A program made the translations under genes and the position numbers. From assembly GCA_964618725.1 (NCBI GenBank), contig CAZUBK010000001.1, forward strand, positions 68,878 to 132,877: a stretch of 64,000 nucleotides of DNA. The letters are read 5' to 3'. The notes beneath the pieces are model-generated. The model worked only from the letters and a program-made list of their open reading frames with translations. It was not told the origin of the DNA and made no database searches. How positions within the stretch are numbered: position 1 is the stretch's first letter; each line of letters opens with the position of its first letter. This document shows, one piece after another, positions 1 to 64,000 of the stretch. Origin of the DNA: an uncultured Pseudomonadales bacterium (GTDB taxonomy: Bacteria; Patescibacteriota; Microgenomatia; UBA1400; Chazhemtobacteraceae).

Positions 1-1
1 A

Positions 2-75
2 GCGTCCATAGCTCAGTCGGATAGAGCAACTGCCTTCTAAGCAGTAGGTCGCTGGTTCGAATCCAGCTGGACGCA
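2..75 (+). tRNA. tRNA-Arg (anticodon TCT)
   Basis: Cloverleaf read by eye: acceptor gcgtcca/tggacgc, D-arm tagctcagtcggatagagc, anticodon stem actgc/gcagt with loop cttctaa, T-arm ggttcgaatcc. No encoded CCA. Confidence 0.85.
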
Positions 76-111
76 CTATCGAACTTAAACCCAAGGTGTT
101 AAATTTGTTGC

Positions 112-780
112 ATGGACATAATTGAAGATTCCCAAACAATATCTGCAGCAAAGGAAAATAATGATTCCCAAAACTCTAGCAAACGAATGGGCGTAGAAGC
201 TACTTATATGAGTGATAGGGGCGTCTTCGAATATCTTGATCGTCTGGGTATTTCTGAAAGAGATCTCGATGATCCAAACATAATAGTGATGGATCTTGGA
301 GCAGGTGCAGAACAAGACTTCGCTAAACAAGTTCGACAGTTGGAACTAAAGTGTAAGGTTATATCTATTGACCCACGACTTGGTTTATCTATAGATAAAG
401 ATCTTTCTATACCTGGAACTGATCGAGAAAAGAGATTAAAAGGAAGACTAAATCCAGAAAAGAACTCATTAGCTGCTATTGGTAATAATTTACCTTTCGC
501 CAAAGAATCTTTTTCTCGGATCTATGCCATGTACTCTGTACCATATTATTTAGAGACCGCGGAAGAAATTGAGGAGCTTTTTTCTGAAGTACTGCGTGTC
601 CTGAAATCTGAGGGTGAATATCGAGCATATCCAATAGATGGTGGTCAAAAGAAGATAATTGAGAAGGTTCTGGGTGAAAGAATGAGTATAGATTACGAGT
701 TTCTATTGAAAGAAATCGAAGAGGACGGCTCCGAGGATTGGACGCTGATATTAAAGAAATTGCCTGTCCAAGCTCTTTAG
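112..780 (+). CDS. Class I SAM-dependent methyltransferase
   Basis: 222-aa ORF. Motif I VMDLGAGAEQDF and motif II-like NNLPFAKESFSRIYAMY, typical of Rossmann-fold methyltransferases. Confidence 0.6.
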   Translation: MDIIEDSQTISAAKENNDSQNSSKRMGVEATYMSDRGVFEYLDRLGISERDLDDPNIIVMDLGAGAEQDFAKQVRQLELKCKVISIDPRLGLSIDKDLSIPGTDREKRLKGRLNPEKNSLAAIGNNLPFAKESFSRIYAMYSVPYYLETAEEIEELFSEVLRVLKSEGEYRAYPIDGGQKKIIEKVLGERMSIDYEFLLKEIEEDGSEDWTLILKKLPVQAL

Positions 781-954
781 CAAGATATCAATCTTGGCAA
801 TGTCAACATTCGTTTTAACTAATTTGTCTGTTCTGAATGCGTCTAGTAGAGGGCACCAAATTGGAGTTAAAACTATGGAATTCTTTTGCTATGCTAGTTT
901 TGACACAAGAGATTGATAGTTACAAATTTATTGAAATGGTGATATAGTAAGACT

Positions 955-1383
955 ATGGGAAATTTTAAACAAGGTAGTCGGTTTGGTGGTTCGAGGTTTG
1001 GAGGTAGAAGAGACTTTAGCGACAGAGGGTCGGAGAGAACCATGTATAAAGCAGTGTGTGACAACTGTGGACGAGACTGCGAAGTCCCTTTTCAACCAAC
1101 AAGCGGTAAGCCAGTGTTTTGTAGTGACTGTTTCAAGAAGAGACTTAATGCGGGGGGGGATAGGCCGGAAAGGCGAGACTCTGGACGTGACTTTAATCGG
1201 GATGGACGAAGGTCAGCTCAAAATGAGCAGCTTGAGGTAGTCAACGCAAAGCTAGACAAGATACTCAGAATGTTGGAAGGAAATAAGGTCATTACAGAGA
1301 CTAAAGAAGAGGTTACTAAACCTAAGCTGAAAGCAAAGAAGAAGGTAACTACAAAAAAGAAGTCTGTAAGTAAGAAGAAATAG
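955..1383 (+). CDS. CxxC...CxxC zinc-ribbon protein with Arg/Gly-rich N-terminus and Lys-rich C-terminal tail
   Basis: 142 aa. The segment MYKAVCDNCGRDCEVPFQPTSGKPVFCSDCF contains two CxxC pairs. N-terminal RFGGSRFGGRR repeats and a KKK-rich tail suggest nucleic-acid binding. Confidence 0.55.
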   Translation: MGNFKQGSRFGGSRFGGRRDFSDRGSERTMYKAVCDNCGRDCEVPFQPTSGKPVFCSDCFKKRLNAGGDRPERRDSGRDFNRDGRRSAQNEQLEVVNAKLDKILRMLEGNKVITETKEEVTKPKLKAKKKVTTKKKSVSKKK

Positions 1384-1400
1384 ATTTGGGGTGTTGACAA

Positions 1401-1943
1401 GTGATACATTACCCTGCTACGTTGTCAGCTATGAAGAAAGAATATTTGGGTGGCTTACTGGTTCTGGGTTTAGTGATTGGTTTTCTGGGGCGAAATCAAA
1501 TAAGAAGTATCCTCGGAGTATCCTCTACTCGTGAGGTGGAAGAGACTACCGGAGTAACGGTTACGGAAGAAGTACCAACACCGGCAACGGCTCCTGTGAT
1601 AAATGGAGGTGACGCATTGAAACCAAAAACAATGCCTGGAAGAGGAACATACTGGACCACACCCGAGGGATTTGCCTTGTATACCTATGACATAGATACC
1701 AACGCGTCAACAGAGAACTGCACAGGTGTATGCGCTAAGAGGTGGCCGGCATATGTGCTGAAAGGCGAGGCGCCGAAAACTTTGCCCAAAGACGTGACTT
1801 TAGTTCAACGAGTTGACGGGGCCATGCAATTTACTTTTAAAAGCATGCCGTTGTACCGTAATGTTAAGGATGAGTCTCCTGATGATATGACAGGAGACGG
1901 AGCTGATGGTCGCTGGCGCTTGGCCCGACCAGATGCCTCTTAA
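1401..1943 (+). CDS. Secreted/lipoprotein of the COG4315-like family (Yx[FWY]xxD repeats)
   Basis: 180 aa. GTG start at 1401, with ATG 1431 (MKKEYLGG) as an alternative. N-terminal hydrophobic anchor followed by repeats resembling TYWTTPEGFALYTYDIDT and RWPAYVL...MPLYRNVKDES. Confidence 0.5.
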   Translation: MIHYPATLSAMKKEYLGGLLVLGLVIGFLGRNQIRSILGVSSTREVEETTGVTVTEEVPTPATAPVINGGDALKPKTMPGRGTYWTTPEGFALYTYDIDTNASTENCTGVCAKRWPAYVLKGEAPKTLPKDVTLVQRVDGAMQFTFKSMPLYRNVKDESPDDMTGDGADGRWRLARPDAS

Positions 1944-1957
1944 CTTAAAAAGTTACG

Positions 1958-1997
1958 CAAAAAAAGCAGTAGATTTTCTTACTGCTTTTTTTTCGGA
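1958..1997 (+). terminator. Rho-independent terminator
   Basis: Hairpin aaaagcagtag...ctactgctttttttt followed by a T-run. Confidence 0.6.
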
Positions 1998-2083
1998 CTA
2001 GTTAATTTTCTTTTTGTTTCTTATAGGGATAATTGTGTTATCATTCTGGCAATAGCACTTTAATTCATTGGGGGAGAGAGGGA

Positions 2084-2809
2084 ATGAAATCTTTCTTTAC
2101 ATTGAGAAATTTGGTAATGTTCATTCTTTTAGTTGCTTCGATTACTTGGCTAGGCTTCAATTGGGATATGGCTTTGGTGATAGGTTTATCTGTATTCATT
2201 CATGAATTTGGTCACGTTTGGATGTTTCAGCGTTTGGGAATTTCGATTACACGGGTGAGTTTTATCCCTTTTTTTGGTGCCTCCGTCTCCCCAGGTAGGG
2301 AAATACTAGAGAGTAAAAACAAGGAGTTTTGGGGTACCCTATGGGGACCGGTGACTGGATCACTATTGGGTATTCTGACAGCAGTGGGTTATTTGGTAGT
2401 TCCAGATAACCGATTACTCATGGCAGCCATTATTATTGTGGGGCTTAATATCCTGAATATGTTGCCTTTTATGCCACTTGATGGCGGCATGATGATAACA
2501 GCAATATTGCGGTCAAGAAAAAAGGGGCCTTTGAAAATCTTTTATCTGGTAACAGTACTAGCCGAACTCATTTTGTTGGTTCAGACAGGAAATCTGCTAA
2601 TAATCTTTCTTCTCGTAATTGGCCTGATTGGACTACATAGTACTTTTGACAGCGCCATACTAGATCTAGGTTTTATGACAAAGAATGAGATTTTGGTGAA
2701 TTTTTTTGCATACAATTTCAGCCTGGCAGTACTAACTGGTTTTATGCTTTTTCTGTTAGGGGAAATAGGGGGTTGGGCTGTTTTTGTTGAATTAGTGAAG
2801 ACCGGTTAA
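2084..2809 (+). CDS. Peptidase M50 (site-2 protease-like) membrane metalloprotease
   Basis: HEFGHVW (HExxH) in a transmembrane segment plus downstream NMLPFMPLDGG (LDG motif). Multiple TM helices. RBS ggagagaggg precedes ATG 2084; the track's longer ORF begins at 2033. Confidence 0.6.
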   Translation: MKSFFTLRNLVMFILLVASITWLGFNWDMALVIGLSVFIHEFGHVWMFQRLGISITRVSFIPFFGASVSPGREILESKNKEFWGTLWGPVTGSLLGILTAVGYLVVPDNRLLMAAIIIVGLNILNMLPFMPLDGGMMITAILRSRKKGPLKIFYLVTVLAELILLVQTGNLLIIFLLVIGLIGLHSTFDSAILDLGFMTKNEILVNFFAYNFSLAVLTGFMLFLLGEIGGWAVFVELVKTG

Positions 2810-2810
2810 A

Positions 2811-2847
2811 CGAAAAGAACCACTCCTAAGGGAGTGGTTTTTTGTAT
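2811..2847 (+). terminator. Rho-independent terminator
   Basis: accactcctaagggagtggttttttg hairpin plus T-run. Confidence 0.6.
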
Positions 2848-2889
2848 CATGGGCAGGAAAAGCCCGAGATGGTAAAATGGACTGGTCTT

Positions 2890-2967
2890 GGTGGCCATAG
2901 CTTAGTTGGCTAAAGCGCCTCCCTGTGGAGGAGGAGATCGGGGGTTCGAGTCCCCTTGGTCACCCCA
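2890..2967 (+). tRNA. tRNA-His (anticodon GTG) with G-1 and encoded CCA
   Basis: Extra 5' G pairs with C73. Anticodon stem cctcc/ggagg, loop ctgtgga. T-arm ggttcgagtcc. 3' end ...caccCCA. Confidence 0.85.
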
Positions 2968-3141
2968 AGATTTTCCTTACTATCGTATGAGCCATGGAAA
3001 TATAGACTACTTCACGATCCTCAAAAAGGTTGACTTCAAGTGCTTGGTGATACGAACTGTTGCCTTCCAAGTTACTGAAGTTATGTGTTAAAATGTAGTA
3101 ATGCATAGAGTCATTATTTAGACCCTCTATGTGAAGTTATT

Positions 3142-3342
3142 ATGATGACCGGAACAGTCAAGACAAAAACTGACAGGGGCTTTGGGTTTATTTCAAGAGA
3201 AGGCGAAGACAAAGATCTTTTCTTTCATTCCAACGACTTGGTAGGAATCTCTTTTGAGGATCTACAAGTTGGCTCTCCTGTTACCTTTGAAATCGTAGTC
3301 GGTGAAAAAGGTCCAGCTGCTAAAAATATTAAGCTCGCTTAA
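3142..3342 (+). CDS. Cold-shock protein (CspA family)
   Basis: 66 aa. GTVKTKTDRGFGFISREGEDKDLFFH matches the cold-shock domain RNP1/RNP2 signatures. Confidence 0.8.
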   Translation: MMTGTVKTKTDRGFGFISREGEDKDLFFHSNDLVGISFEDLQVGSPVTFEIVVGEKGPAAKNIKLA

Positions 3343-3358
3343 GATATAGCTGACATAA

Positions 3359-3402
3359 ACTGACAACCCCAGGTCCTATAGTTGACCTGGGGTTGTTTTG
3401 GG
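3359..3402 (+). terminator. Rho-independent terminator
   Basis: acaaccccaggtc...gacctggggttgtttt. Confidence 0.7.
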
Positions 3403-3452
3403 TATAGAATGTATCGAGCTGAATTCCATATATTCTAGACAAGGAGAGTTAT

Positions 3453-3623
3453 ATGCTTGTTTATATGGGCACCGCGATCATCATCGTCAGCCTGATTGCC
3501 TTCATGATTGCCGCACTATTTAATGTCTTGGTTGGATTTTGGATCTTTATTCCTTTAGGGTTCGGCCTTATCATTCAAATGATTGGATATTGGCAAAACT
3601 GGCCACGCTATCCAAGGATATAG
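3453..3623 (+). CDS. Small (56 aa) two-helix membrane protein; absent from the ORF track (under 60 aa)
   Basis: Strong RBS aaggagag 5 nt before ATG 3453. Hydrophobic throughout (MLVYMGTAIIIVSLIAFMIAALFNVLVGFWIFIPLGFGLIIQMIGYWQNWPRYPRI). Followed by terminator hairpin gagtcccccggttggggggctc plus T-run. Confidence 0.4.
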   Translation: MLVYMGTAIIIVSLIAFMIAALFNVLVGFWIFIPLGFGLIIQMIGYWQNWPRYPRI

Positions 3624-3649
3624 TAGGCTTACGAGGCTTGTTTATGAGT

Positions 3650-3685
3650 CCCCCGGTTGGGGGGCTCTTTCTATATTATGGCTAG
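3650..3685 (+). terminator. Rho-independent terminator
   Basis: 9-bp GC stem gagtccccc/gggggGctc, loop ggtt, then tttctatatt. Confidence 0.55.
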
Positions 3686-3741
3686 TTTGGTAAAATTGAG
3701 GATGTATCCGAAGCTATAAGGTGTAGCAACCAACACGGTAT

Positions 3742-3813
3742 GGGTTCGTAGCTCAATGGTAGAGCAATTCCCTCTTAAGGAAGCGGTTGTGGGTTCGACT
3801 CCCACCGGACCCA
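3742..3813 (+). tRNA. tRNA-Lys (anticodon CTT)
   Basis: Acceptor gggttcg/cggaccc, anticodon loop ctcttaa, T-arm gtggg ttcgact cccac. Confidence 0.8.
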
Positions 3814-3878
3814 CATGTGTTTTGGAAGGGTGCAGGTTCGAGTCCTGCCGGATACGTAAGAGATATACTGAGGAAGTT

Positions 3879-3952
3879 GCACCCGTAGCTCAGCTGGATA
3901 GAGCATCTGACTTCGGATCAGAGGGTCGGGGGTTCAAATCCCTCCGGGTGCA
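3879..3952 (+). tRNA. tRNA-Arg (anticodon TCG)
   Basis: Acceptor gcacccg/cgggtgc, anticodon stem tctga/tcaga with loop cttcgga, T-arm ggttcaaatcc. Confidence 0.8.
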
Positions 3953-3976
3953 CAAGTGGTGTAGGATATATGAAGA

Positions 3977-4285
3977 ATGAAGAGTGACTTTTGTGAGTTG
4001 GCGAGAAGCGTTTACGAGCTAATAGATACAGAGCTAAAAGGAGTTGAGTCAGGAAAGTTGGATGTCATTGAGGCATATCCAAAATTAGTTGTCTCTTGTG
4101 AATTTCTTCGATATATTCGGGGAGAGTTTTTTAGTTTTTCACGACCGCCTCTTTTGGACTGCCAAAAAGAACTGTATCGACTGGAAGATGAAGTATCTGG
4201 ACGAGTTGAACAACTAAGAAAGAAGCTCGATTTGAGGGACCCTAGAACGAAGTATTTTTTTAGATCTGACGAAGAGGCTTTTTGA
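3977..4285 (+). CDS. Hypothetical protein (102 aa)
   Basis: ORF only; no motif recognised. Confidence 0.35.
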   Translation: MKSDFCELARSVYELIDTELKGVESGKLDVIEAYPKLVVSCEFLRYIRGEFFSFSRPPLLDCQKELYRLEDEVSGRVEQLRKKLDLRDPRTKYFFRSDEEAF

Positions 4286-4322
4286 CTGAATTCCCTTGTG
4301 GATAGGTCTATGATATTAATAG

Positions 4323-5510
4323 ATGAGTATGAAGAGGATAGAAGGGGATAATCATTTAGCAAATGTTTTGACCGAGTTAAGAAACCGGGCGGAAGTGTAC
4401 TTTCCTGGTGCTAGATTTGCCTCTGTATATTCCCCTACTGAGAAAGAGATGGTGCTTGTTCCTATTGCAGAGGCTTTGGTTTCACAGTTTGGACATGGAG
4501 TCGATTATGCTTCTGGGGTGTTTGAAGGAAGTAGCGCAATGATAAATGAGAGAACAGGTGTCCCCCATGTAATTTTGCTTGAACAACGAAATAGGAGGTT
4601 ATTTCACCGATCTCTGCCAGCAAGGGGATACGAGGCCCCTGTAAGCGAAGAGGCATTTGCATTGGCAACACTTAATCTTATTGTGGCGAACGGCCTAGAT
4701 CTTTTTAAAAATCCTAATGGAGAAGAAGGTTTTGTGAGGGCTTATATTAGGCCCACTATGTATCCGGCCACTTTGGCTGGATATGGAATCAGTATGCGAA
4801 AGGAATATCCCGTTGATGCTGGCATTATTGCCTGGGCGTGGCCAGATTACTTGGATCATACTTTGGCAACTCGCGGGGGTGTTTGCGCGATCACAGGACA
4901 CCAAAGACTCTTTAAGGTAACTGGTAAACACGCTAGTAACTACGGAGCTGCTGTGAAGGACGGTGGATTGGCGAGGTCACGTGAAGCGGACGAGCTGATT
5001 TATCTAGCACCATATTTAATAGACAAAGATGGACATCTGTATTGGGATGATCCAAACAACTTGGAGGCAAAATTAAGAGATGGTGTAATTTGCGATGGAC
5101 CCGGAGAGGAGTGTGTTGCACTGACGAAAGACCAGAAGACTTTGATTTATCCACCAATGACAACAAATAGATTGGGAGGAACGGTATTGCAATACATTAT
5201 TGATCATATGGCCAAGAATGTGGGACTCGAGACCAGAGAGGGTGAAATTACTTTGCATGATATAAGGACGGGAAAGTATGCAGGGTTGGCGATGGTTGGC
5301 AATGCGGTCAAAGTGACACCGATGAGGCAGATTAACTTGCAGAGTCCACTGGGATGGGAAGAAAAAATTCGTTTCTTTGCTGAAAATAACGTGCCGGAGA
5401 AACTCGATGAGTTGAGAGTTAGATGGGAAAACGAGACGAGAGGACTTGTCGATCCAAGTCATCCTAGTCTGTTGACTTCGGTCGAGGATTTCAATCTTGA
5501 TGTGGTTTGA
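4323..5510 (+). CDS. Fold-type IV PLP-dependent aminotransferase-like protein (BCAT/class IV-like)
   Basis: 395 aa. Runs of similarity to IlvE read by eye: GVFEG...ILLEQRNRRLFHRS (compare FEGIR...HREHMQRLHDSA), AYIRP, and KHASNYGAAVKDGGLARSREADELIYL (compare KAGGNYLSSLLVGSEARRHGYQEGIALD). Confidence 0.55.
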   Translation: MSMKRIEGDNHLANVLTELRNRAEVYFPGARFASVYSPTEKEMVLVPIAEALVSQFGHGVDYASGVFEGSSAMINERTGVPHVILLEQRNRRLFHRSLPARGYEAPVSEEAFALATLNLIVANGLDLFKNPNGEEGFVRAYIRPTMYPATLAGYGISMRKEYPVDAGIIAWAWPDYLDHTLATRGGVCAITGHQRLFKVTGKHASNYGAAVKDGGLARSREADELIYLAPYLIDKDGHLYWDDPNNLEAKLRDGVICDGPGEECVALTKDQKTLIYPPMTTNRLGGTVLQYIIDHMAKNVGLETREGEITLHDIRTGKYAGLAMVGNAVKVTPMRQINLQSPLGWEEKIRFFAENNVPEKLDELRVRWENETRGLVDPSHPSLLTSVEDFNLDVV

Positions 5511-5595
5511 GCTCTTGACAGATACCTCCAGTTTGAGAGACTTGTTGTTTGGATGAGCTATATACAAAATCCAAAACCAGCTGAGAAAATTTAAT

Positions 5596-5623
5596 ACCGG
5601 GCGAAAGCCCTTTTTTTTCGGCT
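5596..5623 (+). terminator. Rho-independent terminator
   Basis: cgggcgaaagccc followed by T8. Confidence 0.7.
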
Positions 5624-5656
5624 TGTTTTTGAGAATTAACAATTAAAAGAGAAAAA

Positions 5657-7147
5657 ATGAAGAAAATGAAACTGAACATAGAAGGGAAAGTGGTGAGCCT
5701 GGGTTACTCGGAGCACTTTGCAAATCTGACACGAATGAACCAGAGCCTTAACTTTGGGGCGAGGGATAATTACATCAGTAGGGGGCTTCTTTATGTTGAT
5801 GTGCCGGAGATAGTCGGAATAACTGGGGCATGTGAGAATGTTGATACTTTGTTTAAAGTGGGTAACCGGATGGGGTTACCGCTTTTTTTTAGCCAAACGG
5901 GGCAGTTGGCGCTAGAGCAGACACTCCAGTCATTCCCGGGAGTCTTTACTGTGATTCATTCAGGAAGAGATGAGGAGATAGAGGATGAGCGACATTTAAG
6001 ACAATTTCGCTTAACCGAGGAAGAGTTTGATTGTACGATGGCTGGGATGGCAAGAGAGACGTATGACGAGGAGGTCATGTTTGAGGCGCTTTTGTCACAC
6101 ATTCAGGCTGCGGTACAGGCGATGATAGCAAGAGTGGTGGAGGACCGGGGAGAAGAACTGGAGCAAGTGTATGGTCGAGAGGTGAAAGCACTGAAATATG
6201 CCACCAAGAATGATTTCTTACGGATCAATTACGAAGATGCTGTTAACTTATTGCGAGAGAATGGATTTAAAAAGTTATGTTTTGGAGACGACTTGGGATC
6301 AGCTGAGGAAGCCAGAGTAGTGGAGATACTAAACAAAGGGAAGCAATTACCAGTATTTATTATGCGGTATCCCAAGGAAATAAAGTTCTTCAACATGAAG
6401 GTATCAGAAAAGGACCCTCGGGTAGTGCTGTCAGCAGACTTGGTCTTTCCTTTTGCTGGAGAGGGGGTCGGGAGTGCTGTCAGAGAGCACGATTATGAAC
6501 GATTAAATAAAAGATTGCTTGAGTCAACGATGTATCGGCTTCATATAGAAAGAGGAGGCAAGTATGGGGACTTTGGCTGGTACTTAAATATTGTCAAGGA
6601 CAAGGGAAGTAATCCTCATGCCGGATATGGTATAGGCAATGAAAGAGTAATGCAGTATATCCTCGGCGAAACTGATATTAGACGGGCGTCGATGTTTTCG
6701 TTACTAAATAGACAAACGGGAGATTGGGATGAGAGACATTACGGCCAAGCGGCGGTTTTGCAACAGCCTCAGCTTAAGATACTTCTTTCCATAGGTAAGA
6801 AAAGGAACAAAAGGATATTACTGCCGGAGATAAAGAGACTAATAGGAAGTGAGAGAGCAATTATTTATGCAACACAGAAGACGCATGAGTATCTTGAGAT
6901 GGAAGGAGTCAGAAGCCTACTAGTACATAAAATCTCGCAGTTGGACCATACACCTAATATTGCAGATCTGCTGAGCCGAAGAGTGTTTGACTTAATCGTT
7001 AATATTCCAACTCGAACTAAAGTACGGACAAGTGTAGAGTTTACCGACGGTAAATTAATCAGAAAGGGAGCGGTAGACTTGGGAATAAAGCTAATTACTG
7101 ATCCTGAGGTGGCGATCATGACATTGCGGAATTTGGCAAGAGAATAA
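5657..7147 (+). CDS. Class IIb aaRS-like catalytic core (AsnRS/AspRS-type, AsnA-like) fused to a C-terminal MGS-like domain
   Basis: 496 aa. Motif 2-like HSGRDEEIEDERHLRQFRLTEEEF, FIMRYPKEIKFFNMK, DLVFPFAGEGVGSAVREHDYERL, and motif 3 AGYGIGNERVMQYILGETDIRRASMF. No anticodon-binding OB domain. C-terminal ILLSIGKKRNKRILLPEIKRL...ATQKTHEYLEMEGV...DLIVNIPT resembles the MGS-like fold of CarB/PurH. Confidence 0.6.
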   Translation: MKKMKLNIEGKVVSLGYSEHFANLTRMNQSLNFGARDNYISRGLLYVDVPEIVGITGACENVDTLFKVGNRMGLPLFFSQTGQLALEQTLQSFPGVFTVIHSGRDEEIEDERHLRQFRLTEEEFDCTMAGMARETYDEEVMFEALLSHIQAAVQAMIARVVEDRGEELEQVYGREVKALKYATKNDFLRINYEDAVNLLRENGFKKLCFGDDLGSAEEARVVEILNKGKQLPVFIMRYPKEIKFFNMKVSEKDPRVVLSADLVFPFAGEGVGSAVREHDYERLNKRLLESTMYRLHIERGGKYGDFGWYLNIVKDKGSNPHAGYGIGNERVMQYILGETDIRRASMFSLLNRQTGDWDERHYGQAAVLQQPQLKILLSIGKKRNKRILLPEIKRLIGSERAIIYATQKTHEYLEMEGVRSLLVHKISQLDHTPNIADLLSRRVFDLIVNIPTRTKVRTSVEFTDGKLIRKGAVDLGIKLITDPEVAIMTLRNLARE

Positions 7148-7198
7148 CGTCTCGCTTAGAATCTGATTAAATGATCGTAGGAGAAAATCTAATCAGAT

Positions 7199-9103
7199 AT
7201 GGCAAAAATTGAAGTCTTAAAGACAAGAGAAAGCGAATATGCACAGTTAAAGTCAATAGAGAGGGAGATCAGAATTACTGGCGGATTCTGGCGATCTATA
7301 TTAGATACAAATCTTGAAGTAAGCTTACTCAGACAATATGAGGAGTGCGAGAAAACAGGAAGAATAGATAACTTTCGTCGAGCGGCGGGAATCCCGGTAG
7401 CGAGAGAGGAAAAAAGACAGATTGCTCCCGACTCGGATGTATACAAATGGGTAGAGGCGGCGAGTTATGCTTTGAGAGATAAAGAATTACCAGGACTGAC
7501 TGATAAGTTGAATGAAGTAATAGATTTGATTGTGGCAGCCCAATCGGAAGACGGGTATCTTAACACGATGTTTGTGGGGGAAAGAGTAAAAAGTCGCTTC
7601 AGTAATCTGCTTTGGGATCATGAGCTATATTGTGGAGGTCATCTGATTCAGGCGGCACTGGCGCATTGGCGAGCGACGGGTGAGACAGAATTACTAAATG
7701 TTGGACTGGCATTCGCCAATCATATCTGTGAGTACTTTGGTGAGGAAACACATCAAGGTACCTGTGGCCATCCCGAGATTGAGATGGCGTTGGTGGAACT
7801 ATATCGGGAAACGGGAGAGACAAAATATCTTAATCAAGCAGTTTTCTTTATCAACCAACGAGGGCGAATGCCACCCATCTTGAACGGGAGTAGTGGCATT
7901 CAGGACCATTTACCGATAAATGAACAGACAGAAGTAGCCGGTCATGCGGTAAGGCAATTGTATTTGATGGCGGGATTGGCCGATCTTTATATGGAGACAG
8001 GAGATGGGGCAATACTTTCAGCAATAGAGCAACAATGGCTGGACCTAACAAAGAGACGAATGGCAATTACAGGAGGGACTGGGTCAAGATATGCGGGAGA
8101 GTCATTTGGTTTACCATATGAGTTGCCAGACAGGACAGCTTACAATGAGACGTGTGCAGCAATTGCCAGCTTCATGTTTGCCTGGCGATTGTTACATATT
8201 AGGCCAAATGCGAGGATTGCCGATTTGATGGAGCAGACGCTATACAACGGCGTTCTGGCGGGTGTATCGCTAGACGGACAAAGTTACTTTTATGCGAATC
8301 CTCTAGAGCATCCAGGAGACGATAGTAGTATTCGAACATTTTATGGCAGTAATCAGAGGACGAGAGAGATGTGGGATCAGGTTCCTTGTTGCCCGCCTAA
8401 CTTGGCGAGAATTCTAGCCTCGTTACCTGACTATTTGTATACCAATACGCAAGGGACGATATATTGCCACTTGTTTGCTCAAAGTGAGGCCACATTTGAA
8501 ACAAAGAAGGGAAGGATTGGCCTTTCGCAGAGAACCAATTACCCTTGGGACGGGGAAGTGGAGTTGAGAGTTGAGACTGTGGACCCTGTTGAGCATGAAA
8601 TCGCACTTAGGATGCCTGGGTTTGCAGGCAAGGCGGTGATGGAGATAAATGGGGAAGAGCAAGAAGTTGTTATTGGAGAAGATGGATATGTAAGATTAGT
8701 TCGAGTCTGGCAGTCGGGTGACATTATTACTCTACAGATGGAGTTGTTAGTCAGAAAGATGGCTTCACACTCGCATTTGACGAGTCATGCCGGAAGTATC
8801 GCCTTAATGCGAGGACCGTTAGTTTACTGCCTTGAAGGAGTAGATCATTCCGACTGTGATATCTTTGATTTGGTGCTAGAGAAGACACAGGTTTTTGAGG
8901 AGGAATTTCGACCAGAGTTATTGAAAGGCATAATGACTCTTACGAGCACTGCCCTACTGAGATCCAAGTCTCCCGGACTGTATTTCCCGATTGATGGGCA
9001 AGAGGGAGAGAGTAAAGAGGTGGCGATAACGGCAATCCCCTATTTTGCCTGGGCGAATCGTGGCAGAAGTTCGATGAAGGTGTGGTTACCGTTGAAAACT
9101 TGA
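7199..9103 (+). CDS. Glycoside hydrolase family 127-like (DUF1680, beta-L-arabinofuranosidase-like)
   Basis: 634 aa. FWR, NFRRAAG, QLYLMAGLADLY and the Cys-rich VPCCPPNLARIL segment resemble the GH127 Zn/Cys active-site region. Confidence 0.5.
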   Translation: MAKIEVLKTRESEYAQLKSIEREIRITGGFWRSILDTNLEVSLLRQYEECEKTGRIDNFRRAAGIPVAREEKRQIAPDSDVYKWVEAASYALRDKELPGLTDKLNEVIDLIVAAQSEDGYLNTMFVGERVKSRFSNLLWDHELYCGGHLIQAALAHWRATGETELLNVGLAFANHICEYFGEETHQGTCGHPEIEMALVELYRETGETKYLNQAVFFINQRGRMPPILNGSSGIQDHLPINEQTEVAGHAVRQLYLMAGLADLYMETGDGAILSAIEQQWLDLTKRRMAITGGTGSRYAGESFGLPYELPDRTAYNETCAAIASFMFAWRLLHIRPNARIADLMEQTLYNGVLAGVSLDGQSYFYANPLEHPGDDSSIRTFYGSNQRTREMWDQVPCCPPNLARILASLPDYLYTNTQGTIYCHLFAQSEATFETKKGRIGLSQRTNYPWDGEVELRVETVDPVEHEIALRMPGFAGKAVMEINGEEQEVVIGEDGYVRLVRVWQSGDIITLQMELLVRKMASHSHLTSHAGSIALMRGPLVYCLEGVDHSDCDIFDLVLEKTQVFEEEFRPELLKGIMTLTSTALLRSKSPGLYFPIDGQEGESKEVAITAIPYFAWANRGRSSMKVWLPLKT

Positions 9104-9140
9104 CACCTTAGCCGATCTAGCTCAGGATAAAAGTGGGAAT

Positions 9141-9749
9141 ATGTGGAAAAAGATTGCCTTACTAATTTTGTGGATGATGACTTCGGTGACGACGCTGCTG
9201 TTTAGTGTTCGTTTGTTTCAAAGTCAGAATCTGTTGGCAGAAAGTCAAATGAAGCCGTCAGTGCTTGGGGATATGAATAGCCTAATGGAAAGGGAGACTC
9301 CAGAGCTACTTTATGCTGCGATTCCACTGCCGAGTAATAAGATAAAGACGGCGATAAAGTCGGCCGACGCCAGACCGGAAATCTTGCGACAGTACTTGGC
9401 AAAATACGAATCTCCACTTGAGCCATTGGCGGATCTTATCGTCCAGATGGCCGACGAAAATGGGTTTGATTTCCGGTGGATGGTGGCAATTGCTCAACAG
9501 GAGTCAAACTTGTGCGAAAAAATCCCTGAAGGATCCTACAATTGTTGGGGGTGGGGAATCTATGGAGACAAGGTGACTAGATTTGCGTCGTTTGACGATG
9601 CCGTGAGGCGAATTGCCCCTCAATTCAAAAAGACTTTTCTACATACCGGTCCGAATACAGATCCGGAACAAGTGATGAAAACGTATACGCCGCCGTCTGA
9701 CGGATCGTGGGCCTTTGGCGTGAATCAGTTTATGGATGAGATGGAATAA
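9141..9749 (+). CDS. Secreted/membrane-anchored hypothetical protein (weak lytic-transglycosylase-like E-S motif)
   Basis: 202 aa with an N-terminal TM. The AIAQQESNL segment weakly resembles the SLT-domain catalytic Glu-Ser region; otherwise unassigned. Confidence 0.3.
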   Translation: MWKKIALLILWMMTSVTTLLFSVRLFQSQNLLAESQMKPSVLGDMNSLMERETPELLYAAIPLPSNKIKTAIKSADARPEILRQYLAKYESPLEPLADLIVQMADENGFDFRWMVAIAQQESNLCEKIPEGSYNCWGWGIYGDKVTRFASFDDAVRRIAPQFKKTFLHTGPNTDPEQVMKTYTPPSDGSWAFGVNQFMDEME

Positions 9750-9799
9750 AGAAAAAGGGTATATAATGAGCTGATCTTTTCGCACATTGGGAGGTCAAG

Positions 9800-10120
9800 G
9801 TGAATGCTGATTACATCCTTGTAATTTTAGTGTCAGTTATGGTAACCACGTTGTTTCTTGCCATTGCCCCGGGGTTTTTGCAGACATTGAAGATTAAGTC
9901 ATATCAATTTTTGCTCGGCATCTTACATTTGGTAACAGCAGGTTTCATTGGACTCTTTGCTATCACCACGACAGAGATATATATGAGACCACTGATTGTA
10001 CTTAGTTTTGTGAGCTGGCTGGGAATGGCTTTGTTTTACTTTGGTTCGGCTGCTTTCGGCAAGTGGGAGACTCAATCAGCTCAAGCACCTGAGACTCCAG
10101 AGCCGGGTAACGATAGTTAG
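9800..10120 (+). CDS. Small integral membrane protein (3 TM)
   Basis: GTG start at 9800 after RBS gggagg; three hydrophobic helices. Confidence 0.45.
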   Translation: MNADYILVILVSVMVTTLFLAIAPGFLQTLKIKSYQFLLGILHLVTAGFIGLFAITTTEIYMRPLIVLSFVSWLGMALFYFGSAAFGKWETQSAQAPETPEPGNDS

Positions 10121-10127
10121 TTTTTTT

Positions 10128-10165
10128 GCCCTCCTTATATCGACTTAAGGAGGGCTTTTTGGGAT
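10128..10165. terminator. Bidirectional Rho-independent terminator between convergent genes
   Basis: gccctccttatatcgacttaaggagggcttttt; a second hairpin ctcccggggtgagccgggag follows. Confidence 0.65.
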
Positions 10166-10203
10166 GAAAAAACTCCCGGGGTGAGCCGGGAGTGCGATGA
10201 AAA

Positions 10204-10992
10204 TCAATAGTTTTCTCTGATTTCAGAAACGAGAAGCTTGTCTTTATTGTGCAAAGTTTCCTCAATACCAGCAATTTCTTCTTTGATGATACTGAGGAGT
10301 GCTTTCTGGTAAAGTACTGCGTTGAGATTAACAATTTGACTGTTTGGATCAGAATTGCTGCTTAGAGTCAAAAGTCTAAGGGGTTTGTTGATGCCATTTG
10401 TCCAGAGTTCGAGAGAGCGGTCGGGGTTGGTTTGAATCTGAGTACCGAGAGAGACACGCTTAGCAACCAGTTTAATCAAGGTAGAAGCAGTATCGTCCTG
10501 GACATCAGCTAAAAGGGGAAGTATTTGACCTTCAGATTGGAGCGGAACGTCACCCATTCTTGTCAGACGAATCTTGACCGATTGACCGAGCTGTTTTTGC
10601 AATCTGTCGGCAATCTCGGCGAGATAGGGGAGGTACTTGATGCCATAGCAATCGATAACCATGTCTTCGAGAGGGAGGTTAATTTCACCCACAGGAATAG
10701 CCTCAATTACTTTCTCTTCGGAGATTTCAATCTCCCATTTCAGCCAACCACGCCAAACTCGCTTTTCCTGGCAAGTAATGGTTGTGACAGTCATTCCAAG
10801 AGTGAGCTTATCAGCGTCCGCGTACAGATCTCTGGTGAAATTTTCCCTACGCCAGGGATAATTGTGGTAATAGACGCCGGGGCAAACGGGATAGCCCCAG
10901 TGCCTCAGGAAGGCGCCTATCTTAATGATCTGAGGAATCTCGAGAACTACTTCTGGATTACCGGTAGAGATGGGAATAATATCTATTGACAT
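10204..10992 (-). CDS. Hypothetical protein (262 aa)
   Basis: Long ORF with reasonable codon usage; no motif recognised. Confidence 0.4.
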   Translation of the reverse strand: MSIDIIPISTGNPEVVLEIPQIIKIGAFLRHWGYPVCPGVYYHNYPWRRENFTRDLYADADKLTLGMTVTTITCQEKRVWRGWLKWEIEISEEKVIEAIPVGEINLPLEDMVIDCYGIKYLPYLAEIADRLQKQLGQSVKIRLTRMGDVPLQSEGQILPLLADVQDDTASTLIKLVAKRVSLGTQIQTNPDRSLELWTNGINKPLRLLTLSSNSDPNSQIVNLNAVLYQKALLSIIKEEIAGIEETLHNKDKLLVSEIRENY

Positions 10993-11094
10993 CTTGTCTC
11001 CTTACTTAAGTTTGAAATGTTCACAATCATTTTACCATTATCTATGGGATTAGTACATTCTTTTTTCGAACCTAAAATGGTAAAATATGTTTAT

Positions 11095-11178
11095 GCCGAG
11101 GTGGCGAAATGGTATACGCACTGGATTTAGGATCCAGCGGGGAAACCCATGGAGGTTCAAGTCCTCTCCTCGGCACCC
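11095..11178 (+). tRNA. tRNA-Leu (anticodon TAG), type II with long variable arm
   Basis: Acceptor gccgagg/cctcggc, anticodon stem ctgga/tccag with loop tttagga, variable arm cggggaaacccatg, T-arm ggagg ttcaagt cctct. Confidence 0.8.
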
Positions 11179-11191
11179 AGTATTTTTTAGT

Positions 11192-11395
11192 ATGAAAAGT
11201 AAAACGATTCTATTTTTAATCATCATTTTATCTGTAATTGTTTTTTTTGGTTTCTATTTCGCAAAGAGAAATTTTGTAGTTTGCCGCTTTATAGGTGGCA
11301 GACTGGAAGAAATAAATGCCGGGTGTCAATGTGCTTCGCAACCTTGTACTGTAACAATGTGTAGTCATGAGAATAAATGTGTTTTAGGCAAGTAA
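11192..11395 (+). CDS. Small secreted Cys-rich peptide (67 aa) with internal Gly-Gly
   Basis: Track ORF 11087 trimmed to Met 11192 because the upstream part overlaps tRNA-Leu. MKSKTILFLIIILSVIVFFGFYF is a hydrophobic leader; FIGG is followed by a 31-aa tail with six Cys (CQCASQPCTVTMCSHENKC). Confidence 0.35.
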   Translation: MKSKTILFLIIILSVIVFFGFYFAKRNFVVCRFIGGRLEEINAGCQCASQPCTVTMCSHENKCVLGK

Positions 11396-11457
11396 ACATT
11401 CTTTTTGAAATGAGCTAAGTCGGCTATGAGGCTACACTGAGCCAGCGACAAAGGAAT

Positions 11458-11973
11458 TTATCTGTATATCGCAATTAGTTGTCTGACTATCATCTCACTC
11501 CACTTCTCGATATGGTCTGACGAGAAGTCAAACCAAACACGATAGAAATTGTCGCGAGCAATTTTTCTTGTTCTTCCTACTTCTGGATCTTGGAGATAGA
11601 TGAAGTTGTCATCTAATCCTGCAACAACGGAATAATGTCCGTCCGCAACTTCATCTTCAGGATAGTCATAACGCCCGCGGGTAAACCAATTGATGATTAC
11701 GGGAACGCCTTTCTCTAGCCACTTTTGAAGATCGTTGAACTTTGAGTTGTTTTTGACTTCCACTTTGAAGCCTAATTTTTCTGCAGCTTGTTTAATTGAT
11801 TTTGCATCTACGCCAAGACCAACCTGGCGATTACACATTTGGGATAGCTCTGCCTCACTTATGTCTAAATTGTAGTAATCGGTGACAATCTTTAGTGATG
11901 CAGGACCACAATACCCACCGTGAAGGGTTTCTTGAAAAGGCTTAACAGATAAGAGGATGGACCTATTAAACAT
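11458..11973 (-). CDS. Stand-alone papain-like C39-family peptidase domain protein
   Basis: 171 aa. GGYCGPASLKIV (nucleophile Cys) and DGHYSVVAGLD (His) resemble bacteriocin-processing C39 / C39-like peptidases. Confidence 0.55.
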   Translation of the reverse strand: MFNRSILLSVKPFQETLHGGYCGPASLKIVTDYYNLDISEAELSQMCNRQVGLGVDAKSIKQAAEKLGFKVEVKNNSKFNDLQKWLEKGVPVIINWFTRGRYDYPEDEVADGHYSVVAGLDDNFIYLQDPEVGRTRKIARDNFYRVWFDFSSDHIEKWSEMIVRQLIAIYR

Positions 11974-11976
11974 AAA

Positions 11977-12945
11977 CTATCTTGTTTGGGTAAATAGATC
12001 TTCGATGATTTCGTCGAGGGGCACGCCTTGAATATCAATATCGTCGATGGGAAATTTATCGGCTAACTTGGCAATAATTTTACTTTGAGAAGCTTTGGGA
12101 ACTTCAAGGGTATATGAGAGTTCTTTGCTATTTATGACTTGGCCAAGTTTGCTTAATTTCTCTTCTTTGATGGGTTTCGTAAAGGTGACGGTTAGATATT
12201 TTTTGTCTTGGTAATGGTGAGATAGTTTTTCTAGGGTATCATCAAAGACTATTTGACCATGGTTAATGATAATGGCACGATCAGAAACACTTTCTATGTC
12301 GGCCATTTCATGACTAGTGAGAATGATCGTTGTTTGCTCTTCTTTGTGGAGGTGGCGGAGAAAGTTTCTAATTCTCCTCTTGGAAACGACGTCTAAGCCA
12401 ATGGTTGGCTCGTCGAGGAATAAAAGCCTGGGTCGGTGGAGAATGGCGCCAATTAGTTCCATCTTTAAGCGTTGTCCGAGTGAGAGTTTTCTAACGGGGA
12501 TATCGAGCTGCTCCTTAACGTCGAGCAACTCCGTCATTTCATCAAGGCGGGTTTGGAAAGTCTGGTCTGGAATTTGATAGATAGTTTTGAACAGCTTGAA
12601 GCTCTGCATTGCCGAAAGATCCCAGGACAAGCCACTTTTATTTCCCATTACTAAGGCAATTTGACGCAGATATTCTCTTTTCCTTTGGTTTGGAGTAAAT
12701 TCAAGTACTTTTATTTCCCCGGAGGTTGGATACAAAAGACCAGTGAGCATTTTAAGAGTCGTTGTTTTGCCGGCTCCATTAGGACCAAGGAGCGCTACTG
12801 ATTCCCCTTGATTGATCTGGAAATTTATATGATCAACGGCAGTAAGTGGTTTACTTTTTGGAATGAAGATACTTTTGAGTACTCCTTGCTTGACTGGGAT
12901 TTTATAGGTTTTAGTTAGATTTTTTATACTGATAATTGGTGTCAT
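11977..12945 (-). CDS. ABC transporter ATP-binding protein (ABC-2/DrrA-like)
   Basis: Walker A GPNGAGKTT, signature LSLGQRLKMEL, Walker B LLFLDEPTIGLD, H-loop SHEM. Confidence 0.85.
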   Translation of the reverse strand: MTPIISIKNLTKTYKIPVKQGVLKSIFIPKSKPLTAVDHINFQINQGESVALLGPNGAGKTTTLKMLTGLLYPTSGEIKVLEFTPNQRKREYLRQIALVMGNKSGLSWDLSAMQSFKLFKTIYQIPDQTFQTRLDEMTELLDVKEQLDIPVRKLSLGQRLKMELIGAILHRPRLLFLDEPTIGLDVVSKRRIRNFLRHLHKEEQTTIILTSHEMADIESVSDRAIIINHGQIVFDDTLEKLSHHYQDKKYLTVTFTKPIKEEKLSKLGQVINSKELSYTLEVPKASQSKIIAKLADKFPIDDIDIQGVPLDEIIEDLFTQTR

Positions 12946-12947
12946 TT

Positions 12948-13775
12948 TTAGGATGAAGCTGATGTGTAATGTTTAAGCGCGAAGTTCCAGGCTTTGATTT
13001 TAATGAAAAGAAAGATAATTGTGGCAAACAAAACAAGCAGAAGCCAGATAGGGCTGGTGGTACGACCTAATACATACGATGTTGTGAGCGCGGTATGGGC
13101 CAAGAATGGAACAGCTGTTAAGCCTAGGAGGATTATAGAATTAGGGAATGCTTCGAGAGGGATGGCGTCGCTGCCAAAAAAAGCGACTTGATAAGAAATA
13201 CCCACTAAGCCTTTTGATTCACCTGTCCAAAAAGTTAGGAGTGTAACAAGAAACTGAAAACAATGAATGGCAATTTGACCTAATATTAGGGTCAAAACTC
13301 CATAGAATACTCCAAGTGGGGTGATACTAAAATCAAGATGTTTAATAACAAGGTATAGGAGTGGAAGGGTGGCGGGCCACATTTCAAAGACTAGAGTAAA
13401 AAGATTGATTTTTTGGAAAGTGACATACCAAAGCGATGGTAAGGGCTTGCTCAATATCAGGTCAAGCTTGCCGCTTTTAATGTCTTCGCCTAATCGTTCT
13501 AGATTGGTCATGCTCCAAACCCAGATAAGGTAGAAGTTAAACTGAACTATTAAAGTGAAAAGAAGAGCTTCGGAATAGCGGTATCCGGCGATGTTTTGAA
13601 TCCGGCCAAAAAGTGCAGAAAGAAAAATCAGATACGTAATCATGTAGGTGATCGTAGAGGCCAGTCCTCCCCAGTTATTTAAACTGTAAGCTAGTGACTC
13701 TTTTAAAGAGAAAAGAGTGTTTGCTTTAAGAATCGCTAGGCGAATACTAATTGGTTCAAATACCGATTGCTTCAT
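12948..13775 (-). CDS. ABC-2 family permease
   Basis: 275 aa, about six TM helices, immediately upstream of the ATPase. Confidence 0.6.
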   Translation of the reverse strand: MKQSVFEPISIRLAILKANTLFSLKESLAYSLNNWGGLASTITYMITYLIFLSALFGRIQNIAGYRYSEALLFTLIVQFNFYLIWVWSMTNLERLGEDIKSGKLDLILSKPLPSLWYVTFQKINLFTLVFEMWPATLPLLYLVIKHLDFSITPLGVFYGVLTLILGQIAIHCFQFLVTLLTFWTGESKGLVGISYQVAFFGSDAIPLEAFPNSIILLGLTAVPFLAHTALTTSYVLGRTTSPIWLLLVLFATIIFLFIKIKAWNFALKHYTSASS

Positions 13776-14538
13776 AGCGTTTTAATCCAAGTCGCCAGAT
13801 AAAAAAGCTAAATGGTAATAGAACGAGGATCCAAACAGCGGCGGAAATGAAGGCAGTCAGAATATCGTAATTAAAACTTCTGGTCTGCATGATGATTGAA
13901 GGAAGGTACGCCACCGCGGGCAGAGGAGAAAGTAGCAAAAGATGTTTGATCTTGTCGGAAAAGAAAGTGATGGGAATGAGAACACCACTAAAAACGCGTA
14001 TGAAGTGGGAGGCAACGTTTTGAAGATGCTTTGCTTCAGGACTCCAGAATGTAAGACTGCCAACAAGTAAGTTGAAAATGAAACCAATGATGAAGGCCAA
14101 GGAAATACTCAAGAGAAATAATATAAACTGAATTAGAGAGAAGCTGGGCAGGAAAATAAAACCAACAGACATAAGTAGGATAGACATAAACATGACTATC
14201 CCCCTGGTGCCCAAGAAAGAAGTGTATAGGAAAATAACTGGATGAATGGGACGAAGTAGGTGGGAGCTTAGAGTTCCTTCTTTTATCTCACTATTAAGGG
14301 CTCTAGTGAAACGAAGCGATTCAGCATCGACTAATCCTTGGACGCCATTAGCGATGAGGAAATAGGAAATGAGAGACCCTACGCCCGTAGACGCTTGCTT
14401 GCCGATTAGACTCCAGAGAAAAATAACTCCCCCTAAATAAATGGCTTTGTTTAAAATCATCAGCCAAACTTCACTCCGGTAATTGGTGACCTGAGAAAGA
14501 CCAAAAATAAGACTGTCTTTGTATGTGGAAAGTTTCAT
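13756..14538 (-). CDS. ABC-2 family permease
   Basis: 260 aa multi-TM protein that overlaps the start of the next permease. Confidence 0.6.
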   Translation of the reverse strand: MKLSTYKDSLIFGLSQVTNYRSEVWLMILNKAIYLGGVIFLWSLIGKQASTGVGSLISYFLIANGVQGLVDAESLRFTRALNSEIKEGTLSSHLLRPIHPVIFLYTSFLGTRGIVMFMSILLMSVGFIFLPSFSLIQFILFLLSISLAFIIGFIFNLLVGSLTFWSPEAKHLQNVASHFIRVFSGVLIPITFFSDKIKHLLLLSPLPAVAYLPSIIMQTRSFNYDILTAFISAAVWILVLLPFSFFIWRLGLKRYEAIGI

Positions 14539-14585
14539 CTCACCTATTATAGCTTTTCACCCTTAAAGGATGATGTCGTTTTGGC

Positions 14586-14699
14586 TTGGCCCGACGCAGT
14601 CGGTCCAGCCTGAAGCTGGACAAAAAAATCGCGCGCAAAGCCGAGCGTAGCTCGGAGTGAGCCCCGCTAAGCGGGACGAACGGAAAATACAAAAGTGGC
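14586..14699 (+). repeat. Copy 1 of a ~114-nt multi-hairpin GC-rich repeat
   Basis: Near-identical to 16554..16667. Hairpins ccgac-gca-gtcgg, gtccagc-ctgaa-gctggac, ccgagc-gta-gctcgg, cccgc-taa-gcggg. Sits in an AT-rich background. Confidence 0.7.
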
Positions 14700-14947
14700 T
14701 GCCGCGTGGCATCAGCGGAGGGGGGCGCTGAGCCAGCGGCGAGCTCAATTTCCTTGGAAAAATGTAATAACATCTCTAAAATAGAGCACCCATCCGGACT
14801 TCAGGCTTTTGGCCGGACCGCTCGCCCAGGCGGTGTGGGTGGAGATTTTGAATCCAGAGTCTAATGGGCTCTTGAAGTTAAAAATATTAACCAATGTTAC
14901 CCTAAGTTATCGACTTTTATAATTAGTAGTATACTGACTCTCAGATT

Positions 14948-16150
14948 ATGAAAGAGATAGATAACCCGTTTGCTCCAGGTGCCGGCAAACTTCCTCCTGA
15001 ACTTGCAGGTCGTGATGAGAACTTGGAAAAAGTGGATGTGATTCTGCATAGATTCAAGAATGGAAGGGGCGATAGAAGTTCATTATTTCTAGGACTTCGG
15101 GGTGTGGGCAAAACAGTTTTGCTTAATACTGTAAACAAGAAGGCATTAGAATTGGGATATCACACTGTTTACGTAGAGTCTCCTGAAGAAGAATCACTAG
15201 GCAGCTTGCTTATTCCTGGCCTTAGAAAAGTATTATTACAACTAAGTGTCCTAGAAGGAGCAAAACAAAAGCTAAATATTGCTTTTAGTGCCTTGAGATC
15301 TTTTGCGTCTATTTTTGATATAAAAATAGGTGATGTTGGAATAAAAGTTACCAAATCTATGGGAGTAGCTGATAGTGGAATCCTAGATCAAGATTTGATT
15401 GATCTATTAGTTTCCGTAGGAGAAGCAGCACAAGAAGCCAATTCGGCAGTTGGGATACTGATAGATGAGCTTCAATACGTTAAAATAGAAGAACTTGCAG
15501 CGCTCTTCGCAGGCATTCATCGCGTGGGCCAGCTTCAATTACCCTTAGTTTTATTCGGTGCAGGTTTGCCCCAGTTGGCAGGCATGTCAGGAAACGCAAA
15601 ATCATATGCGGAGCGCTTATTTGACTTCCAAGAAATTGGCCCACTTGAGGAAGCAGACGCAGTCATTGCAATTAAAGAACCTTTAGAAAAAGAGGGAGTA
15701 AGCATTGAATCGGAAGCTTTAAAAGAAATAGTTAGAGAGACTGAAGGTTATCCATATTTCCTTCAGGAATGGGGTGCTCATACCTGGAGATCTGCAGAAA
15801 GTTCACCAATAACACTTGGGGATGTAATGGGGGCAACTAAAGACACCATCTTTACACTCGATAAAGGTTTTTTTCGTGTCAGATTTGATCGGTTAACCCC
15901 AATTGAAAAGGACTATTTACGAGCCATGGCTGAGTTGGGAAGGGGCCCTCACCGCTCTGGTGATATCGCCACTAAACTTGGTAGAACTGTAAATGAAGTA
16001 GCACCATTCCGGTCAAAACTTATTGTGAAAGGTATGATTTTCTCGCAACAACACGGAGATACTGCTTTTACTGTTCCTAAATTCGATGAGTACATGAAGC
16101 GAGCAATGCCTACTTTTACTCCTCATCCGATAAAGAAAAGAGTTACGTAA
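14948..16150 (+). CDS. AAA+ ATPase (archaeal-type/Orc1-like P-loop NTPase with probable C-terminal winged helix)
   Basis: 400 aa. Walker A LRGVGKTVLL and Walker B ILIDELQYV. Confidence 0.55.
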   Translation: MKEIDNPFAPGAGKLPPELAGRDENLEKVDVILHRFKNGRGDRSSLFLGLRGVGKTVLLNTVNKKALELGYHTVYVESPEEESLGSLLIPGLRKVLLQLSVLEGAKQKLNIAFSALRSFASIFDIKIGDVGIKVTKSMGVADSGILDQDLIDLLVSVGEAAQEANSAVGILIDELQYVKIEELAALFAGIHRVGQLQLPLVLFGAGLPQLAGMSGNAKSYAERLFDFQEIGPLEEADAVIAIKEPLEKEGVSIESEALKEIVRETEGYPYFLQEWGAHTWRSAESSPITLGDVMGATKDTIFTLDKGFFRVRFDRLTPIEKDYLRAMAELGRGPHRSGDIATKLGRTVNEVAPFRSKLIVKGMIFSQQHGDTAFTVPKFDEYMKRAMPTFTPHPIKKRVT

Positions 16151-16395
16151 GAACGACTCTACTTTTTCAAAGATATTCTTGTGTGACCTACATTTGTGTT
16201 CTATTCCAAGTTTAGTTGCTTTTTTTCGGCCCGGTAGTTTTGATTAGAGTGATATAATAGGATCACAATTTGGGGAGGTAGGTCCCAACTTCATACCTGT
16301 GAAGCTACTAAGTGAGACGCTTGCTTTCTTGAAGAGGAACTGGCGTCTTTTGTCGTTTTATTAATTAACACAGAACAGAAAGGAGGTGGAAGCAG

Positions 16396-16545
16396 ATGAC
16401 GACACAGGAAATGGCAGTAGAGCTTACTAAAGCTTGGATTGCGCAAAGAGGTTCTTTGTCAATAGCATCACAAGCGGCTACTGACATATCTTTAGTTTAC
16501 AAAGCAATGGTGAAAGCAATAAATGAGAGCTATAAAGAAGAATAG
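16396..16545 (+). CDS. Small hypothetical protein (49 aa)
   Basis: Strong RBS aaaggaggtgg 6 nt upstream of the ATG. An extended -10 (tgatataat) lies ~140 nt upstream. Absent from the ORF track (under 60 aa). Confidence 0.35.
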   Translation: MTTQEMAVELTKAWIAQRGSLSIASQAATDISLVYKAMVKAINESYKEE

Positions 16546-16553
16546 AATCAGGT

Positions 16554-16667
16554 TTGGCCCGATGCTGTCGGTCCAGCCTGAAGCTGGACAAAAAAATCGC
16601 GCGCAAAGCCGAGCACGGCTCGGAGTGAGCCCCGCTAAGCGGGACGAACGGAAAATACAAAAGTGGC
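16554..16667 (+). repeat. Copy 2 of the ~114-nt multi-hairpin repeat
   Basis: Same orientation as copy 1; differs only in hairpin loops (acg vs gta, gct vs gca) and one wobble. Confidence 0.7.
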
Positions 16668-16681
16668 CGCCCCATGTCTAT

Positions 16682-17788
16682 TTAGGCTAGTTGTTCCCAC
16701 GGTAGATGGGCAGGTCCGAAATGGCCATAACTTGCGGTTTGACGATAGATGGGTCGGCGAAGGTCAAACTTGGTGATGATACCTCCCACTGATAAGTCGA
16801 GTAAATTCCAAGCAAAATCGTTAATGACTTTGTCTGACTGGTTCGAGGTACCAAAAGTTTCAATTGCCTTACCTACTGGTTGACGATGGCCGATGGCATA
16901 GGCCAATTGAACTTCACAACGGTCGGCAAGTTTCTGGGCCACTATATTCTTGGCGATATAACGCGCGGCATAAGCAGCAGAGCGATCAACCTTAGTCGGA
17001 TCTTTACCGGAAAAGCAACCGCCGCCGATTCGACCCATTCCACCATAGGTATCGACAACAATTTTGCGGCCAGTAACCCCGGTGTCAGAATACGGGCCAC
17101 CGATTTCCCAGGCGCCTGTACCATTGAAAATGACTTGGGATGGCTTAATGGCAGGTAAATGATATTCCTCTAGTAAAGGGGAGACAATGAGTCTGAAAAG
17201 TTGGTCTTTAACTTCCTCTTTCTTAACTTTAGGATCATGAGGTTTGGCAAGGACGACGGTAACGACTTGCTCTGGCTCACCTTTTTGACTGTACGAGACG
17301 GTTACCTGAGACTTGCCGTCAGGACGAAGATAGGTTAGCTCATTTTGGGCTAGTTCATCGAGGCGGCGGACAAGCGCGTGCGAAAGAGAAATAGGGAGAG
17401 GCATGAGCGACTTTGTTTCATTGGTGGCATAACCAAACATCATTCCCTGATCTCCCGCCCCGCCATCATCTACACCAAGGGCGATATCAGGAGACTGTTG
17501 GTGGATATAGACGTTGAAATTTGTTTCAGGACCAAAATTAAAGATTTTCTGAGTATAGCCGAGGTCATTAATGACAGCCTTAGCGATATTGACATATTGG
17601 AGTGGCTTGGGGCAGGTGATCTCACCGGCTAGCACCAATTTATTTGTAGTAACCAGGGTCTCACAGGCGACACGTGATTGAGAATCAACGGTGAGAGCGG
17701 CATCAAGAATGGCGTCGCTTACTTGATCACAGATTTTGTCCGGGTGACCGGCACAGACTGACTCCGATGAAAAGAGGGAGTATTGCAT
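16682..17788 (-). CDS. metK: S-adenosylmethionine synthetase
   Basis: [40 protein letters not shown], and a 368-aa length typical of MetK. Confidence 0.9.
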   Translation of the reverse strand: [368 protein letters not shown]

Positions 17789-17911
17789 TTTAGTTTTCCT
17801 CTAATTAATAAGGCTTGTCATTTTGGCACCGCGTCCTGCATAAGGCTCGGTTGCCGGTCCCGTTGAGGGACTCTCTTGACAGTGAAACCATAGTAACATA
17901 ATGGGGAGTGA
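17789..17911 (-). promoter_or_regulatory. Structured metK leader (candidate SAM-responsive riboswitch-like element)
   Basis: Minus-strand leader CUGUCAAGAGAGUCCCUCAACGGGACCGGCAACCGAGCCUUAUGCAGGACGCGGUGCCAAAAUGACA. P1 is UGUCA/UGACA and encloses two hairpins. CAAGAGAG, GGCAACC and GGUGCCAA resemble S-box blocks. The RBS GAGGAAAA follows. Confidence 0.3.
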
Positions 17912-18211
17912 TTAAGAGATGCCTAAGTGTTTGTGAATCTTACAACTGACATGCTCAAGATACCAATTGAGGACGACGACCGTCTTTAGATCGAGAGCTG
18001 CTGCGATTTTGGGAATAAGATTTTTACTTGGAAGACGTTTGCCACTTTCGATTAGGGTGATAAAACTACGAGAAGTCTGACAAGAAATGGCGACTTCTTC
18101 GGCGGTTAGGCCCTGTTTTTTTCGTTCGTGTTTTAGTTGTTCTCCAAATGATTTATGCATAGCAATAGGGCTTAATAGTATAGGCAAATAAATTTTAAAG
18201 CAACTGTTCAT
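17912..18211 (-). CDS. XRE-family helix-turn-helix transcriptional regulator
   Basis: HTH QGLTAEEVAISCQTSRSFITLIESGKRLPS. The likely true start is the internal Met at ~18160 (82 aa). Confidence 0.65.
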   Translation of the reverse strand: MNSCFKIYLPILLSPIAMHKSFGEQLKHERKKQGLTAEEVAISCQTSRSFITLIESGKRLPSKNLIPKIAAALDLKTVVVLNWYLEHVSCKIHKHLGIS

Positions 18212-18261
18212 ATAGCTGTACCTATTGACAGGTCTTTTAATTCTGATTAACTTGAGAGTAG

Positions 18262-18277
18262 GTTACAGTTCTGTAAC
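18262..18277. promoter_or_regulatory. Palindromic operator-like site GTTACAGTTCTGTAAC
   Basis: Perfect 6-bp inverted repeat GTTACA/TGTAAC in the divergent region between the XRE regulator and the histidine kinase operon. A near-identical site lies at 20526..20543. Confidence 0.5.
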
Positions 18278-18395
18278 TGAGTCTAGCATCTATCTACTTT
18301 ATTAAAAGACTCACAATAAGTAAACAGATTAATTCAGCTTTATGTGGAGAGGATTGAGCGAAGGGACTTAATTAAGAAACTTTAGAAAAAAATCG

Positions 18396-20132
18396 ATGAA
18401 ACTTGCCCCGGTTCCCAAAAATGAGGTTCAACGCTTAACCTCGCTATACAGCCTTGGTCTATTAGATACTCCACCGGAAGAGCGGTTTGATCTAATCACT
18501 AGAACAACTAATAGGATCTTTCATACTCCGATTTCAACCTTGACACTGGTGGATGCGAAACGGGAGTGGTTTAAGTCTTTACAAGGCTTAGCCACTCGTG
18601 AGGGAGATAGGGCAGTGTCTTTTTGCGGCCATTCTCTTTTAGCACCCGATATCTTTGTTGTTCCTGATACAAAGAAGGACGATCGATTTGCTGACAATCC
18701 TTGGGTCACCGGGAAACCCTATGTGCGATTCTATGCGGGAGTGCCGGTTTTGAGTCCCGATAAAGAAAGGATCGGGGTTTTGTGTATTAAGGATACTCGT
18801 CCACGACAGTTCTCAAAAGGCGATCAAGGAATCCTGAAAGGATTGGCTTCTTGGGCTGAATTGGAAATCCATTCTCGTAACTTGAGTTTAGCCCTTCGAG
18901 ATAGTCTGAAAAAAATAACGGGGCGGAGAGGTCAGACAAAGGAGTTCGATCGATTGAGTAAGTTAGAAAAAGAATCAAAAAAGGCATTGGTCAGGGTGAT
19001 GAGAGATATGGAAGTGATTCTTAATGAGGTTGAACAAGATAAAGCCAAAGATGAAGCAGTGATAACAAATATTAGTGAAGGGCTAATCGCTATCGACGAT
19101 CATGGAAAAGTAATGATTGTCAGCAAAGTAGCTGAAGACCTATTGGGGTGGAAACATAACGAGATGATTGGGAAAAAGTTCACCGGACTGAACCTCGAAG
19201 ATGAAGAGAGAAATTTCTTACCACCAGATAGGCGGCCTATTTCGCTAGCTATGACGACTGGTGAAATAATCAGAGGTACATATTTCTTTGTCGGAAAAGA
19301 CAAAACTAGATTTCCAATGGCCTTGACTACAACTCCGATTAGACTCAAGGGAGAAGTTGTAGGATTTATCGTGATGATTCGTGATATATCGAAAGAGACT
19401 GAAGTAATTAATGCCAAGAGTGAGTTTGTATCGTTGGCCTCGCATCAACTGCGAACACCGCTTGGATTAATCAAGTGGTATTTAGAAGCTATGAAACATG
19501 AGGCTTGCTTTGGTCAAGCACCTATGATAACACGAAGATACATAAATGAGGTTTATAAGAATAATGAGCGGGTATTGAGTCTGGTGCGAGATTTATTATC
19601 TGTTTCTCGGATTGATCAAGGGCGCATTAAGAATCAGCCAAAACCGGTAGATGTAACGGTCGTGGTAGGGGATGTGGTAAAACAATTACAGGTATTGACC
19701 CGCAAGAAAAAGGTGGCTTTGAGGTTGGTGATTTTGAGTTCTAAGATTCCGAAAATCAAAATAGATATTTTGCGACTTCGTGAAACGATAGAAAACCTAA
19801 TAGTAAATGCCATTGAGTATTCTAAAGCTCTAAAGTCTGTCACCGTCAGCGTTAAAAGACGGGGCGGTGCAATCTTAATCAGCGTCCGGGATGCGGGAAT
19901 AGGAATTACGAAGGAAGACCAAAAGAAGATCTTTAACAAGTTCTTTAGGTCGGAAAAGGCAGTTCAATTTAATCCTGAGGGGACGGGACTTGGATTGTAT
20001 GTGGTCAAGTCTTACGTAGAAGGGTGGGGAGGTAAAGTATCGGTTGCCAGTACTGAAGGGAAGGGGTCAATTTTCACAATCAGTTTACCGATTAAGAAAA
20101 GGAAGAGACAAAAAGGAGGTGAAGTGAAGTGA
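18396..20132 (+). CDS. GAF/PAS sensor histidine kinase
   Basis: N-terminal GAF-like region, PAS-like ISEGLIAIDDHGKVMIVSKVAEDLLGW, HisKA H-box EFVSLASHQLRTPL, and HATPase N/G boxes NLIVNAIEYS...GTGLGLYVV. Confidence 0.8.
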   Translation: MKLAPVPKNEVQRLTSLYSLGLLDTPPEERFDLITRTTNRIFHTPISTLTLVDAKREWFKSLQGLATREGDRAVSFCGHSLLAPDIFVVPDTKKDDRFADNPWVTGKPYVRFYAGVPVLSPDKERIGVLCIKDTRPRQFSKGDQGILKGLASWAELEIHSRNLSLALRDSLKKITGRRGQTKEFDRLSKLEKESKKALVRVMRDMEVILNEVEQDKAKDEAVITNISEGLIAIDDHGKVMIVSKVAEDLLGWKHNEMIGKKFTGLNLEDEERNFLPPDRRPISLAMTTGEIIRGTYFFVGKDKTRFPMALTTTPIRLKGEVVGFIVMIRDISKETEVINAKSEFVSLASHQLRTPLGLIKWYLEAMKHEACFGQAPMITRRYINEVYKNNERVLSLVRDLLSVSRIDQGRIKNQPKPVDVTVVVGDVVKQLQVLTRKKKVALRLVILSSKIPKIKIDILRLRETIENLIVNAIEYSKALKSVTVSVKRRGGAILISVRDAGIGITKEDQKKIFNKFFRSEKAVQFNPEGTGLGLYVVKSYVEGWGGKVSVASTEGKGSIFTISLPIKKRKRQKGGEVK

Positions 20133-20500
20133 AGAAAATACTAATTGTAGAAGACGAACTAGCGTACTTAAAATTACTTAATTCTCAATTGACAGGGAAG
20201 GGATATAGAGTAATCGAGGCAACTGACGGGGAAAAGGGACTAGCTAAAGCCAGAAGCGAGAAACCCGATTTGATTTTGCTTGATATCAGAATGCCGGTTA
20301 TGGATGGGCTGGCGATGCTAGATCGGCTAAGAAAAGAGGAATGGGGTAAGAAAGTTAAGGTAATAATTCTCACCAATCTTGAACCTGATGACAAGATAAT
20401 CGGGAAAGTCGTCAAGGACAGACCGTTGTACTATTTTGTGAAAAGCGATATTCAGCTTGAGACGTTGTTGAAGAAAGTCAAGGAATTGCTTGCAGACTAA
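20129..20500 (+). CDS. Stand-alone response regulator receiver domain (CheY-like)
   Basis: GTG start overlaps the kinase stop after RBS aaggaggtg. KILIVEDE...DLILLDIRMPVMDG...K. No output domain. Confidence 0.8.
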   Translation: MKKILIVEDELAYLKLLNSQLTGKGYRVIEATDGEKGLAKARSEKPDLILLDIRMPVMDGLAMLDRLRKEEWGKKVKVIILTNLEPDDKIIGKVVKDRPLYYFVKSDIQLETLLKKVKELLAD

Positions 20501-20525
20501 TGAAGAAAATCATACACTTAAGATA

Positions 20526-20543
20526 TGTTACAGTTTTGTAACA
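20526..20543. promoter_or_regulatory. Palindromic operator-like site TGTTACAGTTTTGTAACA
   Basis: 8-bp inverted repeat ~12 nt upstream of the giant surface-protein gene; the same half-sites as the palindrome at 18262. Confidence 0.5.
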
Positions 20544-20554
20544 TGTCTTAAAGT

Positions 20555-23500
20555 ATGAAGATCCTATCGCCAGTCCAGACGGCCAAATTGCTTGGGGTTT
20601 CTATTGAAGATTTGCACCTATTGGAGGAGCAAGATTTGCTTCATTCCTCAAAGGATCACAAAGGAAGAATAATATACTCGCCTGAGGAAGTGGCCCAAAT
20701 AAAATCTAGGAAGGTACCCTCCATTTCTGAAGAAGCAGAGTTGGTTAATATCCAAGTTCAGAGGGAGACGGCGTATTCGGTTACAACAACGAAGAAGGTG
20801 CTTTTCTTTGTAGGTGGGGTGGTTTCCTCATACATCCTGTTGATCATTGTGTTTACGGTTCTATTCATTATCAATCCTCTACAAACGGCAGGTTGGCTTG
20901 GTTATGTTAGGGGTAATAGTCTTACCAGCAGCCTATCTCAAGCAGAAACACGAGATATGGTACTCGGGGCGAATACGGATGGAGCTATCTCAAGACCGAC
21001 TAGATTAATGCGAACTTTCTTACAACCGGCGTCGAGGGCGTCACTTGGTATCGTCAAGGCGGTTAGTCCTAATGCATATCAGGAGGTAGCCAAAATCACG
21101 ATTCTTGATCCTAATGATGTTTTTGCGGTGGAGAACGAAGTTATTTCACCTCAGATGACGCTTAGGATCTCGGATAACTCAAAGCTAGAGATAACCGATC
21201 CAGTGCAGATACCGAACCTTAACTCCGAGTATCTTCAAGGTCTACAACCGGGTAGTAATCCGGGTGATATTGCGATTGTGGGAGATACACCAAGCCTCAG
21301 TTTGGTACCGGTTACGAATGTCACTGCAACGGGACTAACTAATGCAAATCTTTCTGGCTCAGCTGGAATAACTAATGCTAACTTAGCCAACTCGTCTATT
21401 ACGATTAATACATCAAGTCCTCTCTCAGGTGGAGGGGCGGTAGCTCTTGGTAGTTCTCTTACTTTGACTTGTCCTACCTGCACGAACGGGTCGTCGCTAT
21501 TTACGGCGGACAGTACAGATACTCTGACCAACAAAACAATTGATGTAACTTTAAATACCATTACTGGCCTGACGGCAAGTAACTTAGCAGCCGGAGATTT
21601 CTCAAGCAAAATTACGAGCGGAACTTATTCTATCGATATTACCGGTAGTATTGCTTCGGCGGTCGACTTTACCGGGTCATTGGCTGGAGACGTCAGTGGA
21701 ACACAAAACCTAACGACTGTGACAAAGATTAACGGTACAACATTGGGGTCGACGACGGCTACTTCGGGTAACCTGCTAATAGGGAGTGGTAGCCAGTGGG
21801 TGACACAGACAGTGAGTAATGATGCCACGATTAACAGTTTGGGGGTGCTGACGCTAAAGAATGTTGGTACCTCAGGGACATACGGATCGGGGTCTTTAGT
21901 CCCTGTTTTTACAACTGACGCAAAAGGAAGGATATCGGGGGTCACAAATACAACCATCTCTGGCTTGAGTCCGACTAATTTTAGCTACGCCAATATTTCT
22001 CAGTGGACAAATGATGCAGGATATGTGACATCTCTTTCAGAAGCGGACACCCTGGCGACAGTGACCGGGCGCGGGGCAACGACGAGCAACGCACTCACAC
22101 TATCAAATGTGGCTAATGCGATTACCGCGGGGACATTGACGATTCAGGCTGAAAACTTCACTGATCTAACGGGAAGTGGCTTGTCTAATACGGCAGGGGT
22201 TTTGGGCGTGAATCTAACGACTTCGGGGACGACGGGGTCAACGACGAGCAATTCTGGTCTAGAAGTATCTACATCAGGACTAACCTTACTTAAGGGATGT
22301 ACTGACGAGGAAATTCTGAAGTACACTGATGCGGGTGGCTGGGCGTGTGCCGCTGATGTTAGTGGGGGTACTCCGGCTCTAAGCACTATTGGAGCGGCGG
22401 TTGGAGCCAACTTAATTAATAGTGGAGATAATGCTCAGATCTGGAATTGGGGTCTGACAACGGCAGCAAAAACGGCCTTTACTTTTGGAGAAAATACTGC
22501 AGCGATTAACGGCGCAGGTTCGCAATATATCCTTAGTTTATCGACTCTCTCGGGCTCGACTGCAGCTCCTTTGATTGTATCGGCCAGGGGGAATGCGATT
22601 ATCACCACCTCAGAGACTGGCGGTTTAACTTTTGGAAACACAACGGCCAATACAGCTATCACCTTACAATCTGGGACAGGAACGATCAATATCGGAACCG
22701 ATGCGAATGCCAAAATACTTACTTTGGGGAATAGTACTGGAGCAACGGCGGTAAATATCGATTCGGGGTCGGGCAATATCAACTTCACGGTTAACGGAAC
22801 GGGGTCCAGTGGGAAGGTTCAAATAGGTAATAGCAATACAATTACTCCTGACTTGTTAGTTTTGGATAACGGGACGGCTGACCCAGCAGGAGTCAATGGA
22901 GGGATGTACTACAACACCAGTACAAATAAGTTTCGTTGTTACCAAAATAGTGGCTGGTCTAACTGTATTACTCCCCCGGGCTCGGATCTTCAAACTACAG
23001 CTACCTACGGGACAAATGATAGTTTGGTGAATGTGGGTGTGACACAAGTGACAATTGCGGCTGTTTCTATCACTCCTGCTTCTGTGACTGGAGATATCTA
23101 CGTTCGAGGAAGAGTGGAGATCTTTAGTAGCAATAATACCGACCAAAGTTTAGTTTTGTCTATTGAAGACGATGCAACGTGTACCGGGAATACGGTTGAG
23201 ACCAATACAATTACAATTACGGCTTCGAATGGAACTCAAATAGGGAACTTTGAGCTTGCTGATGTTGTGGTTGACGCCGGTGCCTCTGCCCACTCGTATT
23301 CATTATGTGCCTCAACGGCTACGGGAGATAGCGATCTTCGACTTTATGAGATGTTTGCTACAGTGATTGATACAGGAGCAGACTTGGCAGAGATATACAC
23401 CACTGACGAGGAAAACATCGAGGTGGGAGATGTGGTTTCGCTTGAGAGTGGCTTGCAAGCGGGGATGAAGAAAAGTCAAACCGCCTATGATCAAAGTGTT

Positions 23501-24307
23501 TTGGGGATTGTTTCGACTAGACCTGGATTAATAATTGGCGATGTCGGCAAAGAAGGAGTGAGGGCTTTGCCAGTAGCCATGTCTGGTCGGGTTCCAGTAA
23601 AGGTATCGACGACGAACGGAAGAATTGATGCGGGTGATTATTTGACGACTTCTGAGATACCAGGGGTAGCAATGAAATCAACAAAGGGGGGAGCAATCAT
23701 CGGTATCGCAATGAATTCTTTCGACGGGGAGGGGATTGGTCGGATTTTGGCTTTTGCTAAGAATGGGTCGTCAACGGAAACTGTTGCCAACGTGGAAAAG
23801 ATTGCCACCAGCTCAGCTAGTCTGATTGAAGGCAATATTCTTAATCGGGTGATTCAAATCATTACTGACTTGTTTAAAAATTCAGTTGAGTTCTTGGGTA
23901 GTGTGGTCTTTCACAGTGATATTACTTTCTTAGGTAGACCAACATTTAACAAGGATACGGCGGGATATGCATTGATAAAGGCAGGAAGTCGTGAGGTTAA
24001 TATCAGTTTTGAAAAAGCATATACCAAGAAGCCGGTGATAACAGTCAGCCTTAGTCTGTCAGAAGGTGTCAAACTAGACGATCTACCGTTGTTTGCGGTG
24101 TATGAGAGTAGTTCGCAGGGCTTTAAGATTAGATTATCGAGAGCAACTATTTCGGATCTTCAGTTCTCCTGGATAGCTATCGAGGCGGCGGGAGAGGTGG
24201 TGTTGTCGACTGAGTCAAGTATGCTTATGGAGATGACAGGGAGTTTAGAGGAGGCAACGGATAGTGATGCAACAGTGGCCAGCCAGAGTGCCGAGATTGG
24301 GCTTTGA
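20555..24307 (+). CDS. Giant (1250 aa) membrane-anchored Thr/Ser/Gly/Asn-rich repetitive surface protein with N-terminal cytoplasmic HTH-like segment
   Basis: N-terminal TAKLLGVSIEDLHLLEEQDLL (MerR/excisionase-like HTH), one TM (VLFFVGGVVSSYILLIIVFTVLFII), then ~1100 aa of low-complexity T/S/G/N repeats (TGLTNANLSGSAGITNANL...) and a conserved C-terminal region (GIVSTRPGLIIGD...GDYLTTSEIPGVAMK). Confidence 0.6.
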   Translation: MKILSPVQTAKLLGVSIEDLHLLEEQDLLHSSKDHKGRIIYSPEEVAQIKSRKVPSISEEAELVNIQVQRETAYSVTTTKKVLFFVGGVVSSYILLIIVFTVLFIINPLQTAGWLGYVRGNSLTSSLSQAETRDMVLGANTDGAISRPTRLMRTFLQPASRASLGIVKAVSPNAYQEVAKITILDPNDVFAVENEVISPQMTLRISDNSKLEITDPVQIPNLNSEYLQGLQPGSNPGDIAIVGDTPSLSLVPVTNVTATGLTNANLSGSAGITNANLANSSITINTSSPLSGGGAVALGSSLTLTCPTCTNGSSLFTADSTDTLTNKTIDVTLNTITGLTASNLAAGDFSSKITSGTYSIDITGSIASAVDFTGSLAGDVSGTQNLTTVTKINGTTLGSTTATSGNLLIGSGSQWVTQTVSNDATINSLGVLTLKNVGTSGTYGSGSLVPVFTTDAKGRISGVTNTTISGLSPTNFSYANISQWTNDAGYVTSLSEADTLATVTGRGATTSNALTLSNVANAITAGTLTIQAENFTDLTGSGLSNTAGVLGVNLTTSGTTGSTTSNSGLEVSTSGLTLLKGCTDEEILKYTDAGGWACAADVSGGTPALSTIGAAVGANLINSGDNAQIWNWGLTTAAKTAFTFGENTAAINGAGSQYILSLSTLSGSTAAPLIVSARGNAIITTSETGGLTFGNTTANTAITLQSGTGTINIGTDANAKILTLGNSTGATAVNIDSGSGNINFTVNGTGSSGKVQIGNSNTITPDLLVLDNGTADPAGVNGGMYYNTSTNKFRCYQNSGWSNCITPPGSDLQTTATYGTNDSLVNVGVTQVTIAAVSITPASVTGDIYVRGRVEIFSSNNTDQSLVLSIEDDATCTGNTVETNTITITASNGTQIGNFELADVVVDAGASAHSYSLCASTATGDSDLRLYEMFATVIDTGADLAEIYTTDEENIEVGDVVSLESGLQAGMKKSQTAYDQSVLGIVSTRPGLIIGDVGKEGVRALPVAMSGRVPVKVSTTNGRIDAGDYLTTSEIPGVAMKSTKGGAIIGIAMNSFDGEGIGRILAFAKNGSSTETVANVEKIATSSASLIEGNILNRVIQIITDLFKNSVEFLGSVVFHSDITFLGRPTFNKDTAGYALIKAGSREVNISFEKAYTKKPVITVSLSLSEGVKLDDLPLFAVYESSSQGFKIRLSRATISDLQFSWIAIEAAGEVVLSTESSMLMEMTGSLEEATDSDATVASQSAEIGL

Positions 24308-24331
24308 GATTAGTAATTTGAAGAAAAATAT

Positions 24332-24736
24332 ATGAAAAAGTTACTCAATGGTAAAGTCCTGGTTTTGCTATTAGTATTGTTACTGTTGACCAGTTCTGTG
24401 GCTAGTGCGGTGTATTTCTATCAGAAATATCAGAAGATCAAGAAGAATCCGGAAACGATATCACAAGAAGAAACAGAATCAGTTACGAAGGCGATTGGTC
24501 GTTTTATGGAGTTACCTGCTGACGAAAAACCAACGTTGGCAACAGTGACAGACCAAGAGAAGCTGAAAGAGCAGGACTTTTTCAAGAAGGCGGTTAATGG
24601 AGATAAGGTCCTCATCTATACAAATGCACACAAGGCAATCTTGTATAGACCGTCTACCAACCGGATCATCGAGTTCGCCCCCTTGACGTTTGGTGGGCAG
24701 GAGCAATCCTCTCCGAGTGCGACCCAGGCAGACTAA
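24332..24736 (+). CDS. Small secreted/membrane-anchored hypothetical protein
   Basis: 134 aa. N-terminal Leu-rich signal/anchor KVLVLLLVLLLLTSSVASA. Confidence 0.4.
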   Translation: MKKLLNGKVLVLLLVLLLLTSSVASAVYFYQKYQKIKKNPETISQEETESVTKAIGRFMELPADEKPTLATVTDQEKLKEQDFFKKAVNGDKVLIYTNAHKAILYRPSTNRIIEFAPLTFGGQEQSSPSATQAD

Positions 24737-24814
24737 ATCACATGGGCCTCCCTTGACTTTTATAGTCGTTGTTGGTATTATGGGATTACTTTAACCTCAT
24801 TGAAGGAGTGTGGA

Positions 24815-25036
24815 ATGATTAATCAGGAAAGGTATGACGAATTGGCCGCCACTCTCTCCGCGGAAGACCAGCTGGTCTTTGAAGAGCTGGTGACGTCTCT
24901 GGAGAAGGCAATTGAAGGCGGTGAAACCGATATCGAGGGTGTACTGGAGAAAAAGGGAATTCCGGTCGGTAGCCCGGTCGCAATCGCCTTTTACCACTAT
25001 GCCCTGGACTTGATTTTGGGCAGCCTGCGGTTGTAA
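24815..25036 (+). CDS. Small acidic hypothetical protein
   Basis: RBS aaggag at ~24803. A sigma70-like promoter ttgact-17-tattat sits at ~24756..24785. Track ORF trimmed to Met 24815. Confidence 0.35.
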   Translation: MINQERYDELAATLSAEDQLVFEELVTSLEKAIEGGETDIEGVLEKKGIPVGSPVAIAFYHYALDLILGSLRL

Positions 25037-25079
25037 ATTCGTTGGCAGATATGGTCCGCTGGAAATCAGCGGACTTGTT

Positions 25080-26678
25080 TTATTTCTTTTGGAAGATGTA
25101 GACAGTGGGATGGTCATAGACCTGGAAAGTTTCTTCGGAAGAGTCATCGTTGATGACTAAATTGCCAAAGCGTGGGTATGAAGAAAAAGTTTTAACAAGT
25201 TTGTAGTTTAGTTTTCCAGCAAATAGTTCTGAATAGAAGACGGACATAAGAGGATATTTTTGTGGGTTATTAAGAATTGAGCCGTAAACACGACGGCTAC
25301 TGATGATGTAAAAGTCGCCTTGATCGAGCTGGTTGGTTAGTTCAGTGAACTTTTCTTTAGTATCTTGGTCATAGCTTTTGACTTCGAGGAAATTGAAATT
25401 ATTAACATAACCAGGAAGACTACTAGGAAGTTGGTCATCCCAGTGTTCGTGAAGAATGGTGCTTGTACCCGGAAGGTTTTGATAGATCCATTGAGAAGCA
25501 ACGATACGAGTGTGGGGGGAGGAGAAGACGGAGAAATAGGCAAGAGACCAAAGGAAGGAAATAGAAAGGGTGAGAAAGATGAGAAATCGACCGAGATAGC
25601 GTAAGCGGGCAGAGATCTTTAGAAGTAACCAAGAGGCAGAGAGAATAAGGGCGGGCAGAAGGGGAAGAAGGTAACGGATAAACTTGGTATGCCATTGGCC
25701 GATATATGCAAAGTAGGCGAGGGAGAAAAGCAGCAGGGGTAGAGAGTGAATCTTCTTGTATTTGAGGTCATGAATAAGCCAGAAGATGATACCGAGTAGT
25801 CCAAAGATGGCGACAGGGGGGCCGACTTGCCAAGGAAGATTCTTAAGAAAATAGAGATAGGGTGGAGTGACAGTAAACTGAAGATTGTAGGGGACACTAA
25901 GTTCACCGATAACAACGCCTTTTTCATAAGCCATTGATTCAAGGAATTTATTTGAGCTTAGAAAAGAGTATGGACTGACGACAAAGAAGGTGAGAAAAGT
26001 GAGGAGTGCAAAATATACACCAACAAAAATAGAGTGGAAGAAGTTTCTTTGAGAAGTGGTAGTCAACCAAGTGAAGAGGGGAAGGACTAGAAACGAGACG
26101 GCCGAGGTCTTGGTACCTATGGCCAGACCACAGATGAGGGCGAGCTTGGCAAAGGAGAGAGTGGATGATTTTTTGAGTGTTTGGATACAGAGACTACTAA
26201 TAATGAGTAACCAGAAAACAAGGAGACTTTCGGTCACTCCATAATGGGCATATTGGATGAAGCCAGGAGAGGCTGTAGCCAGAGCGGCAGCCAGGAGCCC
26301 AAGAGAGGGACCAACAAGCAGATTGCCGAGAAGAAAGAAAAGGGGAATGGAAGCGGTAGAGAAGGAGGCAGAGAGAAAGCGACCAAGGAGATTGATATGA
26401 CCCCAATCAGTTAGCCAAGAAGAGTTATTGGTTAGTGAAGCAGTAATTTCAGCAACGAGCCGAAGAAGATAGATGAAGAAACCGTTATAGGCATGGAAGC
26501 CAGGGTCAAGACTCCAGGGGAACTCGAGTTGAGTGACGGCAGCGGCAATGTTTCGCTCATCGGGGTGGTAACTTAAGCTTTGATCCCAGTTGAGACTACT
26601 AAAGCGTAGAAAGCCAGCGAAAATGATTAAAATAAGAAGGAAAGACTTGATAGGGAAGAACTTAGATTTAGGGGTCAC
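25080..26678 (-). CDS. GT-C fold glycosyltransferase-like integral membrane protein (family 39/83-like)
   Basis: 532 aa, more than 10 TM helices, early loop motif SYHPDER typical of ArnT/PMT-like GT-C enzymes, C-terminal soluble domain. Confidence 0.45.
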   Translation of the reverse strand: MTPKSKFFPIKSFLLILIIFAGFLRFSSLNWDQSLSYHPDERNIAAAVTQLEFPWSLDPGFHAYNGFFIYLLRLVAEITASLTNNSSWLTDWGHINLLGRFLSASFSTASIPLFFLLGNLLVGPSLGLLAAALATASPGFIQYAHYGVTESLLVFWLLIISSLCIQTLKKSSTLSFAKLALICGLAIGTKTSAVSFLVLPLFTWLTTTSQRNFFHSIFVGVYFALLTFLTFFVVSPYSFLSSNKFLESMAYEKGVVIGELSVPYNLQFTVTPPYLYFLKNLPWQVGPPVAIFGLLGIIFWLIHDLKYKKIHSLPLLLFSLAYFAYIGQWHTKFIRYLLPLLPALILSASWLLLKISARLRYLGRFLIFLTLSISFLWSLAYFSVFSSPHTRIVASQWIYQNLPGTSTILHEHWDDQLPSSLPGYVNNFNFLEVKSYDQDTKEKFTELTNQLDQGDFYIISSRRVYGSILNNPQKYPLMSVFYSELFAGKLNYKLVKTFSSYPRFGNLVINDDSSEETFQVYDHPTVYIFQKK

Positions 26679-26687
26679 AAAGATATT

Positions 26688-27809
26688 CTATACAATGGGC
26701 CCTTGCGTTTCGCCGTCTTCTAGCTCAAGTAAATCAATACCTTTGATCTCTGGGAAGCTTTGACCAACGATTCCCTTGATCTCGCCGACCATTCCGGCAG
26801 TATTACTGATAAGGCGTTGGACTTGGGCCTCACGGCTTTTCCAGATTTTTTCGAAGGCGACGCGTTCCTTGACGATCTGAAGGTGCATCTCCTGATAGAC
26901 TTCGGCGATTGCTTCAACTTGGTGACGGAACTGAGGACTGGCGATGAAGGAGTAGAGAGTATCGGCTTTTTCGCCTCGATTTTGGGCAATGAAACGTTCC
27001 TTGGCGGTGTCGATGAGAGTTTTGCGAAGAAGCTCTGCAACCGGCACAACTAGATCGGGTTGGCAGACCCAGATGCCATCATGAGGTCCCGTCTTGGTGG
27101 TCAGCTCTTTGGGTAAGATGACGCTGACGATGACGGCGAGATCGGCTTTTTCGCCTCTTAAATCTTCTTTTAACTTGGTTGACCAATCGGACTGCCAGGC
27201 TTTAGTACGCTTGCTTTCCCAGAGAATGGTGCCACAGACATTGCCGCGTGGTGTTTTGACGATTTGACGAAGATCAGCGCCTTTAACACCTTTGCCAACG
27301 GGGCTGATGGTGTCACTGGGGAAGCTACTTATGAGAGTTTCTTCCAGATCGAGTTCTAGGACCTCACCTTGGAGCTGCTGGGAACCCTGTTCGAGCTTTC
27401 GTTTGAGCTCTTCATTAACTCTAAGAATGTCGCTGAATCGCTTTTCGTTCTCTAGATCTTTGAAACGATGTTCTTCTTTGGCGCGCTTGATAGCCTCATC
27501 TTCAATAAGGCGGGATTTCTCATCGATGGCCCGAGAAAGCCTAAGATCAAACTCCTTTTGAGCCTGCTCTAGTTCTTGGCGCTTTTTCCGGAGTTGTATT
27601 TCGTTTTTTTGAGATTCAGTTAGCTTTTCTTCTGTTTTCTTGAGTTGTTCCAGGAGTAGGTTTAGTTCGCCTTCATTTTGTTTCTTGAGCGAGTCTTTGA
27701 TTTCTTGCTCTAGCTTGACGAATTCTTTCTCGCGAATCTGGTGGCTTATTATCTCGTCAACAGAGACCGGTTTACCACAGTGGGGACAATTGACTTGATT
27801 TGTAGACAT
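26688..27809 (-). CDS. DUF2130-like protein: N-terminal C4 zinc ribbon, long coiled coil, C-terminal PD-(D/E)xK-like nuclease motif
   Basis: Start taken at MSTNQVNCPHCGKPV (1 nt after the upstream gene's stop). KEK-rich heptad region. C-terminal GADLRQIV...GTILWESKRTK matches the D...ExK pattern. Confidence 0.5.
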   Translation of the reverse strand: MSTNQVNCPHCGKPVSVDEIISHQIREKEFVKLEQEIKDSLKKQNEGELNLLLEQLKKTEEKLTESQKNEIQLRKKRQELEQAQKEFDLRLSRAIDEKSRLIEDEAIKRAKEEHRFKDLENEKRFSDILRVNEELKRKLEQGSQQLQGEVLELDLEETLISSFPSDTISPVGKGVKGADLRQIVKTPRGNVCGTILWESKRTKAWQSDWSTKLKEDLRGEKADLAVIVSVILPKELTTKTGPHDGIWVCQPDLVVPVAELLRKTLIDTAKERFIAQNRGEKADTLYSFIASPQFRHQVEAIAEVYQEMHLQIVKERVAFEKIWKSREAQVQRLISNTAGMVGEIKGIVGQSFPEIKGIDLLELEDGETQGPIV

Positions 27810-27810
27810 A

Positions 27811-28680
27811 TTAGAGAAGCTGGCTCTCTTTGCTGTTGACATCTTTGTTGACGACGTAGAGATCGTTGTTGTATCCACTAACTCCAACATATTCTCCCCG
27901 ACCTTCGAGGACAGCTTCCAGTGGGCGGCAATGGTGACATCCTTGAGTGGGACACCTAAAACGCTCTAGTTGTCGGGCGAGTTTGATTTCTTTAGCGATC
28001 TTGAGTATCTTCTGCTGCGCTTCTTCTAGATTGGGAAGAGTTTTTTGTGTAAGCGAGTCGCTTAGACCAAGGTACCAGTAACTGGCTTCGGTAGCGGGAC
28101 GGTTTTGGGTATTATTAACGAGGAGATGGTAGATGGGAAGCTGTAAAGAGCTCGGATCCTCTTCTGTTTTACTGGTCTTGAAGTCGATAATGTGAACTGA
28201 ATCAGTATCGGGAAGGTATTCGAGCCAGTCGATCTTGCCACAGAGGATAATATTGTCATCATCAGAGAGCCAATAGTAGGGTAGATCCATATTGATCTTA
28301 ACGGCGAGACGAGTTAGGGGGCCGGGGTTTTTCTCAATGTTACGAAGCATTTGAATACCTCTTTCTTTGTATTTGTGTTCGGTGTTATTGTCAAAGAAAC
28401 CACCTTTTTTCCCGGTATATTTTTGCCAGACGTATTCAAACTTATCGACCAGAGGAGCTAGAAAGCGTTGATGTGTAGGGAGCACGGAGAGAGATTCGAC
28501 AACTTCATGGACGGCGGCGCCGAGGGAAAGAGGGGGAGTTATTACTTGGATCTTATGTTTGGTCTTGGGGTCCTTGTAGACGTTTTTGAGATAGTAGGCA
28601 CGAGGACAGGCAAGGAAATCGCTCAAGGAAGAGTGGGAGACCCAAACGGCGGAGAATTTATCTTTAGGCATAGGGCTCAT
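27811..28680 (-). CDS. Cas4/RecB-like PD-(D/E)xK nuclease with Fe-S cluster cysteines
   Basis: SHSSLSDFLACPRAYYLK (N-terminal Cys), IIDFKTSK (D-x-K), C-terminal CPTQGCHHCRP (three Cys). Architecture resembles PDDEXK_1/Cas4-family nucleases. Confidence 0.55.
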   Translation of the reverse strand: MSPMPKDKFSAVWVSHSSLSDFLACPRAYYLKNVYKDPKTKHKIQVITPPLSLGAAVHEVVESLSVLPTHQRFLAPLVDKFEYVWQKYTGKKGGFFDNNTEHKYKERGIQMLRNIEKNPGPLTRLAVKINMDLPYYWLSDDDNIILCGKIDWLEYLPDTDSVHIIDFKTSKTEEDPSSLQLPIYHLLVNNTQNRPATEASYWYLGLSDSLTQKTLPNLEEAQQKILKIAKEIKLARQLERFRCPTQGCHHCRPLEAVLEGRGEYVGVSGYNNDLYVVNKDVNSKESQLL

Positions 28681-28733
28681 TTTAACACTTAGAGGGTTTG
28701 ACAGAAAAACATCTCAACAGGTAAGCTTGGCGC

Positions 28734-29030
28734 ATGGCAGCAAAGTTTAAGGAAGCCGTTAAAGAAATGATGGCAATGCATCAGGCTGAGTTTGAAGAAT
28801 TCAAGAGAATTCACGAGTTGTTTACGGGAGACAAGAAGAAATGGTCAGCGGAATACAATAGGACTGGGAAACCGATCGTTGATTATGTTCTGGCAGCAGA
28901 AAAGCGACTTTGTTCTAAATCAGAGAGTAGCGGATACGGGGCTTATTCAACCAAGCTGTCAGAGAAATTTCGCGAAGAGGTAAAAACACATTTTCCCTTG
29001 ATAGATTTTGTTGGGGTAACTTTTTCCTAG
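28734..29030 (+). CDS. Hypothetical protein (98 aa)
   Basis: ORF between the nuclease and hydrolase genes; no motif recognised. Confidence 0.3.
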   Translation: MAAKFKEAVKEMMAMHQAEFEEFKRIHELFTGDKKKWSAEYNRTGKPIVDYVLAAEKRLCSKSESSGYGAYSTKLSEKFREEVKTHFPLIDFVGVTFS

Positions 29031-29731
29031 ATGGTTAATAGGTGAGAGTTCTGCTTAAGCCACTTTACATGATCCTTGTAATCAGGATCAAGTGATTTAA
29101 CAAGATTCCAGAAGGTTTTACGGTGGTGACGATGAATGAGATGACAGACCTCGTGGATGACGACATAGTCGACGATTTTGTGAGGGGCCTGGATTAGTTT
29201 GCGATTAAAGTTAAGATTATTTCTTCTCGAGCAACTACCCCAGATAGAGGAGACGCGTTTGAGAGTGATTCGTTGGTAACTTACATTTAGGAGTTGGCAA
29301 AAATGGTTAACTTTTTGAGTAATCACTTTTTTGCCTTGTTTGAGATACCACTTGGTGAAGAGATGTCTGAGTTCGAGACTCGTTTTGCCTAAAGAGAAGC
29401 TACTGGGAACGAGGGCCTCGAAAGAGTTGTACAAAAGAGAAAGTTTAGCCTTTTTATTAGTCAGCGAACGGGTAATCTTAAGCGGGAAGGACTCGCCAAA
29501 GTAGAGGTGGATTTCTCCATCGCAATATTTTTTCTTCGGGGAAGTCACTTGTTCTAGTTTGGCGAGTTGAGTAAGTACCCAGTCTTTTTTTTGATACAGA
29601 AAGGCCTCGATTTGAGAGAGCGGAACAAAATGCGGGGCACGAACAAGCACACCATGTTCAGATGAAATCTGAATGCTGGTGGTAAAGTTCCTATTCTTAC
29701 TTTTTTTGATGGTGTATTTAAACGGTAACAT
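29027..29731 (-). CDS. DUF45/YgjP-like HExxH metal-dependent hydrolase
   Basis: C-terminal VVIHEVCHLIHRHHRKTFW (HExxH plus extra His). Start placed at the Met overlapping the helicase stop by ~14 nt; the track ORF extends to 29809. Confidence 0.55.
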   Translation of the reverse strand: MLPFKYTIKKSKNRNFTTSIQISSEHGVLVRAPHFVPLSQIEAFLYQKKDWVLTQLAKLEQVTSPKKKYCDGEIHLYFGESFPLKITRSLTNKKAKLSLLYNSFEALVPSSFSLGKTSLELRHLFTKWYLKQGKKVITQKVNHFCQLLNVSYQRITLKRVSSIWGSCSRRNNLNFNRKLIQAPHKIVDYVVIHEVCHLIHRHHRKTFWNLVKSLDPDYKDHVKWLKQNSHLLTI

Positions 29732-31016
29732 TGTATTGACGAATTTGATCCATGAACTGAAGAATAACGGGGTCGAGCATGATATCACGGGGATTGACCG
29801 GACGAGCAAGAGACAAGCCAGATAGGGAACGGCAGCGACTCAGAGCAACATAAGCCTGGCCGTGTGCAAAGGCACCTCGACCCAGATCAACGTGGGCACA
29901 ATCAAAGGACTTGCCCTGGGCTTTGTGGATAGTGACGGCCCAGGCGAGACGAAGGGGAAGCTGGGTAAAGCTGCCTATTTCTTCTTGTTTGAGAGAGTTG
30001 GTCTGGTGGTCAAAGATTGTTTGCAACTGATTCCAGGTAAAAGGCTTGACTTCAACCTGTGCACCATCATCGATCTTGACCTTGACGGTGGAGGCAGAGG
30101 TTTTGGTGACAGTCCCGAGCGTCCCGTTGATCCAAAGGCCACCTGGCTCGTTGTTAAGAAGCATCACCCGGGCGCCTTGTTTGAGGATGAGTTTCTCTGC
30201 GGTGGGAAATTGAGTAGTAGAGAAATGGCCACTACTAAAGCCTCGGTACTCAAAAGATTTGGTAGTGAGTTTATTTAGCTCAATATTATTTATCTGATCG
30301 GCTTGCCAGTTGGTGGCGGTGAGGACAAGACCGCTGTCTCTTTGGCGGACGCGTTGGTTGAGAAAAGTAAGATCACCAGGAGTGGCAGTTTTGTTTCTGA
30401 TTTTGTTGAGAAGAGAAATGAATTCCGGCTCATTTTGGCGATAGATTTGGTCGAGTTCGATGAAGGCAAAGTCGGGAAGTAGATTGTGGAGTAGGTTCTC
30501 GAAGGAGACGGCAGAGAAAAAGTAGGGAGATTGATATGCCATGGTGAGGATTTCTTTTTCTTCCTCAGTGACGATGGGGGGGAGCTGAAAGAGGTCGCCG
30601 ATCATGACGAGTTGGACACCGCCAAATGGAGCTTGACTTTGGCGGACAGCGCGAAGGAAGGCGTCGATGGTATCGAGAAGATCGGCCCGGACCATAGAGA
30701 TTTCGTCGATAATGAGGGTGGTAAGAGCTTTAAAGACTTCTTTCTTACGCGACTTGCCGGCGAGGCGCTTGGCATCGGTAGGCGAGACACCGGGGCGAAA
30801 ACCAAAGAAAGAATGAATGGTCTCGCCGTTGACATTGACGGCGGCAACACCAGTGGGGGCAACCACAGCGAGGGGCTTACTGGTAATACTTCGAAAGTAA
30901 CTGAGAAGGGTTGATTTGCCGGTACCGGCCTCGCCGGTGATGAAGATGTGTTTGTTGGTTTTCTCAAGGAGGTCGAGAGCTTTTTGAAAGTTTGGGTTAA
31001 TGTCGATTTGTTGCAC
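29718..31016 (-). CDS. Pif1/RecD-like SF1 DNA helicase
   Basis: Walker A GEAGTGKSTLL, Walker B LIIDEISMV, and C-terminal VTIHKAQGKSFD motif characteristic of Pif1/RecD/Dda helicases. Confidence 0.7.
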   Translation of the reverse strand: MQQIDINPNFQKALDLLEKTNKHIFITGEAGTGKSTLLSYFRSITSKPLAVVAPTGVAAVNVNGETIHSFFGFRPGVSPTDAKRLAGKSRKKEVFKALTTLIIDEISMVRADLLDTIDAFLRAVRQSQAPFGGVQLVMIGDLFQLPPIVTEEEKEILTMAYQSPYFFSAVSFENLLHNLLPDFAFIELDQIYRQNEPEFISLLNKIRNKTATPGDLTFLNQRVRQRDSGLVLTATNWQADQINNIELNKLTTKSFEYRGFSSGHFSTTQFPTAEKLILKQGARVMLLNNEPGGLWINGTLGTVTKTSASTVKVKIDDGAQVEVKPFTWNQLQTIFDHQTNSLKQEEIGSFTQLPLRLAWAVTIHKAQGKSFDCAHVDLGRGAFAHGQAYVALSRCRSLSGLSLARPVNPRDIMLDPVILQFMDQIRQYNVTV

Positions 31017-31052
31017 TCTTGAAGAATATCTTGTGGTCGTTACAATGGCAAC

Positions 31053-31838
31053 ATGAGTTTCTCAAAGGAAATACTTAATGACTTGGGTTGGTTTGATGGC
31101 ATGAGAAAAGAAACTGAACTGAGGGAACCAGTTACGGGCATTTTTGAGATAGAGGCAAATACTATCGAACTACGAGAGAGACTGAGAAAAGGACAGCGAG
31201 TGATACTGCTTGTCAGTGGTGTTTCTGGAGGTGGGAAAGATAGTTTGGTCAAGGCGTTGGTTGGAGAAGATCAAGACAGTAGCAAGTTTATCCGGGTCAA
31301 GACGTGCACCACCAGGGAACCAAGAGAAGAAGAGAAAATAGAGGATCCTTATGTTCGCCTAAGTGTCGAGGACTTTTTGCAGAAGCAAGAGAGGGGTGAG
31401 TTTTTTGAATGGGATGGTCCTTACGCCGAGGCATGGTACGGAGCCAGTCGAGAAGTAGTGAGATCTTTTCTTGAGACAGGAAAGACTTGTCTTTTTGTCA
31501 TTACACCAGATGGGGCGAGAAACTATCTAAGAATTCAAAACGAAGGAGAGGAGATTTTTGAAGATGCCGCTCTTATTTACTTGTTTCTGTTACCAGAAAA
31601 CTGGCGACAGTTGGGGCGAAGACTGTTGGAGAGAGAAGTATACTCTAAGGATTGGACGGGTCAGGATCCACATGAGAAGAAAAAGGCTCGTCAGACTGTC
31701 CGGAAACGCTGGGCGCAAAACGCCAAAGACTTGGAGAATATGGACAAGGCCCATTTTGTCGTAGTCAATGAGAGTGGCAACATTGAGAGAGTGGCGGAGA
31801 GCATAAAGGGGTTGATAGGAGAGTTGGAGACACTCTAG
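31053..31838 (+). CDS. Guanylate kinase-family protein with atypical P-loop and N-terminal extension
   Basis: LVSGVSGGGKDSL (P-loop ending KD rather than K[ST]), VKTCTTREPREEEKIEDPYVRLSVEDF (TTR.PR..E..G.DY.F pattern), and VVVNESGNIERVAESIKGLI, which matches the Gmk C-terminus. Confidence 0.5.
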   Translation: MSFSKEILNDLGWFDGMRKETELREPVTGIFEIEANTIELRERLRKGQRVILLVSGVSGGGKDSLVKALVGEDQDSSKFIRVKTCTTREPREEEKIEDPYVRLSVEDFLQKQERGEFFEWDGPYAEAWYGASREVVRSFLETGKTCLFVITPDGARNYLRIQNEGEEIFEDAALIYLFLLPENWRQLGRRLLEREVYSKDWTGQDPHEKKKARQTVRKRWAQNAKDLENMDKAHFVVVNESGNIERVAESIKGLIGELETL

Positions 31839-31842
31839 CAAA

Positions 31843-31868
31843 AGTCCCCAGCTTTTGCTGGGGACAAT
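31843..31868. terminator. Bidirectional terminator hairpin
   Basis: aaagtccccagcttttgctggggac between convergent genes. Confidence 0.55.
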
Positions 31869-31872
31869 GGGG

Positions 31873-32391
31873 TTATTCTTCTTGAGGAGGATGAGCTGCT
31901 AGATATTCCAAAAGCTCCTCTTGAGCCTTGGCATATTCATCAGGATTGGTATGTATCTCAAGGAACTGACTGATCCATGCATGTTTGAGATCGCATTCGG
32001 GCAATCTGGAAATTTCTTCACGTAATTTCTCATCCGGATAGTTCTCGGATCGCATTGCTCTAATTAGTTCGTTTCGAACAAAATCGGCCATTTTCTCGTA
32101 ATGAGGAGAGTCGTTTCTATGTTTTTCCCAGTGCATGAGTATCTTTGTTTCAATATAAATCGTCATTTCCTCGAGTGATTCAAAAAGTCGTTTGGTGTGC
32201 GGTTCGTAACCGATCCCATCAGCAATGCCGCCGTAGTAGATCTCAGCTGTTTCTTTCGAAATTTCATTGAAAGCATATGGATCGTGATCGTGAATTTGCC
32301 ATGTAGCATAGCGAAAGAACCTGGGTGGAGTAGATAGCTTAGTAGCGATAACCAGACAGAAATCTGAGCCACATCGATATATCTGATACAT
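31873..32391 (-). CDS. Hypothetical protein (172 aa)
   Basis: ORF. An HDHD...H pattern hints at a metal-dependent hydrolase but is not diagnostic. Confidence 0.35.
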   Translation of the reverse strand: MYQIYRCGSDFCLVIATKLSTPPRFFRYATWQIHDHDPYAFNEISKETAEIYYGGIADGIGYEPHTKRLFESLEEMTIYIETKILMHWEKHRNDSPHYEKMADFVRNELIRAMRSENYPDEKLREEISRLPECDLKHAWISQFLEIHTNPDEYAKAQEELLEYLAAHPPQEE

Positions 32392-32554
32392 TGAATCTCC
32401 TTTTTTAAGTTGCGATTATAAGATTATACCACGAGGCTGAGAGGGCTTTCCATAACCCAGCTTTTTTTCTTATCAGAATCGGGCAAGAAATTTTCTCCAG
32501 TGACTAATGACTGCCTCGTTGACATTAAGTATATATTCGTGATATACATAATTT

Positions 32555-32851
32555 ATGAAGAAGTTGCCTGCTCCTCTAGCCTTTGACTGGGATAATGGAA
32601 ATATTGACAAGAACTTGAGAAAACACGGCGTTCACCATAAGGAGGCTGAGGAAGTCTTTTTTAATAAACCAATCAAAGTATTTAAGGATATTAAACATTC
32701 TGGTGGTGAAAATAGATTTATAGCATTGGGGGTAACTAATAAAATAAAGTATTTATGTGCTGCTTTTACGATCAGAAAGAAGAAAGTAAAAATAATATCA
32801 ATTAGATCTCAAAGCAAAAGAGAAAGGAGAATATATGAACAAACTAACTAA
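32555..32851 (+). CDS. brnT: BrnT-family toxin (type II TA ribonuclease toxin)
   Basis: LAFDWDNGNIDKNLRKHGVHHKEAEEVFFNKP...HSGGENRFIALGVT...KIISIRSQSKRERRIYE follows the BrnT pattern (F.WD..K...N..KHGV.F.EA..VF). Confidence 0.7.
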   Translation: MKKLPAPLAFDWDNGNIDKNLRKHGVHHKEAEEVFFNKPIKVFKDIKHSGGENRFIALGVTNKIKYLCAAFTIRKKKVKIISIRSQSKRERRIYEQTN

Positions 32852-33125
32852 GCCAATACCAAAGTTTAAAAACGAAGACCAAGAGAGAGAGTTCTGGGCA
32901 AAGAATGATTTTGCTGATTATATGAATCAATTTGAAAAAGTTGACTTGGATTTATCTAAACTCAAACCTTCAACTGAGTCTATTTCTCTAAGACTACCCT
33001 CATATCTATTATTCAGAATCAAGGAGATAGCCAATTCCAGAGATGTACCGTATCAATCCTTGATGAAAATGTTTTTAGCAGAAAGAGTAGAAAACGAACT
33101 GAGTAGATTGAATAGGCAATCTTGA
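32835..33125 (+). CDS. brnA: BrnA-family antitoxin
   Basis: Overlaps brnT by 17 nt. FKNEDQEREFWAKNDFADY...ISLRLPSYLLFRIKEIANSRDVPYQSLMKMFLAERV matches the BrnA RHH-like pattern. Confidence 0.7.
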   Translation: MNKLTKPIPKFKNEDQEREFWAKNDFADYMNQFEKVDLDLSKLKPSTESISLRLPSYLLFRIKEIANSRDVPYQSLMKMFLAERVENELSRLNRQS

Positions 33126-33192
33126 AATGTCATTGTTCCATGCCATGCCGGGGGCATGGGCGAAAAGTCTTTGTAGAAACATATGCTCCACT

Positions 33193-33321
33193 AGGGAGCG
33201 GGTGACCGTAATTGGCTCGAACCACTTTGGCCTGGGCGACTATATCACACCAGATCTTATTTTACAGTTCCAATCTCTTAAAGAACGAATGGGCATTAAG
33301 TCCTTCACTGGTTTTCAGTAA
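33193..33321. repeat. Repeat R copy A: degenerate copy of the tRNA-Gly 3' end plus shared ~80-nt segment (att-like)
   Basis: gagcgggtgaccgtaattggctcgaacc aligns to the plus-strand tRNA-Gly sequence gagcgggataggggaattgaacc. On the minus strand it forms a T-arm-like GTGGTTCGAGCC plus acceptor-like segment. The remainder aligns to copy B. Confidence 0.55.
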
Positions 33322-34157
33322 CTTCGTCTTCGTTCTTGAATTTCTTTTAATGCGACATCCAGCTGAGATGTAATAAGTGCAACAACGCCTTCTTTAGTAA
33401 AGCGCATATAGCGTCCGTCTTTAGCTGAATAATAGAATCCTAGTTTGAAAGCTTCTGCTAAATTAAACGTATACATAAAGCTATTATAAAAACTTTCAAA
33501 ATTTCCTCTGAATCTTGCCTCTTCAGCTTGTTTAAACAGTTTCCAATATTCGGAAGTAGAGAGTTCTTTTCCCAATTTACTTCCATACCTTCGTAGGTTC
33601 ATAAATTCACTATTGTTATCAACATATCCTTTGTCATACGTTGCCCATTTATCTAAGATATTTGGAGTCTCGTTAGATTTTAAAATTAAATAGTTAAAAT
33701 TTGGTGCGGCAACAAGCATCCCTGTCGGTACAAAATGATCGATTCCTTCGCCCCATCCAGACATAAAAGTAGTCATGTCTGCATCGTGACCCGAAAAACA
33801 GAAATTTTCAGGGTGCGTATGTACATCAAATGTCGGTACAAACTTGTCTCTTTTTTTGGAAACTGCCCACCCACACGCATCTTCACCAACATCAGGATTG
33901 GTCGGGAAAATAATCTTTTTATTTCCAATTTCAACATGAAGAACTGCTCCTCTTTCTCGGTGAGCAACATCTATCTTTGTCAAATCAGATAACCAATTGA
34001 CATAAGATTCTATTCTTATAGCATGGAAAGTATCCCTTAAATACAATGGACTAGGAAGTCTTCCCTCAGCTGAATTGATAATATAGGCTTCAAGCTCGCC
34101 GTTTTTGGGATTCAATATTTCGGGTGGAAAAGGTACGGCTCTATTGATTTCACCCAT
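33315..34157 (-). CDS. JAB/MPN (JAMM)-like metallohydrolase-domain protein
   Basis: 280 aa. HVE...HTHPENFCFSGHDAD gives E...HxH-x6-S-x2-D, one residue shorter than the canonical JAMM spacing. C-terminal helical region. Confidence 0.35.
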   Translation of the reverse strand: MGEINRAVPFPPEILNPKNGELEAYIINSAEGRLPSPLYLRDTFHAIRIESYVNWLSDLTKIDVAHRERGAVLHVEIGNKKIIFPTNPDVGEDACGWAVSKKRDKFVPTFDVHTHPENFCFSGHDADMTTFMSGWGEGIDHFVPTGMLVAAPNFNYLILKSNETPNILDKWATYDKGYVDNNSEFMNLRRYGSKLGKELSTSEYWKLFKQAEEARFRGNFESFYNSFMYTFNLAEAFKLGFYYSAKDGRYMRFTKEGVVALITSQLDVALKEIQERRRSY

Positions 34158-34180
34158 ATTGTAACATCATGTAATTTCCT

Positions 34181-34326
34181 AGTAACTTTCTGTTTATTTC
34201 TGTTACTTTTGGAGCTGGTGACCGTACTTTGCTCGAACCTGCGAGACTTGGTTACTCCAGATTTAATTCTTCAGTTAAACGCTCTTAAGTCCTATATTGG
34301 TATCAAATCCTTCGCTTTTTGTTAGC
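34181..34326. repeat. Motif P copy plus repeat R copy B (degenerate tRNA-Gly 3' end and trailer)
   Basis: agtaactttctgtttatttctgttacttt (P) is directly followed by gagctggtgaccgtactttgctcgaacc...tccttcgctttttgttag (R). This parallels the P2 + tRNA-Gly arrangement at 34759..34860. Confidence 0.55.
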
Positions 34327-34345
34327 TTAGATTGTGGTTAAGTCT

Positions 34346-34741
34346 TTAACTAATAGTACTAAGCTTTTTCCACGATTTTAATAGTTCGATGCAATAGAAA
34401 ATTCCCAACAGAGGAAAAAAGAAAGAGGTAATCATTCCAGAATAATAACTCATTTGAGCTACACCTCGGATAAAATGATGAGATTCAAGAAAAAGACTAA
34501 TTCCATAGTAGGTTAAAGGAACAAACATCCATCTTCCGCCTTTAAATATAAGGAAAGCTCCTATTAAAAATAAGTAAAAGGGAAGATGAAAAGCAAAGTA
34601 GGCAGTTTCTTTGATTGAATGAAAATAGTCCATAAAAACAGGACCAACTTCGTAGTATTTTGTCAGCGTACACTCAGCAAAATGAAACCAAGACAAAATA
34701 ATGGAGAAAAACAAAAGTGCTTGAAGCTTTTTTGAGATCAT
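34346..34741 (-). CDS. Small 4-TM membrane protein
   Basis: 131 aa, four hydrophobic helices, rich in aromatic residues. Confidence 0.4.
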   Translation of the reverse strand: MISKKLQALLFFSIILSWFHFAECTLTKYYEVGPVFMDYFHSIKETAYFAFHLPFYLFLIGAFLIFKGGRWMFVPLTYYGISLFLESHHFIRGVAQMSYYSGMITSFFFPLLGIFYCIELLKSWKKLSTIS

Positions 34742-34789
34742 TTAATTGTAATTTTCGAGTAACTTTCTGTACATTTCTGTCACTTTATG

Positions 34790-34860
34790 AGCGGGATAGG
34801 GGAATTGAACCCCTCACCACACCTTGGGAAGGTGTTGTTATACCGATTAACTAATCCCGC
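34790..34860 (-). tRNA. tRNA-Gly (anticodon CCC)
   Basis: Minus-strand cloverleaf: acceptor gcgggat/atcccgc, anticodon stem acacc/ggtgt with loop ttcccaa, T-arm agggg ttcaatt cccct. Confidence 0.8.
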
Positions 34861-34907
34861 ATGGGTGCAATTTTAACATGGGTAGGCCTTGCCTTGACTG
34901 TTAGAAT

Positions 34908-35606
34908 GTGTTTATGGCATATACGTCACGATTGAAAAGGCACGAGGGGAGACAGGCATTTATGTATATTGTGTTGTCAGTTCTATTTATCCTCTTCATG
35001 GTCAAGTGGGGAGTGCCCGGTTTGATCCAGGTATTGTCTAAAGACCAGGTGGCGTCGAACAACAAGAGCGGGGTAGATATTCCAATCCAGCCACCAGTGT
35101 TGTCAAATTTGCCAGAGGCAACTTTTAGCGGGACAATAAAGGTGTTGGGGTTGGCTTTGGTTGGTCAGAAGGCGCGACTGTATCTTAATGGCGGCGTATT
35201 TGATGAGAAGGCGGTTGATACAGAAGGTAGATTTGAGTTTGAGAACGTGACGTTATCTGCCGATGAGAATACGATCGGGGTACAGGCAATCGAGGGCGAA
35301 AAAGAAAGTGAGATTGCCGAGGCGAAAATCATTTACGACGCCAAGAAGCCAGAGATAGAGGTGACAGAGCCGAAAGAAGAGAGTCAGTTTTTTGGCAGAG
35401 ATCAACAAAGTGTAGTGATTGTCGGCAAGACTAGCGAAGAAGATGTTGAGGTAACGATAAACGGTAACTTTGTTTCAGTTGGAAATGATGGTAGCTTCAA
35501 ATACCGAACGAAATTGAATGAAGGATTAAATGAGTTTGTGATTGTGGCGATAGATAAGGCGGGTAATATGACGGAAAAGCTATTTCGACTCAGTTTTGCG
35601 CTTTGA
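34908..35606 (+). CDS. Membrane-anchored secreted hypothetical protein (beta-rich, possible Ig-like domains)
   Basis: 232 aa. TM MYIVLSVLFILFMV, followed by acidic, beta-strand-patterned sequence. Confidence 0.4.
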   Translation: MFMAYTSRLKRHEGRQAFMYIVLSVLFILFMVKWGVPGLIQVLSKDQVASNNKSGVDIPIQPPVLSNLPEATFSGTIKVLGLALVGQKARLYLNGGVFDEKAVDTEGRFEFENVTLSADENTIGVQAIEGEKESEIAEAKIIYDAKKPEIEVTEPKEESQFFGRDQQSVVIVGKTSEEDVEVTINGNFVSVGNDGSFKYRTKLNEGLNEFVIVAIDKAGNMTEKLFRLSFAL

Positions 35607-36692
35607 GGCTAGACCGACCATGCACCAAAGTAGAGTCAGGGTCCAGAGATAAAAAAGGGTGTTGTTGAAGATGGAGTGGATAAGAAGTGAAATGTAAGAA
35701 GCAAAGAACGCCGGGTGAGGTAGAAGCTTTTGGCCAATTTTGAAGAGGAGGAAGAGGAAAGAGGTGAAGCCAAATAGACCAGTAGTAGTAAGAACAAAGA
35801 GAAAGCTGTTGTCAACCCCGCCAACGCGGTTGACAATAGTAGTGTTTTGATTTGTAAATTTGAGTGAGTTGAAGCCGACGCCCAAAATGGGGCTTTGTTT
35901 AAAGAGTTCAAGTGACTTGGTCTGATTATTTAGCCTCGAGGTAATCGAGAAGGTACGGAGGAGATTGACACCTTCACCGAAGGGTTTGGGAATAATGAGG
36001 ATGGTGAGTGAAAGGAGGAGAGCGGCAATAAGAAATTTAAGTTGACGCTTTAAAATGATGAGAGTTAAAAGGCCGACAAAGAAAGCGATATATGAAGCAC
36101 GAGAGAAAGTAAGGGCGAGGGCAAGGAGACAGGGGATAACGTAGAGAGGCTTCCTCGATTTAGCGATGAGTAGAAGGGAGAAGACGGCGAGAATGGCACC
36201 GGTGAAGTTGGGGTCAAAGAGGGTGCCAACTAGGCGATAGTAGTGATCGTCGAAGCCGATTGAGCGAAGAAAACGGGTATCGGGAAGGAATAGGTATTGA
36301 AGAAGACCAAGGAGAAGGAAGATAAAGAGGCTGACCTTAGCGAGTTTGAGTTGATCGGCATTTATCTCTTGGACAGCGAAATAAACGCCTAAAGTCGAAA
36401 CAAAGCGGAGGAGATAGAGAGAGGAAAGAAAAGTTGTGGAGAGGCCGAGGAGATTTAGGTTGGCGAGGAGAGATAGGCAAGCGGCGAGAATAAAAAGAAG
36501 GAGAGGAGCATTTAATGGATCCCTGAGAAGTTTTACACGCTTAACGTAAACGAGACATAGCAAGAGGAGTAAGTTGAGGATATCGAGCCAGGCCGGGTGA
36601 ACGCTTGGATTGATTTGGGGCAGAACAAGTAATTGACCAAAAGGCCAGAAGATTATGACGAAAGAAAGAAGCTTACTTACTACTGGTTTCAT
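35580..36692 (-). CDS. O-antigen ligase-like (Wzy_C domain) membrane protein
   Basis: 370 aa multi-TM. LLIAKSRKPLYVIPCLLALALTFSRASYIAFFVGLL resembles the Wzy_C/WaaL core. Confidence 0.55.
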   Translation of the reverse strand: MKPVVSKLLSFVIIFWPFGQLLVLPQINPSVHPAWLDILNLLLLLCLVYVKRVKLLRDPLNAPLLLFILAACLSLLANLNLLGLSTTFLSSLYLLRFVSTLGVYFAVQEINADQLKLAKVSLFIFLLLGLLQYLFLPDTRFLRSIGFDDHYYRLVGTLFDPNFTGAILAVFSLLLIAKSRKPLYVIPCLLALALTFSRASYIAFFVGLLTLIILKRQLKFLIAALLLSLTILIIPKPFGEGVNLLRTFSITSRLNNQTKSLELFKQSPILGVGFNSLKFTNQNTTIVNRVGGVDNSFLFVLTTTGLFGFTSFLFLLFKIGQKLLPHPAFFASYISLLIHSIFNNTLFYLWTLTLLWCMVGLASKRKTESK

Positions 36693-37420
36693 TTTGTATT
36701 GGATAGTTCCCAGTGTTTAACGCGAGTAATTAGTGAGTAGTAGCTCATGAGAAGTGAGAAGTGAAGACCGGCCAGGCCGTCCATAAAGCCGAGAAGAAAA
36801 AAGTAATTGTAGAAGAACTTGGCGAACGGCTTGATTAGCTCTGATAGATTGAATGGGGTTTTTTGTAGGGAGGCATCAATTGTAGTGTAGCGGTTAAAAC
36901 GAAGAAATAGTTCATTTAAAGATAGATCTCGTAAATGAAGCAGGGGGCAGTTAAGTTGTCCGATTAAGCCTTTGATGTGCCAGGTCTCATGGACGGGGCG
37001 CTGCCACACTCCAGCGCCACGGCGGGCGAGTCGAAGGAGGGAAACGTTGGCGGTTTCTCCATACTTAAGGGACTGGCCCAAGAAGAGATCGTGGCGATAG
37101 AGATAGAAGCCTTGATACCGGTCAGCGTTGAGGGCGGCGAGGATTTCTTTTTTTAGCGCTTGACTAATTGCTTCATCAGAATCTAAGAAAAGTAGCCAGT
37201 CGGAGGTAGCTTTGGTAAGAGCGAAGTTGCGTTGACTGGCCCAGTCGTTATTCAGAGGATGGATAAATACCTTCGAAGTATACTTGGTGGCTTGTAGCAC
37301 CGTGTTATCACTACTTTGATCGTCGATGACGATAATCTCGTCACAGAAGCTGAGGGATCTAAGACAGCGAGTAATAGAGTTCTGATTATTTTTAGTGAGA
37401 ACAATAGCAGTGAGTGTCAT
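36689..37420 (-). CDS. Glycosyltransferase family 2
   Basis: IVLTKNNQNSI...VIDDQSSDNT...FLDSDE (DxD). Confidence 0.7.
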   Translation of the reverse strand: MTLTAIVLTKNNQNSITRCLRSLSFCDEIIVIDDQSSDNTVLQATKYTSKVFIHPLNNDWASQRNFALTKATSDWLLFLDSDEAISQALKKEILAALNADRYQGFYLYRHDLFLGQSLKYGETANVSLLRLARRGAGVWQRPVHETWHIKGLIGQLNCPLLHLRDLSLNELFLRFNRYTTIDASLQKTPFNLSELIKPFAKFFYNYFFLLGFMDGLAGLHFSLLMSYYSLITRVKHWELSNTK

Positions 37421-37454
37421 TGAGGCAATTTTAACTGAATAAAGGCATTAGAAT

Positions 37455-38957
37455 ATGAGTGTGATTAAACGAAGCTGGTCTTTGATCGGAATTGTACTTG
37501 TGTTACTGATTAGCATAGCGTTAGTACGAGTGAGAGCAGTTGTCCATGCCTGCATTAATCAGCTTATGGCCGAAGAGATATGTTGGCAGTATGTAGAGAG
37601 ATTGGAGTGGGTGACAAAGAAGATAGAAAAAGTTACTCGGAACGAAACGTTGAAACAAGTTGCTGATCTGATTGAGATGGGTAGGGAAATCCGGCCATTT
37701 AGAAACTACTTGATTGGAGAAGGCAAAAAGATAACGTATCTAGTTTTATTGCAAAACGATTTTGAACTACGTGCCAATGGAGGTTTTTCTGGCTCATATG
37801 CCGTTATTGAAATGGAAAAAGGAAGGTGGAAAATGAGGTTTGAAGACATCTATACTCCTGATGGACAACTGAACGGGTATGTGGCGCCACCACCACCGAT
37901 TCAAGCGGCTTTTAGAAAGGGTGGGTATTTGCTGCGAGATAGTGACTGGGAACCAGATTTCCCACTATCGGCGACAACGATGCGTTGGTTTTTTGAGAAG
38001 GGGGGGGAGGTCAATCCCGACATACTAGTGACACTGCCTTTTTCGACAGTAAGAGAAATAATCGGGATACTGGGGTCAGTCAAAGTACCGGAATATAACC
38101 TAACGATCAATAACGACAATATCTACGATTTCCTACAGAGTGAGAGTGAGGTTGATTTTTTTGCTGGTTCAACACAAAAAAAAGATGCGATAACTGCGGT
38201 AGGTCGAGCAGTTTTTGGTCAAGCGCGCCACTTGTCCTGGAAGGCAAAAATCAGACTGGCACATCTAATATTAGAGGAGCTGAAACGGCAAAATATGGTT
38301 GTCCACTCATTGAGTGATGAGTTTGAGCAAAAGTTATTGTTTCTAGAATTTGGCGGTGAACTAAAACCGATACGTGCAGAGGATACGGTGGTTGGTGATA
38401 CGGTTGGCCTGATTGAGGTAAATTTAGGGGCAAATAAGGCGAATTGTTGTTTGCTTCGCCAGACGGAACACGTTGTATCGGAATCCGGGGAGAAGATAAA
38501 ACACACGATCGTGGCTTGGTTTGAAAATAAATCTGGGAAAGAGAATCCAAGCCCACCTGATTTTTATGGAGGCAATTATCTGAGCTTTCTCCGTTTCTAT
38601 GTGCCCATAGAAGCGTCCAATATCAAAGTAGAGGCAGAACCGACCTACCCGAATGAGCTTATCGGTTATCCACTCCCTGTGGATACAGCGAGGAAGACTG
38701 GTGAAGTGGTAGAGACAATGAGATTTGGCTTCAAAGAGATTGGTTTTTTTCATCTAACCAAGGCGGGGACAAGGAGTCGAGTTGAATTAAGTTATCAACT
38801 GCTTATCGGAAACGAAGTGAGTTATCAACTCATGATCTTTAAACAGAATGGGGTGAGGCAATCACCACAGGTGATAGATATATTTGGGAAGAAATCAGTC
38901 GCTAATCTCGAAAACGATTTTACCGTGAGTGAAATGACAGAAAATGGGCGACCCTAA
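37455..38957 (+). CDS. DUF4012-like membrane-anchored protein
   Basis: 500 aa with an N-terminal TM. LLQNDFELRANGGFSGSYAVIEM resembles the DUF4012 signature seen near cell-envelope polysaccharide loci. Confidence 0.45.
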   Translation: MSVIKRSWSLIGIVLVLLISIALVRVRAVVHACINQLMAEEICWQYVERLEWVTKKIEKVTRNETLKQVADLIEMGREIRPFRNYLIGEGKKITYLVLLQNDFELRANGGFSGSYAVIEMEKGRWKMRFEDIYTPDGQLNGYVAPPPPIQAAFRKGGYLLRDSDWEPDFPLSATTMRWFFEKGGEVNPDILVTLPFSTVREIIGILGSVKVPEYNLTINNDNIYDFLQSESEVDFFAGSTQKKDAITAVGRAVFGQARHLSWKAKIRLAHLILEELKRQNMVVHSLSDEFEQKLLFLEFGGELKPIRAEDTVVGDTVGLIEVNLGANKANCCLLRQTEHVVSESGEKIKHTIVAWFENKSGKENPSPPDFYGGNYLSFLRFYVPIEASNIKVEAEPTYPNELIGYPLPVDTARKTGEVVETMRFGFKEIGFFHLTKAGTRSRVELSYQLLIGNEVSYQLMIFKQNGVRQSPQVIDIFGKKSVANLENDFTVSEMTENGRP

Positions 38958-38975
38958 TGGATCGCCCGAGACAGA

Positions 38976-39275
38976 TTACCTAGTCGCATCTTCTAGGTCA
39001 TTGATGATAGCATCGATCTTATTGAGCTCGTCGACACTCGGCTGACCCTGAACATCAACATGAGGTTTGGCGTAGGGGTTGGTCGTGCAGCCCAAAAAGA
39101 TGGCCACATTGCCACGGACGATACCTCTGCGGTACCGCCACCCATTCTTGCTGCAAAGCAGGTTGGACAATTCTCCCTCGACAGAAGAAGTATGTGTACA
39201 CTCTTCAATGCTGATGAGACGCTGGAGTTGAACTTGACTAAGTTGGTAGAGGGTGGAACCTGTAAGTTGACCCAT
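38976..39275 (-). CDS. Hypothetical protein (99 aa)
   Basis: ORF only. A competing 72-aa ORF lies on the plus strand; assignment is uncertain. Confidence 0.25.
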   Translation of the reverse strand: MGQLTGSTLYQLSQVQLQRLISIEECTHTSSVEGELSNLLCSKNGWRYRRGIVRGNVAIFLGCTTNPYAKPHVDVQGQPSVDELNKIDAIINDLEDATR

Positions 39276-39339
39276 TGATAGTCTCCTTTGCTAATGGTGT
39301 TAAGAACTTTGCATATTCTAGTCTATAGGATGGTACAAG

Positions 39340-40167
39340 TCAAGAGCGACGTTTGTAGTAGTGGTATGTCCAGAGAAGATAGAGGTAGGGGTAGAAGAAA
39401 ATATTATAGACTAAAGCAATTATTTTTTGTGGGAGAGGTATCCAGGTATTAATGAATGTAAGTTGGCTTTTAAAGCTAATTAGGAGTTTGTTAGTCGGTT
39501 TTGTGAAAGAAGAGGAGGTGTTGTGTTTGACGGTGACCGAGGGGTCAAGATAGAGGCGGAAACTAGCCTTGTTGGCCTTAAGGCAGAAATCGACGTCTTC
39601 GAGATACATGAAGTAGCTTTCATCTAAGAGACCAATCTTTCTAAAAACGGTGGACTTAATGAGAACACAGGCAAAGGTGACGAATTGAGCCGGTCGTAAG
39701 TCTTGGGTAGGTAGACGACTTAAGTTTACGTGAGTGGCTTGGCCGGTAACCGGGTTGACCGAGCCCTCAAGGCCAAAGAACTTTTGCCCGTTTTGAGTAT
39801 GGATCAGAGCGGGGGCGATAAGCTGGGCTTTACTTTGATTCATATGGAGAAGAAGTGGGGTCAGGAAATGTCTGGGGACTTTGGTGTCGGGATTGAGGAT
39901 GAGAATGTGAGTAGCTTTTTGTTTCAGGGCGAAACGAATACCGACGTTGTTGCCGGCGGCAAAGCCTAGATTCCCGGGGTTCTTAATCATCTTTATCTTG
40001 GGGAAGTGGGCAGAGAGATATTGAAAAGAAGCAGGGTCAGGGGAGTTATCTAGAACTATGATGTTTGTGAAAGACGACAGGTCAGAAGCAAGAAGAGAAC
40101 GAATACACCTGACCGTATCAAGATACTTTTTGTAGTTAAGAATTAGGACGAAGATTTTAGGACTCAT
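39340..40167 (-). CDS. Glycosyltransferase family 2
   Basis: FVLILNYKKYLDT...IIVLDNSPDP...GFAAGNNVGIRFAL...YLEDVDFC. Confidence 0.7.
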   Translation of the reverse strand: MSPKIFVLILNYKKYLDTVRCIRSLLASDLSSFTNIIVLDNSPDPASFQYLSAHFPKIKMIKNPGNLGFAAGNNVGIRFALKQKATHILILNPDTKVPRHFLTPLLLHMNQSKAQLIAPALIHTQNGQKFFGLEGSVNPVTGQATHVNLSRLPTQDLRPAQFVTFACVLIKSTVFRKIGLLDESYFMYLEDVDFCLKANKASFRLYLDPSVTVKHNTSSSFTKPTNKLLISFKSQLTFINTWIPLPQKIIALVYNIFFYPYLYLLWTYHYYKRRS

Positions 40168-40187
40168 CTGTTGTATTCTACTGCCAT

Positions 40188-40862
40188 ATGACTAAGCCAT
40201 TAAGGGCAGCCGTAGAAATCATTGTTGAGACATTGCAATTGAAAGGGAAGATCTTGGAAATAGGGTCGAGACAAGAGAAGAATCAACGGAAAATTGCTAA
40301 CTTACGGCCATTTTTTCATAAAAGCGAGTATCTAGGTATCGATATGAGGCCGGGGCCGGGGGTAGATAGAGTGGTAGATGGAGGAACGTTGCCATTCAAG
40401 GATGAGTCCTTTGATGTGGTGATCTGTCTTGAGACCATGGAACATGCCAGTAGACCGGGAGAGGTGGCCGCGGAGATAGAGAGGGTACTTAGTAGAGATG
40501 GGGTGGCCCTGGTTTCGAGTCAACAGAATTTCCCCATTCACATGCATCCTTCAGACTATTTTCGATACACGCCGTTTGGTCTAGCGATACTGTTTAGCAA
40601 ATTGAAGCAAAAGTTAGTGGTGGCGATTTCACCGCCTTTTGATGATGAAGTAAAACTCAATCCTCAGGCGGTCTTACTCATTGGTTGGAAGAAGAGAAAC
40701 AAGAGTATCGAGGATCTAAAAAGGAATTTGATCCAGAGTAAAAGTAGGATTTCGGCTCACAAGCCGTACAGACATAGAATTCAAGATGCCTGGAAAATCA
40801 TGAAGCGGGCTTTCAGTGAGCTTTCTTTTAGACAGGAAATAGAGTTTTTTGAAATCGATTAG
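40188..40862 (+). CDS. Class I SAM-dependent methyltransferase (Methyltransf_11-like)
   Basis: ILEIGSRQ (degenerate motif I), DVVICLETMEHASRPGEVAAEIERVLSRDGVALVS (motif II/III region). Confidence 0.5.
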   Translation: MTKPLRAAVEIIVETLQLKGKILEIGSRQEKNQRKIANLRPFFHKSEYLGIDMRPGPGVDRVVDGGTLPFKDESFDVVICLETMEHASRPGEVAAEIERVLSRDGVALVSSQQNFPIHMHPSDYFRYTPFGLAILFSKLKQKLVVAISPPFDDEVKLNPQAVLLIGWKKRNKSIEDLKRNLIQSKSRISAHKPYRHRIQDAWKIMKRAFSELSFRQEIEFFEID

Positions 40863-41959
40863 GACTTTAGGACTTTTTGATATAGGTGGTCGATCTGTTT
40901 AGCGACTTTGAGGTGGTCGTAGCGTGACTTGGCACGCTTCAGGGCAAGTTGGGAAAACTTCTTTCTGAGTAGGGGATTCGTAACAAGTAAGTGAAGTTTG
41001 TTGGTAAGTGAGATAGCATCGCTGGGCTTGGCATAGAGTGCTGCATTGCCACAAACTTCTTTGATGGCACCTGTATTTGTGGTCACAATGGGGAGTCCTG
41101 AAGCCATGGCTTCGACCAGTACCATACCGAACTGTTCTTGCCAGTATTTTGTTGTTTTACTGGGCAAGCAAAAAATATCGGCCTTTTGATATGCCTCCTG
41201 AATACGCGAGTAGGGCAGAGTGGAGTGGGTGAGTGGAAGCCCGGAGGGTAACTTAACATCTCCTTTGCCTACAACAGTGAGGTGGACCTTAAGGCCTTGA
41301 TGCAATAGATTGCGATAGCTTTGTAGTAATTCTGGTACCCCCTTCTCGCTGGTTAACCGACCAACAAAGAGAATCTGAGTAGTTTTGTTGCTTCTCTTTT
41401 TGGCTTTGTGTGAAAATTTCTTGAGATTGACCCCCATGGGAATAACCGTGATTTTGTGACTTGGGACGCCTTCAGTCATGAGTGATTTTTTGGCAAGCTT
41501 GGTGACGGCGAGGAAATGATCAATATATTTGAAGGCTAGTTTTTTGAAGGCCGTTCTCCCCCTTATAGTTTCATTGTTGTGTGGAATTACTTCCCAGACA
41601 GTACTAACAATTTTTTTAATCTTGCCTTGTCTTTTAAGATCAATTGCCTGTTTGGTGTAGTGATAGTAGGTTTCAGCGACGTGGACAACCTCACTACTAG
41701 TGACTACTTTGTCGAGACCGAAAAGATAGTGAATGTCGGTGGTTAACCTGTTAATGATTTGATATTTAAAGGGGAATTGAGGTAGGTCGGTAAGGGATGG
41801 TAGTTTGATGAGTGGAATATCAATGTTGTCGTTCAAGGGATACAAGGATGAGACGGCCTGAATGTTATATTTGTCTTGAAGTGGAGAGTAGTTTTGAAGT
41901 TCAAAGGGATTCAAAAATGCCCCACGGATGATTGAGATCTTTATCTGATTTTTCGCCAT
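40859..41959 (-). CDS. Glycosyltransferase family 4 (GT-B, group 1)
   Basis: ILFVGRLTSEKGVPELL, FCLPSKTTKYWQEQFGMVLVEAMASGLPIVTT (E-x7-E-like). Confidence 0.7.
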   Translation of the reverse strand: MAKNQIKISIIRGAFLNPFELQNYSPLQDKYNIQAVSSLYPLNDNIDIPLIKLPSLTDLPQFPFKYQIINRLTTDIHYLFGLDKVVTSSEVVHVAETYYHYTKQAIDLKRQGKIKKIVSTVWEVIPHNNETIRGRTAFKKLAFKYIDHFLAVTKLAKKSLMTEGVPSHKITVIPMGVNLKKFSHKAKKRSNKTTQILFVGRLTSEKGVPELLQSYRNLLHQGLKVHLTVVGKGDVKLPSGLPLTHSTLPYSRIQEAYQKADIFCLPSKTTKYWQEQFGMVLVEAMASGLPIVTTNTGAIKEVCGNAALYAKPSDAISLTNKLHLLVTNPLLRKKFSQLALKRAKSRYDHLKVAKQIDHLYQKVLKS

Positions 41960-42789
41960 ATAGTGGTAACCAGCCTATCAGTAAAAAAAACTGGTTGTAG
42001 GATCAAGTTTTCTAAGACGGAAAGGTGTTTTTTGGCATAATTTGATCTTGATTCAAACCAGGCTTCATGGTTTATCCTGTCTCTGTTTGGACTACTTCTA
42101 CCCCCGAAGTGCACCATTTCAGAGTGTGGACAAAATATAACTTTTTTCCTCTTTTCTTTTGCTCTCACACAAAGGTCAGTATCCTCAAGATACATAAAAA
42201 ACGATTCATCAAACATACCTAAGTCCTTAAATAAGTTGTTTTTAATCAACATGAAACCGCCCGAAACGACATCGACCACTTTATCGCCTGCCGTTTTTTT
42301 TTCGTTCAAGTAATAGTGTACTTTGTGGAAATAATCGTAAGGAATTAGTTTCCTCAAATTAGTGTAGTCAAATAGCATTGTTTGCAGAGTTGGCTTTCGC
42401 ACATACGAGCCATGAAGCTTCTTGTTCGTTTTGTACATTTTTCCACCTGCGATATCCGCTTTGTTATTTGTGAGGCATTTGGTCAATATCTTTATAGAGT
42501 TTGATTTAGTTAAAGTGTCGGGATTTACGAAAAGTAAATACTTACCCACACTCTGCTTAGCTCCTATATTGATTCCTTTGGCAAAACCATAATTGTGATT
42601 ATTCTTAATTACTTTAAGCTTTCTAATTTTAAGTTCAAGTATTTTCTCGATAGTACTATCTTGAGAGCAATTATCAACTACAACTAGTTCGTCTTGATTG
42701 TCCATTTCCTTACTGAGACTTTTAAGACACCCTTGTATGTATTTCTCGGAGTTGTATGTAAGCACAATTATTGAAATACGTTTTGACAT
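41941..42789 (-). CDS. Glycosyltransferase family 2
   Basis: ISIIVLTYNSEKYI...VVVDNCSQDST...YLEDTDLC. Confidence 0.7.
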   Translation of the reverse strand: MSKRISIIVLTYNSEKYIQGCLKSLSKEMDNQDELVVVDNCSQDSTIEKILELKIRKLKVIKNNHNYGFAKGINIGAKQSVGKYLLFVNPDTLTKSNSIKILTKCLTNNKADIAGGKMYKTNKKLHGSYVRKPTLQTMLFDYTNLRKLIPYDYFHKVHYYLNEKKTAGDKVVDVVSGGFMLIKNNLFKDLGMFDESFFMYLEDTDLCVRAKEKRKKVIFCPHSEMVHFGGRSSPNRDRINHEAWFESRSNYAKKHLSVLENLILQPVFFTDRLVTTIWRKIR

Positions 42790-42835
42790 TGGTTATATTG
42801 ACAAATCTTTTGAATAGTTATTTTATCTAGTAATC

Positions 42836-44596
42836 ATGATAAAGAAGCTCTCGTTTGTTTGTGTGATATTTTCTCTAATCTTTTTATCACTTGCTATTCA
42901 CTCTTATGCTTTCTCTGACGATTTTACATCTACAGAGCTTAATACAGAAAATTGGGCACTTGATCTCAATGGTGGAAATGCTTTTTATGATGGTAATTCT
43001 CTAAGATTAGTGCAAGGCATCAATACCAAATCACCGTATCTTAGAACAAATAACTTCACTCTAGCAACTGGCCGAGAGATTGAGATCAAATTTAAACTAG
43101 TTGGTCCATATAATTACGGCGCAGGAATTGTCTTTTATGATAGTCAGCTTGCGAATGGAATCCCCACTGAACACGCACACGCACGGACGCTTTTGCAAAT
43201 ATGGCCTTCTGGTGGAGGGAAGATCGGTTTGTATGCATTATTGCTGTGTGACGAGTCGGAAATTGATTGTTCTCGCCCGTATAGGCTACTAACTCAATAT
43301 CAATATGACGCTGAGTGGCATATTCTAAAAGTGACACAATCATTGTCTAATGTTTACTCTGTTTATTTAGATGGCGTTAAATTTCTGGAGAGTCGACCAA
43401 CAGATATAAGTGTTGGTTCTTTATGGTTTGGTAATCCAGAAATCACAGGTTCAGCAATACGTCCTTGGATCGAGATCGATTATGTACACGAAAATGCTGG
43501 AGATACCGAGGTTTCCCCTCAAGTTCCTGATTTGAAACAATATGATTCTGGATGGGGAGAGCAGATCTATGATAATGCACCTGTCTGGTCTCCAGAGACA
43601 CCAACAATAAGGAGATGGGGTTGTGCTTTAACTTCGGCATCGATGATCCTCAACTACTTTAACCACTCGATTGATCCGGGAGACTTAAATCAGTGGTTAC
43701 TTGGGCAACTGGACGGATATATACGCAATGGCTCGCTCAACTGGTTGGCAGTATCTCGGTACTCAAAGATAAATCGTGATGAGGACTCCCCTAACTTGGA
43801 ATTCACTAGGGCAAAAGTTGATAATGGGTTGCTGGACTCTACCTTGGCAGACGAGAGACCGGTGATCCTGGGGGAACCGGGACATTTTGTAGTGGCGACG
43901 GAGAAATCGGGCGAAACGTATTTGATAAATGATCCGGGATTCGATGATAGGCCAACATTGGCATCGTATGACAATGGTTATACATCACAGAGCGTCTATA
44001 CTCCCTCTAACACGGATTTATCCTACATGATGTTGGTAATCAATGAAGATGTTGATATATCAATAAAAGATAGTGAGGATAATCTAGTTGGAGACATCTT
44101 TAAAGAGGAACTGATTGATCAGACGGATGGGTCAAGTAACGGTGGATTAAATGTCTACTACTTCCCTAAACCAGAGGATGGAGACTATGTAATACGGGTT
44201 TCTGGTGGGGAAGGCTTGTATCAACTTGATTCATATCTTTATGATACTGATGGTGAAGTGGCCAAAAAGACCTTTCAGGGAGTTTTGAGTGGCTCCGATG
44301 AGGAAGAGTATCAAATTATGCTTGGCGAGGATGATGAAATCGACAAAAAAATAGGGATTGATGGCATGTTGGCTGACCTGGAAAAACTATACCAAATGAA
44401 GCTGTTGGATCATAACAGTTACAATCTGATTAAGAAGCAGTTATTGATAATGAAGAAATTAGAGGGTAAGCGGGTGGCACAGACGGGGGTAAAATTGCTA
44501 ACTTTGAGCCTGAAGAGGCAGATTCAACTACTTTCATCCAGATTAATTAGCACTGAGGCAGAGGCAGTCCTGCTTGAGGATTTAGAGGGCCTTTAG
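42836..44596 (+). CDS. Secreted two-domain protein: ConA/LamG-like lectin domain plus papain-like C39-like peptidase domain
   Basis: Signal peptide. N-terminal beta-rich domain. RRWGCALTSASMILNYF (Cys nucleophile) and GHFVVATE (His). C-terminal acidic region. Confidence 0.45.
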   Translation: MIKKLSFVCVIFSLIFLSLAIHSYAFSDDFTSTELNTENWALDLNGGNAFYDGNSLRLVQGINTKSPYLRTNNFTLATGREIEIKFKLVGPYNYGAGIVFYDSQLANGIPTEHAHARTLLQIWPSGGGKIGLYALLLCDESEIDCSRPYRLLTQYQYDAEWHILKVTQSLSNVYSVYLDGVKFLESRPTDISVGSLWFGNPEITGSAIRPWIEIDYVHENAGDTEVSPQVPDLKQYDSGWGEQIYDNAPVWSPETPTIRRWGCALTSASMILNYFNHSIDPGDLNQWLLGQLDGYIRNGSLNWLAVSRYSKINRDEDSPNLEFTRAKVDNGLLDSTLADERPVILGEPGHFVVATEKSGETYLINDPGFDDRPTLASYDNGYTSQSVYTPSNTDLSYMMLVINEDVDISIKDSEDNLVGDIFKEELIDQTDGSSNGGLNVYYFPKPEDGDYVIRVSGGEGLYQLDSYLYDTDGEVAKKTFQGVLSGSDEEEYQIMLGEDDEIDKKIGIDGMLADLEKLYQMKLLDHNSYNLIKKQLLIMKKLEGKRVAQTGVKLLTLSLKRQIQLLSSRLISTEAEAVLLEDLEGL

Positions 44597-44598
44597 AG

Positions 44599-44672
44599 TG
44601 CTCGCGCCTGGATTCGAACCAGGGACCTTTGCAATGTGAATGCAACGCTCTAACCAGCTGAGCTACGCGAGC
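44599..44672 (-). tRNA. tRNA-Val (anticodon CAC)
   Basis: Minus-strand cloverleaf: acceptor gctcgcg/cgcgagc, anticodon stem ttgca/tgcaa with loop ttcacat, T-arm ccctggttcgaatccagg. Confidence 0.8.
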
Positions 44673-44739
44673 ATGTCATGCCTATTTTACCAGAGTAATC
44701 TAGATTGCAGGATACTATCGTTACCGTTACTATTAGTTT

Positions 44740-45300
44740 ATGTTCGGCCTAATTAAGAGAATCGGTAACTTTTTTATGGACATCATTGAGGTCTTTGTCG
44801 TCTCGATGTCGGTCTTCATTGTCGTATACCTGTTTCTGATGCAACCGCATCAAGTAAAAGGCAACTCGATGTACCCTACCTTTCATGACGGGGAGTATCT
44901 CATGACCGACAAGATCACATATCGGCGGAGAACACCAATGAGAGGGGATGTAGTGGTCTTTAAGGCACCGATTAACGAAGACTTTGATTTCATTAAGCGA
45001 GTGATTGGTGAACCAGGTGATCGAGTTAGGGTCCAGGGCGGAAAGGTATATATAAATGGTGAGTTACTCCAAGAGGACTATTTACCTCCTGAATATGTCA
45101 CCAGAGCGGGACGGTATATGAGAGAGGGTCAGGAGGTAGTAGTGGAGGAAGGAACGTGGATAGTGTTTGGAGATAACCGGGATCACAGTAGTGACAGTCG
45201 AGAGTGGGGAGCGGTGCCATTGGACAACTTTGTGGGGAGGGGGTTCTTCAGATATTGGCCTCCAAATAAAGCAGGGGTCATTGTTGACCCGGCATATTAA
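44740..45300 (+). CDS. lepB: Signal peptidase I
   Basis: VKGNSMYPT (catalytic Ser), FIKRVIGEPGD (Lys box), GDNRDHSSDSREWG. Confidence 0.85.
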   Translation: MFGLIKRIGNFFMDIIEVFVVSMSVFIVVYLFLMQPHQVKGNSMYPTFHDGEYLMTDKITYRRRTPMRGDVVVFKAPINEDFDFIKRVIGEPGDRVRVQGGKVYINGELLQEDYLPPEYVTRAGRYMREGQEVVVEEGTWIVFGDNRDHSSDSREWGAVPLDNFVGRGFFRYWPPNKAGVIVDPAY

Positions 45301-45316
45301 GTGTCTTGATGGGATA

Positions 45317-46162
45317 TTATTCGCTTCCTGTTGCGTCCATTTCAAACTTGATTCCAGCTAAGGCCTCGTAAATACGATGAATTTGAACAGTGGTTTCTTC
45401 CGGCTTGCCTTTAAGGGCAATACTAATGGCAGTTTCGATGCGAGAACGGCGGATCTTAACCTTGGAGTTCTTGCCAAAGCCTTGTTGAAGCTGTTTGGCC
45501 ATAAGGTCAATCTCTTCACTCAAGACCTGGGGGTGAATGTTTTGAGTCTTGCTTTTGTCTTTGAGATTTTTGAAACGGCGGGCGAGCTCTTCGGCGCGTC
45601 TAACCGAGCCAGATTCACGTAGGATTATCTTGTAGGCCTCAATCATTAGTTGGGGATCCTGGATGGCAGCCAGAGCCCGTGCGTGGCCTTCAGAGATGAT
45701 GCCAGAGATGAGTCCGTCTTTGAGGGCATCGGGGAGTTGGAGCATTTTGAGGGTATTGCTGATATAGGCGGGGCTTTTACCGATTCTTTTGCTGACTTCG
45801 AGATTGCTTAAACGGAATTCAGTAATAAGGCGCTCGAAGGACTTGGCCCGATCGACTGGGTTTAGGTCAGTACGCTGAACATTCTCGACAATGGCCATTT
45901 CAAGCATGCCCTGAGGAGTGGTTTCTTTTATATGTACGGGAACTTCGGGGAGACCAGCGAGCTTGGCAGCACGCCAACGGCGCTCTCCGGCGATGATTTG
46001 ATAACCAGCGGGGGTGTGAGCCACGACGAGGGGTTCGATGATACCATGAATCTTGATAGAGTCGACAAGGTCAGCGAGAGAGTCATAGGTGATGACGCCG
46101 CGGGGCTGTAAAGGGTTTGGTTGAAGATAGTCTACTGGGAGAAAGCTGGGTTTGTCGCTCAT
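45317..46162 (-). CDS. parB: ParB/Spo0J chromosome partitioning protein
   Basis: GIIEPLVVAHTPAGYQIIAGERRWRAAKLAGL ParB box; HTH region. Confidence 0.8.
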   Translation of the reverse strand: MSDKPSFLPVDYLQPNPLQPRGVITYDSLADLVDSIKIHGIIEPLVVAHTPAGYQIIAGERRWRAAKLAGLPEVPVHIKETTPQGMLEMAIVENVQRTDLNPVDRAKSFERLITEFRLSNLEVSKRIGKSPAYISNTLKMLQLPDALKDGLISGIISEGHARALAAIQDPQLMIEAYKIILRESGSVRRAEELARRFKNLKDKSKTQNIHPQVLSEEIDLMAKQLQQGFGKNSKVKIRRSRIETAISIALKGKPEETTVQIHRIYEALAGIKFEMDATGSE

Positions 46163-46407
46163 TGAGAGACGGTAATAAATTTCTTACCCATTCTGGTCAA
46201 GAAACTAACGACACCATTTTGCATCGCGTAAATAGTGAAATCTTTACCGATACCTGTGCCGGTGCCTGAGTGGAACTTGGTCCCGCGTTGACGAACAATG
46301 ATTTGTCCAGTTTTAATTTTTTGGCTACCGTAGATTTTGACTCCAAGACGCTTCCCAGCGCGTTGTGAGTGTTGACGGGCCTTACCACCGGCTTTGACGT
46401 GTGACAT
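46159..46407 (-). CDS. rpmA: 50S ribosomal protein L27
   Basis: KRLGVKIYGSQ...IIVRQRGTKFH.G...GKDFT signature. Confidence 0.85.
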   Translation of the reverse strand: MSHVKAGGKARQHSQRAGKRLGVKIYGSQKIKTGQIIVRQRGTKFHSGTGTGIGKDFTIYAMQNGVVSFLTRMGKKFITVSQ

Positions 46408-46424
46408 TTTTGATTAATTAAGTG

Positions 46425-47537
46425 TTATTTTTTCTCGAAGAGAAGAATTCTGCGAATGATACTTGCCCCCTCGCGGGTGAAGTCCAGATCCGACTGCAAA
46501 CAATTGTAGCCTAAGTTTTCACAAGTGTCAATGAACTCAGCTACCCAGCGGGTGGCCTGGCGGCTAGCTGTGAAAATTGGGTAACAGAAGACGATTCTAC
46601 CCTTGGGGGGCAAAATATTTATCCAGTCCTTGAAAGCGCCAATGTAGAGTTTCTGAAGACCTTTTTGCAGACCGGTTATTTGTGTCAGACGGGGATTGGG
46701 CGGACCAAGAGTAGGTTCGGTGACAATAGTATCGACACAAGAGACTTCTTTAGAAATATGGGTAGCATCGGCGACTAAAAGGGTAAGGGCGGACTTGCTT
46801 CCAGCACACGACTGCTCTTTGGGGAGCCACTTCATATTGCTGTTTGTCCCGGTAACTTGTTGAGGCGAGAGATCAGATCCAATGACGCTGATGCCTAGAA
46901 GAGAGGCTTCCATAAGGACAGTGCCTGTACCACAAAAGGGATCAAGAAGAGTGACTCCTTTGGGATCTTTGTCGGCAATGCCAAGATTGACCATGATTCG
47001 GGCGAGTTTGGGCGGTAACATACCTAGTTTTGGGGTAACATAGGGTTTGTTTCTGTCACGGGCGATCCAGTGGCGGAAATTATGACTCCAGACGGTTTTG
47101 TAGAAACGATTCTCTTTGGGGTCAACGAAGATTTCGGTAACTTTCTTTTTTTGGAGGGCGACAGGGGAGAGACCAGTGCTATCCTTGGCGAGAAGATATC
47201 GAGCAATATGACGCTCAAGTAACTCATCTTTTATTTGTTCAGAAAGATCCTTGGTACTCTGGGAAGCGAGAAAGGTGAGACTGAAGTTCTTGGTATCTTT
47301 GAGGAGCTCAAGGAGTTTTTTCTTAAGATCAGAATCATCCTGGTACTCAGCAATCTCTTGTGCGACTTTGATGCTGCCACCTAAGCGGCAAAACTGTTCT
47401 TCACTGAGAGGTTCCTCGGTAGAAAGAGGCAAGATGCTAACTTTGGCCTCACCTAAGGAAGCAGCCGGAAAGATAGCTTTGAGTTCCGCAATTGCGAGCG
47501 GTTTGTTTTGACCTAAAAAGAAGAGATAGCGTGTCAC
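46425..47537 (-). CDS. THUMP-associated/UPF0020-type RNA (guanine-N2) methyltransferase-like protein
   Basis: LLDPFCGTGTVLMEA (motif I of the UPF0020/N6-N4 methyltransferase class), catalytic-loop-like VTEPTLGPP. Confidence 0.5.
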   Translation of the reverse strand: MTRYLFFLGQNKPLAIAELKAIFPAASLGEAKVSILPLSTEEPLSEEQFCRLGGSIKVAQEIAEYQDDSDLKKKLLELLKDTKNFSLTFLASQSTKDLSEQIKDELLERHIARYLLAKDSTGLSPVALQKKKVTEIFVDPKENRFYKTVWSHNFRHWIARDRNKPYVTPKLGMLPPKLARIMVNLGIADKDPKGVTLLDPFCGTGTVLMEASLLGISVIGSDLSPQQVTGTNSNMKWLPKEQSCAGSKSALTLLVADATHISKEVSCVDTIVTEPTLGPPNPRLTQITGLQKGLQKLYIGAFKDWINILPPKGRIVFCYPIFTASRQATRWVAEFIDTCENLGYNCLQSDLDFTREGASIIRRILLFEKK

Positions 47538-47854
47538 TTGAGAACTATTTTACTGACTTCCAGAACGGTTTGGGGTTGACGATGGCCAACCTTGCGACGA
47601 TATCGACTCTTGGCCCGGAAACGAGCAGTGGTGACTTTTTCACCCTTGCCTAGTTTAATGACTTTAAGAGAAACGGAAGCGTCTTTAACATAGGGCATGC
47701 CCAGAAGAACTTTGTCATCAACGGTGGCCAGTAGAACTTCGTTTACATTCATGTCTTTACCCTCTTCGGTGTCGACATGTTTGTCGATCTTAAGAGTTTC
47801 GCCTTCGGAGACGAGGTATTGTTTGCCAGCAAGAGAAATAACAGCTTGTGTCAT
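47534..47854 (-). CDS. rplU: 50S ribosomal protein L21
   Basis: MTQAVISLAGKQYLVSEGETL...FRAKSRYRRKVGHRQPQTVLEV. Start placed at the internal Met (the track ORF extends to 47890). Confidence 0.8.
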   Translation of the reverse strand: MTQAVISLAGKQYLVSEGETLKIDKHVDTEEGKDMNVNEVLLATVDDKVLLGMPYVKDASVSLKVIKLGKGEKVTTARFRAKSRYRRKVGHRQPQTVLEVSKIVLK

Positions 47855-48077
47855 GGAATATATTTTACAGGACTTGTGGCTAAAGATCAATGGATGTGAT
47901 TAGTTTGCTCTTTTCCGTGGAGAATGAGAAAACTTTTTTAGTCCTTTCCAGGTTGGTCTGATTGTTTTTAGAAAGGCAACTATTTTTGAATCAATTTCTT
48001 GATATGGTAACGTCTCCTCTATCAAAATCATGCCGAGAGAGAATTCACTTTTCAGTGGAAGATAGTGTTTTGAGTTT

Positions 48078-48263
48078 TTAGTAATAATGATTCTTCCTTC
48101 TTTTTTTAGCTGTTAAAGCTACCCTTTCGTCAGTTACGCCGCCAAGATTGGAGTCATGCACGATACTGCGTAGATTATGTAAATTGTTTAACTCAGGGAA
48201 GTTCTCACGTCCTGGAAACATCTCGTCTAGGAGAAGCCTAAATTTGGACGGGTGTTTGACCAT
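48078..48263 (-). pseudogene. Truncated DUF5615 (PIN-like) protein, putative toxin partner of DUF433
   Basis: KFRLLLDEMFP matches the DUF5615 N-terminus, but the ORF is only 61 aa (family members are typically over 100 aa) and overlaps the DUF433 gene by 26 nt. Confidence 0.3.
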
Positions 48264-48501
48264 ATCCGAATTGTTTCATTAGGCTTATGAACTTATCTAC
48301 TTTGTCGTTAGTTAAAGTCGGATATTCCATTAGAATAATCCGACGAGGATAACGACGCCTAAATGTAAGTTCAAAAAGAAGGCTGGCAGGAATGCGTGTA
48401 CCGATGATTACTGGCTCTCCACCAAGAATATCTGGATTACTTATGATTGGATCTTTGAGAGGAAAGTCTGATTGAGTCTTCATAGATTTAGTATATATCA
48501 A
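48238..48501 (-). CDS. DUF433 domain protein (putative antitoxin-like)
   Basis: PDILGGEPVIIGTRIPASLL matches the DUF433 core. Confidence 0.5.
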   Translation of the reverse strand: MIYTKSMKTQSDFPLKDPIISNPDILGGEPVIIGTRIPASLLFELTFRRRYPRRIILMEYPTLTNDKVDKFISLMKQFGYGQTPVQI

Positions 48502-48709
48502 TTTTGTTACCAGTGATAAATGATCTCAGGGATCAGACTATTCCATAGATACAGACTAGCCAAATGTAACCCGAACGTCGAAAGTTCCTTTTTTCTGTTA
48601 AAATGATTATTGCTTATGACTAAGAAACTTACAGCGACAAAGATTTCCCACTAGGGGCATAGTAGATATATTTTTTGAACTACTCCCCTCCTAGCGGGGG
48701 GATTTTATT

Positions 48710-50068
48710 ATGATCGGACTAAAATGCGAAAACATCAGCAAATTATACAACCAGCCACTTTTGGACCGGGTAAGTTTGGTATTTAGCGGACGGGGAGTGA
48801 TTGGCTTGATTGGAGACAATGGATGTGGCAAATCTACTTTGCTTAAGATCTTAAGTGGGGAGGAAACACAGTTTGAGGGCAAGTTTTTTTGGAGCCAGGC
48901 GACTCACATTGGCTATATGCCCCAGGAGATAATGGGAGGAGATAGGTTATCGGGGGGACAAAAGAAGATTGAGAAGCTAGCCGAGCTACTTTACTCCGGC
49001 TATTACGACGTTGTGTTATTAGATGAACCGGATAATCACCTGGATTTTGAGGGTAAGGACTGGCTACAAATGGCATTAGAACAATTCCCGGGGCTTGTTA
49101 TCATGATCTCTCATGATCGGGATTTTTTAGCAAAAACGACACAATATACCTGGTTGATTGAAGATAGGCAGATTAGGACATTCCCCTTTGGATACAAGAA
49201 GTTTGAGGAAGTCTATCGTGATGAACAGGAATATCAAAAGAAGCTGTTTGGACTACAGGAGAAGGAAAAGAAAAGATTAGAAGAACTGGTCAAGATCTTC
49301 AGGGTCAGAGCGGCATCAAACAAGAAAAGAGCCGCGGCGTATCACAATATGGTCAAGAGATTGGAGAGACACAACAAAGAAGCGATTGAGGATCCAAAGA
49401 AGCGACTGGCGAGAATATATCTGGATAGCCGGGTAGACAAGAAACAGATCAAGGGTAAGACGGCTATCCTAGTCAAGGACTTGGTCTTCTCGTATGGCGA
49501 CAACAAGGTATTTGATGGGGCTAACCTGCATCTAGCAGTGAAGGACAAAGTCGTCTTGGTGGCACCGAATGGAGCGGGTAAGTCAACACTCATTAAGCTT
49601 CTGCTTGGGCAACTGCAACCAAATGAAGGAGTGGTCAAAATTGGCAACAACCTGGAGATTGGCTATTACTCTCAGGAACACTCTCAGGCATTAGACGAGG
49701 AGAGCACGCCGATAAAACAGTTTATGGATACATATCCTATGTTTGAATACGAAGTAGAAGGGGTGTTGCGTAAATTCCTCTTCACTAAGCAGACGATGAG
49801 ATCAAAGATTGAGTTACTCTCAGGTGGCCAAAAAGCGAGGCTGCAGTTGGCCCTTTTCTTGTATCGGAAGCCAGATATCTTGATTTTGGATGAGCCGACA
49901 AACCACCTGGACATCAAATCAATTCAGGCAATGGAGAACTTCTTAAATGAGTATCAAGGCAGCGTGCTCCTTATCTCCCACGACAAAGAACTAATTGAGG
50001 CTGTAGGTGAAGAAACATTTACGATTAAGAACGGGAGAATTGAGCAGTCTCCACCAACCTATAGTTGA
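48710..50068 (+). CDS. ABC-F family ATPase (tandem ABC domains, no TMD)
   Basis: Two Walker A (GDNGCGKSTLL, APNGAGKSTLI), two signatures (LSGGQKKIEKL, LSGGQKARLQL), two Walker B (LLDEPDNHLD, LILDEPTNHLD). Confidence 0.8.
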   Translation: MIGLKCENISKLYNQPLLDRVSLVFSGRGVIGLIGDNGCGKSTLLKILSGEETQFEGKFFWSQATHIGYMPQEIMGGDRLSGGQKKIEKLAELLYSGYYDVVLLDEPDNHLDFEGKDWLQMALEQFPGLVIMISHDRDFLAKTTQYTWLIEDRQIRTFPFGYKKFEEVYRDEQEYQKKLFGLQEKEKKRLEELVKIFRVRAASNKKRAAAYHNMVKRLERHNKEAIEDPKKRLARIYLDSRVDKKQIKGKTAILVKDLVFSYGDNKVFDGANLHLAVKDKVVLVAPNGAGKSTLIKLLLGQLQPNEGVVKIGNNLEIGYYSQEHSQALDEESTPIKQFMDTYPMFEYEVEGVLRKFLFTKQTMRSKIELLSGGQKARLQLALFLYRKPDILILDEPTNHLDIKSIQAMENFLNEYQGSVLLISHDKELIEAVGEETFTIKNGRIEQSPPTYS

Positions 50069-50095
50069 CTTGGCGTCAAGTTCTGATAGAATAGT
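50066..50095 (+). promoter_or_regulatory. Sigma70-like promoter (TTGACT-16-TAGAAT)
   Basis: ttgacttggcgtcaagttctgatagaat overlaps the ABC-F stop and lies upstream of the RBS ggagga for the next small gene. Confidence 0.45.
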
Positions 50096-50152
50096 CCAAC
50101 TTATTCTTTCATACTGCTTCGTTCCCAGACATGCGAGCGAACCGGAGGAAAA

Positions 50153-50525
50153 CGTGATTCAATTGATGCCGCCAGTGATGAGGCACTATCGTACTTTGAA
50201 CTTGGAGGTTAACTATCGCGGACTTTACTTGAGTATTTTTCAATATGAGGGACGATCCCACGCGCTGAATACTTGGACGATTGAGAAGCTCCCGACAGAC
50301 TTTCTTGAATTGGCCGACGCTATTTTGAGACCAAAAGATAGTGCCACCTATTTACCTTTGGGAGAGTTTAAACATGGACATGTCGAGGGATCTTTAATTG
50401 CTCTTGACAGCGGAATGATTCGCCTTTGGTTTGAAACAAACGATTTATACAGCCCCAAAGAAATTGTCCTTCGCCCGGAAGAACTGCGTACATTAATCGC
50501 CAAAATTCGTGGATATTTCCGCTAA
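50153..50525 (+). CDS. Hypothetical protein (~124 aa)
   Basis: Track ORF 50007..50525 trimmed to the GTG after RBS ggagga. Followed by a strong terminator. Confidence 0.35.
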
Positions 50526-50529
50526 AGGT

Positions 50530-50565
50530 AAAAAAGGCGATCTTAACCAAGGTCGCCTTTTTTTA
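50530..50565 (+). terminator. Rho-independent terminator
   Basis: aaaaaggcgatcttaaccaaggtcgcctttttttat. Confidence 0.7.
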
Positions 50566-50623
50566 TGTTTACAACCAAAGTAAGACAAAATGGAACACTT
50601 TAGAAAAAATGTATATTTGACTT

Positions 50624-51097
50624 ATGAGGCAGACAAAATGGTGGCGGCTACCGGTGAGCTTGGCATTGAGCTTTTCTGCGGCAGCAATTGGTGGAGCATA
50701 TACGGCTCAAGGCTTGGGTTCTTGGTACGACACACTTAACAAGCCTTTTTTTCAGCCGCCAGCTTGGGTTTTCGGTCCGGTTTGGACGGTACTGTACTTT
50801 CTGATGGCTGTTTCTTTGTTTCTGGTCTGGAACAAGAGTAGGGGCAATAGACTTCGGGAAGTATGGACTCTGTTTTTGGCCCAGTTGTTTTTGAACATTT
50901 CCTGGACATATATCTTTTTTGCTGCCAAAGAAATCTCTTTGGCGTTTTTGGAGATCGTGATCTTGTGGGTCGTGATCTGGAAGATGAGGCGGGTATATAT
51001 GAAGATAGATAAGACGGCTGGGATGCTACTGGTGCCGTATTTGGCCTGGGTGGGATTTGCCTGCTTACTTAACTTGGCAGTTGTGGTGCTAAATTAG
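50624..51097 (+). CDS. TspO/MBR family tryptophan-rich sensory protein
   Basis: WYDTLNKPFFQPPAWVFGPVWTVLY and five TM helices typical of TspO. Confidence 0.75.
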   Translation: MRQTKWWRLPVSLALSFSAAAIGGAYTAQGLGSWYDTLNKPFFQPPAWVFGPVWTVLYFLMAVSLFLVWNKSRGNRLREVWTLFLAQLFLNISWTYIFFAAKEISLAFLEIVILWVVIWKMRRVYMKIDKTAGMLLVPYLAWVGFACLLNLAVVVLN

Positions 51098-51121
51098 ATA
51101 GGGAGCAATCCTAAAGTCAAG

Positions 51122-52171
51122 TTAATCTAGTTTTTTAGATTTCCTGACCGAGAGAACGAAGCCTAACACTATAGCCGAAGAGAGAATGGAGCTGCCACCG
51201 TAGGAAAAAAGGGGAAGGGTGATACCAGTCACGGGAAGTATCCCCATATTCATGCCGGTATTGATGGCAAATTGGATAAAGAAGAGCCAGAAAGCACCGG
51301 TGATCAAGAGTCGATCAAAAGCGATTAAGTGTTTTGAGAGATGCAAGAGCCAGAGAAGAAGGGTGAGAAAGCTAACAAAAAGTAGCGTTGAGCCAATGAA
51401 GCCAAATTCTTCGGCAAAGGAGGCGAAGGCGAAGTCTGTATGGCGTTCGGGGAGGAAGCGAAGATGAGATTGAGTCCCTTGGCGGACGCCTTTGCCCAGA
51501 ATGCCACCGGAGCCAACGGCGATCATGGCTTGGATGACGTTGTAGCCGCTTCCTCCAGGATCGGAGTAGGGACTGATGAAGGTATGGAGGCGTTGGCGTT
51601 GGTAGTCTTTGAGAAATGTAAAGCCAATAGGAAGAGAGAGTAGGCCGATGAAAAGAAAAATTATTAGCTGTCTGGTGGGAAAGCGGGAGGCGAAAAGCAT
51701 GCCGAACCAGATAGCGATAACGACTAAGCTAGAGCCTAGATCTGGCTGAAGAAAGATTAAGGCGGTTGGGGGAATGAGTAGACCGATTTGATTGATTAAC
51801 CAACGACCGTAACGATAGATGGGCTTGTTGAAACTACTAGCGAAGAAGGCGATGAGGAGGGGCTTGCTAAATTCGGATGATTGAAAGCGAAAAGGACCAA
51901 GGTCAATCCAGCGAACGGAACCCCTGGTGGCGCTACCAAGGATAAAGGTGGCGACGAGGAAGATAAGGGCGAGGATGTAGAGAAAGGGGGCGAGTGACTC
52001 GAGAAGACGGTGATCTAGACGAGACAAAAGGATGACGACTAAGATTCCGGCAAGAAAAAAAGTAAGTTGATTGGGAAATAGATCGGGGTAGGTACTCAAA
52101 ATAGTAGTTAAGCCCAATATCACGATTACTCCCAGACTGATAATCAGCGGAAAAAGGGGGGGTGATTTCAT
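51122..52171 (-). CDS. SEDS-family protein (RodA/FtsW-like)
   Basis: GSGYNVIQAMIAVGSGGILGKG...FLPERHTDFAFASFAEEFGFIGS. Confidence 0.75.
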   Translation of the reverse strand: MKSPPLFPLIISLGVIVILGLTTILSTYPDLFPNQLTFFLAGILVVILLSRLDHRLLESLAPFLYILALIFLVATFILGSATRGSVRWIDLGPFRFQSSEFSKPLLIAFFASSFNKPIYRYGRWLINQIGLLIPPTALIFLQPDLGSSLVVIAIWFGMLFASRFPTRQLIIFLFIGLLSLPIGFTFLKDYQRQRLHTFISPYSDPGGSGYNVIQAMIAVGSGGILGKGVRQGTQSHLRFLPERHTDFAFASFAEEFGFIGSTLLFVSFLTLLLWLLHLSKHLIAFDRLLITGAFWLFFIQFAINTGMNMGILPVTGITLPLFSYGGSSILSSAIVLGFVLSVRKSKKLD

Positions 52172-52180
52172 ACAGACAGT

Positions 52181-55135
52181 TTAAGCGTGGCGACGATTTA
52201 CAGCAACGACCTCACCCTTTCTTAGCTCCCCGATCAGGGCTTGGCGCTTGATCTCTTCCTCGTATTCGCTTGGCCAGTCGGGAAGAGTGGCATCGACAAC
52301 TTCATTGAGGTCACAATCAGCCTCTTTTCTTTTTTGCTGGAGAAGACGAATAACTTCTCGTGCCTTACCGGCAGCGAGGAGGTCGGGGGTGAGATTGGTA
52401 TCTAGTTCAATGGATAGGTCAGTGTCGGCTTTACTAAAGACGACTTCTTTGAGATTGAGTTCCTCTTTGATCAGTTCGATTAGATCGGGACTTAAGTTAA
52501 TCCCGTCCTTACTGGAGATGGTAATTTTACTTAGTGGTTGGCGAACGGGGAGATTGCTTTGTTTTCGAGCGGCGTGGCCTTGTTCGACTATCTTTCGTAT
52601 CAGAGTCATAGCCTGTTCGAGCGGCTGATCGATGTATTCATTATTGAACTTGGGCCAGTTAGTTAGATGAACAGAATCTCCGGTGAGATTGCGATGCATC
52701 TGATCGGCGATGAAGGGAGTGAACGGCATGAGGAGTTGGCCTAAAGTGAAAAAGGTATGGTGAAGGACATTCATGCAGGATTGTTTGTCTTCACTTTCTT
52801 CGACAGTTGGCCCAACGCGGTCGCGGGAACGACGAATGTACCAAGTGGAGAGGTCGTTAACGAAGTCTTCAATGGTATTAGCGGCGGTAAAGGCATTGTA
52901 TTGATCAAGTGAGTCAGTCACTATCTTCATAGTCGAGTGAAGACGGCTTAAGATCCAGCGATCGAGATCACTATTTGGAGTTAACTCACCAGGGACAAAG
53001 TTCTCAAGGCAAGCATAGTTGACGTAGAAGCGGTATGAGTTCCAGAGAATCATATGGAAGCGGCGTCTGACTTCATCGGCCAATTTGAAACCAAAGAGGA
53101 GATTACTTTGGGGGGTGTGGCGGACAAACATCCAGCGCATGACGTCACTGCCGATTTTCCCGGCGGCTTCGTTAAACTCGATTGAGTTACCCCAGGATTT
53201 ATGCATGGCACGACCGTCTTCGGCTAGAAGTGAAGCAAATCCCAAAAGATTGAGGAAAGGAGGAGTATCCTCAAGGACGGTACTCATGGTAAGAAGAGAG
53301 TAGAACCAGTTCTTGAATTGACCAGGGAAGGACTCGGTAACAAAATCTGCCGGGAACCAATATTTCCAGTACTCTTGGTTGTCGGTGTAGCTAACTTTTT
53401 TAGTCTTGGGATCAATTAGAGTAGAAAAAGGAACAATACCGGCATCAAGCCAAGGGTTACCAACATCAGGAATACGCGAGGCAGCGCCACCACAGTCACA
53501 TTTGATTTTGATCTTGTCAATAAAAGGCCGATGTGGAGTATGCCCGTCAAACTCATCCCAACCACTAATGGCCTTTTCTTTTAGTTCATCGTAACTGCCG
53601 ATGACTTCAAACTGGTGACATTTGGGACATTCCCAAATGGGGAGAGCGAGACCCCAGTAGCGCTTTTTACTGATGAGCCAATCGTGCATGTTTTTCAACC
53701 AATCTAATTCTCTATCCAGACCAAAATCGGGGATCCAGTTGATTTGTTTGGTGATTTTCTTAAGACGGGGACGGAGGGGATTCTGGCCGTTATCCATACC
53801 GATATACCACTCGTCGACCACTCGCCACATCAGTTCGGTCTTACAGCGCCAACAGGCGGGATAGCGGTGTTTGTAATGATGGGTAGCAACGACGCTGTCC
53901 TTTTCCTTTAAGTAATCGAGGACCAACTCGGGGTGCTTTTTAGCATTTTGAGTAGAGAGGAAACCGAATCCCTCGTAATAGCTACCGTCTTCGTCGATGG
54001 GAGCAATGACGGAGAGACTTTCTTTCTTGCCCAAGGCAAAGTCCTCGGTACCGGCTCCGGGAGCAATATGCACAAGACCAGTTCCTTCACTTGGAGTAAC
54101 CAGATCCTTGGCGGGAATGATGGTATGGAAAGTGTCGGGGTGAGTTTGTTTGGCTTTTTGGACGACAGGGAGGTTGTCGAAGGGACCGACATATTTCTTG
54201 TTTAAGAGATCACTTCCAGAAATACTCTTGAATTTTTCATAGCTGTTACCAATTAGCTTAAAGACGCGGTCAGCCGGTTTGATATCAACGTCGAAATCGC
54301 CGGACTCGAGAAGTAGAAGCTGCTCACCTGTTTGAGGATGCCTGTAAACGGCATAAGTATAGTCGGGGTGAATGGCAACGGCGACATTGGCGGGGATGGT
54401 CCAGGGAGTGGTGGTCCAGACCAAGAGGGAGAAGTCCTCGCCTTCAACGGGCAACTTAAAAAAGACTGATTCATGGACGGCCTCTTTGTAATCCTCGGTA
54501 AGCATCTCGTGCTGAGAAATGGCGGTGCCACAGCGGGGGCACCAAGGAACCGAGTCGTGACCTTTGTAGATGTAGCCTGCCTCGTGACATTTTTTCAAGA
54601 AATGCCAGATCATGTAGTTGTTCTCGTCACTCATGGTGAAGTAAGAGTTGTCCCAGTCCATGAAATAGCCAAGGCGTTTGCTTTGATCGGTTTGGATGAC
54701 GGAGTACTTACGGACACGCTCTTTGCAGAGCTCGATGAATTTTCCAACACCAAAAGTCTCGATATCCTTCTTGTTCTTGAAGCCAAGCTCTTTCTCGACT
54801 TCGACTTCGACCCAAAGGCCTTGGCAGTCAAAGCCGTTCTGGAATCTTTGCTTAAACCCTTGCATGTTCTTGTAGCGCTGCCAGAGATCTTTGTAGGTCC
54901 GCCCCCAGGCGTGATGGACACCCATGGGGTTGTTGGCGGTAATGGGACCGTCCTGAAAATAGAACTTTTCTTTCTTGGCGTCGTTTTTGTGGAGGTAGTT
55001 CTCAACCGTGCCATCCTGATACCACTGATCCAAAAGGGACTGTTCCATTTCAGGGAAATTGGGATTACTGTCGACTGGTTTGATTTGGTTCTTATGTTTG
55101 GTCATCTTAGTTAATTCTACAAAAAAGGCACGCAT
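52181..55135 (-). CDS. ileS: Isoleucyl-tRNA synthetase (class I) with atypical HIGH region
   Basis: 984 aa. FQDGPITANNPMGVHHAWGRTYKD aligns to the IleRS PPYANG..HIGH region. GFDCQGLWVEVEVEKELG compares to GWDCHGLPIE. Zn motif WCPRCGT. KMSKS-like RAMHKSWGN. Confidence 0.6.
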   Translation of the reverse strand: MRAFFVELTKMTKHKNQIKPVDSNPNFPEMEQSLLDQWYQDGTVENYLHKNDAKKEKFYFQDGPITANNPMGVHHAWGRTYKDLWQRYKNMQGFKQRFQNGFDCQGLWVEVEVEKELGFKNKKDIETFGVGKFIELCKERVRKYSVIQTDQSKRLGYFMDWDNSYFTMSDENNYMIWHFLKKCHEAGYIYKGHDSVPWCPRCGTAISQHEMLTEDYKEAVHESVFFKLPVEGEDFSLLVWTTTPWTIPANVAVAIHPDYTYAVYRHPQTGEQLLLLESGDFDVDIKPADRVFKLIGNSYEKFKSISGSDLLNKKYVGPFDNLPVVQKAKQTHPDTFHTIIPAKDLVTPSEGTGLVHIAPGAGTEDFALGKKESLSVIAPIDEDGSYYEGFGFLSTQNAKKHPELVLDYLKEKDSVVATHHYKHRYPACWRCKTELMWRVVDEWYIGMDNGQNPLRPRLKKITKQINWIPDFGLDRELDWLKNMHDWLISKKRYWGLALPIWECPKCHQFEVIGSYDELKEKAISGWDEFDGHTPHRPFIDKIKIKCDCGGAASRIPDVGNPWLDAGIVPFSTLIDPKTKKVSYTDNQEYWKYWFPADFVTESFPGQFKNWFYSLLTMSTVLEDTPPFLNLLGFASLLAEDGRAMHKSWGNSIEFNEAAGKIGSDVMRWMFVRHTPQSNLLFGFKLADEVRRRFHMILWNSYRFYVNYACLENFVPGELTPNSDLDRWILSRLHSTMKIVTDSLDQYNAFTAANTIEDFVNDLSTWYIRRSRDRVGPTVEESEDKQSCMNVLHHTFFTLGQLLMPFTPFIADQMHRNLTGDSVHLTNWPKFNNEYIDQPLEQAMTLIRKIVEQGHAARKQSNLPVRQPLSKITISSKDGINLSPDLIELIKEELNLKEVVFSKADTDLSIELDTNLTPDLLAAGKAREVIRLLQQKRKEADCDLNEVVDATLPDWPSEYEEEIKRQALIGELRKGEVVAVNRRHA

Positions 55136-55381
55136 AATGCGTGCTTAGATCTCAGCCTACGGCTTCGAGGTACCATCTAAACGGTAACTTAATTACGGCT
55201 GTAACGGGCGTGCCCGAGGAGGTCTAATACAAAGGGAAATCCCTGTGGTTCTTCTCCTGGCTGTCCAGTGATGGCTGGATGAGGCGCTTTACATGTATTT
55301 TAACTGATTGGGGCTGACTTGACAATCCCGGTGTTATGGGGTATTATGGTTGGAAACGTCTTAGCCCCTGGGAGGCCAAAA

Positions 55382-55588
55382 ATGAGCGAGATCCTGATCG
55401 TCGATGCCGATGGCCACACCTTCGAAAGACGCCAGGTCCCTGGTTGGGTCACTGTTGAGACCAAGCAGATTGAAGGTAAGGTTATTCTCTACGTGGGGAA
55501 CGAGGCACCGGAGGAGTTCATTCCTGAAGAGTTTCAGGAAGTTAGAATTACCCGCTCTGATGGAACGATAGAGCAAATCCTGCTGTAA
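55382..55588 (+). CDS. Small protein, paralog 1 of a tandem three-member family
   Basis: 68 aa from the Met after RBS gggagg. Own terminator gaggccccgcttggcggggcc at ~55591..55622. Confidence 0.4.
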   Translation: MSEILIVDADGHTFERRQVPGWVTVETKQIEGKVILYVGNEAPEEFIPEEFQEVRITRSDGTIEQILL

Positions 55589-55678
55589 CTTGAGGCCCCG
55601 CTTGGCGGGGCCTTTACTTTTTGTTACTTATGGGTTATGATGGATGAGTTCTAACGATCTCAGCTTAAGGAGAAAAGA

Positions 55679-55906
55679 TTGAAGACTTTACGCGGGAAAG
55701 CTAGCTTCACCTACAGCGGAAATGACCCTGGTTATTTGGATAGTCCGCCACAGGATGCAGAGGTCGAGGTGCTTGCCACCGATGGTGGCACAGTTATCTT
55801 ACGTTGGAAGAGTCTGGATAGTTCTGGATCTGATCTTTACCACACCCAGATTCTTGCTGCTGGCGGCCAGGTGGTCGAAATGGTCTCGAACGAAGAGTTG
55901 AAGTAG
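55679..55906 (+). CDS. Small protein, paralog 2
   Basis: TTG start after RBS aaggag. Terminator gggccccgcaaaatagcggggcc at ~55909..55940. Confidence 0.4.
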   Translation: MKTLRGKASFTYSGNDPGYLDSPPQDAEVEVLATDGGTVILRWKSLDSSGSDLYHTQILAAGGQVVEMVSNEELK

Positions 55907-55982
55907 TTTTAGGGCCCCGCAAAATAGCGGGGCCTTTCATTTGGTACAATAGTCGGATCTTGTGATTTTATAGGAGGAGTAC

Positions 55983-56189
55983 TTGAAAAGTCTGTGGGTG
56001 AAGTTTACTGACGGGAGTGCGCATTTAAGAACCGTTGAAGATGAGACAGAGATTGAGTTGGACCCAATCTCAATGGTCTTATATGTGAAGGAAACTGATG
56101 ATATAGGGATTAAGCCCTATTCTTTCAGTCACGTAGTAAGAGCAGTATTGATTGATATTGGTGCGGATCCGGGAACGGATTATTTTTAG
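55983..56189 (+). CDS. Small protein, paralog 3
   Basis: TTG start after RBS ggagga. Terminator ggcggccgaaaggccgccgttttt at ~56197..56225. Shares the ..DG..H.R.V.......VLYV.E.. pattern with paralog 1. Confidence 0.4.
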   Translation: MKSLWVKFTDGSAHLRTVEDETEIELDPISMVLYVKETDDIGIKPYSFSHVVRAVLIDIGADPGTDYF

Positions 56190-56219
56190 GTTTGTTGGCG
56201 GCCGAAAGGCCGCCGTTTT

Positions 56220-57368
56220 TCATTTATTCCTCAAAAAAGCGGGGATATCTAGCTCGTTATCAATATCGACTTCGGAATGTTTGGCCTTGGCATCAAGGTC
56301 GGGATCAGTAGTCCCCCCGTCTTGCTGGTTTGAGTCAGAATCCTGTTCCTCCCGGTATGAGTTAGTGAAGGGAGATTGAGAACGGCTGACAAAGCCCTGA
56401 AGACGGCGCCTACTCTCGTCAAAACCAGTGGCAATGACCGAGATCTTGATCTCGTCTTTCATCTCGTCGCGGACGGTGGCACCGAAGATGATATTAGCGT
56501 CAGTGTCGGCGGCTTCAGCGATAATTTTGCTGGCTTCATTGATCTCACTCATGGTCATGTTACTACTGCCGGTGATGTTGTAGAGGATGCCTCTTGCCCC
56601 ATCAATGCTAGTCTCAAGAAGTGGTGAGGTAACCGCGGCGCGAGCAGCCATTTGAGCGCGTTTGTCGCCGCTGCCAACTCCGGTACCCATGAGGGCAGAG
56701 CCGGCATTAAGCATGACGGAACGAACATCGGCAAAGTCGACGTTGATCATGCCAGGGATAGTGATGAGATCAGAGATGGCTTGAACTCCTTGACCTAGAA
56801 CTGAGTCGGCCATGCGGAAAGCATCTAGGAAGGTAACTTTGGGGTCAATGATATCGATGATTTTTTGATTGGGAATGACAATCAGCGTATCAACGGTATC
56901 TTTAAGTCGATCGATTCCCTCTTCGGCTTGAACCATGCGACGAGTACCTTCAAACATAAAGGGCTTAGTGACAACGGCGACAGTGAGGGCACCGGCTTCT
57001 TTGGCAGCAGAGGCGATAATCGGGGCACCTCCAGTACCAGTTCCACCGCCCATACCGCCAGCTATAAAGACCATATCTGTACCAATGAGAAGATCGCGAA
57101 TTTTTTCCTTGCTTTCTTCGGCGGCGGCTTCACCCACGCCTGGATCGGCACCAGAACCGAGCCCTTTGGTTAGCTTTTCTCCGATCTGGAGTTTGGTGGC
57201 AGCATTGTTGGTGAGTAGGGCTTGGAGGTCGGTATTGACGGCGATAAATTCGACACCCTGAATCTTGCCCTCATTGATCATGGTATTGAGAGCATTGTTG
57301 CCGCCCCCTCCAACACCGAGGACTTTGATCTTGGCGAAAGAATTGATTTCTGGTTTAACTAAACCCAT
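56220..57368 (-). CDS. ftsZ: Cell division GTPase FtsZ
   Basis: GGGTGTGAAPIIA tubulin signature, NTDLQAL, C-terminal acidic tail. Confidence 0.95.
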
Positions 57369-57449
57369 GGGTATTGATTAAAAATGGTGAAAATAGTGAT
57401 AGATACTGCCGTGATCCTAACAATTAAATTAGTTTTCCACAAGTGAGAC

Positions 57450-58745
57450 TTAGGGAAGAAGTGACCTAGCCCAAGTGAGTCCCTTGTTCACCAGACCCTT
57501 GCCGGGAAGTCCTTTGATTAGACTACCGAACTTGCCGAAACTATGAGTGCTGGCATTCTTGTGAGCGAAGGCATAGAGAATGAGGCCGGTGGCAGTCGAG
57601 AAAGCGGGAGAGCCAATCTCATCAATTAATCCAGCTAGACCTTTGGGGATACCAATGCGAGCAGGAAGCTGTAGAGTCCGCTTGCAACTGCTGATGACTT
57701 CAACAGTCTCGGCACCTCCACCAGTGATGACGATGCCGGCGGGGGTGGAGCCAGCGAAGCCAGAGCGCTTGATTTCAGCACCAACCAGGGAAAAGATCTC
57801 GTTGAGACGAGGTCTGATGATACCCTCGACTAAGGTCTTGCGAGAGGTGGCACGAATATCTTCTTTGAGACCCAATCTAGTTAGGTTGATCTCGTCGAGC
57901 TTGGACTTAGAAAGATTTTTGTCGGGTTCTTTAGTTTTTTGGGCTTCGTATTCGAGAATGGTGAGATGTTGCTTGATCTTTTCGGCCGAGTCGAGACTGA
58001 CGCGAAGACCAATTGCAAGATCATTGGTAATATTCTTGGCGCCAACTGGAAGGACAGCGGAGTGAGAAATAGCCCCATCGATGAATATAGAGATGGAGGT
58101 AGTTCCCCCACCAATGTCGACTAAAACGACACCAAGTTCTTTTTCGGTTTCTGATAAAACAGCCTCTGATGAAGCCAGGCCGGCAAAGACTAGGGCTTGA
58201 GTCTCGATGGCCATCTCGGTAACACATTTATTGATATTTCGGACAACGGCATTACTACTGGTAATGATGTGGGCATCGGCCTCGAGTCGCACCCCTGTCA
58301 TTCCGAGGGGATCTCTAACACCAGACTGAGAGTCGACAATGTAACCACGAGGAATGACGTGGAGTATTTCTCGAGAAGAAGGGAGAGGAATGGCACGAGC
58401 GGCCTCAATGGCTCGAGCAACATCAGCTTGCACAATCTCGGACTCGGGGGTACCGACGGCGACGACACCTTTGGAGTTCTGTGACTGGATATGATCACCA
58501 GAAATCGAGATGAAGGCCGCGTTGACGGAATACCCGGCCATCCGCTCGGCGGCTTCAACAGATGCAGTTATCGAGGAAATGGCGTCCTCGATATCGACGA
58601 CTTGGCTTTTGCGGATGCCCTTACTGGGAGAAGAAGCGACGCCGACGACATTGAGACGATTCTGATCCTCGGAGGGGGCGACGATGATGGTGGTAATTTT
58701 GCTACTTCCGATATCAATACCAGTGATAAGTTGTGGACGGGACAT
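57450..58745 (-). CDS. ftsA: Cell division protein FtsA (actin-like ATPase)
   Basis: Actin-fold motifs TGIDIGSSKITTIIV, VVLVDIGGGTTSISI, IVITGGGAE. Confidence 0.9.
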   Translation of the reverse strand: MSRPQLITGIDIGSSKITTIIVAPSEDQNRLNVVGVASSPSKGIRKSQVVDIEDAISSITASVEAAERMAGYSVNAAFISISGDHIQSQNSKGVVAVGTPESEIVQADVARAIEAARAIPLPSSREILHVIPRGYIVDSQSGVRDPLGMTGVRLEADAHIITSSNAVVRNINKCVTEMAIETQALVFAGLASSEAVLSETEKELGVVLVDIGGGTTSISIFIDGAISHSAVLPVGAKNITNDLAIGLRVSLDSAEKIKQHLTILEYEAQKTKEPDKNLSKSKLDEINLTRLGLKEDIRATSRKTLVEGIIRPRLNEIFSLVGAEIKRSGFAGSTPAGIVITGGGAETVEVISSCKRTLQLPARIGIPKGLAGLIDEIGSPAFSTATGLILYAFAHKNASTHSFGKFGSLIKGLPGKGLVNKGLTWARSLLP

Positions 58746-58746
58746 A

Positions 58747-59643
58747 TTAGTTTGAGTTTCCGCTATTTTCCAAATTATTGATTTTAGAGATCACTGGATT
58801 GCTAAACCGTAAGTCTATTATAGATTGATCAGGATTAATTGTAGACTCGTGGAGAATTTGTTGTAAAGAGGCTACAGACTGGCGAGGGTCCTTGTTGAGA
58901 CTGAAAACAACTAAAGTGGTCTTATTGAGAAAAAGCGTTGCTGTAGTATTTGTCGCCCAGACAACCTTAGTGTCGATATTACTTTCGGTCAACTCTTGGT
59001 AGAGCTGATAGAGATTTTCGAGTGAATCGGGTGAGGGGAGATCGTTTTCGACTAGTAATTTAATGATTCTGTCTGTGTCAAGAGTGGAACTTGATTGAAT
59101 GAGGGATCCCTTTGACGTTAAATAGAAATGGTCGAAAATTGGGTCATTGACAGACTTGAGCTCTATCAGAGTACGGTGAGTGGAGGATGATGTGGCGATT
59201 TCATCCTCAGCTGTCTCCGCTGCAGATGTAGCCGAAGACGGAGAAGAGATGGGAGGTGGGGTAGATCGAATAAGTTGGAGCAAGATAAGATTTCTAGAAG
59301 TAAATAGATTAACAGTGAGAAGATCGGGAAATATGACCTTGAACTGGATGTCCTCAATCTCTGGACTGATCTGCAAGAGTCTTTGTTTAAGTGATTTGGT
59401 TTGCAGAGCAATAGTTTTAGTGCCCTTAAGTGATTCTATTTGGGTCTTAAGATTATTCTCACACGGTTTGGAGTCAAGGGTACAGGAGATCGTTTTGATA
59501 CGGAAATAGGGGCCGAAGAATAGTTGATAGAGGCCAAGGAGTAACACAAACAGTAAGGTTGGGTAAAGGAGGCGTTTGGGTTTGAGGAGAATATTGCCGG
59601 TACCGGTAGTCCGGAAGAGATGGCGGAGACGACGGTGAGACAT
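58747..59643 (-). CDS. FtsQ/DivIB-like cell division protein (TM plus POTRA-like)
   Basis: N-terminal TM, position between murG and ftsA, POTRA-like region, and a Ser/Pro-rich low-complexity insert. Confidence 0.5.
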   Translation of the reverse strand: MSHRRLRHLFRTTGTGNILLKPKRLLYPTLLFVLLLGLYQLFFGPYFRIKTISCTLDSKPCENNLKTQIESLKGTKTIALQTKSLKQRLLQISPEIEDIQFKVIFPDLLTVNLFTSRNLILLQLIRSTPPPISSPSSATSAAETAEDEIATSSSTHRTLIELKSVNDPIFDHFYLTSKGSLIQSSSTLDTDRIIKLLVENDLPSPDSLENLYQLYQELTESNIDTKVVWATNTTATLFLNKTTLVVFSLNKDPRQSVASLQQILHESTINPDQSIIDLRFSNPVISKINNLENSGNSN

Positions 59644-60746
59644 TATTTTAAATATGGCTCTAGTTCCTTGAGGATGCGATGCGTAGCATCAGTGATGACG
59701 GGTATGCTTTTGCGAGTTTTGGGCTTGAGTTTTAGGATATTGTCGATCGCAGCCTGAAGCGTAACTGGGGTGAGATCGGCCTCGTTTAGAATGGTTGTCG
59801 TGGTATGTAAAGCTAAGATCTTGGCGTTTTCCATCTGTTCATTGTGAGAGACCCAGGGAATGGGAATAACAATATTAAGTTTGTTTAAAATGATTAGCTC
59901 GTAAACAGTGTGAGCACCGGCACGAGAGATGATCAAGTCGGCACGGTGCAGATACTTGCGGCCTTGTTTGCCGAAGAAGTAGGGTTGATTAAGATAGCGC
60001 TTTCTCTTTTGGGGCGTCAGAGAGGCCCTGAGTCGGCGAGCTTTGTCTTGGTCGGCGGTAATGGTGTGGGATCCGGTTTGGTGAACGACCTTAAATTTCT
60101 CGACAAGGCGGGGGATAAGGGGAAAAACAGCTTGATTGATGATATGACTGCCTTGTTTACCACAAGTAATGAAGATGGTTTTGAGCTTAGAAGGAAGGGG
60201 CTTATCTTTCAGAAAATCGGAGGGGATGGGAAGACCGGTCACAATGGCCTTTTGAGATGGATAGTTAGACCGCGATGATTGATGAGTCAAAAAGATTTTT
60301 TTGACAAAAGGGGTGACGGCTTTGTTGGCATAACCGGCGGTGACGGTCTGTTCATGGGTGACGCTCTTGATACGGAGAAGCCAACCGACGATAACTACAG
60401 GGACGGCCATATAGCCGCCAAAAGAGACGATTAAACAAGGGCGAATCTTAAGTAGGTAAGTGAGTGCTTGAAAGAAACCAGTAAGAATTTTGAGAAATTC
60501 GAGGGGATTCTTCTTGCGATAGAACTTGCCGGTTTTGAATTCGTAGAAAGGAATCTGATGCGAGGTGACCTCTTGATACTCGGCGCTGAGAGACTTGTCA
60601 CCACGGATTGTGAACTTGTGCCCTACCCAGACCACGGGAATGCCTTTTTTCCGTAGCTCTAGAGCGACGACGAGAGCGGAGTTATGGTGACCACCGATGA
60701 AGAGAACGGGTCTTTGGATTAATTTAGAGGCGCTCATAACGAGCAA
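59643..60746 (-). CDS. murG: UDP-GlcNAc:lipid I N-acetylglucosaminyltransferase MurG
   Basis: FIGGHHNSALVVALEL N-terminal G-loop, C-terminal ISRAGAHTVYELI, plus dcw-cluster context. Confidence 0.75.
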   Translation of the reverse strand: MLVMSASKLIQRPVLFIGGHHNSALVVALELRKKGIPVVWVGHKFTIRGDKSLSAEYQEVTSHQIPFYEFKTGKFYRKKNPLEFLKILTGFFQALTYLLKIRPCLIVSFGGYMAVPVVIVGWLLRIKSVTHEQTVTAGYANKAVTPFVKKIFLTHQSSRSNYPSQKAIVTGLPIPSDFLKDKPLPSKLKTIFITCGKQGSHIINQAVFPLIPRLVEKFKVVHQTGSHTITADQDKARRLRASLTPQKRKRYLNQPYFFGKQGRKYLHRADLIISRAGAHTVYELIILNKLNIVIPIPWVSHNEQMENAKILALHTTTTILNEADLTPVTLQAAIDNILKLKPKTRKSIPVITDATHRILKELEPYLK

Positions 60747-61824
60747 TACTTAGTAATATGCCGATACCAGACAAGAGAGTAATTAATGAAGATCCACCAT
60801 ATGATATCAAAGGTAGAGGAATGCCGGTTAGCGGTACGATGGCTACCATGGCGGCCAGATTAAGCAGTACTTGCGTAGCAAAGAGTCCTGAGATGGAGGC
60901 AGCAAGGAGTTGATTGAAGCGGACTTGAGATTGCCTGGCGATGCGAAAGCCGACGTAGACGAGGGCGAGAAGAAGAAAAATAATGACTAAGCCACCAATG
61001 AAACCCATTTCTTCACCAATAATGGCAAAGATAGAGTCAGTGGTGGCTTCGGGAAGATATTGATATTTCTGACGACTGCGACCAAGACCCACTCCGATTA
61101 AGCCTCCTGACCCTAAAGCAATCAGGATCTGATTGATGTGATACGAGGAGCCGAGGGGATCACTAGTTGGATTAAGAAATGTAAGTAGTCGAGCACGACG
61201 GTAGGCGGAAGAAAGAATGAGAAGAAGGCCAATGGCGCCACCACCAAAGATGAGGGTAAGTAGCTTACTTATATCAGCACCGGAGATGAAATAGAGAAGG
61301 ATACTACTGCTGGCGATAATAATAGCGGTACCAAGATCGGGTTGGAGCATGATAAGGGCAAGGATTGGGGTGATAATAGCTGTAAAGGAGATGAGGGGCT
61401 GATCTTTCTCTAACCACGAGGAGAGGTAGAGCATAAGAGCGAGCTTGGTGAACTCGGAAGGTTGAAGGGTGAATCCGAGGAGGTTGATCCAGCGTCTGGC
61501 GCCAAGGACCTTATTACCGATACCGGGAATGAGGACGGCTAACATAAGAACTAGGCTGATGATCAGAAAAGAAGGAGCGAGGCGCTTGAAAAGAACGGGG
61601 GGGAATCGACTAATAATGAGCATCGCGGTTATCCCCAATACAGCCCATTTGAGTTGTTGAAGGGCAAAATAGTATTTGTTGTTAAATAGAGTATAGGCAT
61701 CAACGACGGAGGCGTTGTAAACCGCAATGACTCCAAGAGAAACTAATAGGAGGGTGAGGAAACTGAGCGAGGAAATAACGGGAGAGCGAAACTGAGCCAG
61801 GTTTAGAAGCTTTTGCCGGGACAT
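60724..61824 (-). CDS. ftsW: Cell division protein FtsW (SEDS)
   Basis: SEDS motifs LPEATTDSIFAIIGEEMGFIGG and dcw context. Confidence 0.8.
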   Translation of the reverse strand: MSRQKLLNLAQFRSPVISSLSFLTLLLVSLGVIAVYNASVVDAYTLFNNKYYFALQQLKWAVLGITAMLIISRFPPVLFKRLAPSFLIISLVLMLAVLIPGIGNKVLGARRWINLLGFTLQPSEFTKLALMLYLSSWLEKDQPLISFTAIITPILALIMLQPDLGTAIIIASSSILLYFISGADISKLLTLIFGGGAIGLLLILSSAYRRARLLTFLNPTSDPLGSSYHINQILIALGSGGLIGVGLGRSRQKYQYLPEATTDSIFAIIGEEMGFIGGLVIIFLLLALVYVGFRIARQSQVRFNQLLAASISGLFATQVLLNLAAMVAIVPLTGIPLPLISYGGSSLITLLSGIGILLSIARYERL

Positions 61825-61837
61825 AGGAATAGGAATC

Positions 61838-62866
61838 TTAAATTACGGCTAACCAGACCCCGAAGATAACGACCATGATGCCGGCTAACCAGGCGCGCTG
61901 GACAATCTTTGGTTCTGGCCAACCAATTTTGAGAAGCCAGTAGTGGAGGGGGGCGACTGGGAAAAGTCGTTTGTGACGCAGTTTAATTGAGAGGATTTGA
62001 AGAAAGCTACTTAAGCCTATGACGATGAAGGGACTGCCCATGATGATGAGGGCAAAGACCTTGCCGATGAGGAGACCGACGACGGCCAGGGTGGCACCAA
62101 AAGCCATAGCGCCGACATCGCCCATGAAGATACGGGCGGGGTAGACGTTGAAATAGAGAAAAGCAATGAGACTGCCCAACCAAAGAGCAAGAAAGATAGA
62201 GAGGGGGGTATCGAGGATAGCGGCAGATAGAAGCCAGAAGCCAAAAAGAGTAATCATGAGGAGGCCGCCGGCGAGTCCATCCATACCATCGGTGATATTG
62301 ACGGCATTGCTAAAGCCGATAATGAGAAAAGTAGACAACGGGATGAAGAAGATGCCGAGATCAAAGACACCGACGAAGGGAATGTTGAGGATACTGATAC
62401 CGAGATTGTTGTAGAGCATGTAGCTAATAACACCAGCGAGAACGATCTGGATGACAAACTTGTGAGCAGTTTTAAGCCCGGCAAAGCCAGAACTGTCTCT
62501 ACTTAGTTCAAAGAAGCCGATGATGTCGTCATAAAGGCCGAGAAGACCGAAGGAGATGAAAGTGAAGAAGATGATATTTAGTTCATGAGTCAGGGGATAG
62601 ACTTGGGTGATATAGACGCCTAAGAACTTGATCATGGGAAAAATGAAGGCGAAGAGAAGACTGACGATGACAAGAATAAGAAGACCGCCACCTTCCGGTG
62701 TTCTAGCTTTACTTTTAATATGCTCGGAGGCGGCGGTTTTGTTGCCACTTAGAATGGAGGATTTGCTCTTGTAAAAACGGATCCGATACAACAGATCAAT
62801 AAAAGGAACGATGGCAATACTAGTAATGATAAATGAAAAAATGAGTAGACCTAAAAGTAGCGACAT
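61838..62866 (-). CDS. mraY: Phospho-N-acetylmuramoyl-pentapeptide transferase MraY
   Basis: NAVNITDGMDGLAGG and FMGDVGAMAFG signature motifs; 10 TM. Confidence 0.9.
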   Translation of the reverse strand: MSLLLGLLIFSFIITSIAIVPFIDLLYRIRFYKSKSSILSGNKTAASEHIKSKARTPEGGGLLILVIVSLLFAFIFPMIKFLGVYITQVYPLTHELNIIFFTFISFGLLGLYDDIIGFFELSRDSSGFAGLKTAHKFVIQIVLAGVISYMLYNNLGISILNIPFVGVFDLGIFFIPLSTFLIIGFSNAVNITDGMDGLAGGLLMITLFGFWLLSAAILDTPLSIFLALWLGSLIAFLYFNVYPARIFMGDVGAMAFGATLAVVGLLIGKVFALIIMGSPFIVIGLSSFLQILSIKLRHKRLFPVAPLHYWLLKIGWPEPKIVQRAWLAGIMVVIFGVWLAVI

Positions 62867-62907
62867 GGATGAGTTAAGTATATATGTTTTTTGGTATACT
62901 GGGGGAC

Positions 62908-64000
62908 GTGAAGAATGTATTGGTCTTGTTTGGTGGGGTAAGTACAGAGCATGAAGTAAGTATTGTCACCGCTTTACAGGTGATGAATGCCTTGAAAGAG
63001 GCAGGTTTTGGTGTTTTGCCCGGATATATTGCCAAAGATGGCAAATGGTTACTCGGAGATCAGCGCTTGCTCAAACCAGAGTTTTACAAGCAACTTGATG
63101 ATGTAAAAAAAGCATCAAGACAGTTTTTGCTACCGGCAGATAGACAGGTGGGGCTACTGACTAGAGGAATGTTTGGCTATGGGGGAACGATGGAGCAGGT
63201 CGATGTAGTTTTCCCGGTGTTTCATGGTAAGAATGGTGAAGATGGGACGGTTCAGGGATTAATCGAGTTAATGAATGTGCCCTATGTAGGTTGTGGAGTG
63301 ACGAGTAGTGCAGTGGGAGTAGACAAGTATTTAGCAAAGAAGATAGCGAAGGACTTGGGATTAAGGGTAGTTCTCGATCAGCTAGTGACCAAACGGGAAT
63401 GGGGTGCGGACAGGAAGAAAGTTTTAGAGAGACTGAAGTCTTTGGGGAGCGTGGTCTATATCAAGCCAAATGACTTAGGGTCGACGATCGGAATAAACAG
63501 AGCAACGACAAAGGCGGAACTTGAGAATGCCCTAGAAGTGGCATTTGTCTATACCACCAGGGTCTTGGTGGAGAAAGCACTGGAGAGAAAGATGGAGCTA
63601 AATATCTCGATTTTAGGTAATGGACCATATGAGGTCTCGGCGATAGAGCAACCGGTGGCGCAGGGAGAAGTGTTGTCGTTTGAAGATAAATATATCCGCC
63701 CGGAAGGTAAATCGAGGGGGATGGCGAGTGCGAAGCGATTAATCCCCGCCCCTATTTCAATTAAACTTCAGAGAGAAGTGGAGGATTCGGCGAAGAGATT
63801 TTTTGAAGCAATTGGGGGTAAGGGGATCAGCCGAATTGATTTCATGGTGGACAAAAATGACCAAGTTTACTTTAACGAGATAAATACAATCCCGGGTTCT
63901 CTTTCTTTTTATCTCTGGAAGGCATCGGGTGTCGGCTTCGAAGAGCTGGTCAAAAAACTAGTCAAACTAGCCGAAGAAGACTGGAAGGAGAAAAATCAAT
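62908..64000 (+). CDS. ddl: D-alanine--D-alanine ligase (partial; runs off the window end)
   Basis: GTG start, then VKNVLVLFGGVSTEHEVS and ATP-grasp motifs later. No stop within the window, so it is absent from the ORF track. Confidence 0.75.
   Translation, partial: MKNVLVLFGGVSTEHEVSIVTALQVMNALKEAGFGVLPGYIAKDGKWLLGDQRLLKPEFYKQLDDVKKASRQFLLPADRQVGLLTRGMFGYGGTMEQVDVVFPVFHGKNGEDGTVQGLIELMNVPYVGCGVTSSAVGVDKYLAKKIAKDLGLRVVLDQLVTKREWGADRKKVLERLKSLGSVVYIKPNDLGSTIGINRATTKAELENALEVAFVYTTRVLVEKALERKMELNISILGNGPYEVSAIEQPVAQGEVLSFEDKYIRPEGKSRGMASAKRLIPAPISIKLQREVEDSAKRFFEAIGGKGISRIDFMVDKNDQVYFNEINTIPGSLSFYLWKASGVGFEELVKKLVKLAEEDWKEKNQ

Follow-up and report, generated by a model that had tools for sequence, protein, structure and literature searches.

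The ORF at positions 5657..7147 of the window, as the analysed stretch of 64 kb is called here, specifies a fusion of an AsnRS-type catalytic core, devoid of an anticodon-binding domain, with a CarB-type allosteric domain. On sequence comparison the protein belongs to a large, highly conserved family that has no name, and it probably catalyses an ATP-dependent step of pyrimidine synthesis that has yet to be described, since in related bacteria the gene heads, or is fused to, those of enzymes that make UMP. The reading which we favour, at a probability of roughly 40%, is that of a nucleotide-regulated, AMP-forming amide ligase that would feed dihydroorotate to PyrD. The general description of CPR (Patescibacteria) bacteria is that they cannot make nucleotides (e.g. 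PMC7143001); here, a conserved, uncharacterised synthetase paralogue is found at the head of pyrD-pyrE-pyrF operons in many Microgenomates, sometimes in fused form. The lead is interesting and testable: were dihydroorotate to be supplied by this protein, it would represent a new enzymatic step in one of life's most conserved pathways and a new case of a tRNA synthetase core recruited to metabolism, and the metabolic autonomy of CPR bacteria would be seen differently. Full-text searches of the literature retrieved nothing on the family, the core-MGS fusion or an ATP-dependent dihydroorotate route, in agreement with an earlier note, made from the sequence alone, whose author knew of no such fusion.

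The ORF is located on the forward strand, as are all features given below, and encompasses 496 amino acids with a stop codon at 7145-7147; an identical protein is publicly annotated as starting at the second methionine, three residues downstream (nt 5666), resulting in 493 amino acids. Residues 1-362 (5657..6742) constitute the class IIb core of the AsnRS type without an OB anticodon-binding domain, as established by Pfam, NCBIfam, a PDB sequence search and Foldseek. They are followed by an interdomain linker predicted to be disordered (residues 363-368, 6743..6760; AF2 pLDDT <50) and by the CarB-type allosteric (MGS-like) domain (residues 369-496, 6761..7144), the latter recognised by Pfam MGS, by the C-terminus of the NCBIfam CarB models and by a domain profile. 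In Pfam, tRNA-synt_2 matched residues 7-348 (E 3.6e-32, 112 bits with a cut-off of 25) and MGS (PF02142) matched residues 402-481 (E 8.5e-8, 32.7 bits with a cut-off of 24.1). The AsnRS models of NCBIfam align only at profile positions ~130-448, beyond the OB domain, and the CarB models cover residues 370-492 with their final ~115 positions. The AF2 model (pLDDT 89.8) comprises two domains separated by the disordered linker, the second being an alpha/beta fold; the OB-fold domain (PF01336) gave no Pfam match in the protein, nor was it seen in the model. The fusion of an anticodon-domain-less AsnRS/AspRS-type core, with class IIb motifs 2 and 3, to an MGS-like domain is thus borne out, as Pfam, NCBIfam and AF2 agree that the protein lacks the cryptic anticodon-binding domain which had been named beforehand as evidence to the contrary, and that its C-terminal region, for which a departure from the MGS fold had likewise been named, is a genuine homologue of MGS and of the CarB allosteric domain with the alpha/beta fold. 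Both sequence strings quoted in the earlier note are present, ERHLRQFRLTEEEF at residues 111-124 (second strand of motif 2) and AGYGIGNERVMQYILGETDIRRASMF at residues 322-347 (motif 3).

The absence of an anticodon-binding domain had also been taken as the hallmark of the archaeal asparagine synthetase paralogue AS-AR, and here the assignment failed, with 73 bits against a cut-off of 368 and with true AsnRS as the closest relative in both sequence and fold. None of the curated cut-offs for AsnRS, AspRS or archaeal asparagine synthetase A (AS-A) is reached: the AsnRS models TIGR00457 and NF003037 gave 162.4 bits (cut-offs 342.6 and 414), and the AS-A models NF005052-NF005055 gave 73.4 vs 368, 46.7 vs 309, 39.2 vs 389 and 30.2 vs 322 bits. 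Relatives of the protein score 61-166 bits on the best of these, NF005052 (cut-off 368), and none attains any of the AS-A cut-offs, while bacterial AsnA (PF03590) is without a Pfam match at E values up to 0.1. The top PDB sequence match is the AsnRS 1x54 (3e-32; ~30% identity over ~330 residues), that to the AS-AR structure 3p8t being weak (E 0.028); the best 27 Foldseek matches are all AsnRS, and AS-A and AsnA structures are absent from the best 50. Homologues of the same core-MGS architecture number in the hundreds at 60-67% identity, and the family as a whole is found in CPR bacteria, DPANN and other archaea, Sericytochromatia, Oligoflexales and Actinobacteriota.

With the AsnRS of P. horikoshii (1X54) and T. 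thermophilus (5ZG8/9SH8) the protein has in common the fold of the catalytic domain (Foldseek E 1e-26, TM 0.64 on target) and all residues of the adenylation site, but it differs from these enzymes by the missing OB domain, an acidic motif-2 loop, N-V-D instead of G-G-S at residues 61-63, N instead of Y at residue 246, the added C-terminal MGS domain and the presence of family members in pyr operons. Depending on the alignment used, 58 to 60 columns are invariant across the sampled members of the family. At the adenylation site, the family and full-length AsnRS agree in E60, Q80, Q83, E87, R104, E106, R112 and H113, together with E121, E123, D261, E269, R276, H321 and R330. E60 is part of the segment G57-A-C-E-N-V-D63 (5825..5845), in which N61 and D63 are specific to the anticodon-less family. 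Motif 2 (residues 102-124, 5960..6028) contains R104, E106, R112, H113, E121 and E123 as invariant residues, and motif 3 (residues 321-336, 6617..6664) contains H321, G323, G325, G327 and R330. The motif-2 loop (residues 105-111, 5969..5989) reads D-E-E-I-E-D-E, whereas full-length AsnRS carries K-S-R-T-R at positions 107-111, in the region that contacts the acceptor end. When 215 core-only (anticodon-less) proteins were compared with 22 full-length, OB-containing AsnRS, D110 was found to be near-invariant in the former (194/215), as opposed to T in 17 of the latter, and N246, situated within the family signature YPKEIKFFNM (residues 238-247, 6368..6397), was present in 203 of the core-only proteins at a position occupied by Tyr in 20 of the AsnRS. 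These sequence features are best explained by an N-terminal domain that derives from an AsnRS core and has kept the whole adenylate-forming site, for ATP and an asparagine-like substrate, and has lost everything required for tRNA charging, the OB domain being gone and the motif-2 loop being acidic.

It is therefore very unlikely that the protein is a tRNA synthetase. Were it the real AsnRS of the organism, the MGS domain or a separate protein would have to stand in for the anticodon-binding domain, and while the name is used by several source pipelines and the protein is conserved to the degree of a translation factor, such a role is scarcely credible in view of the lack of an OB domain, the acidic loop in place of K-S-R-T-R, a score of 162 bits against cut-offs of 343-414, the existence of core-only forms without even an MGS domain, and a pyr-operon position that is atypical for a synthetase. 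Several pipelines label family members asparaginyl-tRNA synthetase, almost certainly in error, and the translation machinery reconstructed for these genomes could be distorted by that label. Synthetase cores have been recruited to non-translational roles in or near a biosynthetic pathway before, as in HisZ, a catalytically dead derivative of HisRS, and in EpmA/PoxA, of which EpmA derives from LysRS and modifies EF-P; the present protein differs from these in its intact catalytic residues combined with a link to pyrimidine synthesis. It could act mainly as a regulatory or scaffolding subunit, like HisZ with HisG, sensing an Asn-like ligand and a nucleotide and modulating PyrD or downstream enzymes, to which the presence of an allosteric domain and a gene that is first in the operon, divergent from it or fused to pyrD, according to lineage, would be suited. 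However, a loss of catalytic residues of the HisZ type is not observed: the residues with which AsnRS binds ATP and substrate are without exception invariant across phyla, which argues for catalysis and leaves a purely regulatory role improbable. We also regard as unlikely a transfer of Asn or Asp to an acceptor other than tRNA (a protein lysine, a small amine or a nucleotide), with the MGS domain as the binding site of that acceptor or of an effector. The AsnRS-type site for activation of the alpha-carboxyl group is completely conserved, an acceptor with positive charge would go well with the acidic motif-2 loop, and EpmA/PoxA acting on EF-P provides a precedent, EpmA being an anticodon-domain-less class IIb core; nevertheless, no recurrent candidate acceptor gene adjoins the family gene, the window protein is without a significant EpmA/GenX match (EpmA/PoxA models TIGR00462 and NF006828, none at E up to 0.1), and the fusions with pyrD and pyrE would not be explained.

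The C-terminal domain is homologous to the allosteric domain of CarB (E. coli residues 937-1073) and to the C-terminal domain of human CPS1, its profile matching the latter at 8e-16 and E. coli CarB 943-1042 at 3e-6; here it is carried by an aaRS-like adenylation core (and by ArgG in neighbouring genes), in contrast to the ATP-grasp carbamate-kinase domain of CarB. Alignment to 1a9x positions the invariant residues S378, K385, A405-T406, T409, K425, N449, D464 and R469 (6788..7063) opposite CarB S948, K954, A973-T974, T977, K993, N1015, D1025 and R1030, respectively, and these delineate a putative effector site for a nucleotide phosphate. In the IMP complex, K954, T974 and N1015 of CarB contribute to the UMP/IMP phosphate site. 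T977, K993 and S948 are documented as critical in UMP/IMP regulation (PMC6245113). Allosteric control through the MGS domain, as suggested in the earlier note, is plausible because residues that align with CarB UMP/IMP-site positions are invariant in the family. The same MGS-type domain is fused, in the same clusters, to ArgG, an ATP-dependent ligase of the arginine branch, and the ArgG-MGS and core-MGS fusions fit a CarB-type arginine/pyrimidine regulatory module that has been moved onto branch enzymes. A stand-alone MGS protein encoded beside the core gene in Sericytochromatia-type operons was considered as an unfused counterpart and rejected, as it represents a split PurH IMP-cyclohydrolase domain that is unrelated to the MGS domain of the family (hhalign probability 0.4%).

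The genomic context of the gene for the AsnRS-type core of the anticodon-less family (designated X) was determined in one scan of loci from species-representative genomes, comprising 36 loci of the MGS-bearing form and 41 of the core-only form. In 22 of the 36 species-level loci pyrD was adjacent or fused to the MGS-bearing X, with pyrE and pyrF following, and 24 of the 36 contained pyrD or pyrF. This context tracks the presence of the MGS domain, being observed in just 2 of the 41 core-only loci as compared to the 22 of 36. The usual operon order is X, pyrD, a gene for a pyrE-like PRTase, pyrF, prs and pyrG, frequently with start/stop codon overlaps of 4 to 23 nt. X, MGS domain and PyrD form a single chain in P0108, P0120, P0266 and L030, and in P0249 the chain extends to a PRTase, with pyrE-like and pyrF genes downstream of it. 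Consecutive pathway enzymes are similarly joined in CAD and UMP synthase, but in the fusions found here the N-terminal enzyme is an aaRS paralogue from outside the textbook pathway. Among core-only forms, X of Oligoflexales is located between a divergent pyrE and a codirectional pyrF, and on Sericytochromatia-type contigs it adjoins pyrK-pyrD-pyrF-pyrE. The conserved pyrD-pyrE-pyrF context, including the PyrD and PRTase fusions, points to pyrimidine biosynthesis rather than to the generic amino-acid amidation that had been proposed. No pyr genes surround the copy in the window within its 64 kb, and core-only X of Parcubacteria and Saccharibacteria (57-68% identity), DPANN archaea and Actinobacteriota has neither a pyr context nor a recurrent neighbour, the commonest neighbours in Parcubacteria and DPANN archaea being GreA (4 loci) and SHMT (3 loci). 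The early canonical genes carAB, pyrB and pyrC are usually not seen near X. The idea that X simply replaces DHOase is undermined by L068 and L011, in both of which a DHOase-like gene immediately precedes X; in L068, where X in turn precedes pyrD, the operon also holds carA-carB-pyrB and the DHOase-like gene appears to be intact. Among the best 120 homologues of the NF005365 amidohydrolase, none was fused to X.

From these observations we infer an activity, with its substrate, product and effector, that may be envisaged as follows. The ligase would act just upstream of dihydroorotate dehydrogenase, converting a carboxylate of an Asx-type substrate to an acyl-adenylate, upon which a nitrogen nucleophile would close or build the dihydropyrimidine ring to give dihydroorotate for PyrD, while feedback by pyrimidine or purine mononucleotides on the MGS domain would make this a regulated, ATP-consuming entry step. 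The first candidate, by order of preference, is adenylation of the beta-carboxyl group of N-carbamoyl-L-aspartate with intramolecular ring closure, which would be AsnA-like chemistry and would parallel the origin of beta-lactam synthetase from AsnB. E60 and Q83, the AsnRS-like residues for binding of a free alpha-amino group, are retained, contrary to what this candidate predicts. As regards the ligase reading as a whole, the new acidic residues D63 and D110 could equally form an ammonium site. The second candidate would combine Asn, CO2 and ATP to dihydroorotate via Asn-AMP and an N-carboxyanhydride. The third makes use of neighbours that occur in X clusters, an ArgG-MGS fusion and an AtzC/cytosine-deaminase-like hydrolase: argininosuccinate from the former would be cyclised and the latter would finally free ornithine by hydrolysis. 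It is rather doubtful that the family is a hitherto unknown enzyme of central metabolism which produces dihydroorotate in either of these last two ways, without carbamoyl phosphate, ATCase or DHOase; if true, CPR bacteria would possess a four-gene pathway (X, PyrD, PyrE and PyrF) to UMP with feedback via a relocated CarB domain.

Asparagine synthetase activity is a live rival to a dihydroorotate-forming ligase, albeit not the best-supported reading. It is possible, if the less expected outcome, that the protein is a third, independently derived asparagine synthetase A, which would convert Asp, NH4+ and ATP to Asn, AMP and PPi via beta-aspartyl-AMP and to which a nucleotide-sensing domain was added, the pyr linkage then reflecting an aspartate pool that is used in common and co-regulated. 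AsnA and AS-AR, the two characterised anticodon-less cores of the AspRS/AsnRS type, are both asparagine synthetases; like the present protein they are class IIb cores without an anticodon domain, they act independently of tRNA, as the present protein would, and amide formation via an acyl-adenylate is the obvious chemistry that it may have in common with them. The family is widespread in reduced genomes whether or not pyr genes are present, and the lack of a pyr context or recurrent neighbour for core-only X fits better with a self-contained function such as asparagine synthesis. Furthermore, the acidic or polar residues D110, D63 and N61 suit an ammonium site, and genes for aspartate handling (aspA, argG, argH and malic enzyme) occur in the same clusters as X. 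Against this, the protein falls far under every curated AS-A model (at best 73 vs 368 bits) and is nearer to AsnRS than to AS-A, the sequence relation to P. abyssi AS-AR (3P8T) is weak, AsnA has no Pfam match, and neither AS-A nor AsnA is among the best 50 fold matches. AS-AR, moreover, is about 294 aa in length with no extra domains, and we know of no reported link between it and pyrimidine genes. Asparagine synthesis would leave unexplained the translational coupling, the repeated fusion to PyrD and PRTase, the UMP/IMP-type domain of CarB, and a linkage to pyrD-pyrE-pyrF instead of to the aspartate-consuming pyrB. Should it be correct, it would constitute a third independent origin of asparagine synthetase from class IIb synthetases, with a borrowed nucleotide-sensing domain.

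The class IV aminotransferase gene upstream of the ORF had been interpreted as its partner in an amino-acid-conversion module, which is unsupported because the aminotransferase is not a conserved neighbour and a terminator-like hairpin separates the two genes. The BCAT-like protein has no match in about 90 related loci, and the upstream gene of similar size in L093 is unrelated to it (E 4.5). A search with Rfam for a T-box or riboswitch leader ahead of the gene, as a clue to the ligand, gave no match in the window, nor in seven loci whose upstream spacers are long. The hairpin, GGGC-GAAA-GCCC followed by T8 (5599..5618), was read directly from the sequence, its stem being under the 5-bp threshold of the hairpin scan, and its position upstream suggests that ORF 5657-7147 is transcribed on its own.

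The ORF at 5657-7147 of the window (+ strand) encodes 496 aa, whose numbering is used here; an identical public protein, located on a 325-kb contig, starts at the second Met and comprises 493 aa. The earlier note had described this protein as an AsnRS/AspRS-type catalytic core without anticodon domain fused to a C-terminal MGS-like domain, and this description proved correct, as Pfam assigns residues 7-348 to tRNA-synt_2 (class II D/K/N, E 3.6e-32) and residues 402-481 to MGS (E 8.5e-8), both above the gathering score. The top NCBIfam matches are AsnRS models (162 bits), the match starting only at profile position ~130, past the OB anticodon domain, while residues 370-492 are covered by CarB models, over the C-terminal ~115 positions of these. 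The closest solved relative by sequence is the P. horikoshii AsnRS 1X54 (E 3e-32, residues 25-348 against 135-426 of the chain), the archaeal asparagine synthetase A 3P8T being matched at an E of only 0.028. An AlphaFold model based on 98 homologues (mean pLDDT 89.8) consists of two domains, with residues 363-368 forming a disordered linker between them, and the best 27 PDB fold matches in Foldseek are all AsnRS (TM about 0.63 on target), followed by archaeal AspRS; neither a canonical AsnRS/AspRS with a cryptic anticodon domain nor a non-MGS C-terminus was found.

The core+MGS architecture is represented by hundreds of proteins (60-67% identity) from Patescibacteria of the Microgenomates group where the source names the organism, namely Levy-, Roizman-, Beckwith-, Gottesman-, Woese- and Amesbacteria. 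Other relatives consist of the core alone (310-370 aa); those of other CPR groups are 57-68% identical, and those of DPANN and other archaea, Oligoflexales, Sericytochromatia, Chloroflexi and Thermoleophilia/Gaiellales about 40-45%. When 1.84 billion cluster representatives were searched exhaustively with a profile, 745 proteins were matched at E < 1e-30, with more than 100 anticodon-less representatives outscoring the first full-length AsnRS. No tested member, bacterial or archaeal, reached the curated cut-offs for AsnRS, AspRS or archaeal asparagine synthetase A, the AsnRS catalytic domain giving the top score in every case, and 58 to 60 columns are invariant, depending on the alignment. This family, here termed X, forms a clade of its own that has no name and is very well conserved; its members carry only generic or wrong database names ("amino acid--tRNA ligase-related protein" or, at JGI, "asparaginyl-tRNA synthetase"). 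A full-text literature search yielded nothing on the family, the core-MGS fusion or an ATP-dependent dihydroorotate route. Anticodon-less synthetase paralogues acting in metabolism are of a known kind (AsnA, AS-AR, HisZ and EpmA); what is new in X is the domain partner and the pathway association.

In a one-profile alignment of 215 anticodon-less proteins and 22 OB-containing AsnRS, all from the same search, both groups were found to share E60, Q80, Q83, E87, D261, E269 and R276, R104 and E106 of motif 2 together with R112, H113, E121 and E123, and H321 and R330 of motif 3, which constitute the whole adenylate-forming site. The preservation of this site speaks for a real enzyme that depends on ATP and has an asparagine-like substrate, rather than a dead HisZ-type regulatory paralogue, and a regulatory role is considered improbable. 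The motif-2 loop, however, reads K-S-R-T-R in AsnRS and P/E-E/D-A/V-D-D in X (D-E-E-I-E-D-E in the window protein), and positions 61-63 are G-G-S in the former and N-V-D in the latter; position 110 is D in 194/215 core-only proteins and T in 17/22 AsnRS, while position 246 is N in 203/215 and Y in 20/22, respectively. Of the residues of the motif-2 loop, Ser and Thr touch the tRNA acceptor end in the yeast AspRS-tRNA complex. The acidic loop and the missing OB domain argue strongly against tRNA charging; it is extremely doubtful that X represents a true AsnRS despite the shared active site, and transfer to a non-tRNA acceptor is also unlikely. X thus has an intact AsnRS-type adenylation core devoid of tRNA-binding features.

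A profile of the MGS domain, built from X proteins, ArgG fusions and one CPR CarB, matches the C-terminal domain of CPS1 (8e-16) and residues 943-1042 of E. coli CarB (3e-6), and PurH weakly (2e-3), showing X to bear a predicted CarB-type effector domain. The family-invariant residues S378, K385, A405-T406, T409, K425, N449, D464 and R469 align with CarB S948, K954, A973-T974, T977, K993, N1015, D1025 and R1030, of which K954, T974 and N1015 bind the phosphate and ribose of IMP in the IMP complex. For T977, K993 and S948 a critical part in UMP/IMP regulation is documented (PMC6245113). As the invariant residues coincide with CarB effector-site positions, the most likely ligand of the MGS domain of X is a phosphorylated effector, for instance a nucleoside monophosphate. 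An MGS domain of the X type is also found at the C-terminus of a genuine argininosuccinate synthase in Microgenomates (502 bits against an NCBIfam cut-off of 334), a fusion for which no description was found either; it is encoded at L008:7326-9014, L012:8165-9784 (-), L024:7513-9126, L037:5384-7024, L048:8750-10357 and L083:2711-4318 (L numbers denoting loci with X from other genomes), usually a few genes away from X. A 325-aa amidohydrolase (NCBIfam NF005365, "hypothetical protein") likewise recurs near X (L008:9004-9999, L037:8864-9844 (-) and eight other loci); among solved structures it comes closest to cytosine deaminase and AtzC, but the HxxE of deaminases is replaced by HVDQ. This CPR amidohydrolase is highly conserved (65-94% identity among the best 120 matches), frequently shares a contig with X and in several loci lies directly upstream of it.

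To describe the genomic context of X, ORFs were called in 80 loci of species-representative genomes and labelled from family seeds checked by Pfam and NCBIfam. Among the 36 core+MGS loci with the next gene known, pyrD was adjacent or fused in 22 and pyrD or pyrF was present in 24, as compared to adjacent pyrD in only 2/41 core-only loci in the same scan; the presence of the MGS domain is correlated with pyr context. Stop/start codon overlaps of 4 to 23 nt are common. X is usually followed by pyrD, a gene for an OPRT-like PRTase and pyrF, often also by prs and pyrG, and by a gene for a SLOG/LDcluster4 protein. Single-chain X+MGS+PyrD fusions were observed (proteins P0108, P0120 and P0266, and locus L030), as well as an X+MGS+PyrD+PRTase-like fusion, P0249, on four contigs, followed by pyrE-like and pyrF genes. 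The association extends beyond CPR: in Oligoflexales pyrE and pyrF flank X, and on four Sericytochromatia-type contigs X adjoins a pyrK-pyrD-pyrF-pyrE operon that includes purine genes, being divergent from it on three and co-directional with a stop/start overlap on one. Operons and fusions strongly link X to pyrD, pyrE and pyrF in at least three phyla. In most X loci no carAB, pyrB or pyrC was seen; one Gottesmanbacteria locus, L068, holds the full canonical set in a single operon (carA, carB, pyrB, a DHOase-like gene with intact metal ligands, X, pyrD-pyrF-pyrE-pyrG), and in L011 a DHOase-like gene is directly upstream of X+MGS. The X protein of L068 (8585-11110) lacks an MGS domain and has an N-terminal extension of ~480 aa without Pfam match, as do the homologues P0256 and P0274. 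The DHODH of L008 (11472-13391), L015 (11495-13348) and P0249 (residues ~645-1113) is a divergent class 1 enzyme with an N-terminal extension and a fused C-terminal PRTase-like domain (weak PRTase-CE match), followed by a separate OPRT-like gene. In the mixed Sericytochromatia-type operon purH is split into genes for an IMP-cyclohydrolase of 227-237 aa and an AICAR-formyltransferase of 364-375 aa (L086:5955-6641 (-), L090:5802-6485 (-), L091:7984-8697 and L091:11887-13014).

Core-only copies of Parcubacteria, Saccharibacteria, DPANN and Actinobacteriota have neither pyr genes nearby nor a recurrent neighbour, and such occurrence of X in genomes and contexts without pyr genes would suit an asparagine synthetase of a third type, the main rival reading, which has the best precedent and in which the new acidic residues could bind ammonium. 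This reading does not account for the fusions with PyrD and a PRTase, for the UMP-type domain or for a linkage to pyrD instead of pyrB, and is regarded as possible but somewhat less likely than the one preferred below. In three Actinobacteriota loci (L087, L089 and L092) core-only X is in conserved synteny with genes lying some kb downstream, which encode a Na/Ca exchanger, a HIT protein and PEP carboxylase, and the spacers of 400-570 nt upstream of X in L087 and L089 have no Rfam match.

The reading we prefer, at a probability of roughly 0.4, is that X feeds PyrD; if this pyrimidine role is confirmed, X would represent a new enzymatic step. X would act at the level of dihydroorotate, as it heads the X-PyrD-PRTase chain and lies between pyrC and pyrD in L068, and could be an AMP-forming amide ligase or cyclo-ligase that hands dihydroorotate to PyrD. 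N-carbamoyl-Asp might be adenylated at its beta-carboxyl with subsequent ring closure; precedents are AsnA, in which a class IIb core activates a beta-carboxylate for nitrogen attack, and beta-lactam synthetase, an intramolecular amide former that evolved from an asparagine synthetase. Alternatively, Asn, CO2 and ATP could react via Asn-AMP and an N-carboxyanhydride, which would use the conserved AsnRS chemistry unchanged and would fit the finding that carAB, pyrB and pyrC mostly go unseen. Thirdly, argininosuccinate might be cyclised to its six-membered anhydride, a known compound, from which AtzC-like hydrolysis would free ornithine, thus accounting for the ArgG-MGS and hydrolase neighbours. 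In lineages without CarB as control point the regulatory module may have been relocated to the first ATP-driven ligase of each branch, whereby a CarB-type nucleotide sensor on both X and ArgG would make sense.

No pyrimidine genes were detected within the 64-kb window, in which X is flanked by genes for a divergent class IV aminotransferase (4323-5510, +) and a GH127-family glycosidase (7199-9103, +), neither present in any related locus examined. A GGGC-GAAA-GCCC hairpin followed by T8 (5599-5618) separates the aminotransferase gene from X, and a promoter-like site precedes the GH127 gene. The BCAT-like aminotransferase is unusually long (395 aa), matches BCAT models in two separated stretches with scores far under the cut-offs, and has no homologue beside X elsewhere. 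The glycosidase, from a CPR-type genome, reaches 469 bits against the aceric acid hydrolase model, for which the cut-off is 950, and might have a part in utilising the side chains of plant pectin. Upstream of X are a loose cluster of tRNA genes (2-75, 2891-2964, 3742-3813 and 3879-3952) and a gene for a small CxxC...CxxC zinc-ribbon protein (955-1383, +) whose N-terminus is rich in Gly/Arg and whose tail is rich in Lys, while a SAM-I/IV riboswitch match at 17781-17887 (-) is barely above the gathering score (43.2 vs 41.1 bits). GC skew is positive in every 2-kb bin but one of the window (1-64000), its cumulative value climbing almost monotonically over the whole 64 kb, and similar strand asymmetry has been reported in some Microgenomates genomes (PMC7143001).

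Follow-up and report, generated by a model that had tools for sequence, protein, structure and literature searches.

The window analysed here, a stretch of 64,000 nucleotides (64 kb), contains a short accessory module that is bounded on either side by a copy of a non-coding repeat, hereafter R. To the left of the module lies chromosomal DNA with a minus-strand operon (positions 11458-14538) that encodes two ABC-2 permeases, an ABC ATPase, and a C39 peptidase. The chromosomal flank to the right is likewise on the minus strand (16682-17887) and comprises metK (16682-17788) and a SAM-I/IV riboswitch (17781-17887). The left copy of the repeat, R1, occupies positions 14583-14708 and the right copy, R2, positions 16551-16676, both given on the plus strand. 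R1 is followed by a non-coding stretch of 56% GC (14709-14874, plus strand; hereafter ext) with a promoter-like site at 14754-14782 that faces the ATPase gene of the module. The plus-strand unit of this gene extends from 14875 to 16150, with a coding sequence at 14948-16150 for a protein of 400 aa that matches AAA_16 in Pfam. The adjoining plus-strand unit (16151-16550) carries a small open reading frame, ORF49 (16396-16545), which has an AGGAGG ribosome-binding site and a 245-nt upstream region. The AAA_16 ATPase and ORF49 are the only coding content of the module. ORF49 had no match in Pfam and no homolog in a search of 5.8 billion proteins; it matched phrog_4937 weakly and was also called as a gene in a Logan contig. 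No tRNA or tmRNA was found. The window harbors no gene for an integrase, transposase, RAYT, or other recombinase, and none of its open reading frames of at least 140 aa matched Y1_Tnp.

R1 and R2 are direct repeats of 126 nt that start 1968 nt apart and share 117 of 126 bases (93%). The first-pass annotation had reported two near-identical copies of 114 nt in the same orientation and four hairpins per copy; the copies were confirmed at a slightly greater length and all four short GC hairpins were recovered in each of them (in R1, h1 at 14591-14603, h2 at 14603-14621, h3 at 14641-14655, and h4 at 14663-14675). Mismatches between R1 and R2 (C/T, A/T, GTA/ACG, T/C, G/C, and G/A) affect 9 of the 126 positions and leave exact common runs of up to 48 and 50 nt. 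R1 sits between divergent gene starts and begins 45 nt upstream of the ABC-2 start codon, an ATG at 14538. R2 fills the gap between the convergent stop codons of ORF49 (16545) and metK (16682), its 5' end lying 5 nt past the former and its 3' end 5 nt from the latter. Both copies are non-coding and have a GC content of 61% and 60%, respectively, as compared to 44% for the 64-kb window and 40% for the DNA between them. GC hairpins outside R occur across the window at chance level (12 observed vs 11.9 expected), which, together with the contrast of 61% to 44% GC, suggests that R was imported and is not a native trait of this genome. An inverted partial copy that had been proposed within ext (at about 14795) did not hold up, as its alignment score of 28 is at the level of chance (shuffle mean 22, sd 3.5, maximum 39).

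Homologs of the ATPase number more than 8000. Across CPR, Proteobacteria, Actinobacteria, and Chlamydiae, members of the family show 55-84% identity, and those with about 55% identity are located on 99 plasmids. Relatives of up to 84% identity are always solo genes, each in a different context, and R was present at none of the relatives' loci that were examined. R is therefore not part of the ATPase gene unit, a candidate reading that we rejected, and the link between the repeat and the gene itself that the first-pass annotation implied is not supported. Nucleotide similarity to the closest ATPase locus (contig L004) begins only at position 14875; ext is missing from that locus and had no match among the plasmids or phages searched. 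No solved structure was matched by the sequence of the ATPase. We also rejected its membership in a defence system, for which PADLOC returned merely a marginal mad8 match. The DNA between the copies is a foreign, mosaic accessory segment, and the ATPase gene within it wanders on its own.

Further copies of R were sought in several collections. Only R1 and R2 were detected in the 64-kb window by blastn and a covariance model with filters off, and no third copy was present in about 167 kb from relatives. The nearest relative by MetK is about 75% identical, a distance at which synteny is lost. Pattern scans of GTDB species genomes returned a single chance match in a coding region of Phycisphaerales; no full-length R was found in the JGI metagenomes or viral contigs searched or in the plasmids or phages searched, and a search of peptide space with an open reading frame spanning R2 retrieved no copy. 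A multi-copy family of small RNAs or MITEs, as had been suggested, is not supported, with no third copy in any collection searched. In the available data R is represented by two copies only and the relatives of the ATPase are without repeats, a pattern that the first-pass annotation itself had named as a refutation; on these data its reading as a family of RNAs fails.

A part of R has relatives elsewhere. Hairpins h3 and h4 form a twin-hairpin core at 14641-14676 in R1 and 16609-16644 in R2 (CCGAGC-gta-GCTCGG, 6 nt, CCCCGC-taa-GCGGGa), which we compared to a unit provisionally defined for low-GC genomes as CCGAGC-NNN-GCTCGG, 6 nt, and CCCCGC-TNA-GCGGGG (36 nt in total). R1 and R2 share with this unit the spacing of 6 nt, one loop of sequence TAA, and all stems save for the last pair of h4; the core agrees with the consensus at 26 of 28 positions in addition to the spacing. 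Outside the window, the unit occurs at five distinct low-GC loci (L022/L056, L034, L043/L078, L065, and L071) and on L023 (59% GC). Its length ranges from 36 to 39 nt across occurrences and its distribution is sporadic, in low-GC, CPR-like contigs, with about 0.004 matches estimated by chance in low-GC DNA. Because the search pattern itself prescribed the stems, the independent evidence for a possible homology of the twin hairpins, as opposed to convergence, consists only of their spacing, loop form, and rarity. One unit lies in frame within SecA, at its zinc-finger motif ('IVG[RPAERGVRRAKLG]RNDPCPCG' as compared to 'KIGRNDPCWCG' in L010), and another in frame in a loop of a GatA-like amidase; further units are located in tRNA spacers and in the leader upstream of a 16S gene. 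These in-gene, spacer, and leader sites correspond to the behaviour of selfish palindromic inserts, and the units may be mobile, judging by this distribution. A general, lineage-wide abundance of GC-TNA-GC hairpins was rejected, as none was found in about 180 kb from relatives, and nothing relevant on the hairpin sequences or on palindromic inserts in CPR turned up in full-text searches of the literature. It is possible, though less likely than not, that the R core belongs to a family of mobile twin-hairpin inserts (36-39 nt) of CPR-type bacteria that has yet to be described, with a GC-TNA-GC apex and hairpins 6 nt apart, and that enters essential genes in frame, rRNA leaders, and tRNA spacers. 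In this speculative extension, composites such as R would provide portable homology for the capture and loop-out of solo accessory genes in tiny genomes without a local recombinase.

The reading that we favor, with a probability of roughly 0.5, is that R is a selfish or neutral composite palindromic element of the REP/BIME or Rickettsia palindromic element kind, and no RNA gene, and that its two copies are the junctions of an inserted module of 1.84 kb. R would be a non-coding composite of about 126 nt, made of four short GC-rich palindromes, whose 3' half is a putative copy of the 36-nt twin-hairpin unit. R1 and R2 would then mark the left and right junctions of a mosaic segment that consists of ext, the solo AAA_16 ATPase gene, and an orphan open reading frame, and that today lies between metK and the ABC-2 operon. 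Most likely this arrangement arose in a Campbell-type event, in which DNA with one R recombined with an R resident between metK and the ABC-2 operon; the ancestral order metK-R-ABC-2 is inferred, as are this recombination and the mobility, if any, of R. The direct orientation of the copies and the exactness with which they bound the insert are observed. The shared exact runs of 48 and 50 nt suffice for homologous recombination, and the same repeats could therefore also loop the module out. Flanking bases match weakly in a crosswise manner, AATCA ahead of R2 being matched to ATCAG close to the R1 end, and GTTTT ahead of R1 to TATTT after R2. Such a cross-paired match would fit two separate insertions of R followed by recombination between them, but it comprises 4 nt only, was noticed post hoc, and depends on where R is taken to end. 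Of the two mobile-DNA interpretations offered by the first-pass annotation, each survives in part. Att-like boundaries of an inserted module agree with the mosaic, accessory nature of the segment and with the solo wandering ATPase, but no recombinase lies nearby. A REP/MITE-like element agrees with the match of the h3-h4 core to the twin-hairpin insert of other low-GC contigs. We count the absence of integrase, transposase, and RAYT genes from the window against the favored explanation, as well as the loss of synteny at the distance of the nearest MetK relative and the fact that a third full 126-nt R was found nowhere searched, so that R as a unit is only hypothetically mobile.

It is conceivable, though in our judgement unlikely, that R is instead a cis-acting structured RNA of which two copies are kept because they are functional. 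As a hairpin cluster, R2 would terminate or stabilise the metK and ORF49 transcripts, which converge on it, at their 3' ends, and R1 would serve the ABC-2 operon or the ATPase gene as an upstream leader or insulator. The exact fit of R2 between two convergent stop codons is what would be expected of such an element, but the position of R1 between divergent gene starts leaves no role for a 3'-end element, and the metK genes of relatives are without anything like R at this site, for which reason a conserved metK 3' element was rejected. An Rfam scan of the whole window at gathering thresholds yielded nothing that overlaps R, and a known RNA family was rejected. Under E-value thresholds (positions 14400-16800) the best sub-threshold matches were to Glutamine-II, on the minus strand of both copies, and these weak matches reached 18.6 and 15.2 bits as compared to a gathering score of 33; one further sub-threshold match, to an lncRNA, was meaningless. 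All three stem differences between R1 and R2 retain pairing as G.U on the plus strand, on which 100% of stem cells are paired vs 94.8% on the minus strand. They are, however, one-sided wobble changes, with 0 two-sided, compensatory changes, in a comparison of two sequences that has no statistical power. Moreover, the 47 unpaired linker bases show zero differences between the copies, unlike the prediction of selection on structure alone. That the copies differ only in loops or by wobbles, as stated previously, is true in itself but of little weight as evidence for structure, given invariant linkers and no compensatory changes. Fold z-scores of R are modest, ranging from -1.3 to -3.2: R2 on the minus strand gave -3.2 and R1 plus ext (298 nt) about -3 on both strands, but the plus strand of R gave only -1.3 and -1.6. 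A weak terminator-like site is present in R2 on the minus strand, yet no hairpin is followed by a U-run, and, whichever strand is read, the A7/T7 tract is found on the wrong side of h2. With no Rfam match, these z-scores, and no compensatory changes, the earlier suggestion of a known or conserved structured RNA is not supported.

Slightly less likely again than an RNA function is that R is a MITE or REP cluster of about 126 nt whose two copies arose by separate transpositions into neighbouring intergenic sites and flank the module by coincidence or owing to a local hot spot. In its size, GC-rich palindromes, and snug intergenic fit beside stop codons R conforms to typical REP, ERIC, and MITE sequences, its core belongs to a family that inserts at many types of site, and Logan contigs break within R, as at repeats. 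Against this, there are just two copies in 64 kb, both of which bound the sole obviously accessory segment; neither has a present target-site duplication, the flanks matching only when cross-paired, and convincing terminal inverted repeats, a transposase or RAYT gene in the window, and copies in the other collections searched are all lacking. All four junctions of R recur in Logan contigs (k=31) that were assembled independently from the same sequencing run, SRR12113420 (R1 left in L083, R1 right in L001, and R2 in L001 and L002). These contigs break exactly 30 nt into the shared 48- and 50-nt runs, and the k=31 graph is compatible with both an integrated module and an empty site plus circle. 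It is very improbable that the tandem layout is a choice of the assembly, and that the cell truly has an empty site (ABC-2, R, metK) plus a 1968-bp circle of R, ext, ATPase, and ORF49, or that integrated and excised forms coexist. The start-to-start spacing of 1968 nt would fit a separate circle, and the 1927-nt contig L001 coincides exactly with the module and is bounded within R, with L002 and L083 also ending within R. However, given 9 differences in 126 positions and common runs of at most 50 nt, a k of at least 55 or reads of 150 nt link each flank unambiguously to its own variant. The window, in addition, belongs to a contig of 325 kb, and ATPase homologs elsewhere are located on chromosomes or large plasmids, with no 2-kb circles among them.

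If R is a composite palindromic element at the junctions of an insert, the pair in itself is a local curiosity, palindromic repeats that mark an insertion. Members of the CPR/Patescibacteria have tiny genomes and swap accessory genes with few recognisable mobile-element enzymes, and a hairpin-rich repeat around a well-travelled solo gene hints at a simple, homology-based route of gene gain and loss. Of greater interest as a lead is the twin-hairpin family. Should it be real, its occurrence in secA and gatA-like genes would make it the equivalent, in CPR, of the Rickettsia palindromic elements, i.e., selfish DNA that reshapes essential proteins, and would caution annotators that certain unusual insertions in proteins of CPR lineages are derived from repeats.

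Several known systems resemble the arrangement in part. As with attL/attR pairs, direct repeats of about 100 nt precisely delimit an accessory segment next to the 3' terminus of a housekeeping gene, but neither an integrase nor an excisionase is encoded within the segment or close to it, the site is in no tRNA or tmRNA gene, and the copies of R are 93% rather than 100% identical. Integron attC sites and Vibrio cholerae repeats are comparable as structured direct repeats of about 120 nt that follow the open reading frames of a cassette-like unit. R, however, has no RYYYAAC or GTTRRRY core sites and forms four separate hairpins instead of one long imperfect hairpin, and it has no IntI gene or array beside it, its neighbours being housekeeping and operon genes; attC and dif-like readings were rejected by direct reading of the sequence. 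A template/variable repeat pair of a DGR was likewise rejected, there being no reverse transcriptase, both copies being non-coding, and the differences being of the mixed kinds listed above. Unlike those of a MITE, the ends of R provide only a closing stem of about 7 bp, with flanks unmatched within each copy. REP and BIME sequences of enterobacteria and pseudomonads act as recombination substrates and as 3'-end stabilisers; REPs have tens to hundreds of copies and are associated with a RAYT transposase. R resembles them in its strung short GC-rich palindromes, which are non-coding, lie in intergenic gaps by stop codons, and fold equally well on either strand, but differs in that the 64-kb window has two copies of it and lacks a RAYT gene. 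REP elements bear a GTAG or CGTC head (PMC3733652). Neither motif is found at the hairpin bases of R, and GTAG is confined to the loop of h3 in R1. Rickettsia palindromic elements, reportedly about 100-150 nt long and specific to Rickettsia, and the double-hairpin elements or GC clusters that are said to be mitochondrial, are small palindromes that enter intergenic DNA, RNA-gene spacers, and, in frame, protein genes. The twin hairpin is shorter than these and has a GC-TNA-GC apex, and R itself, unlike the in-gene Rickettsia elements, is intergenic; the likeness lies in the twin hairpins that stand in frame in SecA and in the amidase, and in the one unit of this kind that R carries.

The window holds a 126-nt hairpin-rich non-coding repeat, R, in two copies (R1, 14583-14708; R2, 16551-16676) with a start-to-start distance of 1968 nt. 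The first-pass annotation described two near-identical copies in the same orientation, and these are indeed direct repeats that share 117 of 126 bases (93% identity). Their GC content (61% in R1, 60% in R2) compares with 44% for the window and 40% for the inter-copy DNA. All four GC hairpins named earlier are present in each copy, namely h1 (CCGAC-gca-GTCGG), h2 (GTCCAGC-ctgaa-GCTGGAC), h3 (CCGAGC-gta/acg-GCTCGG, the loop differing between copies), and h4 (CCCGC-taa-GCGGG), and the R termini are able to pair as a 7-bp closing stem. Neither blastn nor a covariance model from both copies, with filters off, revealed a third copy in the 64-kb window, where GC hairpins outside R occur at chance level.

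R1 is located upstream of a minus-strand operon (11458-14538), 45 nt from its first gene; the operon products are two ABC-2 permeases, an ABC ATPase, and a C39 peptidase. R2 starts 5 nt past the stop codon of ORF49 and ends 5 nt short of that of metK (16682-17788, minus strand), which is located downstream of a SAM-I/IV riboswitch (17781-17887, minus strand). This riboswitch scores barely above the Rfam gathering score (43.2 vs. 41.1 bits) in a CPR/Microgenomates-type genome. Between the R copies are ext (14709-14874), a non-coding stretch of 56% GC with a promoter-like site, an AAA_16 ATPase gene (14948-16150, 400 aa), and ORF49 (16396-16545, 49 aa), which has an AGGAGG ribosome-binding site and for which a homolog search returned no match. 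The region ahead of ORF49 (16151-16395) carries TGATATAAT, which resembles an extended -10, together with a long hairpin (GACGC...GCGTC, then a T-run), and could be a small RNA or leader. Genes for an integrase, a transposase, or a RAYT are absent from the window. The host is a CPR/Microgenomates-type bacterium; its MetK shares only ~75% identity with the best relatives, the named matches being Microgenomates and Shapirobacteria, and the loci of relatives show neither synteny nor an R-like element downstream of metK.

The arrangement was independently checked with Logan k=31 contigs of run SRR12113420. One contig of 1927 nt (L001) corresponds to window positions 14670-16596, a second (L002) ends 44 nt beyond metK, and a third (L083) ends at 14628. 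Each contig break falls exactly 30 nt inside one of the two exact stretches (48 and 50 nt) shared by the R copies, and thus all four junctions are present in the reads and R acts as a repeat present at least twice. At k=31 the graph is equally compatible with the tandem arrangement and with a minor rival in which a 1968-bp circle exists beside an empty chromosomal site. The R copies, however, differ at nine positions and would be separated at k of at least 55 or by 150-nt reads, and we therefore take the tandem arrangement R1-module-R2 as real.

A match to a known RNA family, raised earlier as a possible explanation of R, was not obtained: no Rfam family reached its threshold, and the best matches, both to Glutamine-II on the minus strand, stayed at 18.6 and 15.2 bits vs. 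a threshold of 33. With z of -1.3 and -1.6 (plus strand) and of -1.8 and -3.2 (minus strand), folding exceeds that of shuffled sequence only modestly. The earlier reading that copy differences fall in loops or create wobbles, as in a maintained structure, is correct for the plus strand, where each of the 58 stem cells is paired and all three differences within stems give G.U wobbles; read on the minus strand, the same three are mismatches. Yet this pattern is weak evidence for a maintained structure, because R1 and R2 show no compensatory change (with two sequences there is no statistical power), no difference falls among the 47 internal unpaired linker bases, and the loop excess hinges on a single three-base change in h3 (0.026 by sites and 0.29 by events in Fisher's test). 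Nor does a U-run follow any R hairpin; relative to h2, the A7/T7 tract is on the wrong side whichever strand is read.

R is not tied to the ATPase gene. The ATPase family is very large, with 56-84% identity among the best 120 of >8000 matches; members at ~55% identity are carried by 99 plasmids from hosts that include Rhodococcus, Sphingobium, Pseudomonas, and Protochlamydia. At the closest loci (L004, 84%; L005-L008, 71%; L009, 66% identical) the gene stands solo amid unrelated genes, and the flanking repeats that the first-pass annotation suggested looking for are absent, as is R; nucleotide similarity between the window and L004 starts only at 14875. Across CPR, Proteobacteria, Actinobacteria, and Chlamydiae (L004, L005-L009, L084, L085; 55-84% identity), this ATPase is always solo, flanked by long non-coding DNA and lacking a conserved partner; it matches no solved structure by sequence and corresponds to phrog_6841. 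In L005/L006 (4105-5179, 7433-8083) the 71%-identical homolog adjoins an IS30-like transposase framed by 22-nt inverted repeats, and also a C39-like peptidase; the window's C39 peptidase (11458-11973) is 3 kb from the ATPase, and its proximity at both loci may be coincidence. A 29-nt direct repeat (76% identical; 3730-3758 and 5838-5866) on either side of the homolog on a Pseudomonas oryzihabitans plasmid (L084) is probably a chance match.

As origin of the bracketed module we favour recombination between two R copies, a resident one that would have lain between metK and the ABC-2 operon and a second that would have arrived on incoming DNA, because the copies are in direct orientation, exactly delimit the only segment of the region that is clearly accessory and mosaic, and are accompanied by no recombinase. 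The flanks cross-match weakly (AATCA before R2 with ..ATCAG after R1; GTTTT before R1 with ..TATTT after R2), which fits R-R recombination, although this match is post-hoc, 4 nt long, and dependent on the choice of R ends. Confidence is limited, as no further copy of full R is known, an empty site is offered by no close relative, and within the source genome the search for copies covered the 64-kb window.

A metagenome pattern scan for h3 plus h4 returned 62 contigs, of which ~45 (among loci L021-L082) carry an unrelated high-GC repeat. This coherent, REP-like repeat, '(G)CCCCTCACC-CCGAGCTYCGCTCGG-8/9 nt-CCCCGCNNNGCGGGG-CGAGG', occurs in soil and peat metagenomes, sometimes two to three times per contig (e.g., L046:1631-1788, L058:1002-1286, L035:397-1077), and has R's two stem sequences, a match forced by the search pattern. 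Among CPR-like contigs, five separate low-GC loci (39-49%) and a sixth of 59% GC (L023) carry a twin hairpin of 36-39 nt, CCGAGC-TNA-GCTCGG, 6 nt, CCCCGC-TNA-GCGGGG. Its stems are likewise imposed by the pattern, and the independent evidence consists only of loop form, rarity (~0.004 estimated chance matches in low-GC DNA), and spacing, which is 6 nt as in R but 7 nt in L023. It lies in frame in the zinc-finger motif of SecA (L022:998-1033, same in L056), interrupting the conserved C-terminal motif (IVG[RPAERGVRRAKLG]RNDPCPCG vs. KIGRNDPCWCG in L010; the two SecA proteins share 57% identity), with loss of the SEC-C Pfam match in L022. It is also in frame in the C-terminal loop of an amidase/GatA-like gene (L071:11948-11985; 47 residues over only 37 profile positions) and the N-terminal region of a LytR_C protein (L078:9866-9924, same in L043). 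Two further copies lie 30 nt upstream of a 16S start (L034:5653-5691) and against the 5' end of a tRNA-Pro gene (L065:3238-3273), while a four-hairpin string fills a tRNA-Thr/tRNA-Tyr spacer (L023:7852-7989) and scores 25.5 bits over its full length with the R covariance model. Contig L071 also has two GIY-YIG (UPF0213-like) ORFs (10380-11800, minus strand), one of which contains an internal stop; GTCATCCC/GGGATGAC hairpins delimit at least one. Genes for tRNA-Met and tRNA-Asp and hairpins of the GC-TNA-GC type alternate with these ORFs. Hairpins of this type are confined to R within the window, and ~180 kb of sequence from the nearest Microgenomates relatives contained none.

The twin hairpin behaves like a tiny selfish palindromic insert, no description of which was found in a literature search, and the most worthwhile lead is this twin-hairpin family within essential genes of CPR-like bacteria. 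The observation of R is confirmed, and the earlier interpretation of it finds partial support. The best reading of R is a composite, palindromic REP/BIME- or RPE-type element with one twin-hairpin unit inside. In this reading it is a small palindromic repeat element of known kind that marks an insertion.

Follow-up and report, generated by a model that had tools for sequence, protein, structure and literature searches.

A pared-down SAM-I/IV-type riboswitch candidate upstream of metK in Microgenomates-group bacteria

The S-adenosylmethionine synthetase gene, metK, is a textbook target of SAM feedback. Among the RNAs that sense SAM, SAM-I (S-box, RF00162) is recognized by a four-way junction with P4 inside it, a kink-turn in P2 and a pseudoknot, PK-1, between L2 and J3/4, and measures about 95–110 nt. 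SAM-IV (RF00634), which belongs to clan CL00012, has a P2a/P2b internal loop together with PK-1 and PK-2. SAM-I/IV (RF01725) was described by Weinberg et al. 2010 (PMC2864571), and a crystal structure has been reported by Trausch et al. 2014 (PMC4020084). It is set apart from both SAM-I and SAM-IV by a plain P2 without a P2-tip pseudoknot. SAM-III (SMK box) has an unrelated fold, in which the helix between the Shine–Dalgarno (SD) and anti-SD sequences is itself part of the ligand pocket.

The leader considered here lies in a 64-kb stretch of DNA (the window) from an ultrasmall Microgenomates/CPR bacterium. It comprises 123 nt of the minus strand (17911..17789) between the stop codon (TAA, 17914-17912) of an XRE-type ORF and the ATG of metK (16682..17788, minus strand). 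The latter, the putatively regulated gene, encodes 368 aa that match all three S-AdoMet synthetase Pfam domains (E = 4e-32 to 8e-61). In the initial annotation the leader was proposed to be a divergent or minimal SAM-sensing element akin to the S-box, too short for a canonical SAM-I. A permissive Rfam scan of positions 17650-18050 (E<=10) listed matches to clan CL00012 only, and SAM-I/IV alone exceeded its gathering score. The match (17887..17781, minus strand) spans model positions 1-99 of 99 with a local E = 7e-6, and at 43.2 bits it clears the gathering score (41.1) by a narrow ~2 bits. The SAM-I model scored lower on the leader and was dropped as the weaker clan match, while SAM-II, SAM-III, SAM-V, SAM-VI and SAM/SAH gave no match in the same interval at the same E-value limit. 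The RF01725 match and the covariation described below thus bear out the proposed kinship. The aptamer is ~70 nt long and has no P4 inside its junction.

For comparison we assembled 12 more metK leaders, all distinct, from relatives in the Microgenomates group whose MetK proteins are 65-75% identical to that of the window; they were reached through the protein database and then through their contigs. MetK scans of genome and metagenome contig collections returned nothing nearer than 62% identity, and the nearest loci in those collections (L001, L002 and L081) had no SAM riboswitch at the gathering score. In the 12 leaders, the RF01725 scores were 47.7, 46.5, 45.2, 44.9, 41.3, 40.5 (L174) and 30.1 bits, with five leaders giving no hit. 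Five of the 12 therefore lie above the gathering score (41.3-47.7 bits), with the match in the same position before metK, and 5 of all 13 leaders have no Rfam SAM match at all.

The three-way junction that had been drawn for the minus-strand leader is returned by both the Rfam alignment and RNAalifold, and all the features quoted for it are present at their sites. P1 pairs UGUCA (17881-17877) with UGACA (17820-17816). In the Rfam alignment its 5′ strand is CUGUC (17878..17882, minus strand), with G17880 in the place of SAM-I A6 and U17879 corresponding to U7. J1/2, AAGAGA (17872..17877, minus strand), falls in the CAAGAG block that is invariant in the Rfam consensus; its G17875 and A17874 correspond to G11 and A12 of SAM-I, both among the conserved or ligand-site nucleotides. 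The P2 hairpin GUCCC-UCAAC-GGGAC (17857..17871, minus strand) consists of 5 bp and a 5-nt loop and has neither an internal loop nor a kink-turn in the window; its counterparts in the orthologs are likewise plain hairpins of 4-9 bp. The second hairpin, GGCAACCG...CGGUGCC (17855-17825), is P3, which the Rfam alignment resolves as GGC-AA-CCG-A-GCCU[UAUGC]AGGA-CG-CGG-U-GCC (17825..17855, minus strand). Its AA bulge, A17852/A17851, corresponds to A45/A46 and its bulged U17828 to U57. J3/1 is AAAAU (17820..17824, minus strand), as in 9 of the 13 leaders; L178, L181 and L184 have an extra hairpin in its place. The 3′ strand of P1, GACAAG (17814..17819, minus strand), is invariant in 13/13 leaders and contains A17818, equivalent to A87, C17817 in the place of U88 and a bulged A17815. 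The S-box-like blocks of the initial annotation, CAAGAGAG, GGCAACC and GGUGCCAAAAU, were all found. The SAM-I core nucleotides U7, G11, A12, G43, C44, A45, A46, C47, G56, U57, G58, C59 and A87 are all kept.

The orthologs provide the comparative evidence for this fold. In the 12-leader alignment 95.8% of cells are paired and 8 pairs show double changes. The covariation score is 0.308, compared with 0.146 for shuffles (0/500 reach 0.308) and 0.03-0.07 for slid controls. Compensatory changes affect 4/4 modelled P2 pairs and 3 distal pairs of P3, whose proximal pairs are invariant. Moreover, RNAalifold applied to an unfitted MAFFT alignment returned identical P1, P2, P3 and P4. P1 is 100% paired in the 12 leaders with zero double changes, its UGUC being invariant in the clade, and P4 has 94.6% of cells paired with a single double change. 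Since these two helices are almost invariant, covariation speaks neither for nor against them. The single-sequence fold of the leader is no better than chance (MFE z = -1.17, with 21/200 shuffles equal), so we judge the structure to be real on the strength of the Rfam covariance match, the ortholog covariation and RNAalifold rather than of that fold.

With SAM-I/IV the leader shares the core, namely J1/2 CAAGAG and a P3 of the form GGCAACC...GGUGCC with an AA bulge and a bulged U, as well as a P2 without an internal loop and a P4 located 3′ of P1, outside the junction. The hairpin between P3 and P1 in L178, L181 and L184 also has its likeness in an optional hairpin of some SAM-I/IV seeds, and both RNAs are found upstream of a SAM-metabolism gene. 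There are nevertheless clear differences. Two below the junction, P1 has a G–C pair in place of the invariant A–U of SAM-I/IV; PK-2, readily seen in canonical seeds, is not conserved in the clade; the SD sequence forms the 3′ strand of P4, whereas in SAM-I/IV it lies in the tail or PK-2; and the clade has a conserved P4 loop sequence. The scores are at the family threshold or under it; half of the clade's metK riboswitches are missed in this way, so that standard annotation under-reports them. Those that Rfam misses would be recovered by model R1 or by a newly built seed alignment.

The ligand-pocket nucleotides otherwise equal those of SAM-I, and the common core implies the same P1/P3 minor-groove architecture. 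metK is also a classic target of SAM-I, which precedes this gene in many of the Firmicutes loci that we fetched. Unlike SAM-I, the window RNA has no in-junction P4, no P2 kink-turn, no PK-1 and no terminator/antiterminator platform, and its J3/1 is 5 nt long without a hairpin. Even L178, L181 and L184, which do have a junction hairpin, lack the kink-turn. No candidate partner for PK-1 was found in the clade leaders; their L2 loops vary, and inspection of all 13 revealed no consistent partner, so that no P2-tip pseudoknot is evident. SAM-IV belongs to the same clan, has the same core and also places a peripheral hairpin 3′ of P1, but its P2a/P2b internal loop, PK-1 and PK-2 have no conserved counterparts here. 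Taken together with the position before metK, we consider it likely, and hold this with good confidence, that the leader is a SAM-I/IV-type riboswitch in a pared-down, clade-specific form that binds SAM and represses metK translation in feedback.

The putative expression platform is the P4 hairpin, CCUU-AUUAAUUA-GAGG (17798..17813, minus strand), which Rfam aligns to the P4 of the family. The ribosome-binding site GAGGAAAA had been placed 3′ of P1, and it does start there, at 17801, 13 nt on; it is, however, also the 3′ strand of P4, where the SD sequence AGAGG occupies 17802-17798. Next comes an A-rich linker, AAAACUAAA, which leads into the AUG start codon (17788-17786); the two together span 17786..17797 (minus strand). 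P4 is found in all 13 leaders; the orthologs usually have CCUCUG/UAGAGG at -6.4 kcal/mol, compared with -1.7 kcal/mol in the window. In 13/13 leaders the SD sequence supplies the 3′ strand of P4, and the anti-SD adjoins GACAAG with a 0-nt spacer. Since no terminator was found, regulation acting on translation is the best fit, and SAM-dependent translational repression of metK is most likely, with the sign of regulation and the coupling of P1 to P4 being part of this proposal. It resembles SAM-III and other translational SAM riboswitches in the proposed SAM-dependent pairing of SD with anti-SD at metK and differs from SAM-III in that the aptamer does not include the SD hairpin.

In the proposed mechanism, the mRNA would start at P1 or 1-2 nt before it, and its first ~70 nt would fold as the P1/P2/P3 three-way junction carrying the SAM-I pocket nucleotides. 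The anti-SD CCUU (CCUCU in relatives), directly after P1, would pair with the SD AGAGG as P4, 10 nt before the AUG. SAM binding would lock P1, and P4, stacked coaxially on its end, would keep the ribosome-binding site closed. When SAM is scarce, P1 would fray, and in most relatives its 3′ strand together with J3/1 (AAUGACA, or SD-like AAAGG/GGAGG) could pair with the anti-SD and the P4 loop; capture of the anti-SD would then free the SD sequence. Folding predicts such an alternative hairpin, with energies of -1.8 to -5.6 kcal/mol, for 10/13 leaders but not for the window itself (0.0); averaged over the full set of 13, z is -1.2. It would account for a P4 loop, GUUAUUAAUU, that is conserved to an unusual degree. 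Modelling of the switch with the leader unconstrained, with P1 enforced or with the P1 5′ strand kept single left SD accessibility unchanged, the unpaired fraction being <=0.27 in every nearest-neighbour case. The SD is thus paired with or without P1 in the modelling, and no clean two-state switch is visible at the level of secondary structure. We also considered AAGAG of J1/2 as an SD mimic that would rival the SD for the anti-SD and rejected it as a mechanism for the clade at large, as it offers only 4 bp and is impossible in L181 and L184, which have AAGAA.

Another way of closing the start site would follow canonical SAM-I/IV: SAM binding would promote a PK-2 between L3 and the start codon that occludes the AUG, leaving P4 as merely a structural hairpin of the PK-2 subdomain. 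The window does contain a candidate for a vestigial PK-2, in which L3 UGCA (17840-17837) matches UGCA over the start codon (17784..17787, minus strand). The candidate lies 10 nt after P4, near the 6-9 nt of canonical seeds, and 6% of shuffled loops equal its -3.6 kcal/mol, so that chance could equally account for it. Only the window has CAA as its second codon, and its L3 matches its own target more closely than any of the 12 foreign targets (permutation p = 0.034, driven by the window locus). Furthermore, L163 has a 6-bp match between L3 and the start codon, and L161 a 7-bp match between L3 and the SD. Nonetheless, the window match amounts to only 4 bp, with A17837 already engaged in the distal P3 stem, and because UGCA is self-complementary a single shared tetramer suffices to produce it. 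In 9/13 leaders there is no L3–tail duplex beyond -1 kcal/mol, which argues that PK-2 is not conserved across the clade. The clade mean is -1.8 kcal/mol, compared with a mean of -5.3 kcal/mol (mean z = -1.25, many 5-7 bp) in a control of 22 canonical seed sequences. L3 loops as unlike as CAAAA and UUUUUU face the same A-rich tail, and inspection of the clade leaders for L2–L3 kissing or L3–P4-loop pairing revealed no consistent complementarity. We therefore regard a start-codon pseudoknot as an unlikely basis for the switch in this clade.

The aptamer departs from the canonical form at one pair of the pocket. The equivalent of A6–U88 is G17880–C17817 in the window and G–C in 13/13 leaders. Of the tandem P1 pairs, only U7–A87 is retained, as U17879–A17818, and the A6–U88 pair conserved in clan CL00012 is absent. 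In the 2010 family alignment (PMC2864571), AU.CAAGA occurs 124 times and GU.CAAGA 0 times. Likewise, among the loci that we fetched, all 56 other SAM-clan-like metK leaders carry A, and never G, at the A6 position. In the SAM-I pocket U7 and U88 turn their carbonyls towards the sulfonium of SAM, and A6, U7, A87 and U88 are all rated highly conserved. The A6–U88 and U7–A87 pairs reportedly underlie discrimination between SAM and SAH. The G–C swap removes one of the two sulfonium-facing uridines, so affinity for SAM or selectivity could differ.

Such a change, along with the loss of the peripheral tertiary elements, could mean that ligand specificity has been altered or relaxed (poor discrimination of SAM from SAH, or recognition of another adenosyl-sulfur compound), or that the element is a decaying relic; the 124 alignment counts, the 56 other leaders and the reported role of both pairs all lend this some weight. 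On the other hand, the swap is a compensated Watson–Crick change that has become fixed in a clade deep enough for MetK identity to fall to 65%, and every other pocket nucleotide is kept, a combination that favours function over decay. The covariation seen in P2 and P3 also contradicts the idea of a relic. As for specificity, cytosine still offers a carbonyl in the minor groove, and the regulated gene is the classical subject of control by SAM itself. Both versions of this explanation consequently seem to us quite improbable.

It is, in our view, rather doubtful, and offered tentatively, that the leaders constitute a Microgenomates-group subclass of their own, built on a ~70-nt three-way-junction aptamer without a pseudoknot or peripheral tertiary domain and with the sulfonium-facing P1 pair changed from A–U to G–C. 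If the pocket behaved differently as a result (telling SAM from SAH less well, or being tuned to an episymbiont's SAM economy), the RNA would be a minimal sensor of the SAM-I type, found in nature, whose recognition has changed, and it would rank among the first native classes of riboswitch to be characterised in the Candidate Phyla Radiation. The clade offers a natural experiment on the minimal periphery for a SAM-I-type pocket and on a "universally conserved" sulfonium-contact pair turned G–C. The likelier reading, a SAM-I/IV-type riboswitch that represses metK, would already mean that SAM synthesis in a member of the Candidate Phyla Radiation is controlled by a classical metabolite-sensing RNA; gene regulation in this group has hardly been studied. 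The literature that we found on riboswitches in this group treats them only as a prospective engineering tool. With its platform the RNA is about 100 nt long, short enough for direct testing.

The start of the transcript and the surroundings of the element bear on the remaining alternative. An extended -10 element, TGtTACTAT (17890..17898, minus strand; TG 17898-17897, TACTAT 17895-17890), precedes P1. A TAnnnT hexamer ending 7-10 nt before UGUC occurs in 13/13 leaders, compared with 28% of shuffled upstream regions. In most leaders TGn precedes the -10 hexamer (which is TAATAT in L181), and L178, L181 and L184 also have a -35 element, TTGACA or TTGACT. A generic sigma-70 scan, for which both hexamers are needed, found no promoter at the window leader. 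Judging by the spacing, transcription probably starts near A17883; of the 123 nt, ~100 nt would then be RNA, and the first ~28 nt (17911-17884) would house the promoter. A conserved -10 just before UGUC implies that the RNA begins at P1 and argues against a terminator of the XRE gene. Gene context points the same way. In the window and in every ortholog metK lies directly downstream of the element, while in relatives the element is preceded by genes for glycosyltransferases, a Tricorn-like protein, LAB_N, G6PD or other products, and some of these genes lie on the opposite strand. The element is therefore tied to metK despite unrelated upstream genes, which refutes the XRE terminator that the initial annotation had kept as a fallback. 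That the element is a terminator or other 3′ element of the XRE gene, or a chance intergenic fold, is hardly credible: the XRE ORF is genuine (HTH_31 and HTH_3 domains), with 24 nt between its end and the Rfam match, and the single-sequence z-score is indeed unexceptional, but no terminator-like site was found in 17600-18400, no U-run follows P2, P3 or P4, and the Rfam match, the covariation, the promoter between the upstream gene and P1 and the unrelated, partly opposite-strand neighbours all speak against it.

A scan of the 64-kb window with model R1 found no second copy of the element. On 160 non-Microgenomates loci the same model gave weak matches only (18-32 bits). A viral contig scan with the clade signature yielded a single match, in L190, which is GC-rich and was dismissed as chance.

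The 123-nt gap that forms the minus-strand metK leader separates a small XRE-family helix-turn-helix protein (ORF 18211..17912, with HTH_31 (E = 2e-10) and HTH_3 domains) from metK (17788..16682), which encodes a 368-aa S-adenosylmethionine synthetase with all three MetK Pfam domains. Every leader motif quoted in the initial annotation was found in place, and its suggestion of a possible divergent SAM element was borne out by Rfam 15. SAM-I/IV (RF01725) matched 17887..17781 (minus strand) over model positions 1–99 with 43.2 bits, above the gathering score of 41.1. At the gathering threshold this was the only riboswitch reported in the whole window, and a permissive local Rfam scan (E ≤ 10) returned no family outside the SAM-I clan. 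In the Rfam alignment, P1 is formed by (C)UGUC and GACA(A)G, P2 by GUCCC-UCAAC-GGGAC and P3 by GGCAACCGAGCC...GGACGCGGUGCC. They are followed by a P4 hairpin, CCUU-AUUAAUUA-GAGG (17798–17813, minus strand), with the Shine-Dalgarno sequence (SD) as its 3′ strand.

By itself, the leader folds no better than its shuffled sequence (z = −1.17), so the case for a real structure rests on other evidence. One NCBI/Logan entry has a sequence identical to the MetK protein, and relatives at 63–75% identity carry the names Microgenomates group bacterium or Candidatus Shapirobacteria, which assigns the window to a CPR/Patescibacteria genome. The contig collections contained no MetK closer than 62%. We fetched the contigs encoding twelve MetK relatives and thereby obtained 12 further distinct leaders. 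Six of the resulting 13, window included, pass the Rfam gathering score (41.3–47.7 bits), two fall below it (L174 with 40.5 and L165 with 30.1 bits), and five have no Rfam match at E ≤ 1. A common layout is present in 12/12: the −10 element, (G)CUGUC-AAGAG, P2, GGCAACCGAG and a variable distal P3, and then CGCGGUGCC, AAAAU, GACAAG, CCUCU, GUUAUUAAUU, AGAGG, an A-rich linker and AUG.

Covariation among related metK leaders, which the initial annotation had proposed as a check, was indeed found. A covariance model (R1) was built from ten leaders and then used to align twelve structurally. In this alignment 95.8% of cells form a standard pair, compared with 87.2% after shuffling and 33–50% in slid registers. 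The covariation score was 0.308, a value reached by 0/500 shuffles (0.146), with slid registers at 0.03–0.07. Both sides have changed in eight pairs: all four of P2, three in distal P3 and one in P4. Because the R1 alignment is fitted to the model, RNAalifold was also run on a plain MAFFT alignment, where it recovered the same four helices with seven doubly changed pairs. P1 and P4 are nearly invariant among the leaders, and it is the family model and conservation, not covariation, that speak for them.

A TAnnnT hexamer, usually preceded by TGn, ends 7–10 nt before UGUC in all 13 leaders, but in only 28% of shuffled upstream regions. Three leaders (L178, L181 and L184) also have a −35 TTGACA or TTGACT, 17–18 nt from the hexamer. 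The window version is an extended −10, TGtTACTAT (17898–17890, minus strand), which places the predicted transcript start close to A17883, a single nucleotide ahead of P1; the XRE stop codon lies 14 nt before its TG. A generic two-hexamer promoter scan found nothing, as fits an extended −10 promoter. With such a start, the metK transcript probably lacks the upstream sequence that takes part in pairings of the single-sequence MFE.

Judged from sequence, the most economical reading would be SAM-dependent translational repression of metK, since the aptamer and P4 fill the whole 5′ UTR, no terminator-like site was found in 17600–18400, and the SD is predicted to be paired in P4 in every ortholog. 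In nearest-neighbour modelling the SD was paired (unpaired fraction ≤0.27) whether P1 was enforced or prevented, so a plain two-state secondary-structure switch is not evident; with P1 enforced in the window, the SD is predicted to pair instead with CCUCU in metK codons 4–6. SAM binding could be coupled to P4 by either of two routes. In the first, P1 and P4 adjoin, so that a SAM-locked P1 would stack coaxially on P4 and stabilize it. P4 is predicted at −6.4 kcal/mol for most relatives but at only −1.7 kcal/mol for the window, where the hairpin (CCUU...GAGG) has 3–4 nt fewer than that of every close relative (CCUCUG...UAGAGG). In the second, J3/1 and the P1 3′ strand would pair with the anti-SD/P4-loop segment, forming a hairpin incompatible with both P1 and P4 and thus freeing the SD. 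This hairpin is predicted in 10/13 leaders (mean z = −1.2 over all 13), as AAUGACA with UGUUAUU in L173, L175 and L176 (−4.2 kcal/mol), AAAGG with CCUUU in L163 (−3.3 kcal/mol) and GGAGG with CCUCU in L178 and L184 (−5.6 kcal/mol). It is not predicted in the window, with its shorter P4 region. The hairpin would explain why conservation is far higher in the P4 loop (17803–17809 in the window; GUUAUUAAUU in most relatives) than in L2 or L3. The 5′ part of this loop complements J3/1 together with the 3′ strand of P1 (AAUGACA). An 8-mer, AGCCUUAU, occurs twice in the window leader, at 17840–17847 (distal P3 5′ strand and L3) and 17808–17815 (P1-3′/P4 boundary), both copies containing an anti-SD-like CCUU.

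We then compared the element with SAM-I/IV. What distinguishes this class from SAM-I and SAM-IV is that its P2 lacks an internal loop and shows no evident pseudoknot at the tip (Weinberg et al. 2010, PMC2864571). The window shares both features. The canonical architecture, according to the seed alignment and the SAM-IV cryo-EM paper, has an optional junction hairpin, P4 3′ of P1 and pairing between the P3 loop and the tail (PK-2). When PK-2 was assessed as the duplex energy between L3 and the tail, 22 canonical seeds averaged −5.3 kcal/mol (mean z = −1.25), and many of them had 5–7 bp. In contrast, 9/13 clade leaders have no duplex stronger than −1 kcal/mol, and their L3 loops are as unlike as CAAAA and UUUUUU opposite the same A-rich tail. 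PK-2 is therefore, as far as duplex modelling indicates, not a conserved feature of the clade. The exceptions are L163 (AGUUCA:UGAACU, start codon), L161 (UUUUCCU:AGGAAAA, SD) and the window (UGCA:UGCA, start codon). The window duplex (−3.6 kcal/mol) beats all 12 foreign targets and is equalled by 6% of shuffles, and it may be either a vestigial 4-bp PK-2 or a chance match. A canonical PK-2 switch acting through L3 and the start codon at this locus would rest on these 4 bp, and we consider it unlikely.

The SAM-I pocket comprises A6, U7, C8, G11, A45, A46, C47, U57, G58, C59, A87, U88 and G89; U7 and U88 point their carbonyls at the sulfonium, and A6, U7, A87 and U88 are counted as highly conserved. 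In the window the whole pocket is retained except for the A6-U88 pair, which is G17880-C17817. G-C occupies this position in 13/13 leaders, whereas in the 2010 alignment AU.CAAGA occurs 124 times and GU.CAAGA is absent, and A is present in 56/56 other SAM-clan-like cores upstream of metK among the remaining loci fetched. Such a change might alter ligand selectivity, but this appears improbable, considering that the rest of the pocket is preserved and that the compensated swap is fixed over a deep clade. The expression platform also differs: the SD itself forms the 3′ strand of P4, with the anti-SD directly after GACAAG without a spacer, whereas the SD-like GGAG motifs of the seed sequences inspected lie in the tail beyond P4. 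Thus the element, which Rfam would label SAM-I/IV and whose kind is already known, probably works like and descends from that class, but the replaced A-U pair, the lack of PK-2 in most of the clade and the rearranged platform mark it as a variant peculiar to this clade, not an ordinary member.

The genes upstream vary among orthologs (glycosyltransferases, a Tricorn-like protein, LAB_N, G6PD and others, on either strand), so the element is tied to metK rather than to the XRE gene. That the structure is a terminator, as the initial annotation had offered for the XRE gene, or a chance fold can be dismissed, since the element travels with metK and the comparative data refute both.

A SAM riboswitch before metK is routine and expected in kind; a literature search of incomplete coverage turned up no native riboswitch described from Patescibacteria. 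With its minimal architecture and altered sulfonium-contact pair, the system is compact and directly testable.

More distant Microgenomates-type leaders (L178 1371–1505, L181 1368–1507 and L184 1372–1506) have, like some SAM-I/IV seeds, one more hairpin, placed between P3 and the 3′ strand of P1, so that the junction becomes four-way; the 3′ strand of this hairpin terminates, in L178 and L184, with an SD mimic, GGAGG. Even at E ≤ 1, no Rfam SAM model matches any of the three. A canonical SAM-I/IV (53 bits, AUC/GAU P1) precedes a 56%-identical MetK in L082 (1842–2000; Ga0233437_1000010, a 609-kb contig). It is followed, just 5′ of AUG, by a terminator-like hairpin, CCUCUUAAGUUGAGAGG plus U7, whose 5′ strand is perfectly complementary to CUUAAGAGG, an insertion in J3/1 that looks like an explicit antiterminator or anti-sequestor. 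The metK locus L083 (MetK 57% identical) has a SAM-clan-like leader at ~1890–2000, GUAUCAAGAG...GGCAACCC...GGGUGCC with a junction hairpin, which passes no Rfam threshold, and L084 (1–119) has a 5′-truncated SAM-I match of 45.6 bits. No recognizable SAM riboswitch precedes metK in L001, L002 and L081, which encode the closest MetK relatives in the GTDB and JGI contig sets (58–62% identical; labelled uncultured Gammaproteobacteria MAGs); the sole R1 match in L081 scores 21.9 bits.

Divergent from the XRE-metK pair, two ORFs occupy 18396–20500 (plus strand): a histidine-kinase-like ORF of 578 aa (by eye, a GAF/PAS-like N-terminus and a HATPase-like C-terminus) shares a 4-nt overlap with a 123-aa response-regulator-like ORF. 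A possible surface protein, of a type common in CPR genomes, is encoded by a 1250-aa ORF (20555–24307, plus strand), which combines a MerR-like helix-turn-helix motif at the N-terminus with a membrane segment and long repeats rich in Thr, Ser and Gly. Rfam also reported seven tRNA genes in the 64-kb window, at 2–75, 2891–2964, 3742–3813, 3879–3952 and 11095–11175 on the plus strand and at 34790–34860 and 44599–44672 on the minus strand.
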